Counted from the first letter of the stretch, positions 1 through 64,000 are shown. The stretch: 64,000 bases of DNA from an uncultured delta proteobacterium (GCA_963745025.1 CAVUWD010000012.1:1-64000); one strand, 5' to 3'. Notes: a model not told the origin generated them from the sequence alone. Translations and numbers: made by a program.

Positions 1-410
1 ACGCAGGTCGGCCAGGCACGACGGGAGTCAAAACCGCTGGGGCGTTTCAGGTTGAGCGGGGATGCGAGACGGCAGTCCATCTGGGCGCAGACCCGCCGAG
101 CCGTGACCATCCTCCTGCGATCGGCAGCCTCGCGACCGACACCGGGCTCGGCGCACAGGGTCGTCCTCGGGCCAGCTCGCGCGGTCGAGCCGATCCCGCT
201 TCTCCGCCTCGGCCACGCGTCGCATGGGCTGATCGACGTTGACAAGCCGCTCGCGCGGACGTAGTCAAGGTCGAACCGCGAGGGCACGTGCCCGTCAAAC
301 CAAGAGAGGCCGACGCACCGTCACCGTTTCGACCGCTCGACGCGGGATGAACAGGAGCTGGGGGTGTCGGCGCGGCATGCGCCCACCCGGCAGTTCGAGA
401 GGAGATGAGC

Positions 411-1900
411 ATGGCCCTCAAGACGCCGGAGCAGTACGTCGAGAGCCTGCGGGCGCTGAGATTCGCGCCTACGTCGGTGGCGAGCGGGTCGAGTCGATCG
501 TCGACCACCCGTCGGTCGCGCCGCACATCAACACGGTCGCGAAGACCTACGAGCTGGCGCACGTGCCCGAGCACCGCGACGTGATGACGGCGACGAGCCA
601 CCTGACCGGCGAGCGGATCCACCGCTACACGCACATCTTCCAGAGCGCCGACGACCTGGTGAAGAAGATCCAGATGCTGCGCCTGCTCGGCCAGATGACC
701 GGCACCTGCTTCCAGCGCTGCGTCGGCCTCGACGCGCTGAACGCGATCTACGCGGTCTCCTACGAGATCGATCAGGCCGAAGGGCACCGACTACCACGCA
801 GCGCTTCACGCACGTACCTCGCGCGGGTGCAGCGCGAGGACCTGATGCTGGCCGGCGCGATGACCGACCCGAAGGGCCACCGGCCAAGCGGCCCTCGGAG
901 CAGGAGGATCCCGACCAGTTCGTGCGCGTCGTCGAGCGCCGGCCGGACGGCGTCGTGATCCGCGGCGCCAAGCTGCACAACACGGGCGGGATCAACTCGC
1001 ACGAGGTCCTCGTGCTGCCCGGCACCGGCCTGGTGCCGGCGAGGAGGACTACGCGATCGCCTGCGCCGTGCCGGCCGACGCGAAGGGCGTGATGTTCATC
1101 TTCGGCCGCCAGTCGAACGACTCGCGCAAGCTCGAGGGCGGCTGCGACATCGGCAACCCGCGCTTCGGCGTCGTCGGCGGCGAGGCGATGGTCGTCTTCG
1201 ACGACGTCTTCGTGCCGAACGAGCGGATCTTCCTGAACGGCGAGGTCGAAGTACGTCGGGCACGCTCGTCAACTACTTCGCGACCTGGCACCGCGCCAAC
1301 TACGGCGGCTGCAAGGGCGGCAACGCCGACGTGCTGATCGGCGCCACCGCCAAGATGACCCGCGATCCTCGGCACCGACCGCAACGCCGTCGTCAAGGAC
1401 AAGCTCGTCGAGATGATCCACATGAACGAGACCACCTACGCGTCGGCGATCGGCGCCAGCGCGATGGGCTACGCGCTGCCGTGCGGCTCGTTCATGGTCG
1501 ACCCGATGATGGCCAACACGGTCAAGCAGAACATCACCCGCAACGTCTACCAGATCGGCCGCCTCAGCCACGACCTCGCCGGCGGCTTCCTCGCCACGAT
1601 GCCCGACGAGAAGGCGCTCGAGAACCCCGAGATCGGCGACCTCGTCCGCAAGTACCACACCGCCAACCCGGACTACGACGTCGACGAGCGCATCAAGCTC
1701 GGCCGCTACATCGAGAACATGACCAGCGTCACGACCATGGTCGAGGCGATGCACGGCGCCGGCTCGCCCGCAGGCGCAGCGCATCGTCATGCTCGGCCAG
1801 GCCGCGCATCGAGGAGAAGATCGCATGGCCGACGCAGGTCATCAACGGCACCGACGACGTCCCGGGTCTGTCGATTCCCGGTGCGCCCAGGAATCGCTGA
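411..1900 (+). pseudogene. abfD: 4-hydroxybutyryl-CoA dehydratase / HpaB-family gene with many frameshifts (probably sequencing errors)
   Basis: ATG 411 (MALKTPEQYVESLR) after GAGAGGAG. Family motifs are spread across frames: TGTCFQRCVG, GAMTDPKG, VIRGAKLH, WHRANYGGCKGG and EAMHGAGSP. About 8-10 indels are needed to join them. Confidence 0.8.
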
Positions 1901-2103
1901 CACGACAGCGGCTGTTCTCAGAATCTTCTCGCGGCGCGGCCGGTTCAGCTCCTCCTCTACCGAGTTGCGGATGCAGTTCTCCGTCGGCTCGAACTCTCGG
2001 GGAAGCTCAGCAAAGGGGGATAGTAACTATAAGCGGCCGAGTTGTCATAATGGCCGCGGAAGGGCGCCTCGCTGCCGTGACGACGCAAGGGGAGACCCCA
2101 CCG

Positions 2104-4011
2104 TCACCCCGGATCGCCCACGGGCGCGGCGAGGCCGTCGGCGACGATTGCGCCCACGTTGCTGCCGGTAAGCGATTCGAGGAAGACGACGAGGTCGTCC
2201 TTCTCGGTGTCACTGAGGTGGAGCGGCCGGATCGCAGGGTCGAGCAGCTCGTTGGTCGCGCCACCAGCGTCGTAGAATTCGACGACCTCACGCAATGTCG
2301 CGAGCGAGCCGTCGTGCATGTACGGCGCCGTCAGGGCGACGTTGCGCAGCCCCGGCGTCTTGTACTTCCAGCGGTCGTTCGGGTCTTCGGAGATCTCGTA
2401 ACGCCCGAGGTCGCTTGGCGGCGGTTCGGACGCGTCGGCGACGACGGCCGTATCCATGGTAACGAAAGTCCCCGGCGCGAGCTGGACGCGGCGGTGGCTT
2501 GGAGTGCTCGCCATCGTCTGTCGGTAGCCGACGCCGGTGTTGTGCAGCTGCTGGTCTGTGAAGAGCGCGTAGTTCTCGGCGATCGTGTGGCAATGGGCGC
2601 AGCCGGCCTTGACCGTGAAGAGTTGAAAACCGCGCGCTGCCGACGGCGAGACGGCTCCCCGCTCTTTGCCGAAGTGCCAACGGTCGAACGGGCTGTTCGC
2701 CGACAGCAGGGTGCGCTCATAGTTCGCGAGCGCCATCCCCAACGTCTCCATCGTAAGCCCGCGTCCGTCGAACGCGGCCTCGAAACGCCCGCGGTAGTCC
2801 GGCAGCGCACGGATCTTATCGAGCACGTAGCCGACCGCAGGATCGCCCATTTCGTTGCGCGCCAGAAGGGGCCCCCAGATCTGCTGCTCGAGCCGCGTCT
2901 CGCGCCCGTCGTGAAACAGGAGTTTGGCGTAGGCGGCGTTGTAGATCGTCGGCGCATTGCGCCGCACGGTCTGCCCCTCGATCCCAACCGCGGTGGCGAT
3001 CTCGTTGTTCGTGAACCCCTGGTCGGGGATGTGGCACATGGCGCACGAGATCGTGTTGTTCCGTGAGAGCCGGCGGTCGAAGAAGAGCCTGCGCCCGAGT
3101 GCCACCTTCTCGACTGTGACCGGATCGTCTTTGAGCACCGGCACTTTCGGCAAGCCGAGTGGGGGGTTGATCTGGAAGCGCATGAGGTTCGTCGGCGTGC
3201 CGGTCTGCGTGGCGAGGCTGTGTGACCGCGTCTCGTAGTCGTCACGCTCGTAGCCGTGCTTGTCGTCCCCGGCAGAGGGAACTCCGGCAGCCCCGCCCGC
3301 GAGCTCGTCTCCGGGTCGACCCCCGTCGCGGTGGTCCTCACGCAGGACCGTTTGGATGTCGCTCGTCACCGTGTCCGCGTGGAGGAACGAGCTGGAGTAG
3401 ATGTTGCGGATGCGTTTCCCCTTGTCGATCAGATAGACGCGGAGAATGTGGGAGATCGTGCCGAGCGGCTTACCGTTCTCGTCATACTCTCTGCGCACGG
3501 ACTGGCCGTAGGCCTCCAGGATCGGGGCGAGCGCCTGCTCCGATGCGGTGGTGAGGAAGGCCCAGTCTGCTCCTCCTTTGGGAGCGAGCGTGTCTCCGTA
3601 TTGGCGCATCGCGGCGGGAGGGTCGTGCGCCGGATCGAAGCTCATGGAGACGAGCCGCACCTCATCGCGGAGAGCCGGATCCTCGAGAACGCGCCGCTCA
3701 ATGCCCGTCAGGACGAAGTTCGCGAGCGGACATCCATTGACGTCCGGACACGACCGGTAGACGAAGCTCAGGACGACGACCTTGTCGCCGAGAAAGTCAT
3801 GGATGCGGCGGGGGCGGCCGGCGGTGTCGAGCACGTCGCCGTCCGCCGCCTCGCCGAGCGGCGGCAGCTCGTATGTGCCCGGCGCGGGCGCCGCATAGCC
3901 GAGCGCCGTCCAGCCGGGCGCCAGCACGTTGGGCGCGGGTGTGGGCTCGGCGTGCGCCAAGCCGGCGATCGCGGCGAACGCCAGGACGAGAAGTGGCGGC
4001 CCGTTACGCAT
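2104..4011 (-). CDS. SCO1/SenC copper chaperone fused to a MauG-like diheme cytochrome c peroxidase
   Basis: Signal peptide; SCO domain with CPDVNGCP and a His in SHILR; two heme motifs CAMCH and CAHCH; KTPGLRNVALTAPYMHDG. Lies directly downstream of mtoX. Confidence 0.9.
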   Translation of the reverse strand: MRNGPPLLVLAFAAIAGLAHAEPTPAPNVLAPGWTALGYAAPAPGTYELPPLGEAADGDVLDTAGRPRRIHDFLGDKVVVLSFVYRSCPDVNGCPLANFVLTGIERRVLEDPALRDEVRLVSMSFDPAHDPPAAMRQYGDTLAPKGGADWAFLTTASEQALAPILEAYGQSVRREYDENGKPLGTISHILRVYLIDKGKRIRNIYSSSFLHADTVTSDIQTVLREDHRDGGRPGDELAGGAAGVPSAGDDKHGYERDDYETRSHSLATQTGTPTNLMRFQINPPLGLPKVPVLKDDPVTVEKVALGRRLFFDRRLSRNNTISCAMCHIPDQGFTNNEIATAVGIEGQTVRRNAPTIYNAAYAKLLFHDGRETRLEQQIWGPLLARNEMGDPAVGYVLDKIRALPDYRGRFEAAFDGRGLTMETLGMALANYERTLLSANSPFDRWHFGKERGAVSPSAARGFQLFTVKAGCAHCHTIAENYALFTDQQLHNTGVGYRQTMASTPSHRRVQLAPGTFVTMDTAVVADASEPPPSDLGRYEISEDPNDRWKYKTPGLRNVALTAPYMHDGSLATLREVVEFYDAGGATNELLDPAIRPLHLSDTEKDDLVVFLESLTGSNVGAIVADGLAAPVGDPG

Positions 4012-4049
4012 CGCCGCCACGCCGCGGCGCGGCGACGCCGCTCCTCGGG

Positions 4050-5431
4050 TTATCGCACCGCCTCGGCGACCCGCACGTCCTCATCGCGCCGAGCGCTGCC
4101 GTACAACGCGCGGGCACCGAAGCGCATCTGGTGCGGCGCACCGAGCTTCTCCTTCTGGAAGTCGATCGCGAAGGCGGCGTCAGCTTCTTGCCGTCCCAGT
4201 CGTAGGCCTTGAAGTACTGCAGGTCCCCCGGTTTCCCCTCGGTCTTGTCCCAGTTCGCGAGCAGCGACGAGGTGAAGTACACGCGCTTGCCGTCCCAGCT
4301 TTGCGACACCATGTTCAGCTGATCGCCGATCTTCTGCTCGGAGATCTGCTTCGGATGATGCGGGTCGCTGATGTCGAACAGTCGTGTCATGCCGTCGTTC
4401 CACGTATCGACCCACAGCCGGGTGTCGTCGGCGGAAATCGAGATGTCGACCGGCAGCGGGATCTTGCTCGCGTCACCGATGTCGGCGACGGCCTCGGCCT
4501 GCCAGTCGCCTTGTCCGTCGGAATAGATCAGCCAGATCTTCGAGGTCAGCGCCGTGCTGGTGAAGCAGTAGTCGTGTCGCGCTCCCCAGGCGCAACGGAT
4601 CTCCAGCGGCGCGCCCGGCACGTCGAAGATCTTCTTCGGCTTGCGCGTGTGCAGGTCCCACACCACCACGGTGTTGCCGAAGTGCTTCATCGCCTCGGCA
4701 TCGGCCATCATCTTGCCGAGGTTCATCATGTAGTTGTTCCAGCCGGTGAACGACGAGGTGACGAGCACGTTGAGCCGCGGCAGCGCGCGGACGTCGTAGC
4801 CGTAGCCGTCGGCGTACTTGCCGGTCTTCTTCGCGCCCGCGAGCTGATCGTCGGTGGGCATCCAGTGCGTGGTGACGTACTCGCCGTCGTTGGTGTATTC
4901 GACCATGCCGGTCCGTCCGCCGTGGTCTTTGTTGTTCGACAGCCCGGTGATCATCATGCGCCCGGGCAGCGCATAGTGCGTGTGCGGGCCGACGACGCCG
5001 CCGCTCTTCGCCACGAAGTCGTCGATCGTCTTGTGCAGCTTCGGCTTCGCGGGATCGGTGTGGATGTCGAAGATGAAGATCTTGCTCGTGTCGAGGCCGG
5101 TCGCCCACAGGTACATGCGGTCGTCGGTCAACCCCGAGTGGTGCGCCTCGTTGCGGCCGCCCACCGAGAGCGTGTTGACGACCTTGCCGTAGTCGGCCGA
5201 TTTCGGGTTCACGTCGATGGTGACGAGCTTGTCCTGCTCGTCGCCGACGCCGGCCATGCCCAGTGTCCACACGTAGATGAAGTCTTCCTGCCCCACGATC
5301 TTCGCCATGTAGGGCGACATGCAGGTCTCATCCGCCACGACTGATGCCGCTCCGAAAAGAGCCACTGCACAAAACGTCACGGTCGCAACCAGACCGGCGC
5401 TCCGACAGGTCCGCGAGTGCGTTGTTGTCAT
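4050..5431 (-). CDS. mtoX: Methanethiol oxidase (SBP56/SELENBP1 family), with one frameshift near 4180
   Basis: GGAGGAGAT-ATG at 5431; signal peptide then DETCMSPY...GQEDFIYVWTLG, EAHH, GPHT, FTGWNNY and SLLANWD. The native-looking C-terminus (AFAIDFQKEKLGAPHQMRFG) is in the frame ending at 4050. Confidence 0.88.
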
Positions 5432-5855
5432 ATCTCCTCCTTTGGGGTCGTACGCTTCGGGCACCCACGCCTGTCGTGGCGGAGCTCGATTCGCTTCCCG
5501 CCCGGCCGGCCGGGGCCCAAAAGCACCCGTACCCAATCGTTCAACCGGCTGCCGCTGTCAAGATCGATCACCGGGCGGAGCGGTGCCGGCGGGGGTACCG
5601 CCGACCGAGGTCGAGCCGCGATAGGGAGGGCACGTCGAGGCTTGCCTTGGGCCCGGCTCTCGGTAAGAGTCGGTGGTCGCGGGAGGTAGCTCACGAAGCG
5701 ATTCGCTCCGACGGGGTAACGTTACTGCGTGTCGTGGGCTTTTGGAAGGCGGACCCACCGGTGATCGCCCTGGGCCGCGACGCCATGTTGGCCGAGCCGA
5801 CTCGTCTCCATCATCCAAGCGGGCGGCGCCGACCGCGTCGCGAAAGGAGTCGCCG

Positions 5856-7256
5856 ATGACGACACGTGAATCCGATCTGAATCCGTTCCTACAAGGTAAC
5901 TTCGCCCCGTGGCGAATGGAGGGCGATGCCGACGATCTAGAGGTCGTCGGCGAGATCCCGCCCGGCCTGAACGGCACCTATTACCGAAACGGCCCGAACC
6001 CGGCTTACGAGCCCGCCGGCCGCTACCACTGGTTCGACGGCGACGGGATGATCCACGCGATTCGTCTCGAAGACGGCCGGGCGTCTTATCGAAACCGCTA
6101 CGTCAGGAGCGAGGGTCTCCTCGAGGAGCGGCGAGCCGGCAAGGCGACCTTCCCGGGTCTCTTGAGCCTGTCGATGACCGAGGCGCCGCGCTTCAAGAAT
6201 ACCGCCAACACCAACATCGTCTCGCACGCCGGGAAGCTGCTCGCGCTGGTCGAGAGCTCGCTGCCGACCGCGCTCGTCCCCTGCACCCTGGAGACGGTCG
6301 GCGTCTACGATTTCGCCGGACGCCTTGCCGGCCCGATGACGGCTCATCCGAAGATCGACCCCGAGACCGGGGAAATGTTGTTCTTCGGCTACTCGCCGTT
6401 CCCGCCTTATCTCCAGTACCATGTGGCCGACGCCAGCGGGACCCTCGTGCGGAGCGAGCCGATCGACGTCGCCTGGCCGTCGATGATCCACGACTTCGCG
6501 ATCACCCGCGATCACGTGATCTTCATCCTCTGCCCCATCGTCTTCCGCTTCGAGAATCTCGCGGAGGGTGAGGGAATCTTCTCGTGGGAGCCCGAGCGCG
6601 GCACGCGGCTCGGCGTCATGCCCCGCAGCGGCGGCAACTCCGACGTTCGCTGGTTCGACACCGATGCGTGCTTCGTCTTTCATCCGTTGAATGCGTATGA
6701 CGACGGCCACCAAGTCGTCCTCGACGTCGCGCGCTACGAGCAGCTGCTCTTCATGTCGCCGCGGGCGGCACGCGACCCCGACTGGCGCGGCAAGAACGTG
6801 GCGCGACTCCATCGCTGGCGGATCGATCGCGAGCGCGGCGGCGTTCGATCCGAGCCGCTCGAAGACGGCGATGGAGAATTCCCGCGCGCCGACGAACGGC
6901 GCCTCGGCCGCAAGCACCGGTTCGGCTACATGGCCGCCACCGGGCCGGAAGGCAACGAGACGCACCACCCCGTGTTCACCGCGATTCGAAAATTCGACCT
7001 CGAGCGCGGAACGATCGAGACACGAGCCTTCGGCCGCGGCAGCGGCGTCGGCGAGCCGCTGTTCGTTCCCCGCCGAGCCGAATCCGACGAGGACGATGGT
7101 TACGTGCTCGCGATCGTCTACGATCAGTCGAGGAATGCCAGCGATTTCATGATCCTCGACGCCCGGAGCATCAACGCGGAGCCCGTGGCGCGGGTTCCGC
7201 TACCGCACCGCGTTCCGTATGGTTTTCACGGGAATTGGGTTCCGGCGGAGGCCTGA
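5856..7256 (+). CDS. Carotenoid cleavage oxygenase / lignostilbene dioxygenase family (RPE65)
   Basis: AAGGAG RBS; [19 protein letters not shown]; four Fe-binding His in TAHPK, IHDF, FHPLNAY and GFHGNW. Confidence 0.93.
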
Positions 7257-7287
7257 ACCCGACGCCGGAAGCCCGACACTTGAACTC

Positions 7288-8286
7288 ATGAAGGCCTTCA
7301 CGCTCCATTCGCCGGCTCCGGTCGACGAGGCGCCGCTCCGCTGGGAGGAGGTCGATCTGCCGGAGCCTCGAGAGGACGAGGTTCGGGTCCGGGTCCAGGC
7401 GTGCGGGATCTGCCGCACGGACCTGCACGTCGTCGAGGGCGATCTCGCGCCGCGCCGCTCGCCCGTGATCCCCGGGCATCAGGTCGTCGGCACGATCGAT
7501 GCGCTCGGCGAGCGTGCGCGCCGGTTCGCGCCGGGAGAGCGCGTGGGCATCGCCTGGCTTCACAGGACCTGCGGCCGCTGCGAGTACTGCCGCTCGGGCC
7601 GCGAGAACCTCTGCGACGATCCACTGTTCACCGGCTGGAGCGCCGACGGCGGCTACGCCGAATACGTGGTCGCGCCACAAGCCTTCGTCTATCGGATCCC
7701 CGAGGGCTTCGGCGATCTCGCGGCGGCGCCGCTCCTCTGCGCCGGCATCATCGGGTTTCGCTCGCTCCGACTCTCCGGCATCGGCAAGGGCGGCAGGCTC
7801 GGTCTATACGGATTCGGCGCCGCCGCGCACGTCGCGATCCAGGTCGCACGCCATTGGGGCGCCGAAGTCTATGCCGTGACCCGCGAGCCGCGACACCAGG
7901 ACCTCGCGCGTAGCCTCGGTGCAGCGTGGGCCGGAGGCGCAACCGATCCGCCACCGCAGCACCTCGATGCGTCGATCATCTTCGCGCCCGCAGGCGAGCT
8001 CGTTCCGCCCGCGCTGCGAATCCTCAAGAAAGGTGGCGTGCTGGTGCTCGGCGGCATCCACATGAGCCCGATCCCGCCGCTCGAGTATTCGCTTCTCTAT
8101 CAGGAGCGCATGATCCGCAGCGTGGCGAACAACACGCGCCAGGACGGCGAAGACTTTCTGAGCGTGGCGGCGCGGATTCCGATCCGCACGGAGATTCAAG
8201 TGTTCCCGCTGGCGCAGGCCAACGAGGCGCTCCAGGCGCTCAAGCACGATCGTGTGCGCGGCGCGGCGGTGCTGAAGGTCGCGTGA
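7288..8286 (+). CDS. Zinc-dependent alcohol dehydrogenase
   Basis: [16 protein letters not shown], structural Zn motif CGRCEYC...C, APLLCAG and GFGAAA. Confidence 0.93.
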
Positions 8287-8534
8287 GAAGTAAGGGCTCT
8301 CGGTTCTGGATCGGCGTGACGCTCGTGGCGACGAGCTTCGCGCTCTATCCCGCCTTTGTCTTGATCGCGTTCTTGCCGCTCACTGCCGCGGGCAAGATCG
8401 CATGCGCGCTCGCCGCGTGGATGCTCAGCTGGAGCCTCTTCGCCCTCGGCAGCGCTTTGGCGGGCAAGGAAGGCGTGCGCTACGTGAGGGAGACCTTGCT
8501 CGGTCGCCGGTCTCCCACACCGCCAGGGTCCTGA
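8283..8534 (+). CDS. Small two-helix membrane protein (resembles 'transporter suffix domain' proteins)
   Basis: GTG overlaps the ADH stop (GTGA); two hydrophobic segments and an LAGKEG motif. Confidence 0.6.
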
Positions 8535-8558
8535 GCGATGTTTCGGCGCGGCGCTGGC

Positions 8559-9206
8559 TCAAACCCCGAGGATCCTCACCGATGCCCGCGTCTTGTGCTT
8601 TCGGTTCAGGTTGAGGAGCAGCGCGGTCATCGCCTCGAAGACCCCCGCGTTGCGGAGGTCGCCTGCATCCACGGGGCGGAGGTCGCGGACGCGGCGAACG
8701 AGCTGAGCGACCACCCCCTTCGCGGATTCGTCGTTGCCGCAGAGGAGGACGTCTCCCTCCATCGCGTGCTCGAGCTCGATCAGATGCTGCGCGCTCTGGT
8801 GCTTGAACGCGCTCACCACCTTGGCGCCCTTCACACGCGCCTGGATCTTCTCGCCCGCCGACCCCTCGGGTGGCAGTTCGACGCCGAAGAACTTGCTCGC
8901 GACCTTGAGCGGCACGATCGTATCGATCACGAGCTTGCCTTCCATCGCCGCGGCGCAATCGGCGAGGATCGCGTCGATGCCTTCGTAGGGGAACGCGAGC
9001 ACCACAACTTCCGCCTCGGCTGCGGCCTTGACATTCGGTCCGCCCGAGAGTGATGCCTGCGGCAGCTTCGCGCGCAGAGTCTTCACGGCGTCCTCCGCGC
9101 GCTCGGCGGAGCGCGAGCCGATGATCACCGACTCACCGATCTGCGCGAGGCGCGCGGCCAATCCGAGCCCCTCGGGGCCCGTACCTCCAAGAACGGCTAT
9201 TCGCAT
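8559..9206 (-). CDS. npdG: NADPH-dependent F420 reductase
   Basis: MRIAVLGGTGPEGLGLA, IGSR, GSAGE, VVSAFKH and DAGDL; 215 aa. Confidence 0.88.
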   Translation of the reverse strand: MRIAVLGGTGPEGLGLAARLAQIGESVIIGSRSAERAEDAVKTLRAKLPQASLSGGPNVKAAAEAEVVVLAFPYEGIDAILADCAAAMEGKLVIDTIVPLKVASKFFGVELPPEGSAGEKIQARVKGAKVVSAFKHQSAQHLIELEHAMEGDVLLCGNDESAKGVVAQLVRRVRDLRPVDAGDLRNAGVFEAMTALLLNLNRKHKTRASVRILGV

Positions 9207-9383
9207 GGCGCTCCCTTATCCCTTTCTCCGCGGATTGTCTGCGATCGAAATGACCAAAACGGCCATACCAAAGAGAGCGCCGGACGGGAAACCCCTCTCT
9301 GGAGCAGCGAGCCGATTCACGATACACAGTTCGTCTTGGGCGGATGACTGCGGCGCCGCCCTCCAGAGCGAGGATTCGAAGCG

Positions 9384-11204
9384 ATGAAACTGGTGCGGAT
9401 CGCCAACTCAAGCGGCTACTGGGGCGACGACCCCGAGGCGCTCTACCGCCAAGTGACCGGCGGAGAGATCGATTACGTGACCGGCGACTACCTCGCCGAG
9501 ATCACCATGGTGATCCTCGAGCGTCAGCGCCGCGCCAACCCGAGCCGCGGTTACGCCTACGACTTTATCGGCCACCTCCGCCGCGCGCTTCCGGAGATCG
9601 CCCGGCGCGGCATCCGCGTCGTCGTCAACGCCGGCGGCGTGAACCCCGAAGCCTGCCGGGACGCCATCACCGAGCTCTGCCGCGGCGCCGGGGTGTCGAT
9701 CCCGATCGCCGTCGTCGACGGCGGCGACCTCCTGCCGCGTGTCAACCAGCTCCGCGAGCAGGGCGTCTCTTTTCGCCATCTCGATACCGGCGAGGATTTC
9801 TCGACGATCGCCGATCATCTGGTGAGCGCGCACGCCTACCTCGGGGCGCGGCCGATCGCAGCGGCGCTCGACCAAGGCGCGCAGATCGTCCTCACCACGC
9901 GCGTGACCGATGCTGCCGTCGCGCTCGGCCCGATGATCCACGAGTTCGGCTGGAGCGAGACCGACTGGGACCGGCTCGCCGCCGGCACGGTCGCCGGTCA
10001 CATCCTCGAGTGCGGCGGGCAGGCGACGGGCGGCAACTACACCGACTTCCTCGAGGTGCCTCTGTGGAGCGAGAAGGGTTGGTTCGGTTACCCGATCGTC
10101 GAGATCGACGAGAGTGGTGACTTCGTCGTCACCAAGCATGAGGGCACCGCCGGGCTCGTCAACGTGAAGTCGATCACCGAGCAGCTGCTCTACGAGATCG
10201 GTGATCCCAAGGTGTACCTCACACCGGACGTGACGTGCGACTTTACGAGCGTCCACCTCAAGGAAGTGGGCCGCGATCGCGTGCGTGTCAGCGGCGCCAA
10301 GGGCTTGCCCGCCCCACCCTACCTGAAGGTCTCTGCGGTCTATACCAAGGGTTATCGGGCCACCGGCATGGTGCTCCTCTCCGGATCGCGCACCCGGCAG
10401 AAGGCCGAGCATCTCGGCCAGCTCCTCTGGAGCCGGCTGAAGCACGAGTTCGAGGACTCGCGCGCGGACCTCATCGGATTCGACGCCTGTTGGCTCGGCG
10501 CCGCTCCCGAGCGCACGCCGAACGAAGGGATCTTGCGCTTCGCGGTGCGTGACAGCGATCGCACCAAGGTTGAAGAGTTCTCGCGTGTGCTGCTCGGCTT
10601 CGGCCTCCAGGGACCGCCCGGACTCGGCATGGTCGGTGGCCGTCCCGAGGTGCAAGAGGCGTTTGCCTTCTGGCCGACGCTCGTGCCGCGCCACCTGCTG
10701 AGCGCCCGCGTCCAGGTCCAAGGGGGGCGCGACGCCGCGCCGTTCCAGATTCCCATGCGCCTCGATGCCGCGGCCGAACCGACCGCGAGCGCGCGCTCGG
10801 TGGGTGGGTCGACGACGAGCATCCGCGGCCGAACGCACGATACGCGCCACGCCCGATTGGTGTCGATTGCCTACGCGCGCTCGGGCGACAAGGGGGATTC
10901 GGCCAACATCGGCGTGGCGGCACGCTCCGATGCCGCCTACGAGTTCCTGCGACGCGCGCTCACCGCCGACGTCGTCGCCGACTACTACAAGGGTCTCTGC
11001 AAGGGCGGCGTCGTGCGCTACGAGATGCCGAACCTCCGCGCGCTGAATTTCGTTCTCAAGGAAGCGCTCGGCGGCGGCGGCACGCTCTCGCTCCGCGTCG
11101 ACCATCAGGGCAAGACGCTCGCGCAGGGGCTTCTCCGCATGGAGCTCGACGTACCGATCCAGGTGTTCGAATCCGTGAAGATCGAGAACCTGAGGGAAGC
11201 GTGA
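9384..11204 (+). CDS. atuA: Acyclic terpene utilization AtuA family protein
   Basis: IANSSGYWGD, DYLAEITM, NAGGVNP, AGHILECGGQATGGN, EQLLYEI, ARSGDKG and GGGGT. Confidence 0.9.
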   Translation: MKLVRIANSSGYWGDDPEALYRQVTGGEIDYVTGDYLAEITMVILERQRRANPSRGYAYDFIGHLRRALPEIARRGIRVVVNAGGVNPEACRDAITELCRGAGVSIPIAVVDGGDLLPRVNQLREQGVSFRHLDTGEDFSTIADHLVSAHAYLGARPIAAALDQGAQIVLTTRVTDAAVALGPMIHEFGWSETDWDRLAAGTVAGHILECGGQATGGNYTDFLEVPLWSEKGWFGYPIVEIDESGDFVVTKHEGTAGLVNVKSITEQLLYEIGDPKVYLTPDVTCDFTSVHLKEVGRDRVRVSGAKGLPAPPYLKVSAVYTKGYRATGMVLLSGSRTRQKAEHLGQLLWSRLKHEFEDSRADLIGFDACWLGAAPERTPNEGILRFAVRDSDRTKVEEFSRVLLGFGLQGPPGLGMVGGRPEVQEAFAFWPTLVPRHLLSARVQVQGGRDAAPFQIPMRLDAAAEPTASARSVGGSTTSIRGRTHDTRHARLVSIAYARSGDKGDSANIGVAARSDAAYEFLRRALTADVVADYYKGLCKGGVVRYEMPNLRALNFVLKEALGGGGTLSLRVDHQGKTLAQGLLRMELDVPIQVFESVKIENLREA

Positions 11205-11992
11205 TGGCCGAGTCGTCCGTCGTCGTCCGCACGGAGTCGAGGGGCACGGCCCGTTGGATCATCCTCGATCGGCCGGAGATCCGGAACGCCCTGTCCGCCG
11301 AGCTCGTTCGGCAAGCGCGCGAGGCGCTCCACAACGCGGTGGGCGACCCCGCGATCCGCTCGGTCGTGGTGACCGGCGCCGGCAAGGCCTTTTCCGCCGG
11401 TGCCGACCTCAACGAGATGAAGGCGTCGCGGAGCGCGACCTACCAGGAGAACGTCGAGAACGCGCTCCAAACCTCGAGCCTCTTCTACGAGATCGCCGCG
11501 GCACCAAAGCCGGTGATCGCGCGCATCCACGGGCCAGCGATGGCGGGCGCGCTCGGCATCATCTCCGCCTGTGACCTCACCGTCGCGGCCAGCGGCATCT
11601 CCTTCGCGTTCACGGAAGCGCGGCTCGGCATCGCTCCGGCGATGATCTCTCCGTTCGTGATCCGACGCGTCGGCGCGGCTCGCGCGCAGCGCCTGTTCCT
11701 CACTGGCGAGACTTTCAGCGCCGAAGACGCGGAGCGGTTCGGTCTCATCGATCGCGTGGTCGCACCCGAGAGGCTCGACGAGACCGTCGAATCCATCTGT
11801 TCCGAGCTCGAGCGCTGCGCCCCGGGCGCGCTCGCTGCGGTCAAGGAGATCGTCGCCACCGTGCTCTCCGGCGCGCCGGAGTCGAACCGGCGCTACACCG
11901 CCGAGATGCTGGCGAAGATGCGCGCTGGCGAAGAGGGACAGGAAGGGATGGCGGCATTCTTCGAGAAGCGGCCGCCGCGCTGGGCGCGGTAG
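11204..11992 (+). CDS. Enoyl-CoA hydratase (methylglutaconyl-CoA / isohexenylglutaconyl-CoA hydratase-like)
   Basis: LDRPEIRNAL, FSAGADL, EARLGIAPAMISPFV and EGQEGMAAFFEKR; translationally coupled to atuA. Confidence 0.88.
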   Translation: MAESSVVVRTESRGTARWIILDRPEIRNALSAELVRQAREALHNAVGDPAIRSVVVTGAGKAFSAGADLNEMKASRSATYQENVENALQTSSLFYEIAAAPKPVIARIHGPAMAGALGIISACDLTVAASGISFAFTEARLGIAPAMISPFVIRRVGAARAQRLFLTGETFSAEDAERFGLIDRVVAPERLDETVESICSELERCAPGALAAVKEIVATVLSGAPESNRRYTAEMLAKMRAGEEGQEGMAAFFEKRPPRWAR

Positions 11993-12093
11993 TCGCCGGC
12001 GGGCAGAGGTCGTCGCGCTTCATCATGACTTCGCTCGCGGGGCAGAGCTCGGCGACGTCCGCAGCCAGAGGAAGCCGTTTCCCCAGGCGACGG

Positions 12094-12492
12094 TCAATCG
12101 AGAGAACGGCGCTCGTGCTTCCGCTCGGCGCGGGCGCGTTTGTCGCGCAAGCGCCGTTCGACCGCGCCACGGCGCGGCCGGGTCTTCTTTCGCGGCGTAG
12201 GAGCGATGGCCACCTCGGCGAGCATGCGCTGCAGGCGTTCGAGACAATCGTGGCGGTTGCGCTCCCGGTCACGATGCCGGTCGCAGGCGATCACGATCTC
12301 GCCGGCGGCCGTGATGCGCGAGCCGAAGCGCTCGAAAAAACGGCGGCGCACGTCCGTCGGGAGGCTCGGGCTCGACGCCGCGTCCCAACGGAGCACCGCC
12401 TTGCTCGCCACCTTGTTGACGTTCTGCCCGCCCGGCCCCGAGCTGCGGACGAATCGAAAGGCGATCTCTCGGTCGGGGATGCGGATGCGCAC
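12094..12492 (-). CDS. arfB: Alternative ribosome rescue peptidyl-tRNA hydrolase
   Basis: RSSGPGGQNVNKV with the GGQ motif and a basic tail (RKKTRP...RRLRDK). The start is uncertain (GTG 12492). Confidence 0.9.
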   Translation of the reverse strand: MRIRIPDREIAFRFVRSSGPGGQNVNKVASKAVLRWDAASSPSLPTDVRRRFFERFGSRITAAGEIVIACDRHRDRERNRHDCLERLQRMLAEVAIAPTPRKKTRPRRGAVERRLRDKRARAERKHERRSLD

Positions 12493-12592
12493 GGCTCTCA
12501 GCGATCGGCCATGACCTCTCGGCGATCGGCAAAGGCACCGCGAAGGCTCTTGCCGAAAGCTGAGAGCCCGATGGTCGATCGCTTGTAGCCGT

Positions 12593-13018
12593 TCAGTGGG
12601 CCGCGGTCGACTGAAGCCACGCGGATCCGGACTCGTTCGGGCACGAGCCGAGATCCGCATCCCCGACGGAGTCTGACAGCGAGGCGGGCTCGAGCTTCTC
12701 AGGACCGGCGTGCTGCAGGACCTCTAGCTCACGCAGGGCAATCGGCGGATCGAAGCGGAAGCGCGCGGTCGTGCCGCTGCTGCCGCCGTCGACGTGAAAC
12801 GAGCCGCGCACCCGGACCGCTGCGGCACCGAAGACGGCCGAGATCTCGGCGGGACAACACGTGAGGGTTCCCGAGCGGAAGATGCTCGGGCAGAACGAGA
12901 GACGCAGCTCGGCTTCGACCGGTGACAGCGCCGTCAGCCGCGCCCGGTAACGGCTAGCCAGACGAGCCGGGACTAGGAAGTCGACGACGAGGCCGGCAGC
13001 GAAGCCGTTGCGCTTCAT
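12593..13018 (-). CDS. Hypothetical protein (141 aa)
   Basis: Open frame from ATG 13018 with a sigma-54-like motif immediately upstream; no recognised family. Confidence 0.4.
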   Translation of the reverse strand: MKRNGFAAGLVVDFLVPARLASRYRARLTALSPVEAELRLSFCPSIFRSGTLTCCPAEISAVFGAAAVRVRGSFHVDGGSSGTTARFRFDPPIALRELEVLQHAGPEKLEPASLSDSVGDADLGSCPNESGSAWLQSTAAH

Positions 13019-13031
13019 AATCGATCGGGCA

Positions 13032-13047
13032 AGCAAGTGCCATGCCC
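13032..13047 (-). promoter_or_regulatory. Sigma-54-type -24/-12 motif
   Basis: Minus strand GGGCATGGCACTTGCT = GG-N10-GC ending in TTGCT. Confidence 0.55.
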
Positions 13048-13209
13048 GTGCTTCGAAGCGCCCTATTACAAGGTAAATCTCAGATAATCTGCGTGGATTT
13101 CCGGATGGTAATACATCGATCATCGTCAAAAAAGGAACGCCCACGCAAAATCTGTAATGGTCTGTGTATGGAGTCCATCGCCCGGGTATTGTAACAACGC
13201 GGAGCCGCC

Positions 13210-14817
13210 ATGGAGAAGATCGTCTCGAACCTGCGTACGGGGTCGGCCGAGTTCGCCGAGAACCGCCGGAAGATGAAGGAAGAGGTCGACAAGCTTCGTG
13301 AGCGCCTCGCCAGGGCGCGCGAGGGCGGACCACCGGAATCGCGGAAGCGTCACATCGAGCGCGGGAAGCTCCTCGTCCACGATCGAATCGAGAAGCTAAT
13401 CGATCCAGGCACACCGTTCCTCGAACTCTCGCCGCTCGCCGCCTTCGACATGTACGGCGACGACGCTCCCTCCTCGGGGCTCGTGACCGGCATCTGCAGG
13501 ATCGAGGGCCGCGAGGCGATCGTCATCGCTAACGACGCCACGGTGAAGGGCGGCACGATGTATCCGATCACCGTGAAGAAGCAGCTGCGCGCGCAGCGCA
13601 TCTCGATGGACAATCGCCTCCCGACCGTCTACCTCGTGGACTCCGGCGGCGCCTTTCTGCCGCTGCAGGCAGAGATCTTCCCCGACGAAACCCACGGGGG
13701 ACAGACATTCTACAACGAGGCGGTGCTGTCCTCGATGGGCGTCCCGCAAGTCGCGGCGGTGATGGGGTCATGCACGGCGGGCGGCGCCTACGTTCCCGCG
13801 ATGTGCGACGAGAACATCATCGTCAAGCAGCTGGGCACGATCTTCCTCGGCGGCCCGCCGCTCGTGAAGGCCGCAACCGGCGAGGTCGTGACGGCCGAGG
13901 AGCTCGGCGGCGGGGACGTGCACACGCGGGTCAGCGGCGTCTCGGACCACCTTGCCGAGAACGACGAGCACGCGCTCGAGATCATTCGCTCGGTCTTTTC
14001 GAATTTGCCGAGGCCGAAGAAGTTTCCCTTCGAGCGGGAGGCCCCCGAGGCGCCCGCGTACGATCCGGAGGAGATCTACGGCCTAGTGCCTTGGGACACG
14101 CGCAAGCCCTACGAGTGTCGCGAGCTGATCGCTCGGCTGGTCGACGGCAGCCGCTTCCACGAGTTCAAGGCGCGCTACGGAACGACGATCGTCACCGGCT
14201 GGGCACGCCTCCATGGCTATACCGTCGGCATTCTCGCCAACAACGGCGTGCTGTTCAGCGAGTGTGCGCTGAAGGCCGCACACTTCATCGAGATCTGCTG
14301 CCAGCGGAAGATCCCGCTCGTGTTTCTGCAGAACATCACGGGCTACATGGTCGGGCGGAAGTACGAGCACCAGGGGATCACCAAGGACGGCGCCAAGATG
14401 GTGCATGCGGTCTCGACCGCGCAGGTACCGAAGTTCACGGTGATCGTCGGCGCCTCGCACGGCGCGGGCAACTACGGCATGTGCGGGCGGGCCTATCGGC
14501 CGCGGCTGCTCTTCATGTGGCCGGGCAGCCGCATCTCGGTGATGGGCGGCGAGCAAGCCGCCCACACGCTCGTGCAGGTGAAGCAGGAGCAGCTCGGCAA
14601 GCAGGGAAAGACCCTCGCCAAGGAAGAGGCCAACGCCATCATGGCCCCGGTTCTCGAGAAGTACGACTACGAGTCGAGCGCGTACTACTCGACGGCTCGC
14701 ATCTGGGACGACGGCATCCTCGACCCGCTCGAGACGCGCGACGTGCTCGGGTTGGGGATCGAGATGTCGCGAAACGCGCCCGTGCCGGACGCCAAGCACG
14801 GCGTGTTCCGCATGTAG
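13210..14817 (+). CDS. Acyl-CoA carboxylase carboxyltransferase subunit (methylcrotonyl-/geranyl-CoA carboxylase beta, LiuB/AtuC-like)
   Basis: [35 protein letters not shown] and [12 protein letters not shown], ending in GVFRM. Confidence 0.93.
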
Positions 14818-14870
14818 TCCCCTCGGCGCGCTCGCCGCGCCAGCGTTACGTCCGCGGAGGAGAACGGATC

Positions 14871-15419
14871 ATGCCGAGAATCAGCGGAGTCGAGCGCGAG
14901 ACGGTCGAGCCATCGATCGAGAAGGCCTTTCAGGGGCAGGAGAAGAAGTGGGGTGCGGTGCTCGCGCCCTACCCGCTCTATGCGCGGAGACCGACGATTT
15001 TCAGCGCCGTGCAGGGCATGTGGATGGGACTCGTCCGATCCGGCCTCCTCGACCGCGGGCTCGTCTCGCTGCTCAACCGACGAGTGGCTTCGCTCAATGG
15101 CTGCGTTTTTTGACAGGACATCAACGCTGCCGTCGGTAGCGAGCTCGGCGTCCCGGAAGAGAAGATCCTCGCCCTTGCCGATTACGCGACGAGCCCTCTC
15201 TTCAACGAGGCCGAGCGCGTCGCGCTGGAGTACGCGGATTCGATGACGATCACGGGTCGCGAGGTCCCCGACGAGCTTTTCGCGCGCTTGCGGCGCTTCT
15301 ACGACGAAGACGCGGTGGTCGAGTTGACGGCGACGATTGCGTGGGAGAATTCTTCGAGCAAGTTCAACCGCGCGCTGCGCGTTCCCTCGCAGGAGCTCTG
15401 GAGGGGAAGGCGGTCATGA
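14871..15419 (+). CDS. AhpD/carboxymuconolactone decarboxylase-like selenoprotein (CxxU), with in-frame TGA at 15111-15113
   Basis: GGAGGAG RBS. RRVASLNGCVF-TGA-QDINAAVG continues in frame with AhpD-like sequence (FNEAERVALEYAD, VVELTATIAWEN, SKFNRAL) to TGA 15417; 182 codons. Confidence 0.85.
15114..15153 (+). other. Candidate bacterial SECIS element
   Basis: GCUGCC-GUC-GGUAGC hairpin (15126-15140); the loop G follows 18 nt after UGA; possible lower stem GGAC/GUCC. Confidence 0.7.
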
Positions 15420-15524
15420 CCACGGTAAGCGAAGTCGCACTCGACGTTTTTCGCATCGTGACCTACATCCAGCACCCCCGCGTTGGGCCACTGGACGTTC
15501 GTGGCCAGCTCGGCGTTCGCTGAC

Positions 15525-15686
15525 CTATTCCAGCAGATTTTGCGCCAGGCGGCGGCCGAGGAAGAGGCCGCCAGCGGTGCCCAGCACGCTGGCAAAATAG
15601 GCTGTCATCAGGCCAGCGAACATGCCGAGCTTCCAGCCAACCCAGCCGCCGTCAACCGCGAAGACGATCGAGAAGAATCGAATCAT
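15525..15686 (-). CDS. Small Gly-rich membrane protein (53 aa, absent from the ORF track)
   Basis: MIRFFSIVFAVDGGWVGWKLGMFAGLMTAYFASVLGTAGGLFLGRRLAQNLLE; starts 4 nt after the M24 peptidase stop. Confidence 0.65.
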   Translation of the reverse strand: MIRFFSIVFAVDGGWVGWKLGMFAGLMTAYFASVLGTAGGLFLGRRLAQNLLE

Positions 15687-15690
15687 CCGC

Positions 15691-16887
15691 TCAGCCGAGG
15701 ATTCTCACGAGCTCGCGCTGGGGAGGCGTGTAGACCCTCGGACCTTCCTCCTCCAAGACCACGTTGATCTCGGAGCGCACGCCGAATTCGGGAAGATAGA
15801 TCCCCGGCTCGATCGAAAAGCAGAGTCCCGCGACCAGCGCCCGAGTGTCGTGGGTTTCGAGGTCGTCGAGATTTGCGCCGTCCCCATGGTCGGCATGGGC
15901 TCCGATGTTGTGGCCGGTACGGTGCACGAAGAAATCGCCGAAACCGCGGGCGGCGATGAAATCGCGCACGGCGCGGTCGACCATCCAGCCCTCGAGCCGC
16001 TCGCGGACGCCGTACCTCTGACGCACGGTGTCGAGCCCGAGATCCCGAGCGCGCACGACGGTATCGAATACCTCCGCCACCCGTGCCGGCGGGCTCTGGC
16101 CCGCGAAGCCCATCCAGGTGACGTCGGCGAAGACCGCCGCGGGATCGTTCTCCTTCGCCCACAGATCGATCAGCACGAGCGAGCCTTCGGCGCATGGCCG
16201 CGCGACCTCGGCTCGCGGCACGTAGTGCGGATCCCCGGCGTGGGCGTCGACGGCCACGATCGGCGGATGATCGGTGATCAGCCCCGCGCACTCGAACGCC
16301 TCCATGATTCGGTGCTGGACCTCGGTCTCGAGCGCAGGCCGGCCGGCACGGATCCGCTCGGCGACGAAGCGAAACGCATCATCTTTGGCGCGATCGATCG
16401 CGAGCGCCGCCCGGCGATGACTGTCGATCTGATCGGCGGTCAGCCGACAGAGAAAGTGCTGCACGAGATCCGCGGACGAGACGACCTCGGTGCCGAACGA
16501 GCGCACCAGCTCGATCGTGCCGGCGTCCACCCGGGAGAGGTAGGGAATCGCGCCGAGCGCGCAGTACTCCATCGCTACCGATCGGCGCCCGGCGAGGATC
16601 TCGCGCAACCGGTCGTGAAGCTCGTGGTAGCCGGCATAGCGGACCACCCGCCCCGGCCGTCGCGGCAGGCTGCCGGACTCGATCCGGTGAACCAGCAGCA
16701 CCGGCTCGCCCTCGCGCGGGACGAGATAGGCCCAGCGGCGGGTGAGCAGGTGCCCGGCGAGATCGAGAGCGGCGAGCGCGGTCGGGTTCTGCCCGCGGAA
16801 ATCCCACAGAAGCCATCCGTCGAGGCCGTGCTCGGCGAGATGATCCTGGATCTGCCGAATCGGCAGCGCGGGCCGTGGGGTGTTCAT
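15691..16887 (-). CDS. Xaa-Pro aminopeptidase (M24 family)
   Basis: GDPHY, LIDLWAK, ADVTW, HRTGH, SIEPGIY and GVRSEIN metal ligands. Confidence 0.9.
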   Translation of the reverse strand: MNTPRPALPIRQIQDHLAEHGLDGWLLWDFRGQNPTALAALDLAGHLLTRRWAYLVPREGEPVLLVHRIESGSLPRRPGRVVRYAGYHELHDRLREILAGRRSVAMEYCALGAIPYLSRVDAGTIELVRSFGTEVVSSADLVQHFLCRLTADQIDSHRRAALAIDRAKDDAFRFVAERIRAGRPALETEVQHRIMEAFECAGLITDHPPIVAVDAHAGDPHYVPRAEVARPCAEGSLVLIDLWAKENDPAAVFADVTWMGFAGQSPPARVAEVFDTVVRARDLGLDTVRQRYGVRERLEGWMVDRAVRDFIAARGFGDFFVHRTGHNIGAHADHGDGANLDDLETHDTRALVAGLCFSIEPGIYLPEFGVRSEINVVLEEEGPRVYTPPQRELVRILG

Positions 16888-16915
16888 GAATCACGAGGCG
16901 ATCGTGTGTCGTTGG

Positions 16916-17404
16916 TCACCGCTTCACGATGCGACCGGTGCCGAGGTAGACGTACTCGAGCTCGAGCGAGCTGAGCGGCGTGTCGCGTTCCGCGCGCCGC
17001 ACCCATTCGACGCGCGCGACGAACAGCGTGTGGTCGCCCGCCTCGTACTCTGCTTCGACGGCGCAGTCGAAACCGACCATCGCCTCGGCGAGAAGCGGAA
17101 CGCCGCTCGGAGCCTCGACGGTCGCGAACCCTCCGAGGTTGTTCTCCACCCGCGCGGACGGCGAGTAGAAGAAATCCTCCAGCTTGCGGTTTCGGCGGCC
17201 GACGACGTTCAAGGCGAAGCGTTGCGCCGCGCGGATCAGGCCGTTCGAGAGATGGGCGCGGTCCACGGAAGCCAGGATCAACGGCGGCTCTCCGGATACC
17301 TGGGTCACCCATGAAGACGACATTCCGTGTCGGACGTCGCCGTGGCGCACGGTCAGCACGTAGATGCCGGTCGTGATCTCTTTCAGGTCTTGGATCAGTG
17401 CCAT
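16916..17404 (-). CDS. Flavin reductase-like protein
   Basis: TGIYVLT, SWVTQVSGEPPL, FALNV, SGVPLL and AGDHTLFVA. Confidence 0.85.
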   Translation of the reverse strand: MALIQDLKEITTGIYVLTVRHGDVRHGMSSSWVTQVSGEPPLILASVDRAHLSNGLIRAAQRFALNVVGRRNRKLEDFFYSPSARVENNLGGFATVEAPSGVPLLAEAMVGFDCAVEAEYEAGDHTLFVARVEWVRRAERDTPLSSLELEYVYLGTGRIVKR

Positions 17405-17438
17405 TGCATTCGCTCGAAAAAACTCGGAATCTCTCCGC

Positions 17439-18326
17439 GTGGCCGCACCGATAGAATACATCACGCGCATCCGCGAAAACTACGCCCGGCTGGGGTACAA
17501 GCCCTATGCGTGGGTCGACAACACGGCGAGTCCTCCGCCTTGGAAGCCGCTCGAGAAGCCGCTTTCCGAGTGCCGGATCGGGCTCGTGGCGTCGGGCGGA
17601 ATCTACCTCAGCGGGCAGGTCGCGTTTCACTGGCGCGACGATACGACGTTTCGAGAAATCCCGGCGAATGTACGCAGCGAAGATCTCCGGGCGACGCACT
17701 TCGCCTATGACCTGAGCGATGCGCGGCGCGACCCGAACGTCGTTTTCCCGATCGATACGCTGCGGCGACTGGTGGCGGAGGGGCTCGTCGGCGAGCTCGC
17801 CGGGCACGCGTTCACGTTCATGGGCGGAATCTACTCGACACGCAAGGTCACAGAAGAACTGGCGCCGAAGATCACCGAGCGGCTCGTCGCTGAGCGAGTC
17901 GATGCGGCGCTGTTCGTCCCCGTTTGACCGGTCTGCCATCAGTCCGTCGGGCTGATTGCGAGACAGGTCGAGGCTGCGGGCATCTCGACTCTGTGCATGA
18001 CGAGCGCCCTCGACATCACTCGGAGCGTGAATCCGCCGCGCGCCGCCTTTCTCGACTATCCGCTCGGCCACACCACCGGGAAGCCGAGCGATCCCGAGCT
18101 TCAGCGGGCGATCCTCGTCGAAGCGCTCGAGGCCTTCTCGTCTCTCGCCGAGCCGGGCACCGTGAAGCCCCTACCTTTCCGCTGGTCGGACGACGAAGAC
18201 TGGAAGCGAATCGCATTCGCGGGCGGCGACGAGCGCCGGCCGCGTTACGACACGCCGCAATACCAGAACGAGGAAGACCGACGGCGCGCCGAGGATCCCG
18301 CCGCCTGCGCGACCTGCATCACTTGA
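17439..18326 (+). CDS. PrdB/GrdB-like reductase selenoprotein B (UxxC), with in-frame TGA at 17925-17927
   Basis: ORFs 17364..17927 and 17997..18326 share a frame. The join reads VDAALFVPV-U-PVCHQSVGLIARQVEAAGIST. Other family motifs: KPLSECRIGLVASGG, DPNVVFP and PPRAAFLDYPLGH. Confidence 0.88.
17928..17967 (+). other. Candidate bacterial SECIS element
   Basis: AUCAGUCC-GUC-GGGCUGAU hairpin (17938-17956); the loop G follows 18 nt after UGA; lower stem GUCU/AGAC. Confidence 0.72.
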
Positions 18327-19293
18327 CCGGCGCGGGCGGCTGGGAAGGATTGGCGTCGGCGAGCGGATCATCCGCGGGCTCGTCGACGATCGATCCGCCT
18401 TTGTATTCCGTCTTCAGCCACACGTGACCATACTTGTCCCAGGCAGTCACGTGGCCGTCGAGCACGCCGTCGCGGTACGTGCCTTCCTCTTCTTTCTGGC
18501 CGTTGTCGTGCCAGATCGTGTAGTTGCCCTCTGGCTTGCCGTCATGGAAGAGCGCTTGCTCGGCTTGCTGGCCGTTCTCGTGCCAGGCGCGGTACCAGTC
18601 ATCCACCTTGCCGCTGCGGTAGAGAATCTCCGAGCGCTTCTGCCCGTTGCGGTGCCAACTCGTCCATAGCCCTTCGCGTATACCGTTCTTGTACTCGCCC
18701 TGCTGCTCCTTCTGACCGTTGTCGTGCCACATGGTGTAGAGGCGCTCGAGTACGCCGTGGACGTAGTAGCCCTCGACCTCCTTCTGGCCGTTGCCGTGCC
18801 AGCGAATCCACGCGCCTTGCTTGAAGCCGTCCTCGAAGTGGCCCTCCTCCCATTTCTGCCCATTGTCGTGCCACGCGGCGAAGCTTTGTAGCTTGCCATC
18901 CTCGTAGATCGTGATGGCCTCGACCCTGCCGTTCGGATGCCAACGCTTCCACGTACCGTCACGGCGGCCGTTGCGGTACTGGCCGACCTCCTGCTTCGTG
19001 CCGGAATCGTAGAGCTCGACGTATGGGCCGTGTCGGATTGGATCGCCATGCGCGTCTTCGATCTGGCACCACTTCTCGGTGAGCTTCTTGAGGCCGGGGG
19101 TACCCGTCTCCTTCGAGACGACCTGCTTTGTGCCGAACGGGCACGGTGTCGTCACGTACTCGATGACCTCGTGGACGATGCCCGTCTTGCAGGCGGAGAG
19201 AGCCGCGGCGACGAGCGATACGATGATGGCGATGCCTCCGCGCAACGGCCGGACACGTCGACGAGCCGGCTGCCAACGGCTACTCGTGCTCAC
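18319..19293 (-). CDS. MORN-variant repeat (YwqK-like) lipoprotein
   Basis: Lipobox-like LSAC after a hydrophobic stretch; about 8 repeats of WHxNGQKxxEGxY. Confidence 0.82.
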   Translation of the reverse strand: MSTSSRWQPARRRVRPLRGGIAIIVSLVAAALSACKTGIVHEVIEYVTTPCPFGTKQVVSKETGTPGLKKLTEKWCQIEDAHGDPIRHGPYVELYDSGTKQEVGQYRNGRRDGTWKRWHPNGRVEAITIYEDGKLQSFAAWHDNGQKWEEGHFEDGFKQGAWIRWHGNGQKEVEGYYVHGVLERLYTMWHDNGQKEQQGEYKNGIREGLWTSWHRNGQKRSEILYRSGKVDDWYRAWHENGQQAEQALFHDGKPEGNYTIWHDNGQKEEEGTYRDGVLDGHVTAWDKYGHVWLKTEYKGGSIVDEPADDPLADANPSQPPAPVK

Positions 19294-19603
19294 GCCGCAT
19301 TCACCTCGTTCTCGATGCCATCGAAGAACTGCCACCACATTCCGAGCGACGTCCCGACCGCGCGCCGGACCCCGGCCTGGGCCTCCTCGCCCTGCGCATG
19401 CTTGATGACGATGTGATCGCCAACGTCGGAGTGGTCGGCGTCGGCGAAAACCTGGAGGAAGAACTGCTTCGCGAAGGCGCGAAGCCCGGCCTCTGGAACG
19501 AGGCCCTGCTCGATAGGCCGCCAGAAGGGATGGCGCCCGAAGCGGCGCCGCGCGCGAATCTCATGGCTGAGTTCGCCGGCGAACCGTCTCTGAAAAGCGC
19601 CAT
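19290..19603 (-). pseudogene. Internally deleted, frameshifted TenA/PqqC/CADD (heme-oxygenase-like) gene
   Basis: GGAGGAG-ATG 19603 is out of frame with HPFWRPIEQGLVPEAGLRAFAKQFFLQV, which joins directly to ADADHS...SLGMWWQFFDGI. The stop overlaps the next GTG. Confidence 0.6.
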
Positions 19604-19785
19604 CAGCTCCTCCGGATCTGCGAGAAATTAGATCACCTTTCCCTTTCGGTGTGAACGGGGCACGCTCGCGCGTGGTTCAAGGAACCCTGGAACGCCCAGC
19701 CGATGGCTCCGGGCGGTATATCGGGCACCGGTCGTCGCCGATCCACTCGGGCTCGCTTGCCACGAGCACTGACTGCTTCGCTTCC

Positions 19786-21543
19786 TTAGATTTGCGTCGA
19801 CCCGAGCAAATTGCCGCCGAGCCTTGGATGTCCGATCCGCTTGTCGCCAAACACGTTGACGAGCGAGGTCTTGCCCGAATGGAGCGCGCGCTCAAGCGCA
19901 GAGCGGATGTCGCCGGGCCGTTCGACGTGCTCGGTGTGGCAACCGAGCACCGAGAACATCTGGTCGTAGCGGATGTTCTCGATCATGTTGAACGGATCGG
20001 TCCTGCCCTTGAGGAGCGGCATCTCCTCGAAGCCGGGGCCCCAGGAGCTGTTGTTCCAGAGCACCGTGGCAATCGGCAGGCCATAACGGACCGCCGTCTC
20101 GATGTCGAAGCCGCCGATGCCGAGCCCACCGTCGCCGATGACCAGCACGACCTGCTTACCCGGGCGCGCGAGTTGTGCCCCGATCGCCATGCCAACACCG
20201 TGGCCGACCGGAGCGAGTGGACCGGCGTCGACGACCTGAGCCGGGAACCTGGAGCGAAACCACTGCGTCATCCAGCCGGAAAGCGTGAAGCTGTCGATCA
20301 CCACGGTCGCGTCGCGGTCGATCACCTCGCAGAGCTCGCGGCAGAGGCGATCCGGGTGAATCGGCGTTTGATCGTGCGTCTTCCGCTCCGTCTCGTCGAT
20401 CGTCCGTTCGTAGTTCGCCCGCACTTCCGCCGTCTCGCGTAGCCACTTCGAGTCCGCGTTTTTCTTCCATGACAGCCCGAGCCGTTTCGACGCCTCGATC
20501 AGCTGCCGGAGAACGAGCTTCGGATCGCCGACGATCGCGAGCTCCGCCGGCACGTGGAGCCCGATCCGGTTCGGCGTCGCATCGACCTGGATGTATCGCG
20601 CCTTGTCACTCCAGGTGGGCGGCTCGCCGAACTTCTCGCCGCTCCAGAATCGAAAGCCGATCGCCAGCACGACGTCGGCGCGGCCGGTGAATGGCTTCTT
20701 CCACACGCCGCGGATCGCGAGCGGATGATCCTCCGGGACCGCGCCCTGTCCGGTACGCCGCGCATAGGCGGGGATGCTCGTCAGCTCGGCGAACTCGCCG
20801 AGCTCCCGAGCGGCGCCAGACCAGAAGATGCCGTCGCCCGCCGCGATCAACGGCCGCTCGGCAGACTGCAAGAGTTCGAGCGCGCGCTCGATCTTCGCCG
20901 CATCCCCGGCCGACCGCAGGTCGTTCGGCGAGTACACCTTCGCGCCGCGCCGCTGCTCGCTCGCATCGTGGCTGTCGTAGAGAATGTTGGTCGGGATCTC
21001 GACGAGCGCCGGTCCCTGCGGCGGCGTCGTGGCCTCGCGGAACGCCTGACGCAGGTCGACTCCGATCGTCGACCAGTCGAGAACGCGTTTGGTGAATTTC
21101 GAGAACGTGCGGCAGATCTCCGAGCCGTACGCTTCCTGGAACGACCCGAGCTGATCCTCGGTCGTGGGATGCTGCCCGGCGATGCATACAACCGCACTGC
21201 CGGCGAGCCCGGCGCCGCAGAGCCCAGTCACGGCGTTGGTGAGCCCGCACCCCGCCGTCACGCTGCAGACGCCCGGGGCACCGCTGGTCCGCGCGTAGGC
21301 GTCGGCGGCATAGGCACATGCCTGCTCGTGACGCATGTGGATGAGCTTGATGCCGTGCTCGCGGAGGGTCGCGAGAATCGGAAAGGTATGACCGCCGTTG
21401 ATCGCGAACAGGTACTTGACGCCCTGCGACTCGAGGACGCGCGAGACCAGCTCGCCGCCGTCGACCCGCTTCGCCGTCTCTTGCTCGCGTGCCGAAGCCT
21501 CACCGTTATCCAACGATTGATTCGCTTTCTTACCCTTCGGCAT
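19786..21543 (-). CDS. Thiamine pyrophosphate-binding enzyme (acetolactate synthase / 2-hydroxyacyl-CoA lyase-like)
   Basis: MRHEQAC, TAGCGLTN, FQE and the TPP motif GDGG...NN. Confidence 0.9.
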   Translation of the reverse strand: MPKGKKANQSLDNGEASAREQETAKRVDGGELVSRVLESQGVKYLFAINGGHTFPILATLREHGIKLIHMRHEQACAYAADAYARTSGAPGVCSVTAGCGLTNAVTGLCGAGLAGSAVVCIAGQHPTTEDQLGSFQEAYGSEICRTFSKFTKRVLDWSTIGVDLRQAFREATTPPQGPALVEIPTNILYDSHDASEQRRGAKVYSPNDLRSAGDAAKIERALELLQSAERPLIAAGDGIFWSGAARELGEFAELTSIPAYARRTGQGAVPEDHPLAIRGVWKKPFTGRADVVLAIGFRFWSGEKFGEPPTWSDKARYIQVDATPNRIGLHVPAELAIVGDPKLVLRQLIEASKRLGLSWKKNADSKWLRETAEVRANYERTIDETERKTHDQTPIHPDRLCRELCEVIDRDATVVIDSFTLSGWMTQWFRSRFPAQVVDAGPLAPVGHGVGMAIGAQLARPGKQVVLVIGDGGLGIGGFDIETAVRYGLPIATVLWNNSSWGPGFEEMPLLKGRTDPFNMIENIRYDQMFSVLGCHTEHVERPGDIRSALERALHSGKTSLVNVFGDKRIGHPRLGGNLLGSTQI

Positions 21544-21647
21544 GATGGACTCCTTGGCTTAGGATAGGCTACGGGGTTAGAGGCTACCGGCAAAGAGAAG
21601 ATGAAGTCTTTACCCGTGACCTTTAGCCAGCAGCCCATTTTGGAGCG

Positions 21648-22451
21648 ATGCTCATGACCTACGATGAATATCAACATCTGAAATTCGATTTGAAGCCGAA
21701 TGGTGTTCTGCTCGCCACGCTGAATCGGCCCGACGTGCTGAATGCCACCAACGCACGCCTGCACTGGGAGCTCACGCAGATCTGGAAGACGGTGGACGAC
21801 GATCCCGCGGCGAAGGTGGTGCTCGTCACCGGCGCCGGCAAGGCCTTCTCGGCGGGCGGTGACCTCGACATGATCGAGCACATGGCCGGCAATCCCGCAG
21901 CGGTCGCGCAAGCCATGCGGGAGGCTGGCGACATCGTGTACAACATGATCAATCTCGACAAGCCCATCGTCTCGGCGATCAACGGCGTCGCCGTCGGCGC
22001 GGGGCTCGCGGTGGCGCTGATGGCCGACGTCAGCATCATGTCCGAGAGTGCTCGCATCACCGACGGGCATCTGCGGCTGGGCGTCGGCGCCGGCGATCAC
22101 GCGGCGATCATCTGGCCGCTTCTCTGCGGCATGGCCAAGGCGAAGTACTACTTGCTGACGGCGGAATTCATCGACGGCAAGGAGGCGGAACGGATCGGCC
22201 TCGTGAGCCTCTGCGCGCCCGCCGACAAGCTGATGGAGAAGGCGTGGGGGGTCGCCGACAAGCTCGCCGCGGGACCGCAGCAAGCGCAGCGTTGGACCAA
22301 GCGTGCGCTCAACAACTGGCTCCGCGTCGCCGGGCCGATCTTCGACACCTCGCTCGCCTTCGAGATGCTGAACTTCCTCGGCCCCGACGTGAAGGAAGGC
22401 ATCTCTGGCATCAAGGAGAAGCGGCCGCCGAAATTTCCGTCAGCCCTGTAG
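21648..22451 (+). CDS. Enoyl-CoA hydratase/isomerase family protein
   Basis: FSAGGD, AINGVAVGAG and DGHLRLGVGAGDH. Confidence 0.9.
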   Translation: MLMTYDEYQHLKFDLKPNGVLLATLNRPDVLNATNARLHWELTQIWKTVDDDPAAKVVLVTGAGKAFSAGGDLDMIEHMAGNPAAVAQAMREAGDIVYNMINLDKPIVSAINGVAVGAGLAVALMADVSIMSESARITDGHLRLGVGAGDHAAIIWPLLCGMAKAKYYLLTAEFIDGKEAERIGLVSLCAPADKLMEKAWGVADKLAAGPQQAQRWTKRALNNWLRVAGPIFDTSLAFEMLNFLGPDVKEGISGIKEKRPPKFPSAL

Positions 22452-22549
22452 CCGGTGCGGAGGCATCGGCAGGCGCCGCTCGTCGACGTTCACGAGATGA
22501 ATGGCCGCGACTCCACCCGCGACTCGAGTTCCGGGGTTCCTCGTCAGAT

Positions 22550-22945
22550 TTACATCCCACTACTCGAGCTCGGCGTAATCTTATAGAGCACGCGCACCTC
22601 GCCCGGCTGCCGGAACGGATACTTGTCTTTGCCGAGATACTTCTTCGCCATGCGGTCGATATGCGCGTCGGCCCCCTGTTCGGTGACTTCGCTGACGCGT
22701 CCGCGGACTTGTAGGTGGCGGTACGCGTTGTCGGGATCCATGATCGACAACGCGACGCTGGCGCCGACCTTCATGTTCCTGTCTTTCCGCCGGCCGCGGG
22801 CGCTGTTCACGACCACGCGCTCGCCGTCGTAGTCCACCCATACCGGCGTCACCTGGGGCGTTCCGTCAGGCATCACGGTCGCGAGGCTCGCGAAGGCCTT
22901 CTTCTGGAAGAGATCGAGAAACTGGGAAGGAATGGGTTCTGTCAT
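22550..22945 (-). CDS. PPOX-class F420-dependent oxidoreductase (split beta-barrel)
   Basis: LATVMPDGTPQVTPVW, GRRKDRN and IDRMAKKYLG. Confidence 0.88.
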   Translation of the reverse strand: MTEPIPSQFLDLFQKKAFASLATVMPDGTPQVTPVWVDYDGERVVVNSARGRRKDRNMKVGASVALSIMDPDNAYRHLQVRGRVSEVTEQGADAHIDRMAKKYLGKDKYPFRQPGEVRVLYKITPSSSSGM

Positions 22946-22993
22946 TTGGGCCCTCCTCGAAAGGCTCCGCGCATTCTGCCAGAACCACCGACG

Positions 22994-23788
22994 ATGGAAA
23001 ACCCCGAAACGTACTATCGCGATCACTGGCTGACGATCGAGCCGGAGCGCTTCGAAGCCTACGACCAGATGTTTCGCTGGCGACCGCAGATGGACGCGTT
23101 GCTCGCGCCCGCAGACGTCGCGAGCGGACAGACGGTTCTCGATTATGGCTGCGGGCCGGGCTGGATGGCGATTGAGCTCGCCCGGCGCGTGGGACCGCAA
23201 GGGCACGTCCACGCCGTAGACGTGAACGCTGCCTTCCTGGCGCGGGCGGAGGAGCATGCGGCGGCCGAGGGAGTGCGCGAGCGGGTGAGTTTTCATCGCC
23301 TGACGGACGATCGGATCCCCATCGACGACGCGAGCCTCGATCGCGCGATCTCCAAGAACGTGTTCGAGTACCTGAACGACCTCCACGCGACGCTCGTCGA
23401 GCTCCGGCGCACGCTCCGCCCCGGCGGCCGGCTTCACGTGATCGACAGCGACTGGGGCATGCTCGCGGTCGAGCCACTCGGCGAGAAGTCGATCGCGGAG
23501 CTGTTCGCGGCCGCGAGCCTCGCGTACAAGACGCCGCTCATCGGCCGCAAGCTCTACGGGGCTCTGCGTGCCGCCGGCTTCCGCGACGTGCGGATTCAGA
23601 TCCTCGCCAGCGCCGACACCAGCGGCCACTTCGCGCCGATCGTGTTCAACATGGCGAACTATGCGCGTGTCTCGGGGCGCATGGATCAAGCCAAGATCGA
23701 CCGCCTGCTCGAGGAGCTCAAGGCGTCGATCGAGGGCGGTACCTACCTGCTGGTCTTACCGCAGTTCCTAGTGACGGGGACCGCTTGA
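22994..23788 (+). CDS. Class I SAM-dependent methyltransferase
   Basis: VLDYGCGPG, AVDVN and LRPGGRL...DSDW. Confidence 0.88.
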   Translation: MENPETYYRDHWLTIEPERFEAYDQMFRWRPQMDALLAPADVASGQTVLDYGCGPGWMAIELARRVGPQGHVHAVDVNAAFLARAEEHAAAEGVRERVSFHRLTDDRIPIDDASLDRAISKNVFEYLNDLHATLVELRRTLRPGGRLHVIDSDWGMLAVEPLGEKSIAELFAAASLAYKTPLIGRKLYGALRAAGFRDVRIQILASADTSGHFAPIVFNMANYARVSGRMDQAKIDRLLEELKASIEGGTYLLVLPQFLVTGTA

Positions 23789-24078
23789 AGTCGGCAGACC
23801 TCCAAGCGGGCGGATCTGGAGCCGCGACACTCGCTTGAGAAGGTCCGCAACCTGGCATCGACAGGCGGCCAGAATAAGTAACGCAAAAGCGCATTCGGTG
23901 CTGGAAAAAGGGGAACGGAATGCTCCCAGGTCCCGCAAATTCTAGTTAGCATCAATGCAGCGCACGGGCTACGCCTGCATACAAAATGATGCGCTGGCGG
24001 TAAACGCTTCCCGCGTCGATTTTCGTTAACATTCTGAAATCGCTGTGGGGAAATCGTGATCCCTGCCAGTCGGTCGCC

Positions 24079-24094
24079 TGGCACCAACCCTGCT
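24079..24094 (+). promoter_or_regulatory. Sigma-54-type -24/-12 motif
   Basis: TGGCACCAACCCTGCT in an AT-richer intergenic region. Confidence 0.65.
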
Positions 24095-24192
24095 TTCCTG
24101 CCCTCAAGGTATCAGAGGTGGAGGGTAAAGTTGTGATCCCGACCGTCGATCATTCCATAAACCGTGACGCTCATCCAAGAGGTGTGACCCAG

Positions 24193-24645
24193 ATGCCAGC
24201 CATCGCCGAAAACATGCTCCGCGAGGAAACCGTCAGTAGTTTATTCGGCCCAGAGGTGATCCTGCCGTCCCAGTTCAGTGAACAGCGGGGCTTCAAGCAA
24301 ACCGACCGAGGTGAGAAGCGGCTCATGCTCGCGGTGCTCGAGGAAGCGGTGGCGACGTTTCAGCGCCACGTCGATGCAAAGAACCGACACGGCCAGCGCG
24401 TATTCCGCGAGGCCCAGGAGTGGCTTTGGTCGGACGAAACGGCCTGGCCATTCACCTTCGAAAACGTCTGTCACGCGCTCGAGATCGAGCCGGAATTCCT
24501 GCGCCGTGGGCTCGAGCGATGGAAAGAGGCGCATCTCAAAGCGGCGAGCGGTGGCGCGCGCGTGTACCGGTTCCCGTTCCGCCGCGTCAACGGCAGACGG
24601 TCCTCGGTCTCACTACGCTCTCACGGAATTCGCGCGGCGGGCTGA
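24193..24645 (+). CDS. Hypothetical protein (150 aa)
   Basis: GAGGTG RBS, typical codon usage, protein-like sequence (RLMLAVLEEA, WPFTFENVC); function unknown. Confidence 0.7.
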   Translation: MPAIAENMLREETVSSLFGPEVILPSQFSEQRGFKQTDRGEKRLMLAVLEEAVATFQRHVDAKNRHGQRVFREAQEWLWSDETAWPFTFENVCHALEIEPEFLRRGLERWKEAHLKAASGGARVYRFPFRRVNGRRSSVSLRSHGIRAAG

Positions 24646-24710
24646 AACCCGAAGCGAGTGTCGGCGAATGGCGTTCGCATTCGGCCGGCGAATCTTGTAA
24701 GGTGCCCGCC

Positions 24711-24884
24711 GTGGGAGTGGTGACGCGCAACAAGGAGATCCGTCAGCGCCGCACGCGGCAAGCGAAGCGGCGGAAGAAGCGTCTGCGCGATCTCAAGCAA
24801 GCGCTACAGAGAGGGCGCACGCGCCCAGATCGCGTGCGGATCGCACAAGAATTTCGCGACAAGCCCGCACGCCAGACCGCTTAG
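24711..24884 (+). CDS. Small basic protein (DUF6800-like)
   Basis: MGVVTRNKEIRQRRTRQAKRRKKRLR; 57 aa, Arg/Lys rich. Confidence 0.5.
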   Translation: MGVVTRNKEIRQRRTRQAKRRKKRLRDLKQALQRGRTRPDRVRIAQEFRDKPARQTA

Positions 24885-24915
24885 CCGTGGGCGAGGCCTC
24901 GTCCGCACCCGATAG

Positions 24916-25257
24916 CGGCTGCTCGAGTACTCGTGGCCCGGGAACGTCCGCGAACTTCAGAACGTGATCGAGCACGCGGGCATCCTCTCCGAAGGCGAGA
25001 AGCCACACGTCGAGGAGCAGGAACTCGGCGAAAAGCACGAGACCGCATCGAGCGCACCCAGTATTCCGCGCGCGCTCCGCGATCGGACCCTGATCGAGAC
25101 CGTGCTCGCCGCATCGCACGGATGTGTGTCCAGTCCTCGGGGAGCGGCAGCCAAGCTCGGCATTCCGGCGATCACACTCGAGTCGAAGAGCAGGCGTTTC
25201 GGCATCGACAAGGACACGTTCCGCGCGACGCACGTATCGGTTCACGACGCTGCGTAA
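24916..25257 (+). pseudogene. C-terminal remnant of a sigma-54-dependent (FhlA/NtrC-like) activator
   Basis: LLEYSWPGNVRELQNVIEHA and Fis-HTH GAAAKLGIP..TLESK. Preceded by an in-frame TAG at 24913; no Walker A or GAFTGA. Confidence 0.8.
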
Positions 25258-25348
25258 ATTCGATCGTGAATTTGCGGTTTTTCGTCAGCTTTCTCTGCGG
25301 AAAGTTACTGTAAGAACGTTGGATTCGATGCGGTAGGTTCGCTTCTTC

Positions 25349-25620
25349 GTGCTGCGGATCAGGATCTACAAACGAGAACGAAGCGAAGTGGGGCTTTGTC
25401 TCGCCGGTAACGTCTCCGCTGCTGACATCCCCCGAGGTCGCCCGTTTGATCGAAGAGGCGCGTGGTTCGGGCGTAGCCATCGGGATCCACCTCTCGGCGG
25501 TGAGGATCATCGCTCGCGTCGCAGTGCAGTTTCCGGTGAAACCGGACGGCCAGGAGGCGGAGGTCACCGGCTGCCCGAGGTACGTGCGCGAGTGATGCTC
25601 TACGAATCACGGCGAGGAGG
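25349..25620 (+). pseudogene. Degenerate STAS-like small protein
   Basis: MLRI...LAGNV..ADIP, a frameshift at a C run, then EVARLIEEA...IHLSAV...AVQF...GCPRYVRE followed by TGA. Confidence 0.45.
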
Positions 25621-25628
25621 CACCAGAC

Positions 25629-26945
25629 GTGAAGCGCCCTGAGCTGCTCTTCCTCGCAGCCGCCGTGCTTGGCGCACGAACGTCACGCGCCGAGTCGATC
25701 GACCTGTCGCTCGACGACGCGGTCGCACGTGCGCTCTCCGAGGGCACGGCCGCTCGCATCGCCGCCGAGAGGGTCGAGGGAGCGAGGGCGGTCGTGGACA
25801 TCAGCCGCGCCACGCTTCTTCCGAAGCTCGAGACCTCTCTCGCCGGCTCCGATCAAATTCTCAATCTGAAGACCTTCGGGATCTCTCCCCCCGGCACCTC
25901 GCCTCTCGTGGGACCGTTCACGGTCGTCGACGGACGGATCTCGGCGGCTGCCAAGCTCATCGACGTGGCGGCGATGCGCCGTTACCAGGCGGCGCGCCAG
26001 GGCGTGACGGTGAGCAAGAGCGAGCGGCGCGCCACCGAGAACGACGTCGCCGCCGCGGTCGCCACGGTCTACGTCGCCATGCAACGGGCGCAGGCCAAGG
26101 TCGAGCAAGCCGAGGTCAACGTGCAGCTCTTCGAGAAGCTGCGCGACCTCGCCAAAGACCAGGAAAAAGCCGGCGTCGCCATCAAGCTCGACACCATGCG
26201 CGCCGACGTGCAGCTCACACGCGAGCGTCAAGCGCTACTAGTCGCACACAACGATCTGGACGCTTCGCGGCTCGCGCTGCTTCACGCGATCGGCGCCGAT
26301 CTCGGGGCCGAGGTACGGCTCACCGACCCTCTCGTGGAACGGACGAGCGGCTTTGCCAGCACCGAAGACGCGCTGTCGCTCGCTCAAGCGGAGCGACCGG
26401 AGCTGCGGGCATCCGAGGAGCGCATTCGGGCTGCCAAGCTGCGGCTCGCCGCTGCTCGCGCGGAGCGCTGGCCGACGATTGGCGTGGAAGCCTTCGCGAG
26501 CGAGAACGGCAATGGGCTGAGCGACCTCGATACGACCTATACGGCCGGTGGAACGCTGACGCTGCCGATCTTCACCGGCGGGCGAATCGAGGGGGAGATC
26601 TCCGCGGCGCGAGCAGAGGAGCGCGCGCTCGACCTCGAGAAGCTCGAGCTCGAGCGCCAGATCGCCGAGGACGTTCGGCGGGCGCTGCTCACCTACCAGA
26701 GCGCGAAGAGCCGCGTGCGGCTCGCCAGTGACAACGCAGATCTCGCTTCCGCGCAGCTCGAAGTGACGCGTGACCGCTTCGCCAACGGCCTCTCTACGTC
26801 GATCGAGGTCGACAACGCGCAGACGTCGCTCTCCGCGGCGCAAAATGCACGCATCGACGCGCTCGCAGACGAGTCGCAGGCCGACGTCGATCTACGCAAG
26901 GCGACGGGAAAGATCCGGGACCTCGTCCCGGGGGGAAGACCATGA
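25629..26945 (+). CDS. TolC-family outer membrane efflux protein
   Basis: GAGGAGG RBS, signal peptide, LSLDDAV, LTLPIFTGG and RFANGL repeats. Confidence 0.88.
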   Translation: MKRPELLFLAAAVLGARTSRAESIDLSLDDAVARALSEGTAARIAAERVEGARAVVDISRATLLPKLETSLAGSDQILNLKTFGISPPGTSPLVGPFTVVDGRISAAAKLIDVAAMRRYQAARQGVTVSKSERRATENDVAAAVATVYVAMQRAQAKVEQAEVNVQLFEKLRDLAKDQEKAGVAIKLDTMRADVQLTRERQALLVAHNDLDASRLALLHAIGADLGAEVRLTDPLVERTSGFASTEDALSLAQAERPELRASEERIRAAKLRLAAARAERWPTIGVEAFASENGNGLSDLDTTYTAGGTLTLPIFTGGRIEGEISAARAEERALDLEKLELERQIAEDVRRALLTYQSAKSRVRLASDNADLASAQLEVTRDRFANGLSTSIEVDNAQTSLSAAQNARIDALADESQADVDLRKATGKIRDLVPGGRP

Positions 26946-27141
26946 AGAGCGAACGTCCGATCAAGAAGCCCGGCCCGCGACGCAGCGTCGAGGAGGCGCC
27001 GAGCTCGCGCAGCGACGCGCGAATCATCTCCGCGGCGCGATCGAGATCGGCCGGATTGGGATTCAAATCCTGGTTCGCGGGGTCCAGATAGATCGAAGCC
27101 ATTGCTCACCTCCGCGAATCGGCTGTAAGCGTCCTTTCCGA

Positions 27142-27597
27142 ATGATCGCCTGCGTGCAACGCTGTTCGCGCGCCGCCGTGCGGGTCGAGGATCAAGTCTC
27201 GGGATCGATCGGCCGAGGAGTGCTCCTGCTCGTCGGGCTCGAGAAGGGGGACGACGGCGCAGGGGCGGAGAGGCTCGCGGAGCGGCTTCTCGCCCTGCGC
27301 ATCTTCGAAGACGAGTCTGGAAAGATGAATCGCTCGGTTTGCGACGTCGGCGGAGAGATCCTGGTGGTCTCGCAGTTCACGCTCACCGCCTCCCTCGATC
27401 GTGGGCGGCGACCCTCCTTCGATCGCGCCGCACCGCCGCAGGAGGCACGCGCACTCTACGAACGGATGGTCGGGCGACTGCGCGCGTCGGGCCTTCGCAT
27501 CGCGACCGGATCGTTCGGTGCACGGATGGCCGTGGAGCTGGTGAACGACGGCCCCGCGACGTTCCTGCTCGAAGAACGCTCGGCCCTCGGGCGCTAG
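27142..27597 (+). CDS. dtd: D-aminoacyl-tRNA deacylase
   Basis: VQRCSRA, LRIF, SQFTL, GRRPSF and NDGP. Confidence 0.95.
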   Translation: MIACVQRCSRAAVRVEDQVSGSIGRGVLLLVGLEKGDDGAGAERLAERLLALRIFEDESGKMNRSVCDVGGEILVVSQFTLTASLDRGRRPSFDRAAPPQEARALYERMVGRLRASGLRIATGSFGARMAVELVNDGPATFLLEERSALGR

Positions 27598-27944
27598 AGC
27601 TGCGCGGGGGCGGCGGTACACTCGCCTTCGTCGTCCGCCGGCGACCCGTACATGTACTCGGCCGGCACGCACAGCGCATGCATCGCCTCTGTGACCAGCG
27701 GCTCTTCGAGCACGTCCTTCTTGCTCGCGGTCTGCTGGGCCATGGAGATTGCATCCACTGCCTTTTGCGCTTTCGCGCGCTCGCAGTCCGTCGCGCTGTC
27801 GTGGGCCGACACCTGATTCCAATCGCCGACTTTCGCCGACGAATCGAGCCGGTATCCGCCGGGCGCCTTGGCGTCCTTGACGAGGGGCGGTGACATCAAG
27901 AGCCATCCGGCGACGATGAGCGCGCCGCTCGCTTGTATGCGCAT
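27594..27944 (-). CDS. Hypothetical exported protein
   Basis: Hydrophobic N-terminus, GWLLMSPP, and Cys residues (DCE, LCVP). Confidence 0.6.
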   Translation of the reverse strand: MRIQASGALIVAGWLLMSPPLVKDAKAPGGYRLDSSAKVGDWNQVSAHDSATDCERAKAQKAVDAISMAQQTASKKDVLEEPLVTEAMHALCVPAEYMYGSPADDEGECTAAPAQL

Positions 27945-28033
27945 CGCTCGCTTCTGTAGACGATGGGGCGCCACCGGTCAATTTCGGAAGCTGCGGCTGG
28001 CCCGATCGCTCTGCGCTCGGTAGGATCGATCGA

Positions 28034-28267
28034 ATGATCGGCCGGGAAGTGCTGTTCGAGGAGCAAGCGTCGCCGAACTACCGGCTGCGCGAAATTCGGC
28101 ATCGACGCACCGGGCAAGTGAGCTGGGAGGTTGCAGAGGCGGGCTCGGGGATGACCGTCGCGGGGGGCTTTGCGGATCGCCAAGAAGCATTGCGGGTCGT
28201 GCGCGCGTGGGAGCGTCTGAGCCAGAAGCTCGAGGGTGGGCTGGCAGGACACGTCCTCGTTCACTGA
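28034..28267 (+). CDS. Hypothetical protein (77 aa)
   Basis: AGGA RBS; ends 7 nt before the protease start. Confidence 0.55.
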   Translation: MIGREVLFEEQASPNYRLREIRHRRTGQVSWEVAEAGSGMTVAGGFADRQEALRVVRAWERLSQKLEGGLAGHVLVH

Positions 28268-28274
28268 GTCGAAG

Positions 28275-29087
28275 ATGCAGCGAAGTGCGAGAGCGCTCGC
28301 GAAGTTGATCGCGGTCGCGGTCGCTTCGGCCGTTCTCGGCGGCGCCGCAGGAGGGATGTACGCGTCGCGAACTCGCCTGCCCGCCCGAGAACCGGCGAGC
28401 GCCGCCACCGTGAAGGCGCTCACTTCGCGAGACATCGCGCTGCGCAGCTTCGCCTCCGTGGTTCTCGTGGCTACCCAGGACACGAAGGGTCGGCCGATGT
28501 CGTTCGGCAGCGGATTCGTCGTTCAGAAGGGCGTCGTGCTCACGAACCTCCACGTTCTCAAAGGCTGCACCGCGGGGGCTGTACGTCTGGTCGGCGACAA
28601 GGACTCCGCCAGGATCGCAGGCGTGGTGGCCTCGGATGCAGCCCTGGACCTCGCGCTGCTTTCCGTACCTACCCTCGAAGCGGCGCCGCTCCCTCTCGGT
28701 GACAGCAGCGCGGCCTCGATCGGCGACAGGATCTTCGTGGTCGGCAATCCCCAAAATCTCGAGGGGACGTTCTCCGAGGGCATCATCAGCGGGAAGCGCA
28801 AGCTCGATGACATTCGACTGCTGCAGATCACCGCGCCGATTTCCGGGGGGAGCAGCGGAGGACCGGTGCTCGACGGCAACGCGCGTGTCATCGGCGTGGC
28901 GACCTCCTCCTTGAGGACCGGGCAGAACCTGAACTTCGCGATCACGACGGAGTACGTGGCGAAGCTGATGCAGACGATCGGCGAGGTGCGGGAGCTCGCC
29001 AAAGTCGCGCCCGCGGACCGGCCCGTGCAGAAAGCCAAAGCCGAGGGATTCTTTCAGCGCTTGGGCCGCCTGCTTCACCTTCGCTGA
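28275..29087 (+). CDS. Trypsin-like serine protease (S1C, no PDZ domain)
   Basis: GSGF; catalytic triad in TNLHV, DLALL and GSSGGP. Confidence 0.9.
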   Translation: MQRSARALAKLIAVAVASAVLGGAAGGMYASRTRLPAREPASAATVKALTSRDIALRSFASVVLVATQDTKGRPMSFGSGFVVQKGVVLTNLHVLKGCTAGAVRLVGDKDSARIAGVVASDAALDLALLSVPTLEAAPLPLGDSSAASIGDRIFVVGNPQNLEGTFSEGIISGKRKLDDIRLLQITAPISGGSSGGPVLDGNARVIGVATSSLRTGQNLNFAITTEYVAKLMQTIGEVRELAKVAPADRPVQKAKAEGFFQRLGRLLHLR

Positions 29088-29152
29088 CGCAACGCGGCGC
29101 GCAACCTCCGAGCAGCCTCACGGGTTAGCCGGGACGGCGTCGTAGAGGGCTG

Positions 29153-29197
29153 CGGGCTACGGGAAGTAAGCGCGAGGTTCCTTCTTCCCGTAGCCCG
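29153..29197. repeat. 14-bp inverted repeat between convergent genes (REP-like or bidirectional terminator)
   Basis: CGGGCTACGGGAAG ... CTTCCCGTAGCCCG. Confidence 0.7.
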
Positions 29198-29205
29198 TCG
29201 TCTCT

Positions 29206-30348
29206 TCAGGCCGGCAGCCTGAACGAAGCGGCGCTCGCGTGCTGGCCGACGCCGGCCCGCGCGATCAGCTGATCCTGAATCGGGACGTGCTTTTTCAGCT
29301 CGGGCATCACCTCGGCGGCGAAGAGCCGCATGTTTGCCTCGGCGATGTCGTACGGCATCCCCGCGTAGCTGAATACCGCATTGTACGCCTCGGCGCCGGT
29401 TCGCTTCTGGATGTCGAGGATCTTCTCGTAGCACTGCTCGGGCGTGCCCCAGACCTGCAAGCTCATGAAGAACTCGGTCATCGCATCGACGCCTCCCGGC
29501 GCGGAGGCCTTCAGCTGCATCTCGGCATAGGACTCGTAGCCCTTCATCTTGGTGAGGTGGTCGCCGACCAACTCGTAGTGCTTGACGACGGTCTTCCAGT
29601 AGCCGCCGATGTAGCGGTAGGCGAGCTCCTGGGCGCGATCGGCATTCTCGTCGCACAACGTCCAGCCGGCGCAGATCGGCGGCGGAGCGTCGGTGCCATT
29701 CACCTCGTGGAACGTGCGACGGTAGTCGCCGAGCTCCTTCGCCACCATGTCCCAGGGCTTCTGGGGAACGATCAGGATGCCGATTCCGAGCTTCGCCATG
29801 ATGATCGACGATTCGGGCGACACCGCCGCGGCGTAGCTACGCCCGCGGAACGACTTGAACGGGCGCGGACGGATGTCGCGGCGGGCCTGTTTCACGAACT
29901 TGCCGTCGAGCTCGCAGTAGCCGCGCTCGAGGCCTTCGAGGATCATCTGCGCCGCCTCGGTGAAGCGCTCGCGGCTCTCCTCCTGGTTGACGCCGAAGCC
30001 CTCGAACTCCACCCGGCCGAGGCCGCGCCCGATGCCGAAGATGAAGCGTCCGTTCGAGAAATGATCGAGCATCACGACCTGCTCGGCGACGCGCATCGGA
30101 TCGTGCCAGGGAAGCACGACCACCATCGAGCCGAGCTGGATCCTGTGGGTGCGTCCGGCGAAGTAGGTCAGGTACTGTAGGACGTCCGGACACATCGTGT
30201 AGTCCGTGAAGTGATGCTCGACACCCCATAGCGATTCGAAACCGAGTGGCTCGGCGAGATCGCCGAAGCGCAACTCGTTGCGGTAGACGTTACGATCCGT
30301 GCGCCCCTCGCCGCCGCCCTGAAAGATGATCGCCATCCCGACGTGCAT
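29206..30348 (-). CDS. LLM-class (luciferase-like) flavin-dependent oxidoreductase
   Basis: GGAGG RBS; EHHF, PMRVAEQ and GRFIFGIGRG. Confidence 0.92.
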   Translation of the reverse strand: MHVGMAIIFQGGGEGRTDRNVYRNELRFGDLAEPLGFESLWGVEHHFTDYTMCPDVLQYLTYFAGRTHRIQLGSMVVVLPWHDPMRVAEQVVMLDHFSNGRFIFGIGRGLGRVEFEGFGVNQEESRERFTEAAQMILEGLERGYCELDGKFVKQARRDIRPRPFKSFRGRSYAAAVSPESSIIMAKLGIGILIVPQKPWDMVAKELGDYRRTFHEVNGTDAPPPICAGWTLCDENADRAQELAYRYIGGYWKTVVKHYELVGDHLTKMKGYESYAEMQLKASAPGGVDAMTEFFMSLQVWGTPEQCYEKILDIQKRTGAEAYNAVFSYAGMPYDIAEANMRLFAAEVMPELKKHVPIQDQLIARAGVGQHASAASFRLPA

Positions 30349-30576
30349 GGTTTGCCTCCTTGTTCTTTGCCTTTCTCGTACGCCTCAGACCGCGCTCATG
30401 CGCTTTCTCGATCGTGTCCCGCGCACCGGCTGCGGCGAGGACGCGAGCATCCGTGACAATCTACCGCAGCCGCAGGATGCGGTCGCTCTTTTCCGTGGCC
30501 TGCTTCTCGCGGAACTCCATAGTTAATTGAGCGCTGTAATGCGCGATAATGCGTAGTGTCAAGAAGTTAAGAAGCG

Positions 30577-30770
30577 CTACAGGCTACGGCAAGAGGCTAC
30601 GGGAAGAGACGGCGGTAGCCGGCGCCGGATCTCGCCGCCCGGTATCTCGACCTTGATGACGTCGGCACCAAAATCGCCGAGGATGCAACCGCACAGCGGG
30701 CCGCCCACTTGATCGTCGTCTCGAGCACGCGCACCCCTGCGAGCGGTCCGGGAAAGCCCTGGAGAACTCG
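30577..30770 (-). pseudogene. N-terminal fragment of a CaiB/BaiF family III CoA-transferase
   Basis: GPLAGVRVLE..WA, a frameshift, then GPLCGCILGDFGADVIKVE.PGGE, truncated after about 55 codons. Confidence 0.75.
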
Positions 30771-30884
30771 GAATTTTCGCACCCCATAGTCGAAGCCGAG
30801 AAAAAACACACGAGGTCGCAAGCTGTCCGCGGTGCAGACTAGTTCGCACCGCTCGTGCCGCCGTTCCCGCGGGTGCCGCCGTCC

Positions 30885-31757
30885 TCACTCGTTCGGCTCG
30901 CCACCGCTCTCGCCACCGCTCTTGTGACTCTCTTCGCCGCCGCTTCCGCCCCCGCCGCTGCTGCCGCTTCCGTCCTCGCCGCTCGTAGCGCCGCCACGGT
31001 CGCCGCTTCCCTCTCCGGATCCCATCCCGCCGCCGCCATCGCCTCCGCCCGAGCCTTCTTCGACCTCGACCGAGCGTGCCTCGACCTCGCCATCACCGCC
31101 CACCTCGCCGTCCACGTCCACCGATTCGCCGGAGTTGAGGTTCGCACAACCGAGCGGGTTCCCCGCACGATCGCGAACCGATGCGCTACCCAGATCGACG
31201 GTATAGATGTTGCCGTCGTTCGGAGTCTCGCGGCTGACCATCGTCGCGGCTGGTTGGCTGCAGTTCGTGCCGTTCACCAATCCCCCGAAGCGAACGTGCT
31301 GACTGTCGGCCGTGGCCTGACCGCTACGCGCATCGACGTGCACGTTCGTCACGATCAGCTCCCCGCCCCGAGGCACGGTGATCAACAGGCGCGCGCGCGA
31401 ACCGCCCTCGGGCAGCTCGAGGAGCATGCCGACCGGTCCGGCGAAGTCGCCGCGGAGCGAGAAGAGCCCCGCCGCGTCGGTCTGTGTCTCGATCGAGGTT
31501 CCCTCGATCGAGACGCGGATACCCTCGAGCGGCCCGAGCGCGCTCGCCTCGCGTTCGAACCGCAGCATGCCGAGAACGCGAGCCAGCATCGTCGGCGGCC
31601 GCCGACTCGCCGGAGTGGCATGACGCGCGCTACTGACGCTCGCCACGTTTCCCAGGGCCGCGGTGGTGATCCCGGTGCCGCTCGAGCCTCCGTCGCAGGC
31701 GGCGGCTCCGATCGCCAGCAGCAGCGCCGGCACGAGCCTTGTCGACTTGCGATTCAT
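30885..31757 (-). CDS. Lipoprotein with DUF5666-like OB domain and Gly/Ser/Glu-rich tail
   Basis: Lipobox AAAC-DGGSSGTG; L..GESVDVDG...VEARSVEVE; low-complexity tail; coupled to the upstream gene. Confidence 0.65.
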   Translation of the reverse strand: MNRKSTRLVPALLLAIGAAACDGGSSGTGITTAALGNVASVSSARHATPASRRPPTMLARVLGMLRFEREASALGPLEGIRVSIEGTSIETQTDAAGLFSLRGDFAGPVGMLLELPEGGSRARLLITVPRGGELIVTNVHVDARSGQATADSQHVRFGGLVNGTNCSQPAATMVSRETPNDGNIYTVDLGSASVRDRAGNPLGCANLNSGESVDVDGEVGGDGEVEARSVEVEEGSGGGDGGGGMGSGEGSGDRGGATSGEDGSGSSGGGGSGGEESHKSGGESGGEPNE

Positions 31758-32635
31758 TTCTTCGACTCCTCGTCTCCGTGTCGCAACCGCTCTCGGGGCG
31801 CCGCGCGTACCGCTTTTTTCGAGTAGGGTGATTCGAAGTAGTAGACACCGAGACCCGCAAGATGCCGCTCACCGGCGGGCGCTTTCGGGTTGCGATCGCG
31901 GTCGTATTTGGCCAACAGTCGGTCGATCTGCCGCAGGAACGCCTCGGCGGTGGAACGAACCCGCCGCCGGAGCTTCACCATTCCGTCGGCGCCGACGTTG
32001 TCGTACGACACGCGGCGCTGCAGCAGCGGTTCGCTCACCTCCTCGAAGATGTTGCGCAGCATGGTCTCGACGAGATCCGCCGGGTCCTCGCAGAGCATCG
32101 CGAGCTTCTCCGCACGGCCGAGCTTCGGCACGTAGGCGTCGCTCTTCAGCACGACCCAGACGTCGCCGCGAAGCTCCGCGGCTCCCGTGCGCAGCAGCTC
32201 GTCGAGAATCGCCCGCGCCGGCAGATCCACTGTGACTTGCTCGGCAAGCTTGACGAAGCTCGGCCCGCGAGCCGCCTTGTACGGGATCGGCTTCGGTCGC
32301 CCCCTTCGATCGGTGGCGCTCGGATCACCGCGCCAACGACTGATCAGGCTGGCCGCCTGATTCCGGCCGAACGAGGGCAGGCGCTCCGCCTCCGGGCTCC
32401 GCGAGCGGATTCGCCGCACCTCCTTGCGGTTGATGCCGGTGATCAGCGAGATGCGACTGTCGGTCTGACGCCGGCCGGCGAGTGCGAAGTCCTCATCCGC
32501 GACCTCGATTACGAGTTCGCGTAGCCGCGACTCGAGCAAGCCGAATGGAACGCCCGCGGCGAGTAAGCGGCGAACGATCGGGCGCAAGGTTTCCGCCGCT
32601 CCTTGCAGCAATCCCTCTCCCGTCTCTTGCGACAT
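31754..32635 (-). CDS. DUF6502-like protein with HTH-like segment
   Basis: LRPIVRRLL, TDSRISLITGINRKEV, WRGDP...GRPK and GLGVYYFE. Confidence 0.75.
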   Translation of the reverse strand: MSQETGEGLLQGAAETLRPIVRRLLAAGVPFGLLESRLRELVIEVADEDFALAGRRQTDSRISLITGINRKEVRRIRSRSPEAERLPSFGRNQAASLISRWRGDPSATDRRGRPKPIPYKAARGPSFVKLAEQVTVDLPARAILDELLRTGAAELRGDVWVVLKSDAYVPKLGRAEKLAMLCEDPADLVETMLRNIFEEVSEPLLQRRVSYDNVGADGMVKLRRRVRSTAEAFLRQIDRLLAKYDRDRNPKAPAGERHLAGLGVYYFESPYSKKAVRAAPRERLRHGDEESKK

Positions 32636-32677
32636 GTTGGCATGCTAGCGGAACGACTAGAGAGGCGCTATATATCC

Positions 32678-32716
32678 AATGGGATTTTTCTTAATATAAT
32701 GGGATTTTTGCCCATT
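32678..32716. promoter_or_regulatory. Candidate operator: direct repeat plus palindrome
   Basis: AATGGGATTTTT at 32678 and 32698 (20-bp period); AATGGG-N7-CCCATT at 32698-32716. Confidence 0.6.
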
Positions 32717-33090
32717 TCGAGCTTGACCGCCACCTGGACGAGAATCAGGACGACGGTGGCATCCCGAGGACCAAGGCGGCTCTATGCGACCGATGGTTCG
32801 TCAGAGAGCAGCTCTGCGAGCGGCAGCGGTTCCTCCGAGGATGGCCGCTCGGACGGGTAGTTTCGAGCCTGCCGGATCTCCCCGGCAGACGAACGCGGAG
32901 ATCTGCCTCTCGAACCGATTACGCGACCCGTGATTCCGTCGCGGTTTCCAGTCATTCAATAAGTGATATCCGTACCAAACGGCGATCATATGTGTGCAAG
33001 AATGTCGTGCTTACGACGATCCTTTGCTGCGTCGATCGTATAATCGGGAAAAAACCTCCGTAAATCCGCTCCCTGTATCGGCAAGCTAAG

Positions 33091-33106
33091 AGGTACGAAG
33101 CTTGCT
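33091..33106 (+). promoter_or_regulatory. Sigma-54-type -24/-12 motif
   Basis: AGGTACGAAGCTTGCT upstream of the PilB-like gene. Confidence 0.55.
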
Positions 33107-33132
33107 GTAGCTCTCAGCGATCCGCGAGTGGC

Positions 33133-35715
33133 GTGAATCGCGGACACTTATCGTCAGTGCGCAACATCCACGGAGGAACGATCGTGCCCGAGTCCGCAAC
33201 GACGACACCACGGCCACCCGGTTTGGCCTCGACGCCCCAACGGACCAACGGCGCGAAAGTAGCTCAACTCGATTCGCACGCGGGGAAGTCGCCGGTAAGC
33301 GAAAGCCTCGTCGCTGACCAGCGCTTGCTTGGATTCCTCATGAAGATCGGCAAGCTCGACCGTCGCGAAGCGGAGGCGGCAAGGAATGCCTGCCAGGCCA
33401 AGGGGGCCTCGGCGATCGAGCTCCTCGCTTCGGGCGACCCGCAGCACGAGGAAGACCTCGCCGCGGCGATCGCCCACGGGCTCGGACTGCCGCTCCTGAA
33501 GCTCGCTACCGTAAACATTGACGAATGGGCCGCCGATCTCGTGGACGAGGCGACAGCGACCCGCTTCGCGTTGATCGCCGTCGGCGCCGACGACGAGACG
33601 GTCACGCTGGTGATGGCCAATCCCTTCGATCAGGAAGCGATCAAGTATGTCGAGTTCGCCACCGAACGTCGTGTTCGCCGTGCGGTCGGCGCTCGCGGCG
33701 ACATCCTGCAGGCGGTGTCCGAAGTCTACAGCCACGCAGAGACCCTGGCCACGGTGCTCGCCGGCGTGCCCGAGGATGCGTCGGTCGAGGTGATCCCGGG
33801 AACGACACCGTCTTCGGAGGCTCACGACATCGACCCGAGGAAGCTCGCGCAGGAGGCCGAGCAGGCGCCGATCATCAAGATGGTGAATCTAATTCTCGTC
33901 GACGCCATCGCCTCGAAGGCCAGCGACATTCATATCGAGCCGAGCCCGAACGTCGTGCTGGTCCGCTACCGGCTCGACGGTATGCTCGTCGAGGGGCATC
34001 AGCTGCCGAAGTGGGTACAGAATCCGCTCACCGCGCGCATCAAGATCATGGCGAAGGCCGACATCACCGAGCGGCGAACTCCCCAGGACGGCCACTTCAC
34101 GATCCGCCACGACGAGAGGCTCGTCGACGTGCGCGTCTCGGTGCTGCCGACCACGGACGGCGAGAAGTTCGTACTGCGGCTGCTCGACCCGAACGCCACC
34201 TCCCGCAAGCTCGACGCGCTCGGCATGAGCCCGCAGGACCTGGCGAAGATTCGTCAGCTCATCCGCAAGCCCGAGGGCATGATTCTCGTTACGGGTCCGA
34301 CCGGTAGCGGCAAGAGCAGCACGCTCTGCGCGATGATCGAGGAGATCTTCTCGCCGCACCGAAACATCGTCACGATCGAGAATCCGGTCGAGTTCAATAT
34401 CAAGGGCGTCACCCAGGTCGAGGTCAACGAGAAGCAAGGCCTTACCTTCGCGAGCGTGCTGCGCTCCGTGCTGAGGCAGGACCCGGACGTCATCATGGTG
34501 GGAGAGATCCGCGACCGCGAGACGGCCGAGATCGCCTTCCGCGCCGCCCAGACGGGGCACCTCGTGCTGTCCACCCTGCACACGAACGATACGGTCTCGA
34601 CGATCACTCGCCTCCTCGACCTCGGCATCGAGCCGTATCTCATCGCGCCGTCGCTGATCGCCATCATCGCGCAGCGTCTGGTGCGCAAGGTGTGCGAGCA
34701 CTGCGCCGAGCCGGCAGTGGGCGAGGGCCCGACGCTCCATCGCGAGCGAAGGCTACGCGAGGGTAAAGGCTGTGCGGTGTGCCACGGCACGGGCTACGTC
34801 GGTCGCACGGGCTGCTACGAAGTACTCGAGATCAGCAAGGGGATGCAGCGCCTGATCGAGGCCAAGGCGCCGGAGAGCCAGATCCGCATACTGGGCGAGG
34901 ATGAAGGCATGATCTCGCTGCGCGAGAACACGCTCGTCAAGGTCGAAGGCGGATTGACCACGACCGAGGAAGCGGCGCGCGTGATTCAGTTCGAGTCTCG
35001 CGGGCCGAAGTGTCCACAGTGCCTGAACCCGGTGGAAGAGCAGTTCGTCACCTGTCCGTACTGCCGTCATTCCCTGCGCTCGGCGTGTCGCGCGTGCGGC
35101 ATGACGCTCAAGAAGAACTGGACGAGCTGCCCCTACTGCGAGGCGTCGTCGGCCGACACACCGCCGGCGACGAAGCCCGCGCCGGCCGCGCCGAGCCCGG
35201 TCGAGCAAGGCGAGACACGGCCGGAGGCCTCAGCGGGGGAGGTCGTCGGCCAAACGAGCGAGAAGGCGAAGATCCTCGTCGTCGACGATTACGCCGACGT
35301 GCGCATGTTCATCCGCACCGCGCTGCAGTCGGACGGAAACGACGTGATCGTGGAGGAAGCGGAGAGCGGGGCCGACGCGCTCGCCCGAATCGAGACGGAC
35401 AAGCCGCATCTCATCATCCTCGACCTGATGATGCCGGGGATGGACGGCTACGAGGTCTGCCGGCGCCTGCGCGCGAATCTGAAGACCGCGTTCATTCCCA
35501 TTCTGATGCTCACCGCGCTCGCCGACACCAAGAGCAAGAGCCTCGGCTTCCTGGCGGGAACGGACGACTATCTGGTCAAGCCCTTCGAGAACGCAGAGCT
35601 GCGGTCTCGCGTCGGCTGGCTGCTGCAGCGCTCGTATCGCCTGGCTGCGAAGAAGGGGGACTTCAAAATCGGCGAGACTCCCAGCCGCACGCCCGCGCAA
35701 GGAACGTCGCAATGA
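33133..35715 (+). CDS. GspE/PilB-type ATPase fused to a double zinc ribbon and a receiver domain
   Basis: ASDIHIEP, Walker A GPTGSGKS, RQDPDVIMVGEIRD and STLH; CPQC/CPYC/CRAC/CPYC; REC motifs VVDD, LDLMMP and KPF. An alternative start is GTG 33184 after GGAGG. Confidence 0.9.
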   Translation: MNRGHLSSVRNIHGGTIVPESATTTPRPPGLASTPQRTNGAKVAQLDSHAGKSPVSESLVADQRLLGFLMKIGKLDRREAEAARNACQAKGASAIELLASGDPQHEEDLAAAIAHGLGLPLLKLATVNIDEWAADLVDEATATRFALIAVGADDETVTLVMANPFDQEAIKYVEFATERRVRRAVGARGDILQAVSEVYSHAETLATVLAGVPEDASVEVIPGTTPSSEAHDIDPRKLAQEAEQAPIIKMVNLILVDAIASKASDIHIEPSPNVVLVRYRLDGMLVEGHQLPKWVQNPLTARIKIMAKADITERRTPQDGHFTIRHDERLVDVRVSVLPTTDGEKFVLRLLDPNATSRKLDALGMSPQDLAKIRQLIRKPEGMILVTGPTGSGKSSTLCAMIEEIFSPHRNIVTIENPVEFNIKGVTQVEVNEKQGLTFASVLRSVLRQDPDVIMVGEIRDRETAEIAFRAAQTGHLVLSTLHTNDTVSTITRLLDLGIEPYLIAPSLIAIIAQRLVRKVCEHCAEPAVGEGPTLHRERRLREGKGCAVCHGTGYVGRTGCYEVLEISKGMQRLIEAKAPESQIRILGEDEGMISLRENTLVKVEGGLTTTEEAARVIQFESRGPKCPQCLNPVEEQFVTCPYCRHSLRSACRACGMTLKKNWTSCPYCEASSADTPPATKPAPAAPSPVEQGETRPEASAGEVVGQTSEKAKILVVDDYADVRMFIRTALQSDGNDVIVEEAESGADALARIETDKPHLIILDLMMPGMDGYEVCRRLRANLKTAFIPILMLTALADTKSKSLGFLAGTDDYLVKPFENAELRSRVGWLLQRSYRLAAKKGDFKIGETPSRTPAQGTSQ

Positions 35716-35797
35716 GGCTCTGACGGGGACGTCCCTTATCAACAATGCCGGCTGATGATTCCGGCTCGATACGGGAGATCAGGATGCAGCGTCCCCA

Positions 35798-37333
35798 TCA
35801 TGCGCCCGCAGCGAAGGCGACCTCGAAGACCGCGCCCCCTTCGGGCGGAAACTCGGCGGCGACGGTTCCTCCCTGAGCGGCGACGAGCGCCTGGACGATG
35901 AATAGGCCGAGGCCCGACGAATCGGCTCGCTGCGATCCCATCTCGTTGAAGCGCTGGAAGAGCTTCGGGCGCTGGTCTTCGGGAATACCCGGGCCCTGGT
36001 CCCGGACACGGACCACGACCGAGCCGTTCCGAACGGCGGTCTCCACCCGTACGCTGCTCTTCGTCGGGGAGAACTTGATCGCGTTGTTCACGAGGTTGGC
36101 GACAACGCGGTCGATGAGCCGCGGATCGAGGAGAGCCATGGGGCCCGAACGATCCAAAAGGACCTCGAGCCGGATCTGCTTCACGCGCGCTCGACTCTCC
36201 TGGTGGCGGAGCACGCGCTGGATCGTCTCGTTGAGAAAGACCGGCTCGAGCCTGGGAGCGAGCGAGCCGCTTTGGATCTGCGAGGCGTCGACGAAGTTCA
36301 TGGCCAGGCTGAGTGCGGAGTGTGCGTTGGCCTCGATGCGGGCGAGAAATTCGTCGCGCTGGGGCTCGTCGGGCGGTAGATCGCGGAGGATCTCGGCAAA
36401 ACCGAGCACCGCGCTCAAGAGATTCTTGAGATTGTGCGAGAGTATCGCCACGAGATCCTGGCGCACGCCGTCGACGCGCTTTCGCTCCGAAATGTCCCGC
36501 GACGCCGTAAGCACTTCGCTCGGCGCCTGCGTCACCGAATCGTGCAGCACACGCAGCGCCGTCTCCAGCCAGACGTAGCTGTCGTCGTTCCGCCGCACGC
36601 GGTAGCTCACGGTCGCGATACCGGGCTCCGCGGCCGCCGCCGCGCGGATTTTCGCGCGCACGGGTTCCACGTCGTCCGGATAGAAGAACTCGAAATAGGA
36701 CTTTCCGACCATCTCCTTGGGCTCGTACCCGAGGAGCGATCGGCACGCGGGGGACGCGTAGGTCATGACCCCGTCCATCCGGTGACGAGCGATGAAGTCC
36801 GACGACTGGTCCGCCAGCATGCGGTAGCGCTCCTCGCTTGCCCGAAGCGCCTCCTCGGTGCGCCGAGACTCGGTCACGTCCTCCGTCGTGCCCACGTAAC
36901 CTGCCACACGGCCTTGCGGGGAACGAACGACGTTCGCCCGCGCTCGGACCCAGCGCTCCTCACCCGTGGGCGTCAGAAACCGGAACTCGACCGACAACGC
37001 CTTGCCTTCCGCGGCGGCCGTCCTCTGCGCTTCCGCAACGCGCGGACGATCCTCGGGATGGATCGCGCGCAGGTAACCATCCTCCAAGCTTTCCTCGAGC
37101 GTGAGCCCGGCCATCTCCTGAAACCGGGGGTTCGTGTAGAGGCATTTGCCGCGCGCGTCGGTTTCGTAGATGCCGATCGGCGCGGCCGCGCTCAACGTGC
37201 GGAAGCGCTCTGCGCTCCGGCGAAGCTCGTCGGCGGTGTGCGCGCTCTCGGCCGCTTCGCGGGCGAAATTCGCCGCGCGCTCTTGGACGACTGGATCCGT
37301 CATCCGCACCGACTCATCCGTTGGCACCCCCAC
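35798..37333 (-). CDS. PAS-PAS sensor histidine kinase
   Basis: Two PAS/PAC domains; H-box SHNLKN; NLVNNAIKF, DQGPGI and GLGL. The start may be ATG 37303. Confidence 0.9.
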   Translation of the reverse strand: MGVPTDESVRMTDPVVQERAANFAREAAESAHTADELRRSAERFRTLSAAAPIGIYETDARGKCLYTNPRFQEMAGLTLEESLEDGYLRAIHPEDRPRVAEAQRTAAAEGKALSVEFRFLTPTGEERWVRARANVVRSPQGRVAGYVGTTEDVTESRRTEEALRASEERYRMLADQSSDFIARHRMDGVMTYASPACRSLLGYEPKEMVGKSYFEFFYPDDVEPVRAKIRAAAAAEPGIATVSYRVRRNDDSYVWLETALRVLHDSVTQAPSEVLTASRDISERKRVDGVRQDLVAILSHNLKNLLSAVLGFAEILRDLPPDEPQRDEFLARIEANAHSALSLAMNFVDASQIQSGSLAPRLEPVFLNETIQRVLRHQESRARVKQIRLEVLLDRSGPMALLDPRLIDRVVANLVNNAIKFSPTKSSVRVETAVRNGSVVVRVRDQGPGIPEDQRPKLFQRFNEMGSQRADSSGLGLFIVQALVAAQGGTVAAEFPPEGGAVFEVAFAAGA

Positions 37334-37398
37334 TTCGCGTTATTGTAACCGGAAGGGGCGGATTCTTGAAATCGTGGCGACCGCTGCGCGGAAACGGA

Positions 37399-39093
37399 TC
37401 ATTCGGAGTGGGGGGGAGGCGCCTCGGTGCGCTCGAGACGGGCCCGCAACTCCCGTTTCAACACTTTTCCGGTCGGATTTCGTGGCAGCTCGTCGACACG
37501 CTCGAAGCGGCGCGGGACCTTGTATCCCGCGAGGCTCGTCTTGCAGAACGCGATCAGCTCCTCCGTCGCGGGGATCTCCGCGGGCTTGCGAGCAACGACA
37601 AACGCGACGAGGGCCTCGCCCCACTTTTCGTCGGGGACGCCGATGACCGCCGCCTCGCGAATCGCCGAATGGGTGGTCAGCACGGATTCGATCTCCGCCG
37701 GATAGACGTTCATGCCGCCGCTGATCACCATGTCCGTCTTGCGGCCGACGAGCTGCAGATAGCCGCGCGAATCACGCAGGGCGAGGTCACCGACGCTGAA
37801 GTAATCGCCGAAGCGTGACGCGCGCGTGGCCGCGTCGTTGCCGTGGTAGCCCTCGACGGTGAGGGAGCTGCGGGCGAAGAGCTCGCCGACTTCGCCGTCC
37901 GCAACCGGGCGACGATGATCGTCGAGGAGCAAGACGTCGACGCCGGGGAATGGGCGCCCGACTGTGCCGGGGCAGGCGCGCTTGTCCTCGGGGCTAGCCA
38001 CCGTGACGTAGCCCATCTCGGTCGAGCCGTAGACGTCGTAGAGCACGTCGCCGAAGGACTCGCGAGCGGCAATTTCCAAACTCTCCGGCAGCGTCGAGCC
38101 AGTGGTGACGATCATCCGTAAGCTCGAGGTGTCGAACTTCGCGCGTTCTTCGGCGGGCTCGTCGAGAATGGCACGCAACATGGTCGGCACCAGCGCGCTC
38201 GTGGTGATCTTCTCTCGGTCCACGGTCGCGAGAAAGTCGATGGGGTCGAATTTCTCGAGAATGTACAGCGTGGCTCCGAGCGAGAGATGTACCGCGGCGA
38301 ATCCCGACCCCGTGGCGTGGTACAGAGGCGCCGCGATCAGGTGGCGGTCGGAGCGGCGAAACGGCACGCGCCGAAGCAAGCCCAGGACCTCCGTGAGCCT
38401 GGCCTTGGCCAGGTCACGCACCGCGCCTTTCGGCTTGCCCGTCGTTCCCGACGTGTAGAGGATCGTCCGGCTTCCCCCGCGCCGCCACTCGGCGGGCGGC
38501 TCGTCCTCCGAGCCAAGCGCGAGGAAGATCTCGTACGGGACGAAGCCGCTACCCTGCTCCGGTCCGACGGCGACCAGCCGATCCTGCTCGAAGCCGAGCT
38601 CCGCGGTCGCTTCGTGAACGACGGACGCGTACTTCACGTCGAAGAGAAACACGGTCGCACCGGAGTTCTCGAGGAGATAGCGCACTTCCGGCGCGGTATA
38701 GCGGTACGAGACGAAGACCGCGGAGGCGCCGACCTTCTGGCAGCCGGCCATCGCCTCGAACCACTCGATCGAATTCCCGAGCATGATCGCGACGCGATCA
38801 CCGGACTCGACGTCGATCGAATGGAGCGCATTGGCGAGACGATTGATCCGCGCATTCGCCTGCCGCCAGGTGAAACAGCGCTCGCCCTGAACGAGCGCCG
38901 GTTTGTCGGGCGTGTCTGCCGCATAGATTGGCCAGACGACCGCGGGGTGAAAGTCTCCCGCAGCGATGCGCCGGGTTACCTCGACTAGCCCATCGAGAGA
39001 CTCGAGGCCGAAGCCGGCTGCATCGTAGAGGGCACGCAGCGAATCGAGGAGATCGCAGGCGGATTCTGCCGCGCTGGTGAGGAGCTGGGTCAT
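37399..39093 (-). CDS. Acyl-CoA synthetase (AMP-binding)
   Basis: YTSGTTGKPKG, YGSTE, GD, GRKTDMVISGG and PRNPTGK. Confidence 0.92.
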   Translation of the reverse strand: MTQLLTSAAESACDLLDSLRALYDAAGFGLESLDGLVEVTRRIAAGDFHPAVVWPIYAADTPDKPALVQGERCFTWRQANARINRLANALHSIDVESGDRVAIMLGNSIEWFEAMAGCQKVGASAVFVSYRYTAPEVRYLLENSGATVFLFDVKYASVVHEATAELGFEQDRLVAVGPEQGSGFVPYEIFLALGSEDEPPAEWRRGGSRTILYTSGTTGKPKGAVRDLAKARLTEVLGLLRRVPFRRSDRHLIAAPLYHATGSGFAAVHLSLGATLYILEKFDPIDFLATVDREKITTSALVPTMLRAILDEPAEERAKFDTSSLRMIVTTGSTLPESLEIAARESFGDVLYDVYGSTEMGYVTVASPEDKRACPGTVGRPFPGVDVLLLDDHRRPVADGEVGELFARSSLTVEGYHGNDAATRASRFGDYFSVGDLALRDSRGYLQLVGRKTDMVISGGMNVYPAEIESVLTTHSAIREAAVIGVPDEKWGEALVAFVVARKPAEIPATEELIAFCKTSLAGYKVPRRFERVDELPRNPTGKVLKRELRARLERTEAPPPHSE

Positions 39094-39409
39094 TGCTCGT
39101 CCCCCCGAACCGCGAGCCGCACCCGGCCGAGCAACTCATTCGCACCTGTCACTAAACAAGTCATGCGTTCCCGTCCCCGCTGAAAGGAAAACCCTTGTAA
39201 CAAATCTCGTACGGCTTCTCCCGACTCACGTCATGAGATCATGGTACAAACTCGCTACAGGACTAAAGATAAATTGGACAATTTCGCACACAAACGATTG
39301 AGTTTCCCTACTATTTTACCGGAGTTCTTTAATCGTATTTGTATGCTGATCCTAGCTAAAGTCGTCATTTGTCGAGCTTCTTCCGCAGCCGATTTCGGCT
39401 GCCTTCATG

Positions 39410-48400: not shown

Positions 48401-51400
48401 GCCTTCATCACGTCGCGGAAGTTGAGCGCCGCGGCGCGCACCTCGATCTCGACCTCGCCCCGTGCGGGGCGGCGCCTCGGTTGGGCGCTCGGCCGCAGGC
48501 TGTCGAGCGCTCCCGGCGAGGGGATCTCCCATCGATAGCTCCGCGCCGCGGAGCCGTACGCGCCCAGCCGATCGAGCGAGGTCCTCGCCAGGCGGTTCAC
48601 GTGGCGCACCTCGCCGCGCAGCGCGATCTCTTCCTCGACGTCCTCAAAGCGGAGCTCCGCGACCAGGCGCTCGAGTTCGCCAGCGCCGGCGCGCGGGTCG
48701 AGGTCGATCATCCGGCAGCGCAGGCGCCGCTGCTCGTTCTGGATGACGCGGCCGAGCGCCCAGAGCGGCGCCTGCGCCGGCGACACTTCCTCGTCGCCGA
48801 TCTTTTGCGAGCCGCGCGTCACGAGCCAGAGCCGCGGCGTCTTCGCCGATTCGTCTGCGCACAGCGCCTGAACCAAATGCAACGCCGCAAGACAGCCGCA
48901 CCGCTCGGCGTCGATCAAGGTGTCGAGCGTCGTTTCGGAAGGCGGCGGAAGATCGAGGCTCCAGAGGTGCACGATCGCATCCGCCGGCGTTTGCAGGTCG
49001 GCGAACAGGTGGCGGAGCTGCTCGGCCGATCGCGGGTCGACCTCGAAACGGCCGTCTCCCCGCTCGCGGTAGCTGCTCCCCGCAAACACCAGCGCCACGG
49101 AGTCTCCGCACACAGCCAGCAGAGCGGCGAGGGCCTCCGCCGTGCCGCCGCGATCGGCGAGCAAGACCCAGCTCCGCGCCTCGCCGCACGGCGACGGTGC
49201 TGCGGGCTGCGGGGCACGCGCAGCCGGCTTGGACCGCGGCGCGCGCGCCACCAGGATCGTCTGCCCGGAGCGGTGCCCGGAGCGGACGTCTGGCACGGCA
49301 TTCACCTCGGTGAAGCCGGCCTCGACGAGCAGCCGGCGCCAGCTCGACCGCCCGAGGAGCGGGTGCCGCGGTCGGAGATCATGGTCGCGGAAGCGCCACC
49401 AGCCCGGGGTCAGGCCAAACACGAGATCGACCCACCGCGTCGGCCGGTCGATCTCGAGGGCGACGAACACGCCTTGCGGGGCGACGAGCTCGCGCACGTG
49501 AGCGAGCGACTCGGAGAGGCGGGCCGTCGCGTGCAGCGCGTCGCAGGCGATCACGACGTCGAAGGAGTGCGCCTCCAATCCCTGCTCGGCGGGCGGCTGC
49601 TCGATGTCGAGGAGCTGGCAACGAAGACGAGGGAATTCGAAGAATTTCTGCTCCGCCCGCGCGAAAAACATGGGAGAGACGTCCGAGAAGACGTACTCGG
49701 CGTCCGCCGGGAGGCGCCGCAGCACGTGCGCGGTGGTGCCGCCCGTGCCTGCGCCGATCTCGAGGACGCGCAGCGTCCTGCCGTCGGGGATTTCGCCGAC
49801 GGCCTCAGCCACCGCGGCCGCGACGGCGTGGTTGTAATCGGCGAACGATGGCGCGTCCTGATAGAGCTGCTCGAGCGCGAGGAGCGACCCGCCGGGAGCG
49901 ATCACAGCAAGCGGATCGCTCTCGCCGCGGAGAACTGCCGCGAGCGCGCTTCCGGTGCGGCGCAGCAGCACGAGCTCGGGATGAAACGCGGGAAAGCGCT
50001 CGAGCAGCGTTCGCCAGAGCAACTCGCACTCGGTCGTCTCGGGGAGGCGGCGTACGCGCCAGCGATCACGCGAGCGGGAGAGAATCCCGTCGTCGGCGAG
50101 AAACCCGAGGAAGCGATCGAGCAGCGGCCGATGTGCGGAAGCAATGCCGAGGCTCCGGGCGAGCGATTCGGCGCGGAGCGAGCGCCCGGCGCGGGGCTTC
50201 CAGCCGAGCTCGCGCAATGCGGCTACGACGTAGCCCCGACAGAGGCGGTCGAGCTCGCGCTCGATCGCCAGAAAGCGTGCGCGCGCCCCGCCCCTTCCTT
50301 GCCGCTGCGCGAGCACCTCGTACGCGCGGCCGGCAGCGCGAGACGCCGGACGGAGGAAGTCAGCCGGGAGCACGGGAGCCGTGGTGCCGGGAAGCGGCTT
50401 GGCCTCCCACCTCGACTCGTAGAGCCAGCTCTCGGGGTCCTCCGAGATCGCCGCGCGCAGAGCCTGGCAGCGAAAGCCCTCGATCTCGACCAGTAGCGCT
50501 CCCGAATCGTCGACGATGCGGATGTCGCCGACGATCGCGTTGCCGCCGCGGCGGACGAGCCGGGCGTGGCTCCACACCGCGGGGCCCGGACGGGAGAAGA
50601 AGCGCAGCCGCTCGATGTGCACCGGGAGGTAGAGCCGCGCGCCGCCGGCTGGCTCCTCGGGCAGCGCCGCAGACAGCACCTGGAAGCAGGCATCGAGCAG
50701 CGCCGGGTGCACGCGGTATCGGCCGACTGCTTCGGTGATGGGCTCGGGCGCGCGGACCCGACCGAGGGCCTCGCCGTCGCCGCGCCAGAGCGTCTCGATG
50801 CCCCGAAACGCCGGGCCGAACTCGAGCCCCGCATCGCGGAAGCGCCGATAGCATTCCTGCGGCGAAACCCGTTGCCCGCAACGGGCGCGCACGCGCGCGA
50901 GCGTCGACCGCTCGGCGGGCTCCGCGTCCGAGTCGGGACGGAGCCGCCCCACGCAGTGAGCCGTCCAGCGGCCAACCTCGGCGCCGAGAGAGCTCGAGAT
51001 AGTGAAACGCGAATCCTGCGGTTCGAGCGAGATTTGCAGCCGAGGAACGTCCTCGCCCTCGGGAACGACCAGGGCGCGCACGAAATCGACGTCCTCGAGC
51101 CGCCACGGAGCGGCGCCGAGCTGTTTGTCCGCGGCCTCCGCCGCCACCTCGACGTAGCCCGCCGCCGGAAACACCACGTGGCCCTGCACGCGGTGATCCT
51201 TCAGGTACGGCATCGCCTCCTTGTCGATCCAACCTTCCCAGGTAGACTCCGCCGCGCCGACGTCCCGTGCCAAGAACGGATGGAGCGCGGGATCGAGGCG
51301 CCGCTGCCGGCTGCCCTCGGACTCGTGCCAGAAGCGCTCGCGCTGCCACGCATAGCCGGGCAGCGTCGCGAGGCGCTCTGCCTGCGGGTAGACTCCGCGC

Positions 51401-54048
51401 CAGTCCATCTCCACGCCGTTCACGTAGAGCCGAGCGAGCGAGCCGAGCATCGTCGCGCGCTCGGCTTCCGTCCGGCGCAGCGAGGGGAGGACGGCGCCCT
51501 TGCAGGAGTGATGTCGCAGGCACTCTGCGATCGAAGCGCCCACCGCGGGGTGCGCGCTCAGCTCGAGAAAGATCCGCCAGCCACGATGGACGAGCGCGCC
51601 GACCGCCGGCGCGAAGCGCACCGTCTCGCGCACGTTCCGCCACCAGTACTCGGCCGAGAGCTCGTCGCCGACGAGCTCTCCCGCCGTCACGGTCGAGATC
51701 ATCGGCAGGTGTGCCGGAGCACGCGCGAAGCTGCCGAGCGACGTCAAGAGCTCTTCGCGGACGGGATCCATCTGCGGGCTGTGAAACGCGTAGTTCACCC
51801 GCAGGAAGCGGCACAAAACCTCCCGAGACTCGAGCGCGGCCGCGATCTCCTCGAGGGCGGCGCCGTCTCCCGAGAGCGTGACCGACGCCGGCGCGTTCAC
51901 GGCGCCGATCGCCACGCGATCCTCGTAGGGCGCGATCACCTCGGCCGCCTCCTCGGCGGAGAGCTCCGCGGCGAGCATTCGTCCGCGCTCCGGTGCGAGA
52001 TCCATGCAGCGGCCGCGCTGGAAGATGACGTGCGCGGCGTCGCCGAGCGTCAGCACGCCTGCGACATGGGCCGCCGCGACCTCACCCACACTGTGCCCGA
52101 CCACGGCCGCCGGCCGAATCCCCCATGACTCCCAGAGTGCGGCCAACGCCACCTGCAGCGCGAAGATCGCCGGCTGGGCGATGGCCGTCTCGGCGAGTCG
52201 CGAGGAGCGCTCATCGCGAGACAGCTCCTCGAGAAGCCGCCAGCTCGCGTGCCGGCCGAGCTCACCGTCACACTCCTCGAGCTTGTCGCGAAAGACGGGC
52301 TCCTCGCGGAAGAGCTCGCGCCCCATGCCCCACCACTGCGGCCCCTGCCCGGAGAACACGAAGGCCACGTCTCGGCGGCCCTCCGCGAGCGGCTGACCGC
52401 AGACCACACCCGGCAGAGACTCGCCGGCAGCGAACGTACCGACCTGCACGCCGATCTCCCGCCGATCGCGGCCGACGATCGCGAGGCGCTCGCGGTGGTG
52501 CGTGCGGCGAGCGCCGGCGGTCCAGCAGATCTCGTCGAGCGAGGCATCGCCCGCCGATGACGACAAAAGCTCGCGGTAGCGGCCGGCGATGGCAGCGAGC
52601 GCGTCGCTGCTCTGGGCCGACATCACCAGCAGCCTTGCGCGCTCGGCCTCCGGTGCGGCCGCAGCGTGCCGGGCTGGCTTCGGCACCGCCTGCAAGATCG
52701 CGTGTGCGTTGCTGCCGCCGAATCCGAAGGAATTGATGCCGGCGAGCGGCGCGTCTCCGCCGCTTCGGGGCATCTCCTCGACCACCACCGGCACGCGCAG
52801 CTTGAGCCGCTCGAAGTCGATCGCGGGATTCGGGTTCTGGAAGTGGAGGTTCGGCGGGATCCGGCCGTGATACAGCGCGAGCGCGAGCTTGATCAGCCCG
52901 GCGATGCCGGCTCCCGCCTCGAGGTGTCCGACGTTCGTCTTCACCGAGCCGACGATGCAGGCGCGGTCGTCGGGCCGGCCCGCGCCGAGCGCCTCGCCGA
53001 GAGCGCGCGCTTCGATCGGATCGCCGACCGGCGTTCCGGTGCCGTGCGCCTCGACGTAACCGATCGCCGACGGCCGCACCTCAGCCTGGCGGCACGCGGC
53101 CCGCACCAGCGCGGCTTGAGCGGCGGCACTCGGTACGGTGATGCCGTTCGTGTGCCCGTCCTGGTTGGCGGCCGTGCCGCGGATCGCGGCATAGATGCGA
53201 TCGCCGTCGGCGAGCGCGGCAGCGAGCGGCTTCAGCACCACGACCCCGGCGCCCTCCGCACGCACGAACCCGTCGGCGCTCGCGTCGAACGCCTTGCACC
53301 GGCCCGTCGGCGACAGCATCGACATCCGGCTGAAGGCGACGAACGGCATCGGCGCGAGCAGCGCGTTCACACCCCCGACCAAGGCGAGCGTGCAGTCGCC
53401 GCTCCGCAGGCTCTCGCAGGCGAGGTGGGCGGCGATCAGCGAAGACGAGCACGCCGTATCGATCGCCACGCTCGGCCCGCGAAGGTCGAAGCAGTAGGAG
53501 ATGCGATTCGCGGCGATGCTCAGCACGCCGCCCGTGGTGCTGTAGATGTCGATTTCGCTGCGCTCGTCCGGGCTCGACTGCAAGAGCTCGTAGTCGTGCG
53601 TTGAAATGCCGATGAACACACCTGTCGGCGAGCCGCGCAGGCGGCTCGCCACCTGCCCCGAGTCTTCGAGCGCCTCCCAGGCCGTCTCGAGAAGCATGCG
53701 TTGCTGCGGGTCCATGAACGCCGCCTCGCGCGGGGAGATACCGAAGAAGGCAGGGTCGAACCGGTCGATTCCGTCCACGAAGCCGGCGAAGCGCGTGATC
53801 GACTTTCCCGTGCGCCCAGGCACGGGATCGTAGTACGCGTCGATGCTCCAACGATCGGCGGGAATCTCGCGCACGGCGTCGACCCCGTCGCAGAGGAGCT
53901 TCCAGAACGTTTGCGGGTGGTCGGCGCCTCCCGGAAACCGGCAGCCGATACCGACGATGGCGATGGGCTCTCGACTCAAGGCTCGCCTTTGGCCCCCTTC
54001 TTCGAGCCGCCCGGAATCGGGGGCTCCCGGCGCCCGCAGGTGACGCAT
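45388..54048 (-). CDS. Single-module type I PKS: KS-AT-DH-cMT-ER-KR-ACP-TE
   Basis: KS DTACSSS/HGTGT/GHLE; AT GHSVG and YAFHS; DH HRVQGHVVFP; cMT LEIGAGTGG; ER AATGGVG; KR GGLGGFG/LDD/Y; ACP GVDSL; TE GFSLGG. An alternative start is TTG 53979. Confidence 0.93.
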   Translation of the reverse strand: MRHLRAPGAPDSGRLEEGGQRRALSREPIAIVGIGCRFPGGADHPQTFWKLLCDGVDAVREIPADRWSIDAYYDPVPGRTGKSITRFAGFVDGIDRFDPAFFGISPREAAFMDPQQRMLLETAWEALEDSGQVASRLRGSPTGVFIGISTHDYELLQSSPDERSEIDIYSTTGGVLSIAANRISYCFDLRGPSVAIDTACSSSLIAAHLACESLRSGDCTLALVGGVNALLAPMPFVAFSRMSMLSPTGRCKAFDASADGFVRAEGAGVVVLKPLAAALADGDRIYAAIRGTAANQDGHTNGITVPSAAAQAALVRAACRQAEVRPSAIGYVEAHGTGTPVGDPIEARALGEALGAGRPDDRACIVGSVKTNVGHLEAGAGIAGLIKLALALYHGRIPPNLHFQNPNPAIDFERLKLRVPVVVEEMPRSGGDAPLAGINSFGFGGSNAHAILQAVPKPARHAAAAPEAERARLLVMSAQSSDALAAIAGRYRELLSSSAGDASLDEICWTAGARRTHHRERLAIVGRDRREIGVQVGTFAAGESLPGVVCGQPLAEGRRDVAFVFSGQGPQWWGMGRELFREEPVFRDKLEECDGELGRHASWRLLEELSRDERSSRLAETAIAQPAIFALQVALAALWESWGIRPAAVVGHSVGEVAAAHVAGVLTLGDAAHVIFQRGRCMDLAPERGRMLAAELSAEEAAEVIAPYEDRVAIGAVNAPASVTLSGDGAALEEIAAALESREVLCRFLRVNYAFHSPQMDPVREELLTSLGSFARAPAHLPMISTVTAGELVGDELSAEYWWRNVRETVRFAPAVGALVHRGWRIFLELSAHPAVGASIAECLRHHSCKGAVLPSLRRTEAERATMLGSLARLYVNGVEMDWRGVYPQAERLATLPGYAWQRERFWHESEGSRQRRLDPALHPFLARDVGAAESTWEGWIDKEAMPYLKDHRVQGHVVFPAAGYVEVAAEAADKQLGAAPWRLEDVDFVRALVVPEGEDVPRLQISLEPQDSRFTISSSLGAEVGRWTAHCVGRLRPDSDAEPAERSTLARVRARCGQRVSPQECYRRFRDAGLEFGPAFRGIETLWRGDGEALGRVRAPEPITEAVGRYRVHPALLDACFQVLSAALPEEPAGGARLYLPVHIERLRFFSRPGPAVWSHARLVRRGGNAIVGDIRIVDDSGALLVEIEGFRCQALRAAISEDPESWLYESRWEAKPLPGTTAPVLPADFLRPASRAAGRAYEVLAQRQGRGGARARFLAIERELDRLCRGYVVAALRELGWKPRAGRSLRAESLARSLGIASAHRPLLDRFLGFLADDGILSRSRDRWRVRRLPETTECELLWRTLLERFPAFHPELVLLRRTGSALAAVLRGESDPLAVIAPGGSLLALEQLYQDAPSFADYNHAVAAAVAEAVGEIPDGRTLRVLEIGAGTGGTTAHVLRRLPADAEYVFSDVSPMFFARAEQKFFEFPRLRCQLLDIEQPPAEQGLEAHSFDVVIACDALHATARLSESLAHVRELVAPQGVFVALEIDRPTRWVDLVFGLTPGWWRFRDHDLRPRHPLLGRSSWRRLLVEAGFTEVNAVPDVRSGHRSGQTILVARAPRSKPAARAPQPAAPSPCGEARSWVLLADRGGTAEALAALLAVCGDSVALVFAGSSYRERGDGRFEVDPRSAEQLRHLFADLQTPADAIVHLWSLDLPPPSETTLDTLIDAERCGCLAALHLVQALCADESAKTPRLWLVTRGSQKIGDEEVSPAQAPLWALGRVIQNEQRRLRCRMIDLDPRAGAGELERLVAELRFEDVEEEIALRGEVRHVNRLARTSLDRLGAYGSAARSYRWEIPSPGALDSLRPSAQPRRRPARGEVEIEVRAAALNFRDVMKALGIYPIENDDDLRIGDECAGRIVALGPGVDGLREEDAVLAMGSGCFASHLTLEAGRVARIPRGLSFEEAATIPVVFLTAWYALHHLGQIGRGEKVLVQAATGGVGLAALEIARLAGAEIFATAGSPEKRDFLRALGVAHGHVMDSRSLAFADQVLAATGGRGVDLVLNSLAGEAIAKGLSVLAPHGRFLEIGKRDIYQDTRIGLRSFRRSLSMFAVDLPQVMRDHPVLTRALIAEILGRFAARKLHPLPHRAFAVSDLAGAFRFMAKAQHVGKVVVSMDDDQVRPRAAGGAAVARFRKDASYLITGGLGGFGLALAQWMVENGARCLVLAGRSGASTPRARRALSALRRRGVRVVVAKSDAANAEQVARLFRRIATSLPPLRGVVHAAMVLDDGILTQLDAERLHRVMAPKVHGAWNLHLQSRDLALDFFVLFSSVSSIVGAPAQGNYVAANGFLDALAHYRRRLGLPALAVNWGQLSEVGYVARHEKVKEHLTRQGILGISPAEALGLLGRLLRSRAGQIGVVRVDWHRWASFLPAVASAPRYAALIGVSAAADGGKAGRGVRDTFLEAPAEQRLGLVTAYVREQVGRVLRTSATKLDVGRPLSELGVDSLMAFELVNRIETQFALALPTSKLTAGTTIERLAAVLFEVLMAAPASSPGPSAQLTATVSQTPHPRADLILAFRAEGSRLPLFCVHPAGGLANVYQHLAESLPADLPVHGLQSRAIAQGVAEQISLARLAADYATEIVERQPSGPYRLLGFSLGGILALAVTTVLEGRGERVELLGVVDSDLSLTLPGRRTGGYVTRHIVDMYRTFAREFAPLRRLEPAKLEEHATDLASRVLAAPASARGATIVRWLTERGLLEASVSPALLERYFSLFDAHVALVEGFHPPAVQAPIVLWHRGQASNGESDRIGPWRRCVGSLFEERSIEGSHYDLLYPPLVTRLAAEIDEVLRRAEDHGGTGSAVTSIPGRGAPVAAAYPGASVRDRAPSARSTPARRGR

Positions 54049-54262
54049 CTAGATAGTCGACCTGCCGGAGGTTTCCAATATGGGTACCGTTCCAAATTGG
54101 ACGACGGTGGCTTTTCCGATCGATCCGGTCTGTCTCGGATCGACCGGAGAAGCCACCCAACCGCGCGAAGCGCGGATCCGCTTCAAGCACCCCGGGGCGG
54201 AAGTTTTCGCTGACCCCTCAAACGGCGGCCACGCTCGATCGTCACCGCATTCGAGCTCGGTC

Positions 54263-56386
54263 TCAGATGCGCACGAGCGGCGTCTCGCGGATCCCGTCCG
54301 GCCAGCTCCCGAAGTGCTTCAGCGCGTCCGCATCGGGCCGTAGCTTCGACCACTCTTTCTCGAAGTCGGCCCAAGCTTTCGCGCGCGCGAGACGGCGCCG
54401 GCGCTCGGCGTCGCGCGCGAGTTTCGTCGCCGCCTCTTCGACGAGGAAAGACTGCGGATCGAAGCGGACGCAGTAGACGTTCTCCGCGGCCCAGCGGCTG
54501 ACGATCCCGGCGCGAACGTCCGCGACGACGGCGGCGGGATCGCGCTGCAGCACGTCGCCGTAGCCGGCGCCGCCGGCGGCGAACTGCACGATGACGTCCC
54601 CGTTCATGCCGATGCGCGTCGGTCGATTGATGTTCTCGAACACGTACTCGCCGCGGATCGTCCGCTCGGTCGCCAGCTCGACGGCGTTCTTCGGCAGGTC
54701 CACGTCTCCGCGGCCCATCTTTTCGATGAGGTCGGTGTTCCGCACCCAGATCCCCGGGCACGCGCTCGACGGATAGCCGCCGAATAGCCCGACAGCGCAG
54801 CTGATCGCCGAGCTCTTGCCGAGGCCCTGCCAGAAGAAGTAGGGCACGTGGTACGGTACGAGTGCGGTCTCCGTCGCGCTTCCGCCCTGGAACTTGCCGA
54901 ACCCGCCGCCGTCCTCGCGGAGGTTCAGGAACAGGCGCAGGAACTGGTACTCGGTCTCCGAGTCCTCGGCGTCTGGAGAGCGCCCGGCGTGCGCCCACGG
55001 GAATCCGTACGCGTGGACGCCATCCTTGTCGACACGGGCACCCTGCCCCTCGGTGTTGAGCGTCGTCGCCTCGAGCTCCGCAACCGGAATCCCATATTGA
55101 TTGACGCCGGCGAAGATCACGGCGCTGCCGTTGTTCGAGTTGGGTGCGCCGACCTGCAGGCGGTCCGGAGAGTCGTACATCATCCGCGCAAAGACCTGCG
55201 GCGTGAGGCTCATCACCAGGCTGTTCACCGTGGGGCTGTTGCTGATCGCCGCGTCGGCTCCGGCGTTGAACACCGAGCCCGGCGGCACCTTCCACTCGAA
55301 GGCGGCGAGCGTCCCGTTCGACACCGGCAGGTCGTGGAACGGGTAGGCGTAGATGTAGATCGCGGCGTGGGCGGCGGCGATGTGCGGGTAGCAGTTGTAC
55401 GAGGAATCGTTCTCCGGGGAGCTGCCGGTGAAATCCATGACGATCGAGTCGCCGCGCTTCTCCGCAGTGAGCACGCCGCGCACCAGCGCCGGCTCGCGCC
55501 CGATCGTGTCGATGAAGATCGTCGAGCGGTAGACGCCGTCGTTCCAGCGAGCGATCCGCTGGCGCACCGCCTTCTCCGCGACCACCACGAGCCGCCGCAA
55601 GAGCCCGCGAACGAAGTCGTTGCCCTTCTCGCGCGCGAGATCGACGATCCGGACGCGGAGCCGATCCGCGCCGGTCACCCGCGCGCGGGTGTCGACCGCC
55701 TGCATGCGCGGCGCGCGGCCGATGAAGTTCTCGAACATGCGCAGCACGTCGGCGCGGATCTGGAAGTTCTCGCCGATCTTGAGCGGCGTGATCTTCATGC
55801 CCTCGTCGTTACGGCTCCGCGCCGAAAGCGGCATCCCGCCCGGCTCGATCGCACCCGTTTCCGGCTGGTGTGCCAGCGCGCACGTCCAGGCGATCAGCTC
55901 GCCGTCGTTGAAGACCGGCATCATTGCCATCTGGTCGCAATTGTGGATGCCGCCGTAGCGGGCCTCGTTCGCGTAGAAGATGTCGCCGTCGCGGACGCCG
56001 ACCGTCGGGTCGGCGTAGAACTCCTGCATGATGTACTTGACCGGCAGCGTGGCGGTGACGCAGTGAAGGTAGGTGCCGGCCGAGGCGTTGGCCAGGTCGC
56101 CGTTTGCGGTGTAGACGCCGACGATCAGGTCCCCCGAGCGCAGCATGCTCGTCACGCCGCTGCGGATGAAGATCTCGCGGGCTTCGTCGAGGAAGTTCGC
56201 GAGCTTCTCGTCGTAGATCTCGTAGTCGCCGGGCTGAAGGAGCTCCATGCACCGCTCTTCGAGCGCCGACGGCTTCTCGGGCTTGATCCACTCGACGACG
56301 CTCGACGGCGTGATCGCGAGCGGCGTCACGCGCAGGTGTTCGGGGACGTCGGCGTTCCGGTTGCGCTTGCTTGCAACGAGGCTCAT
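54263..56386 (-). CDS. Hydantoinase B/oxoprolinase subunit (ApcD-like)
   Basis: Starts MSLVASK; GDIFYAN, GIHNCD, AHQPETG, GGFGKFQGG and GGAGYGD; 707 aa. Confidence 0.85.
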   Translation of the reverse strand: MSLVASKRNRNADVPEHLRVTPLAITPSSVVEWIKPEKPSALEERCMELLQPGDYEIYDEKLANFLDEAREIFIRSGVTSMLRSGDLIVGVYTANGDLANASAGTYLHCVTATLPVKYIMQEFYADPTVGVRDGDIFYANEARYGGIHNCDQMAMMPVFNDGELIAWTCALAHQPETGAIEPGGMPLSARSRNDEGMKITPLKIGENFQIRADVLRMFENFIGRAPRMQAVDTRARVTGADRLRVRIVDLAREKGNDFVRGLLRRLVVVAEKAVRQRIARWNDGVYRSTIFIDTIGREPALVRGVLTAEKRGDSIVMDFTGSSPENDSSYNCYPHIAAAHAAIYIYAYPFHDLPVSNGTLAAFEWKVPPGSVFNAGADAAISNSPTVNSLVMSLTPQVFARMMYDSPDRLQVGAPNSNNGSAVIFAGVNQYGIPVAELEATTLNTEGQGARVDKDGVHAYGFPWAHAGRSPDAEDSETEYQFLRLFLNLREDGGGFGKFQGGSATETALVPYHVPYFFWQGLGKSSAISCAVGLFGGYPSSACPGIWVRNTDLIEKMGRGDVDLPKNAVELATERTIRGEYVFENINRPTRIGMNGDVIVQFAAGGAGYGDVLQRDPAAVVADVRAGIVSRWAAENVYCVRFDPQSFLVEEAATKLARDAERRRRLARAKAWADFEKEWSKLRPDADALKHFGSWPDGIRETPLVRI

Positions 56387-58536
56387 CGCATCACCTTGGT
56401 GATCAACAGATTTGCCATCGGATCGACCTCGACCGCGTATCCCGGAGCCACGACGGCGGTGGAATAGGCCGCCTCGACGATCGCCGGCCCCTCGAACCGG
56501 TTGCCGGGCCGGAGCTTGTCCTCGTCGTAGATCGGCGTGTCGATTCGCTCGCAGCGCTCGTCCCAGATCGCCGGCCGCGTGCCGGTCCGCGCGGCCGAAG
56601 CGTCGGGCCCAGCGAGCGAGCCGGACGGGATCTCCCACTGCGGCTCGGCGACCTCGGCGCGCAGCACGAAGCTGTGGATCTCGACGCCGCCCTCCGGAAA
56701 GACGTTCACCGGGCTGAAGGCGGAGGCGTAGTCCTTCTCGAAGCTCTCGTAGAGCTCCATCACGTCCTCGACCGAGGAGAGCCGAGTCTTCGGCGCGGCC
56801 GCGCGGTGAATGTGGATCTGCCCGCCGTACTTGGCGTCGAGCTCGAGGCTGAAGCGGGCGCGGCTCGCATCGTAGCCTTCGCCGGCGAGGTCCTTCCGCG
56901 CTCTCTGCTCGAGCCGCTCGACGACCTCGTTGAATTCGTCGAAACGCGTCATCGGCGACTGGGTGTTCGGGGCCAGCAGCTCGAGCCGCTTCGAGGCTTC
57001 GTAGATATGGACGAGCGGCATGGTCGACGCGCCCCACGCGCAGAAGACCGGCGAGAACGGGAAGATCACCATCGTCTTCATGCCGAGCGCGCCGCCGTAG
57101 CCGACACAGTGGGTCGGGCCGGCGCCGCCGAAGGCGAACAGCGCGAAGTCCTTGGGATCGAAGCCGCGCAGGAACGTCTCGCGCGCGATCACGTCGGCCA
57201 TGTTGGCGTCGACGATTCGCTTGACGCGCAGCGCCGCCTGCTCGATCGTGATGCCGAGCGGCTTGGCGATCTTCGTCTCGATCGCCTTGACGGCGAGCTC
57301 GGGCTTCAAGCGCATCTTGCCGCCGAAGTAACGGTTCGGGTTCATGTAGCCGAGCACGAGGTCGGCATCGGTCACGGTCGGCTCCTGCCCGCCAAGGCCG
57401 TAACAGGCCGGGCCGGGCATCGAGCCGGCGCCGCGCGGCCCGACCTCGAGGCGGTTGCCGAGCGCCTGGTTCAGCCAGGCGATCGAGCCGCCGCCCGCTC
57501 CGATCGAGCGTGTCTCGAGGATCGACATGTCGACCCAGTAGCGGTCGATGATCGGCCGGAACTTGTAGAAGCGGGTCGAGCCCTTGACGACGAGCCCGAT
57601 GTCGAAGCTCGTGCCGCCCATGTCGGTCACCAGCACGTTGTCGTAACCGAGGCGCTTGCCGATCGCCGACCCGCCGATCAAACCGGCGACGGGCCCGCCG
57701 TTGTAGGTCTGTACCGCGGAGGTGCGGTACACTTCGGCCATGCCTCCGGTGTTGTGGACCATCATGATGCCGCGCGAGTAGCCGGCGTCGCGCAGCTCGT
57801 CCCCCATTCCCGAGAGCTCCTCCCACATCGACTGATGGAGGTAGGCGTTGAGCACCGTCGTGTTCGTCCGCGTGTACTCGAGGCGCTTCGGCACCACGTC
57901 GGAGGAGAGCATGATCGGCATCGCGCCGAGGTACGCTTCGGGAAACTCCGCTTCGATGAGTTCGCGTATTCGCCGCTCGTGGACCGGGTTCAGGTACGAG
58001 AAGAGGAGCGAGACCACGAAGCCACGCGCGCCGCGGTCGACGAGGGCCCGGAGCCCGTCGAGGAAGTGCTCCTCGTCGAGCGGACGCACGACCTTGCCGA
58101 AGCAGTCGACTCGCTCACGGACGGCGAGGGTCATCTCGGACTCGACGAGCGGCTCGGCCTTGGTGATGCGCGCGACGTTGCGGATCTCGCGCAGCACGGC
58201 CGCGTCCATCCAGGAAGCGCCCCTGGAGATGCGCAGGACGTCCTGGAAACCCTCGGTCGCGAGCAGCGCCAAGCGGGGACCGGTCCGCTGAATGAGCGTG
58301 TTCATCGCCACCGTCGTCGAGTAACGGATCGTCTCGGTCGCGGAGAGGAGGTCCTCGGTCGAGATCCCGAGCTCGGTCGCCGCGGACTTGAGGGCACGCA
58401 TGAAACCGACGGCGAGGCGGAAGCCGGTCGTCGGCGTCTTGCACGCGGCCATCCGCCCATCCGGCAGGCGGACGAAGCAATCCGTGAACGTCCCCCCGAT
58501 GTCGACGTCGATCGTGGCTCCGGTCGGGCCGCTCAC
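56383..58536 (-). CDS. Hydantoinase A/oxoprolinase ATPase subunit (ApcC-like)
   Basis: DIGGTFTD, DMGGTSFD, IGAGGGS, GPACY and FGGAGP; 4-nt overlaps with both neighbours. Confidence 0.88.
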   Translation of the reverse strand: MSGPTGATIDVDIGGTFTDCFVRLPDGRMAACKTPTTGFRLAVGFMRALKSAATELGISTEDLLSATETIRYSTTVAMNTLIQRTGPRLALLATEGFQDVLRISRGASWMDAAVLREIRNVARITKAEPLVESEMTLAVRERVDCFGKVVRPLDEEHFLDGLRALVDRGARGFVVSLLFSYLNPVHERRIRELIEAEFPEAYLGAMPIMLSSDVVPKRLEYTRTNTTVLNAYLHQSMWEELSGMGDELRDAGYSRGIMMVHNTGGMAEVYRTSAVQTYNGGPVAGLIGGSAIGKRLGYDNVLVTDMGGTSFDIGLVVKGSTRFYKFRPIIDRYWVDMSILETRSIGAGGGSIAWLNQALGNRLEVGPRGAGSMPGPACYGLGGQEPTVTDADLVLGYMNPNRYFGGKMRLKPELAVKAIETKIAKPLGITIEQAALRVKRIVDANMADVIARETFLRGFDPKDFALFAFGGAGPTHCVGYGGALGMKTMVIFPFSPVFCAWGASTMPLVHIYEASKRLELLAPNTQSPMTRFDEFNEVVERLEQRARKDLAGEGYDASRARFSLELDAKYGGQIHIHRAAAPKTRLSSVEDVMELYESFEKDYASAFSPVNVFPEGGVEIHSFVLRAEVAEPQWEIPSGSLAGPDASAARTGTRPAIWDERCERIDTPIYDEDKLRPGNRFEGPAIVEAAYSTAVVAPGYAVEVDPMANLLITKVMR

Positions 58537-58901
58537 GGTTTCGACTCCTTCTCCTCCGCGGCCGCCCCGTCTTCCTCTTCCTGGGCACGATTGCGCAGCG
58601 CCTCGAGGTCGAGCTCGATGTCGCGGGTGATCGGGTGGCCCGGCGGAAGCATCTCCACTTCGATCATCGCCGCGCATCCCGGGCAGTAGAATTCGACGAG
58701 GCGCGTCCAGCCGGGGTCGTACGAGAACGAATGCTTCTCGTCGACGAGCGGGCGCCAGATCTCGTGCGGGCTACGCTCGGCCACCATGCACCCGTGCTTG
58801 TAGTTCTCGCGAGCCGAGCCGAGCGAGTGGCCGCACCAGTGGCAGAGCCACTCGAGGCGGTCGAGGTCGACTTCGAGGTTCTCCGTGATCCGTCGCTTCA
58901 T
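58533..58901 (-). CDS. Acetone/acetophenone carboxylase small zinc subunit (ApcB/AcxC-like)
   Basis: MKRRITENL, CHWCGH, ENYK and EFYCPGC; 122 aa. Confidence 0.88.
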   Translation of the reverse strand: MKRRITENLEVDLDRLEWLCHWCGHSLGSARENYKHGCMVAERSPHEIWRPLVDEKHSFSYDPGWTRLVEFYCPGCAAMIEVEMLPPGHPITRDIELDLEALRNRAQEEEDGAAAEEKESKP

Positions 58902-60826
58902 CCCATCCTCGTGACGCGGATCTCGCCGAGCGTGCCGACCCGGACGGTCGTGCTCGGCGGTACGGGAACCGTGGTGTCGCCGCTCTCGACGATCGCGGGT
59001 CCCGCGATCGTCGCGCCGGCGCGAAGCGCATCCCAATCGTAGACGGGAGTCTTCGCCGCGGTCCCCTGCCACACGACCGCACGAGAGCCGCACGGCTCGA
59101 TCGTCCCCGGCTCTCGCCGGGGGAGCGATGCGCGCCGTCCCGGCACGCTCGCCTTGAGCCTGAAGAGCCGCAGCACCTCGCGGTGCTTCGCCGCGCGTTC
59201 GAGCGCGGCTCCGAGGTCGGCCGCGTCGCCGAGGTCGACCGCTTCGACGCTCCCGTCGCCATTTCCGATCTCCCCCTCGAGCACGAAGGACACGGCGTGG
59301 AGATCCACTCCTTCGCCGCGCATGTCGCGCAGCGCACGCCTCGAGAGCACCTCGAGCGTCTTGCGAACCTCGCCGTCGACTCGCGCCTCGTAGACGTGGA
59401 GGAGGTCGAGCCGGGAGAGGCCGAAGGCGCTGAAGACCGGAGACAAGGGAAAGGCGAAGAAGCCGGCGAGGCTCGCCTCCGCCGCGATCGCCGCGGCGAG
59501 AAGGCCGCCGGCACCACCGGTGGCGAAGAGCCAGGTCTTCGCGGCGACGAGACCCCGCTCGGCGAGCAGACGGCGAACGTCGGTCGCGACCACGTGCGCC
59601 GCCTGGCGGAGAATGCGGTGGGCGGCGGTCTCGACGCGGGCGCCGAGCGGCTTCGCGATCTTCTCTTCGATGATCCGCTTGGCGGCGGCGACGTCGAGCG
59701 TCTTGCGCCCGCCGAGGAAGTTCGCGGGGTCGAAGAAGCCGAGGACGCAGGCGGCATCGGTCACCGTCGCGTCGGAGCCACCGAGCCCGAAGGCGGCGGG
59801 CCCGGGTTGCGCGCCGGCGCTTCGCGGACCGACCACCAGCGCGCCACCCGAAACGGCCGCGATCGAGCCGCCGCCGATGCCGATCGACTCGAGCTCGAGG
59901 ACGGGCAGCGAAATCGTGACACCGTCGATCGTCGGCTGCACCGCGTAGCGCCAGCTCCCGTCGACGACGATCGAGACGTCGCTGCTCGTCCCGCCGACGT
60001 CGATCGCGACGACCGTCTCGAGGGCGAGCTCGCGGGCGAGCGCCGCCGCCCCGGCGACGCCGCCCGCCGGGCCCGATCCCCACGTCCGGATCGCCGTCGT
60101 CTTCGCGACCCGCGAGGAGCCGCCGTTCGACTGCGCGACGAGCAGCGGCCGAGTCGAGCCGCTCCGTCTGAGCTCGTCCTCGACCCGGTAGAGGAAGCGG
60201 CTCATGACCGGATGGAGGTAGGCATCGAGGACAGCCGTCGCGACGCGGAGGAAGGGATCGGGCGAGAGTGTCACCTCGTGAGACGCCACGATCGGAACCG
60301 CGCCGAGATAGTGCCGCGGATACTCGGCCGCGATGAACGTGCGCACGGCGAGCTCGCGCTCGGCGAGATCCGGCCCGTCCGCGAGGGCGATGACGACGAT
60401 GCGCGCGCCCCGCTCGAGCAGACCGCGGAGCGCGGCAACCGTCACCGCTGCGGCCTCGGCTGCCTTCGGTGACGGCAGCTTCTCGACCAGGTTTCTCGCG
60501 AGGGGGAGCGTCTCCGGAAGCCGCGAGACGATCGATTCGTAGAGATCACTGCCGACGAGGAGACCGACCTTCGCGCCGCTGCGGTTGATCAAGGCGTTCG
60601 TCGCGACCGTCGTCGAGAGCCGGACGACGTCGGTCTGCCGCAGCAGTCCAGACCGATCGATTCCGAGAAGAGAGGCCGCTTGATCGATGCAACGCAGGAT
60701 TCCTTCAGTGAGATCGTGCGGCGTCGTGTCGACCTTCGACCGCACCGCCTCGACGCCTCCGCTCACGTAACCGTCGGTGAAGGTGCCGCCGGTGTCGAGC
60801 TCGATCGTGTATCGCGTTCTCGGCAC
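58898..60826 (-). CDS. Hydantoinase A/oxoprolinase ATPase subunit (ApcA-like)
   Basis: DTGGTFTD, SGPAGG, DVGGTS and GIGGGS. The start is uncertain. Confidence 0.85.
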   Translation of the reverse strand: MPRTRYTIELDTGGTFTDGYVSGGVEAVRSKVDTTPHDLTEGILRCIDQAASLLGIDRSGLLRQTDVVRLSTTVATNALINRSGAKVGLLVGSDLYESIVSRLPETLPLARNLVEKLPSPKAAEAAAVTVAALRGLLERGARIVVIALADGPDLAERELAVRTFIAAEYPRHYLGAVPIVASHEVTLSPDPFLRVATAVLDAYLHPVMSRFLYRVEDELRRSGSTRPLLVAQSNGGSSRVAKTTAIRTWGSGPAGGVAGAAALARELALETVVAIDVGGTSSDVSIVVDGSWRYAVQPTIDGVTISLPVLELESIGIGGGSIAAVSGGALVVGPRSAGAQPGPAAFGLGGSDATVTDAACVLGFFDPANFLGGRKTLDVAAAKRIIEEKIAKPLGARVETAAHRILRQAAHVVATDVRRLLAERGLVAAKTWLFATGGAGGLLAAAIAAEASLAGFFAFPLSPVFSAFGLSRLDLLHVYEARVDGEVRKTLEVLSRRALRDMRGEGVDLHAVSFVLEGEIGNGDGSVEAVDLGDAADLGAALERAAKHREVLRLFRLKASVPGRRASLPRREPGTIEPCGSRAVVWQGTAAKTPVYDWDALRAGATIAGPAIVESGDTTVPVPPSTTVRVGTLGEIRVTRMG

Positions 60827-60928
60827 CGGCTTCGAGGATCGCGGCGATCGGCCGTCAGCGCTCGGCTTTCGGCGAAGCACCGCGGGATGCCCTTCCCGAA
60901 AGCCGATGGCCGACGACCCCCTCGATCG

Positions 60929-61345
60929 TCAGCTGAGCTTGCAGCTCTTGGTGTGCGCGATCGCGTCGTAGACGCATTCGATCATGAGCCCTTCCCCCTC
61001 GCCGCTTCCCTTGGCGGCAACCCGCAGCGTGGGATCGGCTTCGAGATCGGGGGGATAGATCGCGAAGTGGAACGTGGGCGATACGGCTAGGTCCACACCG
61101 AGGGCCTGTTTCGTGGCCTCGGGCGAGAGCGTGCCGCTCTTGTCGCGCCAGAACTTGCCCTCGCGCTCCTTGTAGGCTCGCTCGGCCTCGATCAGCGCGT
61201 CGAGCACCGGTTGCACGCGCGCGGCGAAGGCTTCGCTCCTGCGCCTTTCGGAGCGACCGCGCAAGTAGGGCGGTGCGATGATCGCGGCGATGAGCGCGAG
61301 GGTGGCGGCGGCGATGAGAATCGACGTGAGCGCGGTTTTCGACAT
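60929..61345 (-). CDS. Pilin-like membrane-anchored hypothetical protein
   Basis: N-terminal TM helix (IIAPPY) followed by an amphipathic helix (AERAYKE) and a C-terminal Cys pair; no clear prepilin cleavage site. Confidence 0.55.
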   Translation of the reverse strand: MSKTALTSILIAAATLALIAAIIAPPYLRGRSERRRSEAFAARVQPVLDALIEAERAYKEREGKFWRDKSGTLSPEATKQALGVDLAVSPTFHFAIYPPDLEADPTLRVAAKGSGEGEGLMIECVYDAIAHTKSCKLS

Positions 61346-61681
61346 TCAAGGTTTCCTTTCGCGGACCTCATCCAGAGCGTAGTGAATCACGAGAAATCCT
61401 TCCCTTCTCCCCAAACGGAGAGCGGGCGAAAGCTGGCCGATCCGTGCGTGTGACGGGCATGTCGGTGGGCGTGCGCCTTACCTTCCCTTCGGCCATGGAA
61501 TTCTTCTCTTCCGATCCGGCGCGGCGTCATCGCCTCACGAAGTCGCTCGACCCCTATGGCCGCGCGGCGCGGCGATCCTACCGCTCCGCGCCGCGCTGTG
61601 CGAGAGGTCGTGCGGCTTTTGTCCCCCCGCTTTCGAGCGAATCGCTCGCGACGAGCTCCCGGCATGTGTAATGGAACGATC

Positions 61682-62686
61682 ATGAGAATCTGCTTGTGCC
61701 GACGAGGAGCCACTCGGATCCTCGAGTCGCTCCGTGCGGAGCTTCCGGAAGACGAGGTTCTGGAATGCTCGCCGGAAGAAGTGCAAGACGTCGCGCGCCG
61801 GGTGGAGGTGGTCGTGCCGATCGTCGCCCGGGTTGGCGAAGACGCTCTCGCCTCCCCCTGCCTGCGCCTCGTCCAACAGTTCGGCGCGGGGCTCGACGTC
61901 GTGGACATCGATTCGGCGTCCCGCCACGGCGTCTACGTCGCCAACGTCCCGAGCGGTGAAACGGCGAACGCCGATTCGGTCGCGGAGCTCGCCGTCCTTC
62001 TGATGATCGCGCTCGCTCGGAGGTGGTCTCGCGCTCAGGAGAGCTTGCGGGCGCGCCGCATCGGCGTGCCGATCGGAACGACGCTCAAGGGGAAGACCGT
62101 GGCGATCGTGGGCTTCGGTGGAATCGGACGTGCTCTCGCGCGGCGCCTCCGTGCGTTCAGCGTCCGCGTCGTCGCCATTTCCCGACACGGGCCTCGGGAG
62201 GCCGCGGCGGAAGCCGATCTCCACCTGCCGGCGTCCGGACTGCATGCGGCTCTCGAGCAGGCGGACTTCGTTGTCGTCGCCACGCCGCTTCAGGCAGAGA
62301 CTCGCGGCCTCATTGGCCGGGACGCGTTCGCTCACATGAAGCGAGGGGCCTTCCTGGTGAACATTGCGCGCGGCGCCGTGGTCGACCGCGAGGCGCTGCT
62401 CGAAGCGCTCCGCTCGGGGAAGCTCGGCGGAGCAGGGCTCGACGTTTTCTGGGAAGAGCCCCCCGATCCGGCGGATCCGCTGTTTTCCTACGAGGTCGTA
62501 GCGACGCCGCACGTGGGCGGCGCCACCGACACGTCCCTTCAGGACATCGCCCGGGAAGTGGCCGCAAACGTGAATCGACTCCGGCGTGGGGAAGCTCCTC
62601 GGAACTGCGCCAACGCAGCGTCGATCGACCCGGCATCGCTGCGCGCGAAGCAAGACGGCACCCGTCAAAAGGCGGTAATGCCGTAG
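61682..62686 (+). CDS. D-isomer-specific 2-hydroxyacid dehydrogenase
   Basis: GAGLD, SVAE, GFGGIG, NIARG, DVFWEEP and TPHVGG. Confidence 0.92.
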   Translation: MRICLCRRGATRILESLRAELPEDEVLECSPEEVQDVARRVEVVVPIVARVGEDALASPCLRLVQQFGAGLDVVDIDSASRHGVYVANVPSGETANADSVAELAVLLMIALARRWSRAQESLRARRIGVPIGTTLKGKTVAIVGFGGIGRALARRLRAFSVRVVAISRHGPREAAAEADLHLPASGLHAALEQADFVVVATPLQAETRGLIGRDAFAHMKRGAFLVNIARGAVVDREALLEALRSGKLGGAGLDVFWEEPPDPADPLFSYEVVATPHVGGATDTSLQDIAREVAANVNRLRRGEAPRNCANAASIDPASLRAKQDGTRQKAVMP

Positions 62687-62688
62687 CC

Positions 62689-63717
62689 ATGGCCAAGCGA
62701 GTGGACGCGGAGCTCGCACGCATCCTCACGGCGCTGCGAGCGGAGGAGAGCCCGCTTCGGCGGAGCGGGGTCGCGCTCATCGTCGACTTCGCGCTCGTGC
62801 GGCCGCTACGCGACTTCGTCGACGCGGAAGGACTGATCCGGCTCCTCACCGATTCGTTGCAGTCCGCGAACGTCGTCGAGGTGCTTCGCGATCGCATCCC
62901 GCAGGCCTGGAGTCGGCACGTCCGACGGAGCCGCGATCGACGCCTCCCCCTCGGCGCAGCCCTTCCGGAGAAGGTCCGCTCCCGGCTCCGCGACGTGATC
63001 GCTGCGACCCGCCCGCCGCCCGGACGCTGGATGCGTAGCGCCGTTGACCCCGTCCTCGTCCGCAAGCTCGTCGCCCCGGTCATCCAAGACGTCCTCACCG
63101 CCTTCACCCGGCAGTTGCCGGTTTTCGGCTCCGGCATATCATCGTGGCCGGGTATCGGTGCCATGGCTGCTCTCGGCAGCCGCGTGCGGGAAGAGATCGA
63201 GAGGCGCGCCGGTCAAGTCGCGGACGCCGGACGGGCGGTCCTCGGCGGAATCGGCATCGATCTCGAGGGACAGATCGAAGCGGCCACGCGCGAGTTCAGC
63301 CAAACGGCCGAGCGCGGCTTTCGCGAGGCGCTGGCGAAGCGGATCGAGACGCCGGAGGGTCGCGCCCTCCTCGGGGAGATCCAGGGCCAGGTGCTCGACC
63401 GGCTGCTCGCCGCCCGCTTCGACGAGCTCCACGAGGACGTGGAAAGCCTCCCGTGGAGCGAGCTCGTAGAGCTCGCCGCTCCCGCGCTCGATCACCTCCG
63501 GAGGCAGCCCTTCGTCCGGCACGCGCTACGTGAGGAAATCGACGCATGGCTCGCCGTCGACAGCGCCCGGCCGCTGCGGGCCCTGCTCGACGAGCTGGGT
63601 CTCCTCGCTCCCGTCCGCCAGCACGCTCTCGCGCGCGCCGACGAGCTGGCGCGCAAGCTTTTCTCCAGCACCGCCTTCGCGCGCTGGCTCGGCGCGCTGC
63701 TCGGGTCCCGCGACTAG
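62689..63717 (+). CDS. Hypothetical all-alpha protein (342 aa)
   Basis: ATG 2 nt after the previous stop; typical codon usage. Confidence 0.7.
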
Positions 63718-64000
63718 ATTCTGACCCTACCGAGCCGCAGCGCGTTTCCGATCACCGATACGGAGCTGAGGCTCATGGCAGCGGCGGCGATCATCGGGCT
63801 CAGCAGGATGCCGAAGAAGGGATAGAGAACGCCGGCGGCGATCGGCACACCGAGCGAGTTGTAGACGAAGGCGAAGAAGAGGTTCTGCGTGATGTTGCGA
63901 AGTGTTGCCCGGCTCAGCCTGCGCGCGCGGACGATGCCGCGCAGGTCTCCCTTGACGAGCGTCACGCCGGCGCTCTCGATCGCAACGTCCGTCCCGGTTC
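63714..64000 (-). CDS. copA: Cu(+)-type P1B ATPase, C-terminal part (runs off the window)
   Basis: [19 protein letters not shown] and [18 protein letters not shown]. Confidence 0.9.

Follow-up and report, generated by a model that had tools for sequence, protein, structure and literature searches.

Two in-frame TGA codons in a 64,000-nt window (the whole stretch of DNA that was analysed) from an uncultured delta proteobacterium are very probably read as selenocysteine (Sec) through the usual bacterial recoding mechanism. They lie in two unrelated genes, 2.8 kb apart, which are called gene 1 and gene 2 here (Table 1). Judging from the sequence comparisons, both genes are almost certainly members of known selenoprotein families with the usual bacterial signal. 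A preliminary description of this DNA had proposed two unrelated, hidden selenoproteins sharing a lineage-specific SECIS consensus, UGA-N16-CCGUCGG. That the genes encode two unrelated selenoproteins very probably holds: TGA is kept in their relatives, and in both families the TGA falls on the known redox Cys/Sec position. The lineage-specific consensus is already largely refuted. As for the genes being hidden, the ORF track (table 11) does split both of them, but both belong to long-known selenoprotein families.

Table 1. Position of the two selenoprotein genes, their recoded codons and hairpins, and the genes between them
Feature	Position	Strand	Basis and remarks
Gene 1, AhpD/CMD-like YciW-related selenoprotein	14871..15419	+	182 residues, redox motif C78-V-F-U81
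In-frame TGA read as Sec, U81 of gene 1	15111..15113	+	Column comparison with relatives
Putative SECIS upper hairpin, gene 1	15125..15141	+	CGCUGCC-GUC-GGUAGCG, 7-bp stem
M24 metallopeptidase-like gene (context)	15691-16887	-	Pfam PF00557
Flavin-reductase-like gene (context)	16916-17404	-	Pfam PF01613; divergent from gene 2
Gene 2, stand-alone PrdB-like selenoprotein	about 17439..18326	+	Motif U-P-V-C-H; predicted start
In-frame TGA read as Sec, U188 counted from 17364	17925..17927	+	Column comparison with relatives
Putative SECIS upper hairpin, gene 2	17938..17956	+	AUCAGUCC-GUC-GGGCUGAU, 8-bp stem

Gene 1, an AhpD/CMD-like protein

In gene 1, 80 codons separate the ATG from the in-frame TGA, and GGAGGAG is found 8 nt upstream of the ATG. 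The gene terminates at a further TGA (15417-15419). The ORF track breaks it into 13770..15113 and 15243..15419. The CMD profile (PF02627) matches residues 41-123, U81 included, with 40.3 bits (cut-off 23). Exceeding the gathering score and carrying Sec in CxxU, gene 1 belongs to the CMD/AhpD-like selenoproteins (PF02627, TIGR01926), with which it shares the CMD fold and CxxU at the AhpD active-site position. In the published family table, CMD-like (PF02627) and AhpD-like (TIGR01926) proteins are both given as CxxU (PMC13188914), and AhpD-like proteins were reported to be some of the commonest selenoproteins in the environment (PMC2398784). The profile NF053654, 'YciW-related (seleno)protein', aligns over nearly its full length (positions 1-178 of 179). 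Its score of 294.4 bits, obtained with U scored as C, is just below the cut-off of 310 bits; gene 1 is a close relative of this family, a near miss and no certified equivalog. The product would be an AhpD/CMD-fold thiol-selenol oxidoreductase, related to peroxidases, with a CxxU centre.

Orthologues from five genomes of the same family are 72-91% identical to gene 1, and each has one or two in-frame TGA codons. Across 30 related loci, the Sec column holds TGA in 23, TGC (Cys) in six and ATT in one. Contigs from three other metagenome runs span the TGA at 15111, which is unchanged among the differences listed.

Gene 2, a stand-alone PrdB-like protein

The frame of gene 2 is open already from an ATG at 17364. 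GTG 17439 was chosen as the probable start because an ATG start would overlap the divergent flavin-reductase-like gene. With a query beginning at 17442, the matches to orthologues start at query residues 1-4. The terminal stop is again a TGA (18324-18326), and the ORF track divides the gene into 17364..17927 and 17997..18326. PF07355 (GRDB) scores 43.7 bits (cut-off 22), the match stopping just before U. With this score above the gathering threshold and Sec in UxxC (U-P-V-C), gene 2 falls into the selenoprotein B superfamily. TIGR04483 (PrdB) matches residues 56-275, U inside, with 179.5 bits, well below the equivalog cut-off of 300 bits, and gene 2 is not a certified PrdB equivalog. Gene 2 is homologous to PrdB and glycine reductase selenoprotein B along some 220 residues and has its Sec at the UxxC position of the family. 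It differs from the PrdB system in its lower score, in the conservation of its surroundings and in its number of copies, with five paralogues in one genome.

Among 80 orthologue loci, no neighbour is widely conserved, the best being found at 26. The two genes between gene 1 and gene 2 (span 15691..17404, minus strand) are retained at only three to four of these 80 loci, and no functional link is therefore drawn. PF09338, the profile of the PrdA/GrdE-type partner, has no match in the genome and likewise none in 14 control genomes. The protein is very probably a stand-alone homologue of selenoprotein B/PrdB, a subunit in amino-acid reductases, and has UxxC as its centre. D-proline reductase (TIGR04483) is given as UxxC in the published family table (PMC13188914). 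In ocean metagenomes, 'Proline reductase PrdB' was reported to be one of the top selenoprotein families, counting 235 forms with Sec and 110 with Cys (PMC2398784).

The Sec column of gene 2 holds TGA at all 30 related loci, taken from 41 relatives, and likewise at every one of 80 loci in named MAGs from several phyla. Cys forms are absent from the 110 loci examined. An alignment of homologues at the TGA had been suggested as a check on the selenoprotein reading, and it bears it out, with Cys as the main alternative in gene 1 (6/30) and TGA throughout in gene 2. A contig from another run (X1) spans the TGA at 17925 with three differences, none of them at the TGA.

The hairpins downstream of the TGA codons

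Re-reading of the sequence confirmed the spacing that had been claimed: both TGAs are in frame, and exactly 18 nt separate each from a GTC flanked by CC and GG (CAGGACATCAACGCTGCC-GTC-GG after 15111, CCGGTCTGCCATCAGTCC-GTC-GG after 17925). In gene 1, CGCUGCC pairs with GGUAGCG (7 bp, GUC loop; -9.3 kcal/mol for the hairpin alone), and the hairpin codes for Ala-Ala-Val-Gly-Ser. In gene 2, AUCAGUCC pairs with GGGCUGAU (8 bp, GUC loop), and the encoded peptide is His-Gln-Ser-Val-Gly-Leu-Ile. The folding energy of gene 2 is low (z -3.55; 1/200 shuffles as stable); that of gene 1 is unremarkable (z -0.15; 86/200 shuffles as good). An Rfam search of positions 14500-18800 returned three weak chance matches and no SECIS family. 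The case for function rests on the comparison with relatives, not on motif frequency.

In an alignment of 49 sequences, the upper hairpin is paired in 89.0% of cells versus 62.3% in shuffles, and none of 500 shuffles reached 89.0%, a control that can be exceeded by sequence kinship alone. Double changes occupy 104 cells versus 36.7, with slid controls at 18-41%; merging the two families inflates this count, and the within-family counts are the safer figure. In the gene 1 family, compensatory changes are found at pairs 16-30 (GC 12, UA 4) and 18-28 (UA 13, CG 6). Among gene 2 relatives, seven of the eight pairs hold in 27/27, with compensatory changes at 15-31 (UA 17, CG 11) and 19-27 (UA 14, AU 10, GC 2). 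All eight pairs are kept in 71 of 80 further gene 2 orthologues, and seven in the remaining nine. Contigs of other metagenome runs differ by T>C at 15137 and G>A at 17951, which turn a G-U of the stem into G-C and a U-G into U-A. The lower stems had also been described as pairing. This is true of genes 1 and 2 themselves, but in relatives several lower-stem pairs hold in just 9-15 of 27 (gene 2) or 5-13 of 20 (gene 1) sequences.

Pairing follows the recoded codon. In the gene 1 family, 21 Sec forms keep a mean of 6.2 of the eight pairs versus 2.7 in seven non-Sec forms, and the peptide A-V-G is confined to Sec forms. The interpretation of the hairpin as a SECIS is supported by this loss in non-Sec homologues and by covariation: the element 18 nt after the UGA appears to behave as one, found where the codon is TGA and missing where it is TGC.

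Agreement with the bacterial SECIS model

The bSECIS model of Zhang and Gladyshev is described as a loop of 3-9 nt on a stem of 4-16 bp, spaced 16-37 nt from the UGA, with at least one G among the first two bases of the loop, usually followed by G or U (PMC13188914). The hairpins of genes 1 and 2 have a GUC loop on stems of 7 and 8 bp, respectively, at 18 nt, and the conservation of G22 and U23 across the 49 sequences reaches at least 90%. Like bSECIS elements, they lie directly 3' of the UGA within the coding region, with a small loop that begins with G then U and measures 3 nt, widening to 5 nt when the inner pair is open. There is no essential difference from the model; the spacing is at its short end, and the loop is a conserved Val codon. 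In the fdhF element of E. coli, the loop G and U are one position further from the UGA, and the stem has a bulged U.

Numbered from the U of the UGA, the bases under real constraint are C20, G22, U23 and G26. The inner C-G pair is dispensable, being broken in 11/49 sequences. The third loop base is free because it is the wobble position of Val: the loop is GUN in all 80 further gene 2 orthologues (GUG 46, GUC 20, GUU 11, GUA 3). CC-GUC-GG is common to both since each protein has X-Val-Gly at codons +6 to +8 and the genome is 66% G+C. From its sequence, the element is best taken as an instance of the general bSECIS pattern, in which N-G-U-N-N is carried by a stem of 6-8 bp, and would be no new recoding signal.

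In line with the known SelB mechanism, the mRNA 14-31 nt past the UGA would form a short hairpin while the ribosome sits at the UGA. In its small apical loop, G and U would lie exposed some 18-19 nt from the UGA. Loaded with Sec-tRNA(Sec), SelB would bind this loop and deliver Sec, and termination by release factor 2 would be avoided.

Source genome and selenocysteine machinery

The source genome is a 5.65-Mb MAG of 66% G+C, 92.65% complete with 7.6% estimated contamination. Profile searches of its contigs found selA (571 bits), selB (397 bits) and selD (385 bits), the last with its own in-frame TGA, grouped at C20:20417-25012. A tRNA-Sec with anticodon TCA was found by aragorn at C15:65252-65346 (RF01852, 76.5 bits). 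All four score above their curated cut-offs, and the genome has the Sec-decoding trait; the search for Sec machinery suggested in the preliminary description thus found the complete set. A search for relatives found 241; the nearest ones that bear a name are MAGs with the label delta proteobacterium or Candidatus Binatia. With 7.6% contamination, the two genes and the machinery might in principle derive from separate organisms, but orthologues of genes 1 and 2 recur in relatives.

Alternative explanations

Should the TGAs be true stops, the genes would be pseudogenes, naturally split ORFs or products of assembly errors, and the hairpins by-products of coding sequence. Table 11 reads both codons as stops, such hairpins are common at 66% G+C (594 of 2858 coding-like in-frame TGAs) and a degraded copy of gene 1 with a TGA plus a TAG exists at C11:301984-302310. 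Nevertheless, this explanation is highly improbable. TGA is retained at every gene 2 locus of the 30 related and 80 further independent assemblies and, in gene 1, at 23 of 30 with TGC as the main alternative. Coding similarity extends on both sides of each TGA, single Pfam or NCBIfam domains bridge the site, and the downstream part is devoid of an independent conserved start. Moreover, the hairpin is lost exactly where the TGA is replaced, and contigs of other runs keep both TGAs among the differences listed. A genome-wide reassignment of UGA to Trp, Gly or Cys in place of local SECIS/SelB recoding would likewise open both frames; nothing specific speaks for it, and its probability is close to nil. 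Genes 1 and 2 both terminate at TGA, as do the Pfam domains of tested neighbours (e.g., aldo-keto reductase, YkuD, CoA-transferase), the Sec machinery is complete and homologues align Cys.

The view that UGA-N16-CCGUCGG is the SECIS consensus of the lineage, and that scanning for it would uncover the selenoproteome, draws on two unrelated genes with the same heptamer at the same spacing and on a GUN loop at 18 nt in six or seven of the 23 selenoprotein genes found here. It is very unlikely. The suggested scan for TGA-N16-CCGTCGG gave 12 matches on both strands of the 5.65 Mb, no enrichment, since other same-phase spacings give as many (9-14) and other phases give more (31-51). Only two of the 23 selenoprotein genes carry the motif, and the remaining ten matches are not among the supported genes. 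A covariance model built from the motif (R1) found just the two families, at seven loci including one pseudogene, with 150 of 6553 first-look candidates scored. The freedom of the third loop base and the failures of the inner pair argue in the same direction, as does the GGC loop at 20 nt in three of five gene 1 paralogues of the same genome. Furthermore, the same hairpin accompanies gene 2 in MAGs labelled Binatia, Entotheonella, Acidobacteriota, Methylomirabilota and Chloroflexi; it travels with the gene across phyla, and its link is thus with the gene family and not with the lineage. The loops of further selenoprotein genes in the genome are GGC, GUU, GGA, GGAC, AGGCC and others, 17-23 nt from the UGA, and they likewise fit the general bSECIS model.

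The selenoproteome

At least 23 TGA-interrupted genes were found in the genome, all of known families and mostly AhpD-like, PrdB-like and Prx. This count is a lower bound, as detection needed paralogues or a strong hairpin. The larger unannotated selenoproteome that had been anticipated exists, but it was not revealed by UGA-N16-CCGUCGG.

Codon usage and 4th-order periodic Markov coding scores served as a loose pre-filter that left 2858 candidates. These scores discriminate weakly for de novo Sec-TGAs at high GC, gene 2 scoring below its own antisense shadow. Self-tblastn, run with the read-through peptides, left 172 candidates in which C or * was aligned, most of them artefacts (duplicated regions aligning real stops, antisense frames, TGATG overlaps). 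Two candidates were dropped before the Pfam test, their aligned stop being TAG. Of 38 candidates profiled with Pfam, 17 were supported and 21 rejected, among the latter a repeat element (L098, L099, L108-L110), a CoA-transferase followed by the next gene (L103, L114) and L102, L113, L106 and L117-L119. A second, hairpin-based screen brought 72 further candidates, two of which were kept on by-eye judgement of the peptide: a UGSC protein above the cut-off and a rhodanese-like protein below the cut-offs. Some molybdopterin oxidoreductases also have a TGA inside profile matches.

Selenoprotein-rich Deltaproteobacteria resemble this genome in their large selenoproteomes, thiol-oxidoreductase-like families and several paralogues per family. 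Against the minimum of 23 here, 31 selenoprotein genes were reported for Syntrophobacter fumaroxidans and 57 for the Olavius delta-1 symbiont (PMC1976440).

Significance

Plain ORF calling splits genes 1 and 2 and goes wrong in the same way for at least 21 others in the genome, so that Sec-aware gene calling is needed if this uncultured lineage is to be annotated. The biological value is modest: a selenoprotein-rich genome is added to a group for which our literature search found no selenoprotein paper.

A wider reading is conceivable, though we consider it rather unlikely. The stand-alone PrdB-like family would be an obligate-Sec enzyme, spread across phyla with an almost frozen SECIS and present here in five paralogues with no PrdA-type partner. 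CC-GUN-GG at 18 nt, to which the AhpD-like subfamily came independently, would be a preferred minimal SelB-binding module. If true, this module would impose an X-Val-Gly tripeptide on otherwise unrelated proteins. As it stands, the pair of genes offers a clean example of a SECIS constraining the protein, with the tripeptides A-V-G and S-V-G found only where the codon is TGA.

Two probable selenoprotein genes and their families

The two genes belong to a metagenome-assembled genome of 5.65 Mb (20 contigs, 65.9% G+C; estimated 92.65% complete with 7.6% contamination). The preliminary description of both sites was accurate in frames, distance and sequence: 18 nt separate each TGA from a GTC bordered by CC and GG, and under table 11 each gene falls into two pieces.

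Coordinates of the features discussed (C5, C12 etc., contigs of the genome; C12:1-64000 is the window)
Feature	Location	Strand	Remarks
Gene 1, YciW-related	C12:14871-15419	+	ATG at 14871, then exactly 80 codons to TGA 15111-15113
Gene 2, PrdB-like	C12:~17439-18326	+	TGA 17925-17927, in frame with ORF opening at 17364
53-aa hydrophobic ORF	C12:15525-15686	-	between gene 1 and M24 peptidase-like gene; no Pfam match
selA, selB, selD	C20:20417-25012	-	clustered, outside the window
tRNA-Sec	C15:65252-65346		anticodon TCA
Degraded gene 1 copy (locus L047)	C11:301984-302310	-	R1 hit at C11:302146-302190
Two CMD-like CxxU genes	C16:139849-141050	-	tandem
PrdB-like gene adjoining peroxiredoxin gene	C14:137396-138684	-	peroxiredoxin T-P-V-U
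Molybdopterin-oxidoreductase matches	C16:402524-404290; C13:231982-232332	-	one TGA inside
NuoM-like NADH dehydrogenase subunit	C6:361209	-	in-frame TGA
Truncated-looking census genes	C14:93560; C5:38431; C16:1089803
Dispersed repeats	C10:163682; C16:85425; C5:173506; C13:321972; C2:195190		plus a 21-member cluster

The 182-aa product of gene 1 has a CMD/AhpD domain extending across the TGA position. Its end-to-end alignment with NCBIfam NF053654 ('YciW-related (seleno)protein') reaches 294.4 bits when U is treated as C, below the cut-off of 310. Gene 2 matches PF07355 (selenoprotein B); its TIGR04483 (PrdB) match crosses the TGA and reaches only 179.5 bits against a cut-off of 300. The redox motifs, C-V-F-U in gene 1 and U-P-V-C-H in gene 2, are those that the family table of a 2026 review gives for CMD-like and AhpD-like proteins (CxxU) and D-proline reductase (UxxC) (PMC13188914). 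AhpD-like and PrdB selenoproteins are among the most abundant families in Table 2 of an ocean survey (PMC2398784).

The genes between and around the pair (carboxyltransferase, M24 peptidase-like, flavin-reductase-like, MORN-repeat, TPP enzyme) occur alongside gene 2 in just 3-4 of 80 loci, and no neighbour is common to more than 26 of them. The 53-aa ORF is kept in three of the 80, all from close relatives. A search for a PrdA/GrdE-type gene had no match in the genome, nor in any control genome. The most fitting description of gene 2 is a PrdB-like selenoprotein that stands alone.

Conservation of the TGA codons

Gene 1 orthologues from five genomes of the same family (72-91% identity) all contain in-frame TGA. 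Among 30 fetched loci, the codon in the Sec column is TGA in 23, TGC in six and ATT in one; the main alternative is a Cys codon, as the preliminary description had suggested checking. For gene 2, TGA lies inside all 42 matches listed in 41 genomes of the same class and at the Sec column of all 30 fetched loci. Among species-representative genomes, 241 relatives were found, and the best 80, inspected at the Sec column, all have TGA. The closest (79-86% identity) come from delta proteobacteria/Candidatus Binatia MAGs, and others are labelled Entotheonella, Acidobacteriota, Methylomirabilota, Chloroflexi and Desulfobacterota.

Contigs from other metagenome runs, one of which may be the source sample, span both sites; among the differences listed, none affects either TGA. 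Two synonymous third-position changes, 15137 T>C and 17951 G>A, turn G-U into G-C and U-G into U-A in the respective SECIS stems.

The degraded gene 1 copy is 70% identical over residues 38-149. It has lost C-V-F of the CxxU motif, has one TGA and one TAG in frame, and retains a SECIS-like hairpin (CC-AUG-GG).

The hairpin and its sequence constraints

Covariation was examined in a gap-free alignment of 49 TGA-containing sequences (21 from the gene 1 family, 28 from the gene 2 family), with columns counted from the U of UGA. In the 8-pair helix joining columns 14-21 with 25-32, 89.0% of cells are paired, compared to 62.3% in shuffles (0/500 reach the observed value); slid helices give 18-41%. 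Both sides have changed in 104 cells versus 36.7, a count inflated by pooling two families. Pairs were therefore also counted within each family: 16-30 (GC/UA) and 18-28 (UA/CG) are compensatory in the gene 1 family, as are 15-31 (UA/CG) and 19-27 (UA/AU/GC) in the gene 2 family. Among 80 further gene 2 orthologues, 71 form all eight pairs and nine form seven. The hairpin goes with Sec in the gene 1 family, where 21 Sec forms average 6.2 of 8 pairs and seven non-Sec forms 2.7; Cys forms have unrelated residues in place of the hairpin-encoded A-V-G. The lower stems pointed out previously are not conserved among relatives.

The shared CC-GUC-GG had been read as part of a lineage-specific SECIS consensus, UGA-N16-CCGUCGG. 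C20, G22, U23 and G26 are indeed invariant or nearly so. The inner pair 21-25 is non-standard in 11 of 49 sequences, and any base can occupy the third loop position (GUG 46, GUC 20, GUU 11, GUA 3 in 80 gene 2 orthologues). GUN encodes the Val of H-Q-S/T-V-G-L in gene 2 and that of A-A-V-G in gene 1, CC ends a GCC, TCC or ACC codon, and GG begins a Gly codon. Thus, the element lies 18 nt from UGA, consists of N-G-U-N-N on a stem of 6-8 bp, and falls inside the bSECIS model as published (PMC13188914). The exact motif occurs 12 times on both strands of the genome, no excess over control spacings (9-14 in the same phase, 31-51 in other phases). Folding energy is unusual for the gene 2 region (z-score -3.55) and not for that of gene 1 (-0.15). 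The case for function is homology and comparison with relatives, not motif frequency.

The selenoproteome of the genome

The Sec machinery is present: selA, selB and selD, each above cut-off, and tRNA-Sec. The selD gene has an in-frame TGA of its own, and its product is a selenoprotein (…KVKAAGUAAKLGPADL…); a GGC-loop hairpin follows 17 nt downstream of the UGA.

A covariance model (R1) built from the 49 hairpins found seven loci, namely four PrdB-like, two YciW-related and the degraded gene 1 copy; no other locus fell below E = 1 among the 150 scored of 6553 first-look candidates. Independently of the motif, coding-like in-frame TGAs were passed through self-tblastn for C/* pairs and a hairpin screen, then checked against Pfam and NCBIfam. 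This census supported 23 TGA-containing genes, three of them truncated-looking, all in known selenoprotein families: seven CMD/AhpD-like, five PrdB-like, four peroxiredoxins (T-x-x-U), and one each of ResA-like WAxxUGC protein (NF041054, 310.5 vs 300), glutaredoxin-like, DsbA-like, ArsM-like methyltransferase (UxxG), rhodanese-like (UxxS), UGSC protein (NF041046, 154.1 vs 125) and SelD. Their loops have the sequence GUC, GUG, GUA, GUU, GGC, GGA, GGAC, GGUC(U), CGUGU, CGUGACC or AGGCC and start 17-23 nt downstream of UGA; three of five close gene 1 paralogues have GGC at 20 nt. Only two of the 23 contain exact TGA-N16-CCGTCGG, and R1 recovers the same two families only. The motif would therefore not have uncovered the selenoproteome: the larger set anticipated in the preliminary description exists, and the lineage-specific consensus proposed to reveal it is not supported.

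Adjacent selenoprotein genes on C16 and C14 may form operons. The TGA-containing molybdopterin-oxidoreductase matches may represent Sec-containing formate dehydrogenase. In the NuoM-like gene (…AYSSVSHLGFVMLGLASR*TSKA…), paralogues have Ala, Val or Gly at the TGA, more likely an assembly error or pseudogene than Sec. Dispersed repeat families, with TGA aligned to TGA in the conceptual translation …RFRISSAGGE[ED]*G…, have no Pfam match, resemble repetitive DNA of a non-coding or mobile type, and give rise to false selenoprotein calls.

Conclusions

BSepDB holds 57,630 selenoproteins from 16,621 species; the 23 genes here are well above its mean of ~3.5 per species (PMC13326102) and fewer than in two Deltaproteobacteria with reported totals of 31 and 57 (PMC1976440). 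No paper linking selenoproteins to Binatia or Binatota turned up in a partly loose literature search, and supplements may list such genomes. On a purely computational basis, genes 1 and 2 are very probably real selenoprotein genes with ordinary SECIS hairpins. Everything tested fits known kinds: bSECIS elements, AhpD/CMD-like CxxU and PrdB-family UxxC selenoproteins. Both families and this kind of signal were known, and what is new is these members only, rather than a new kind of signal.
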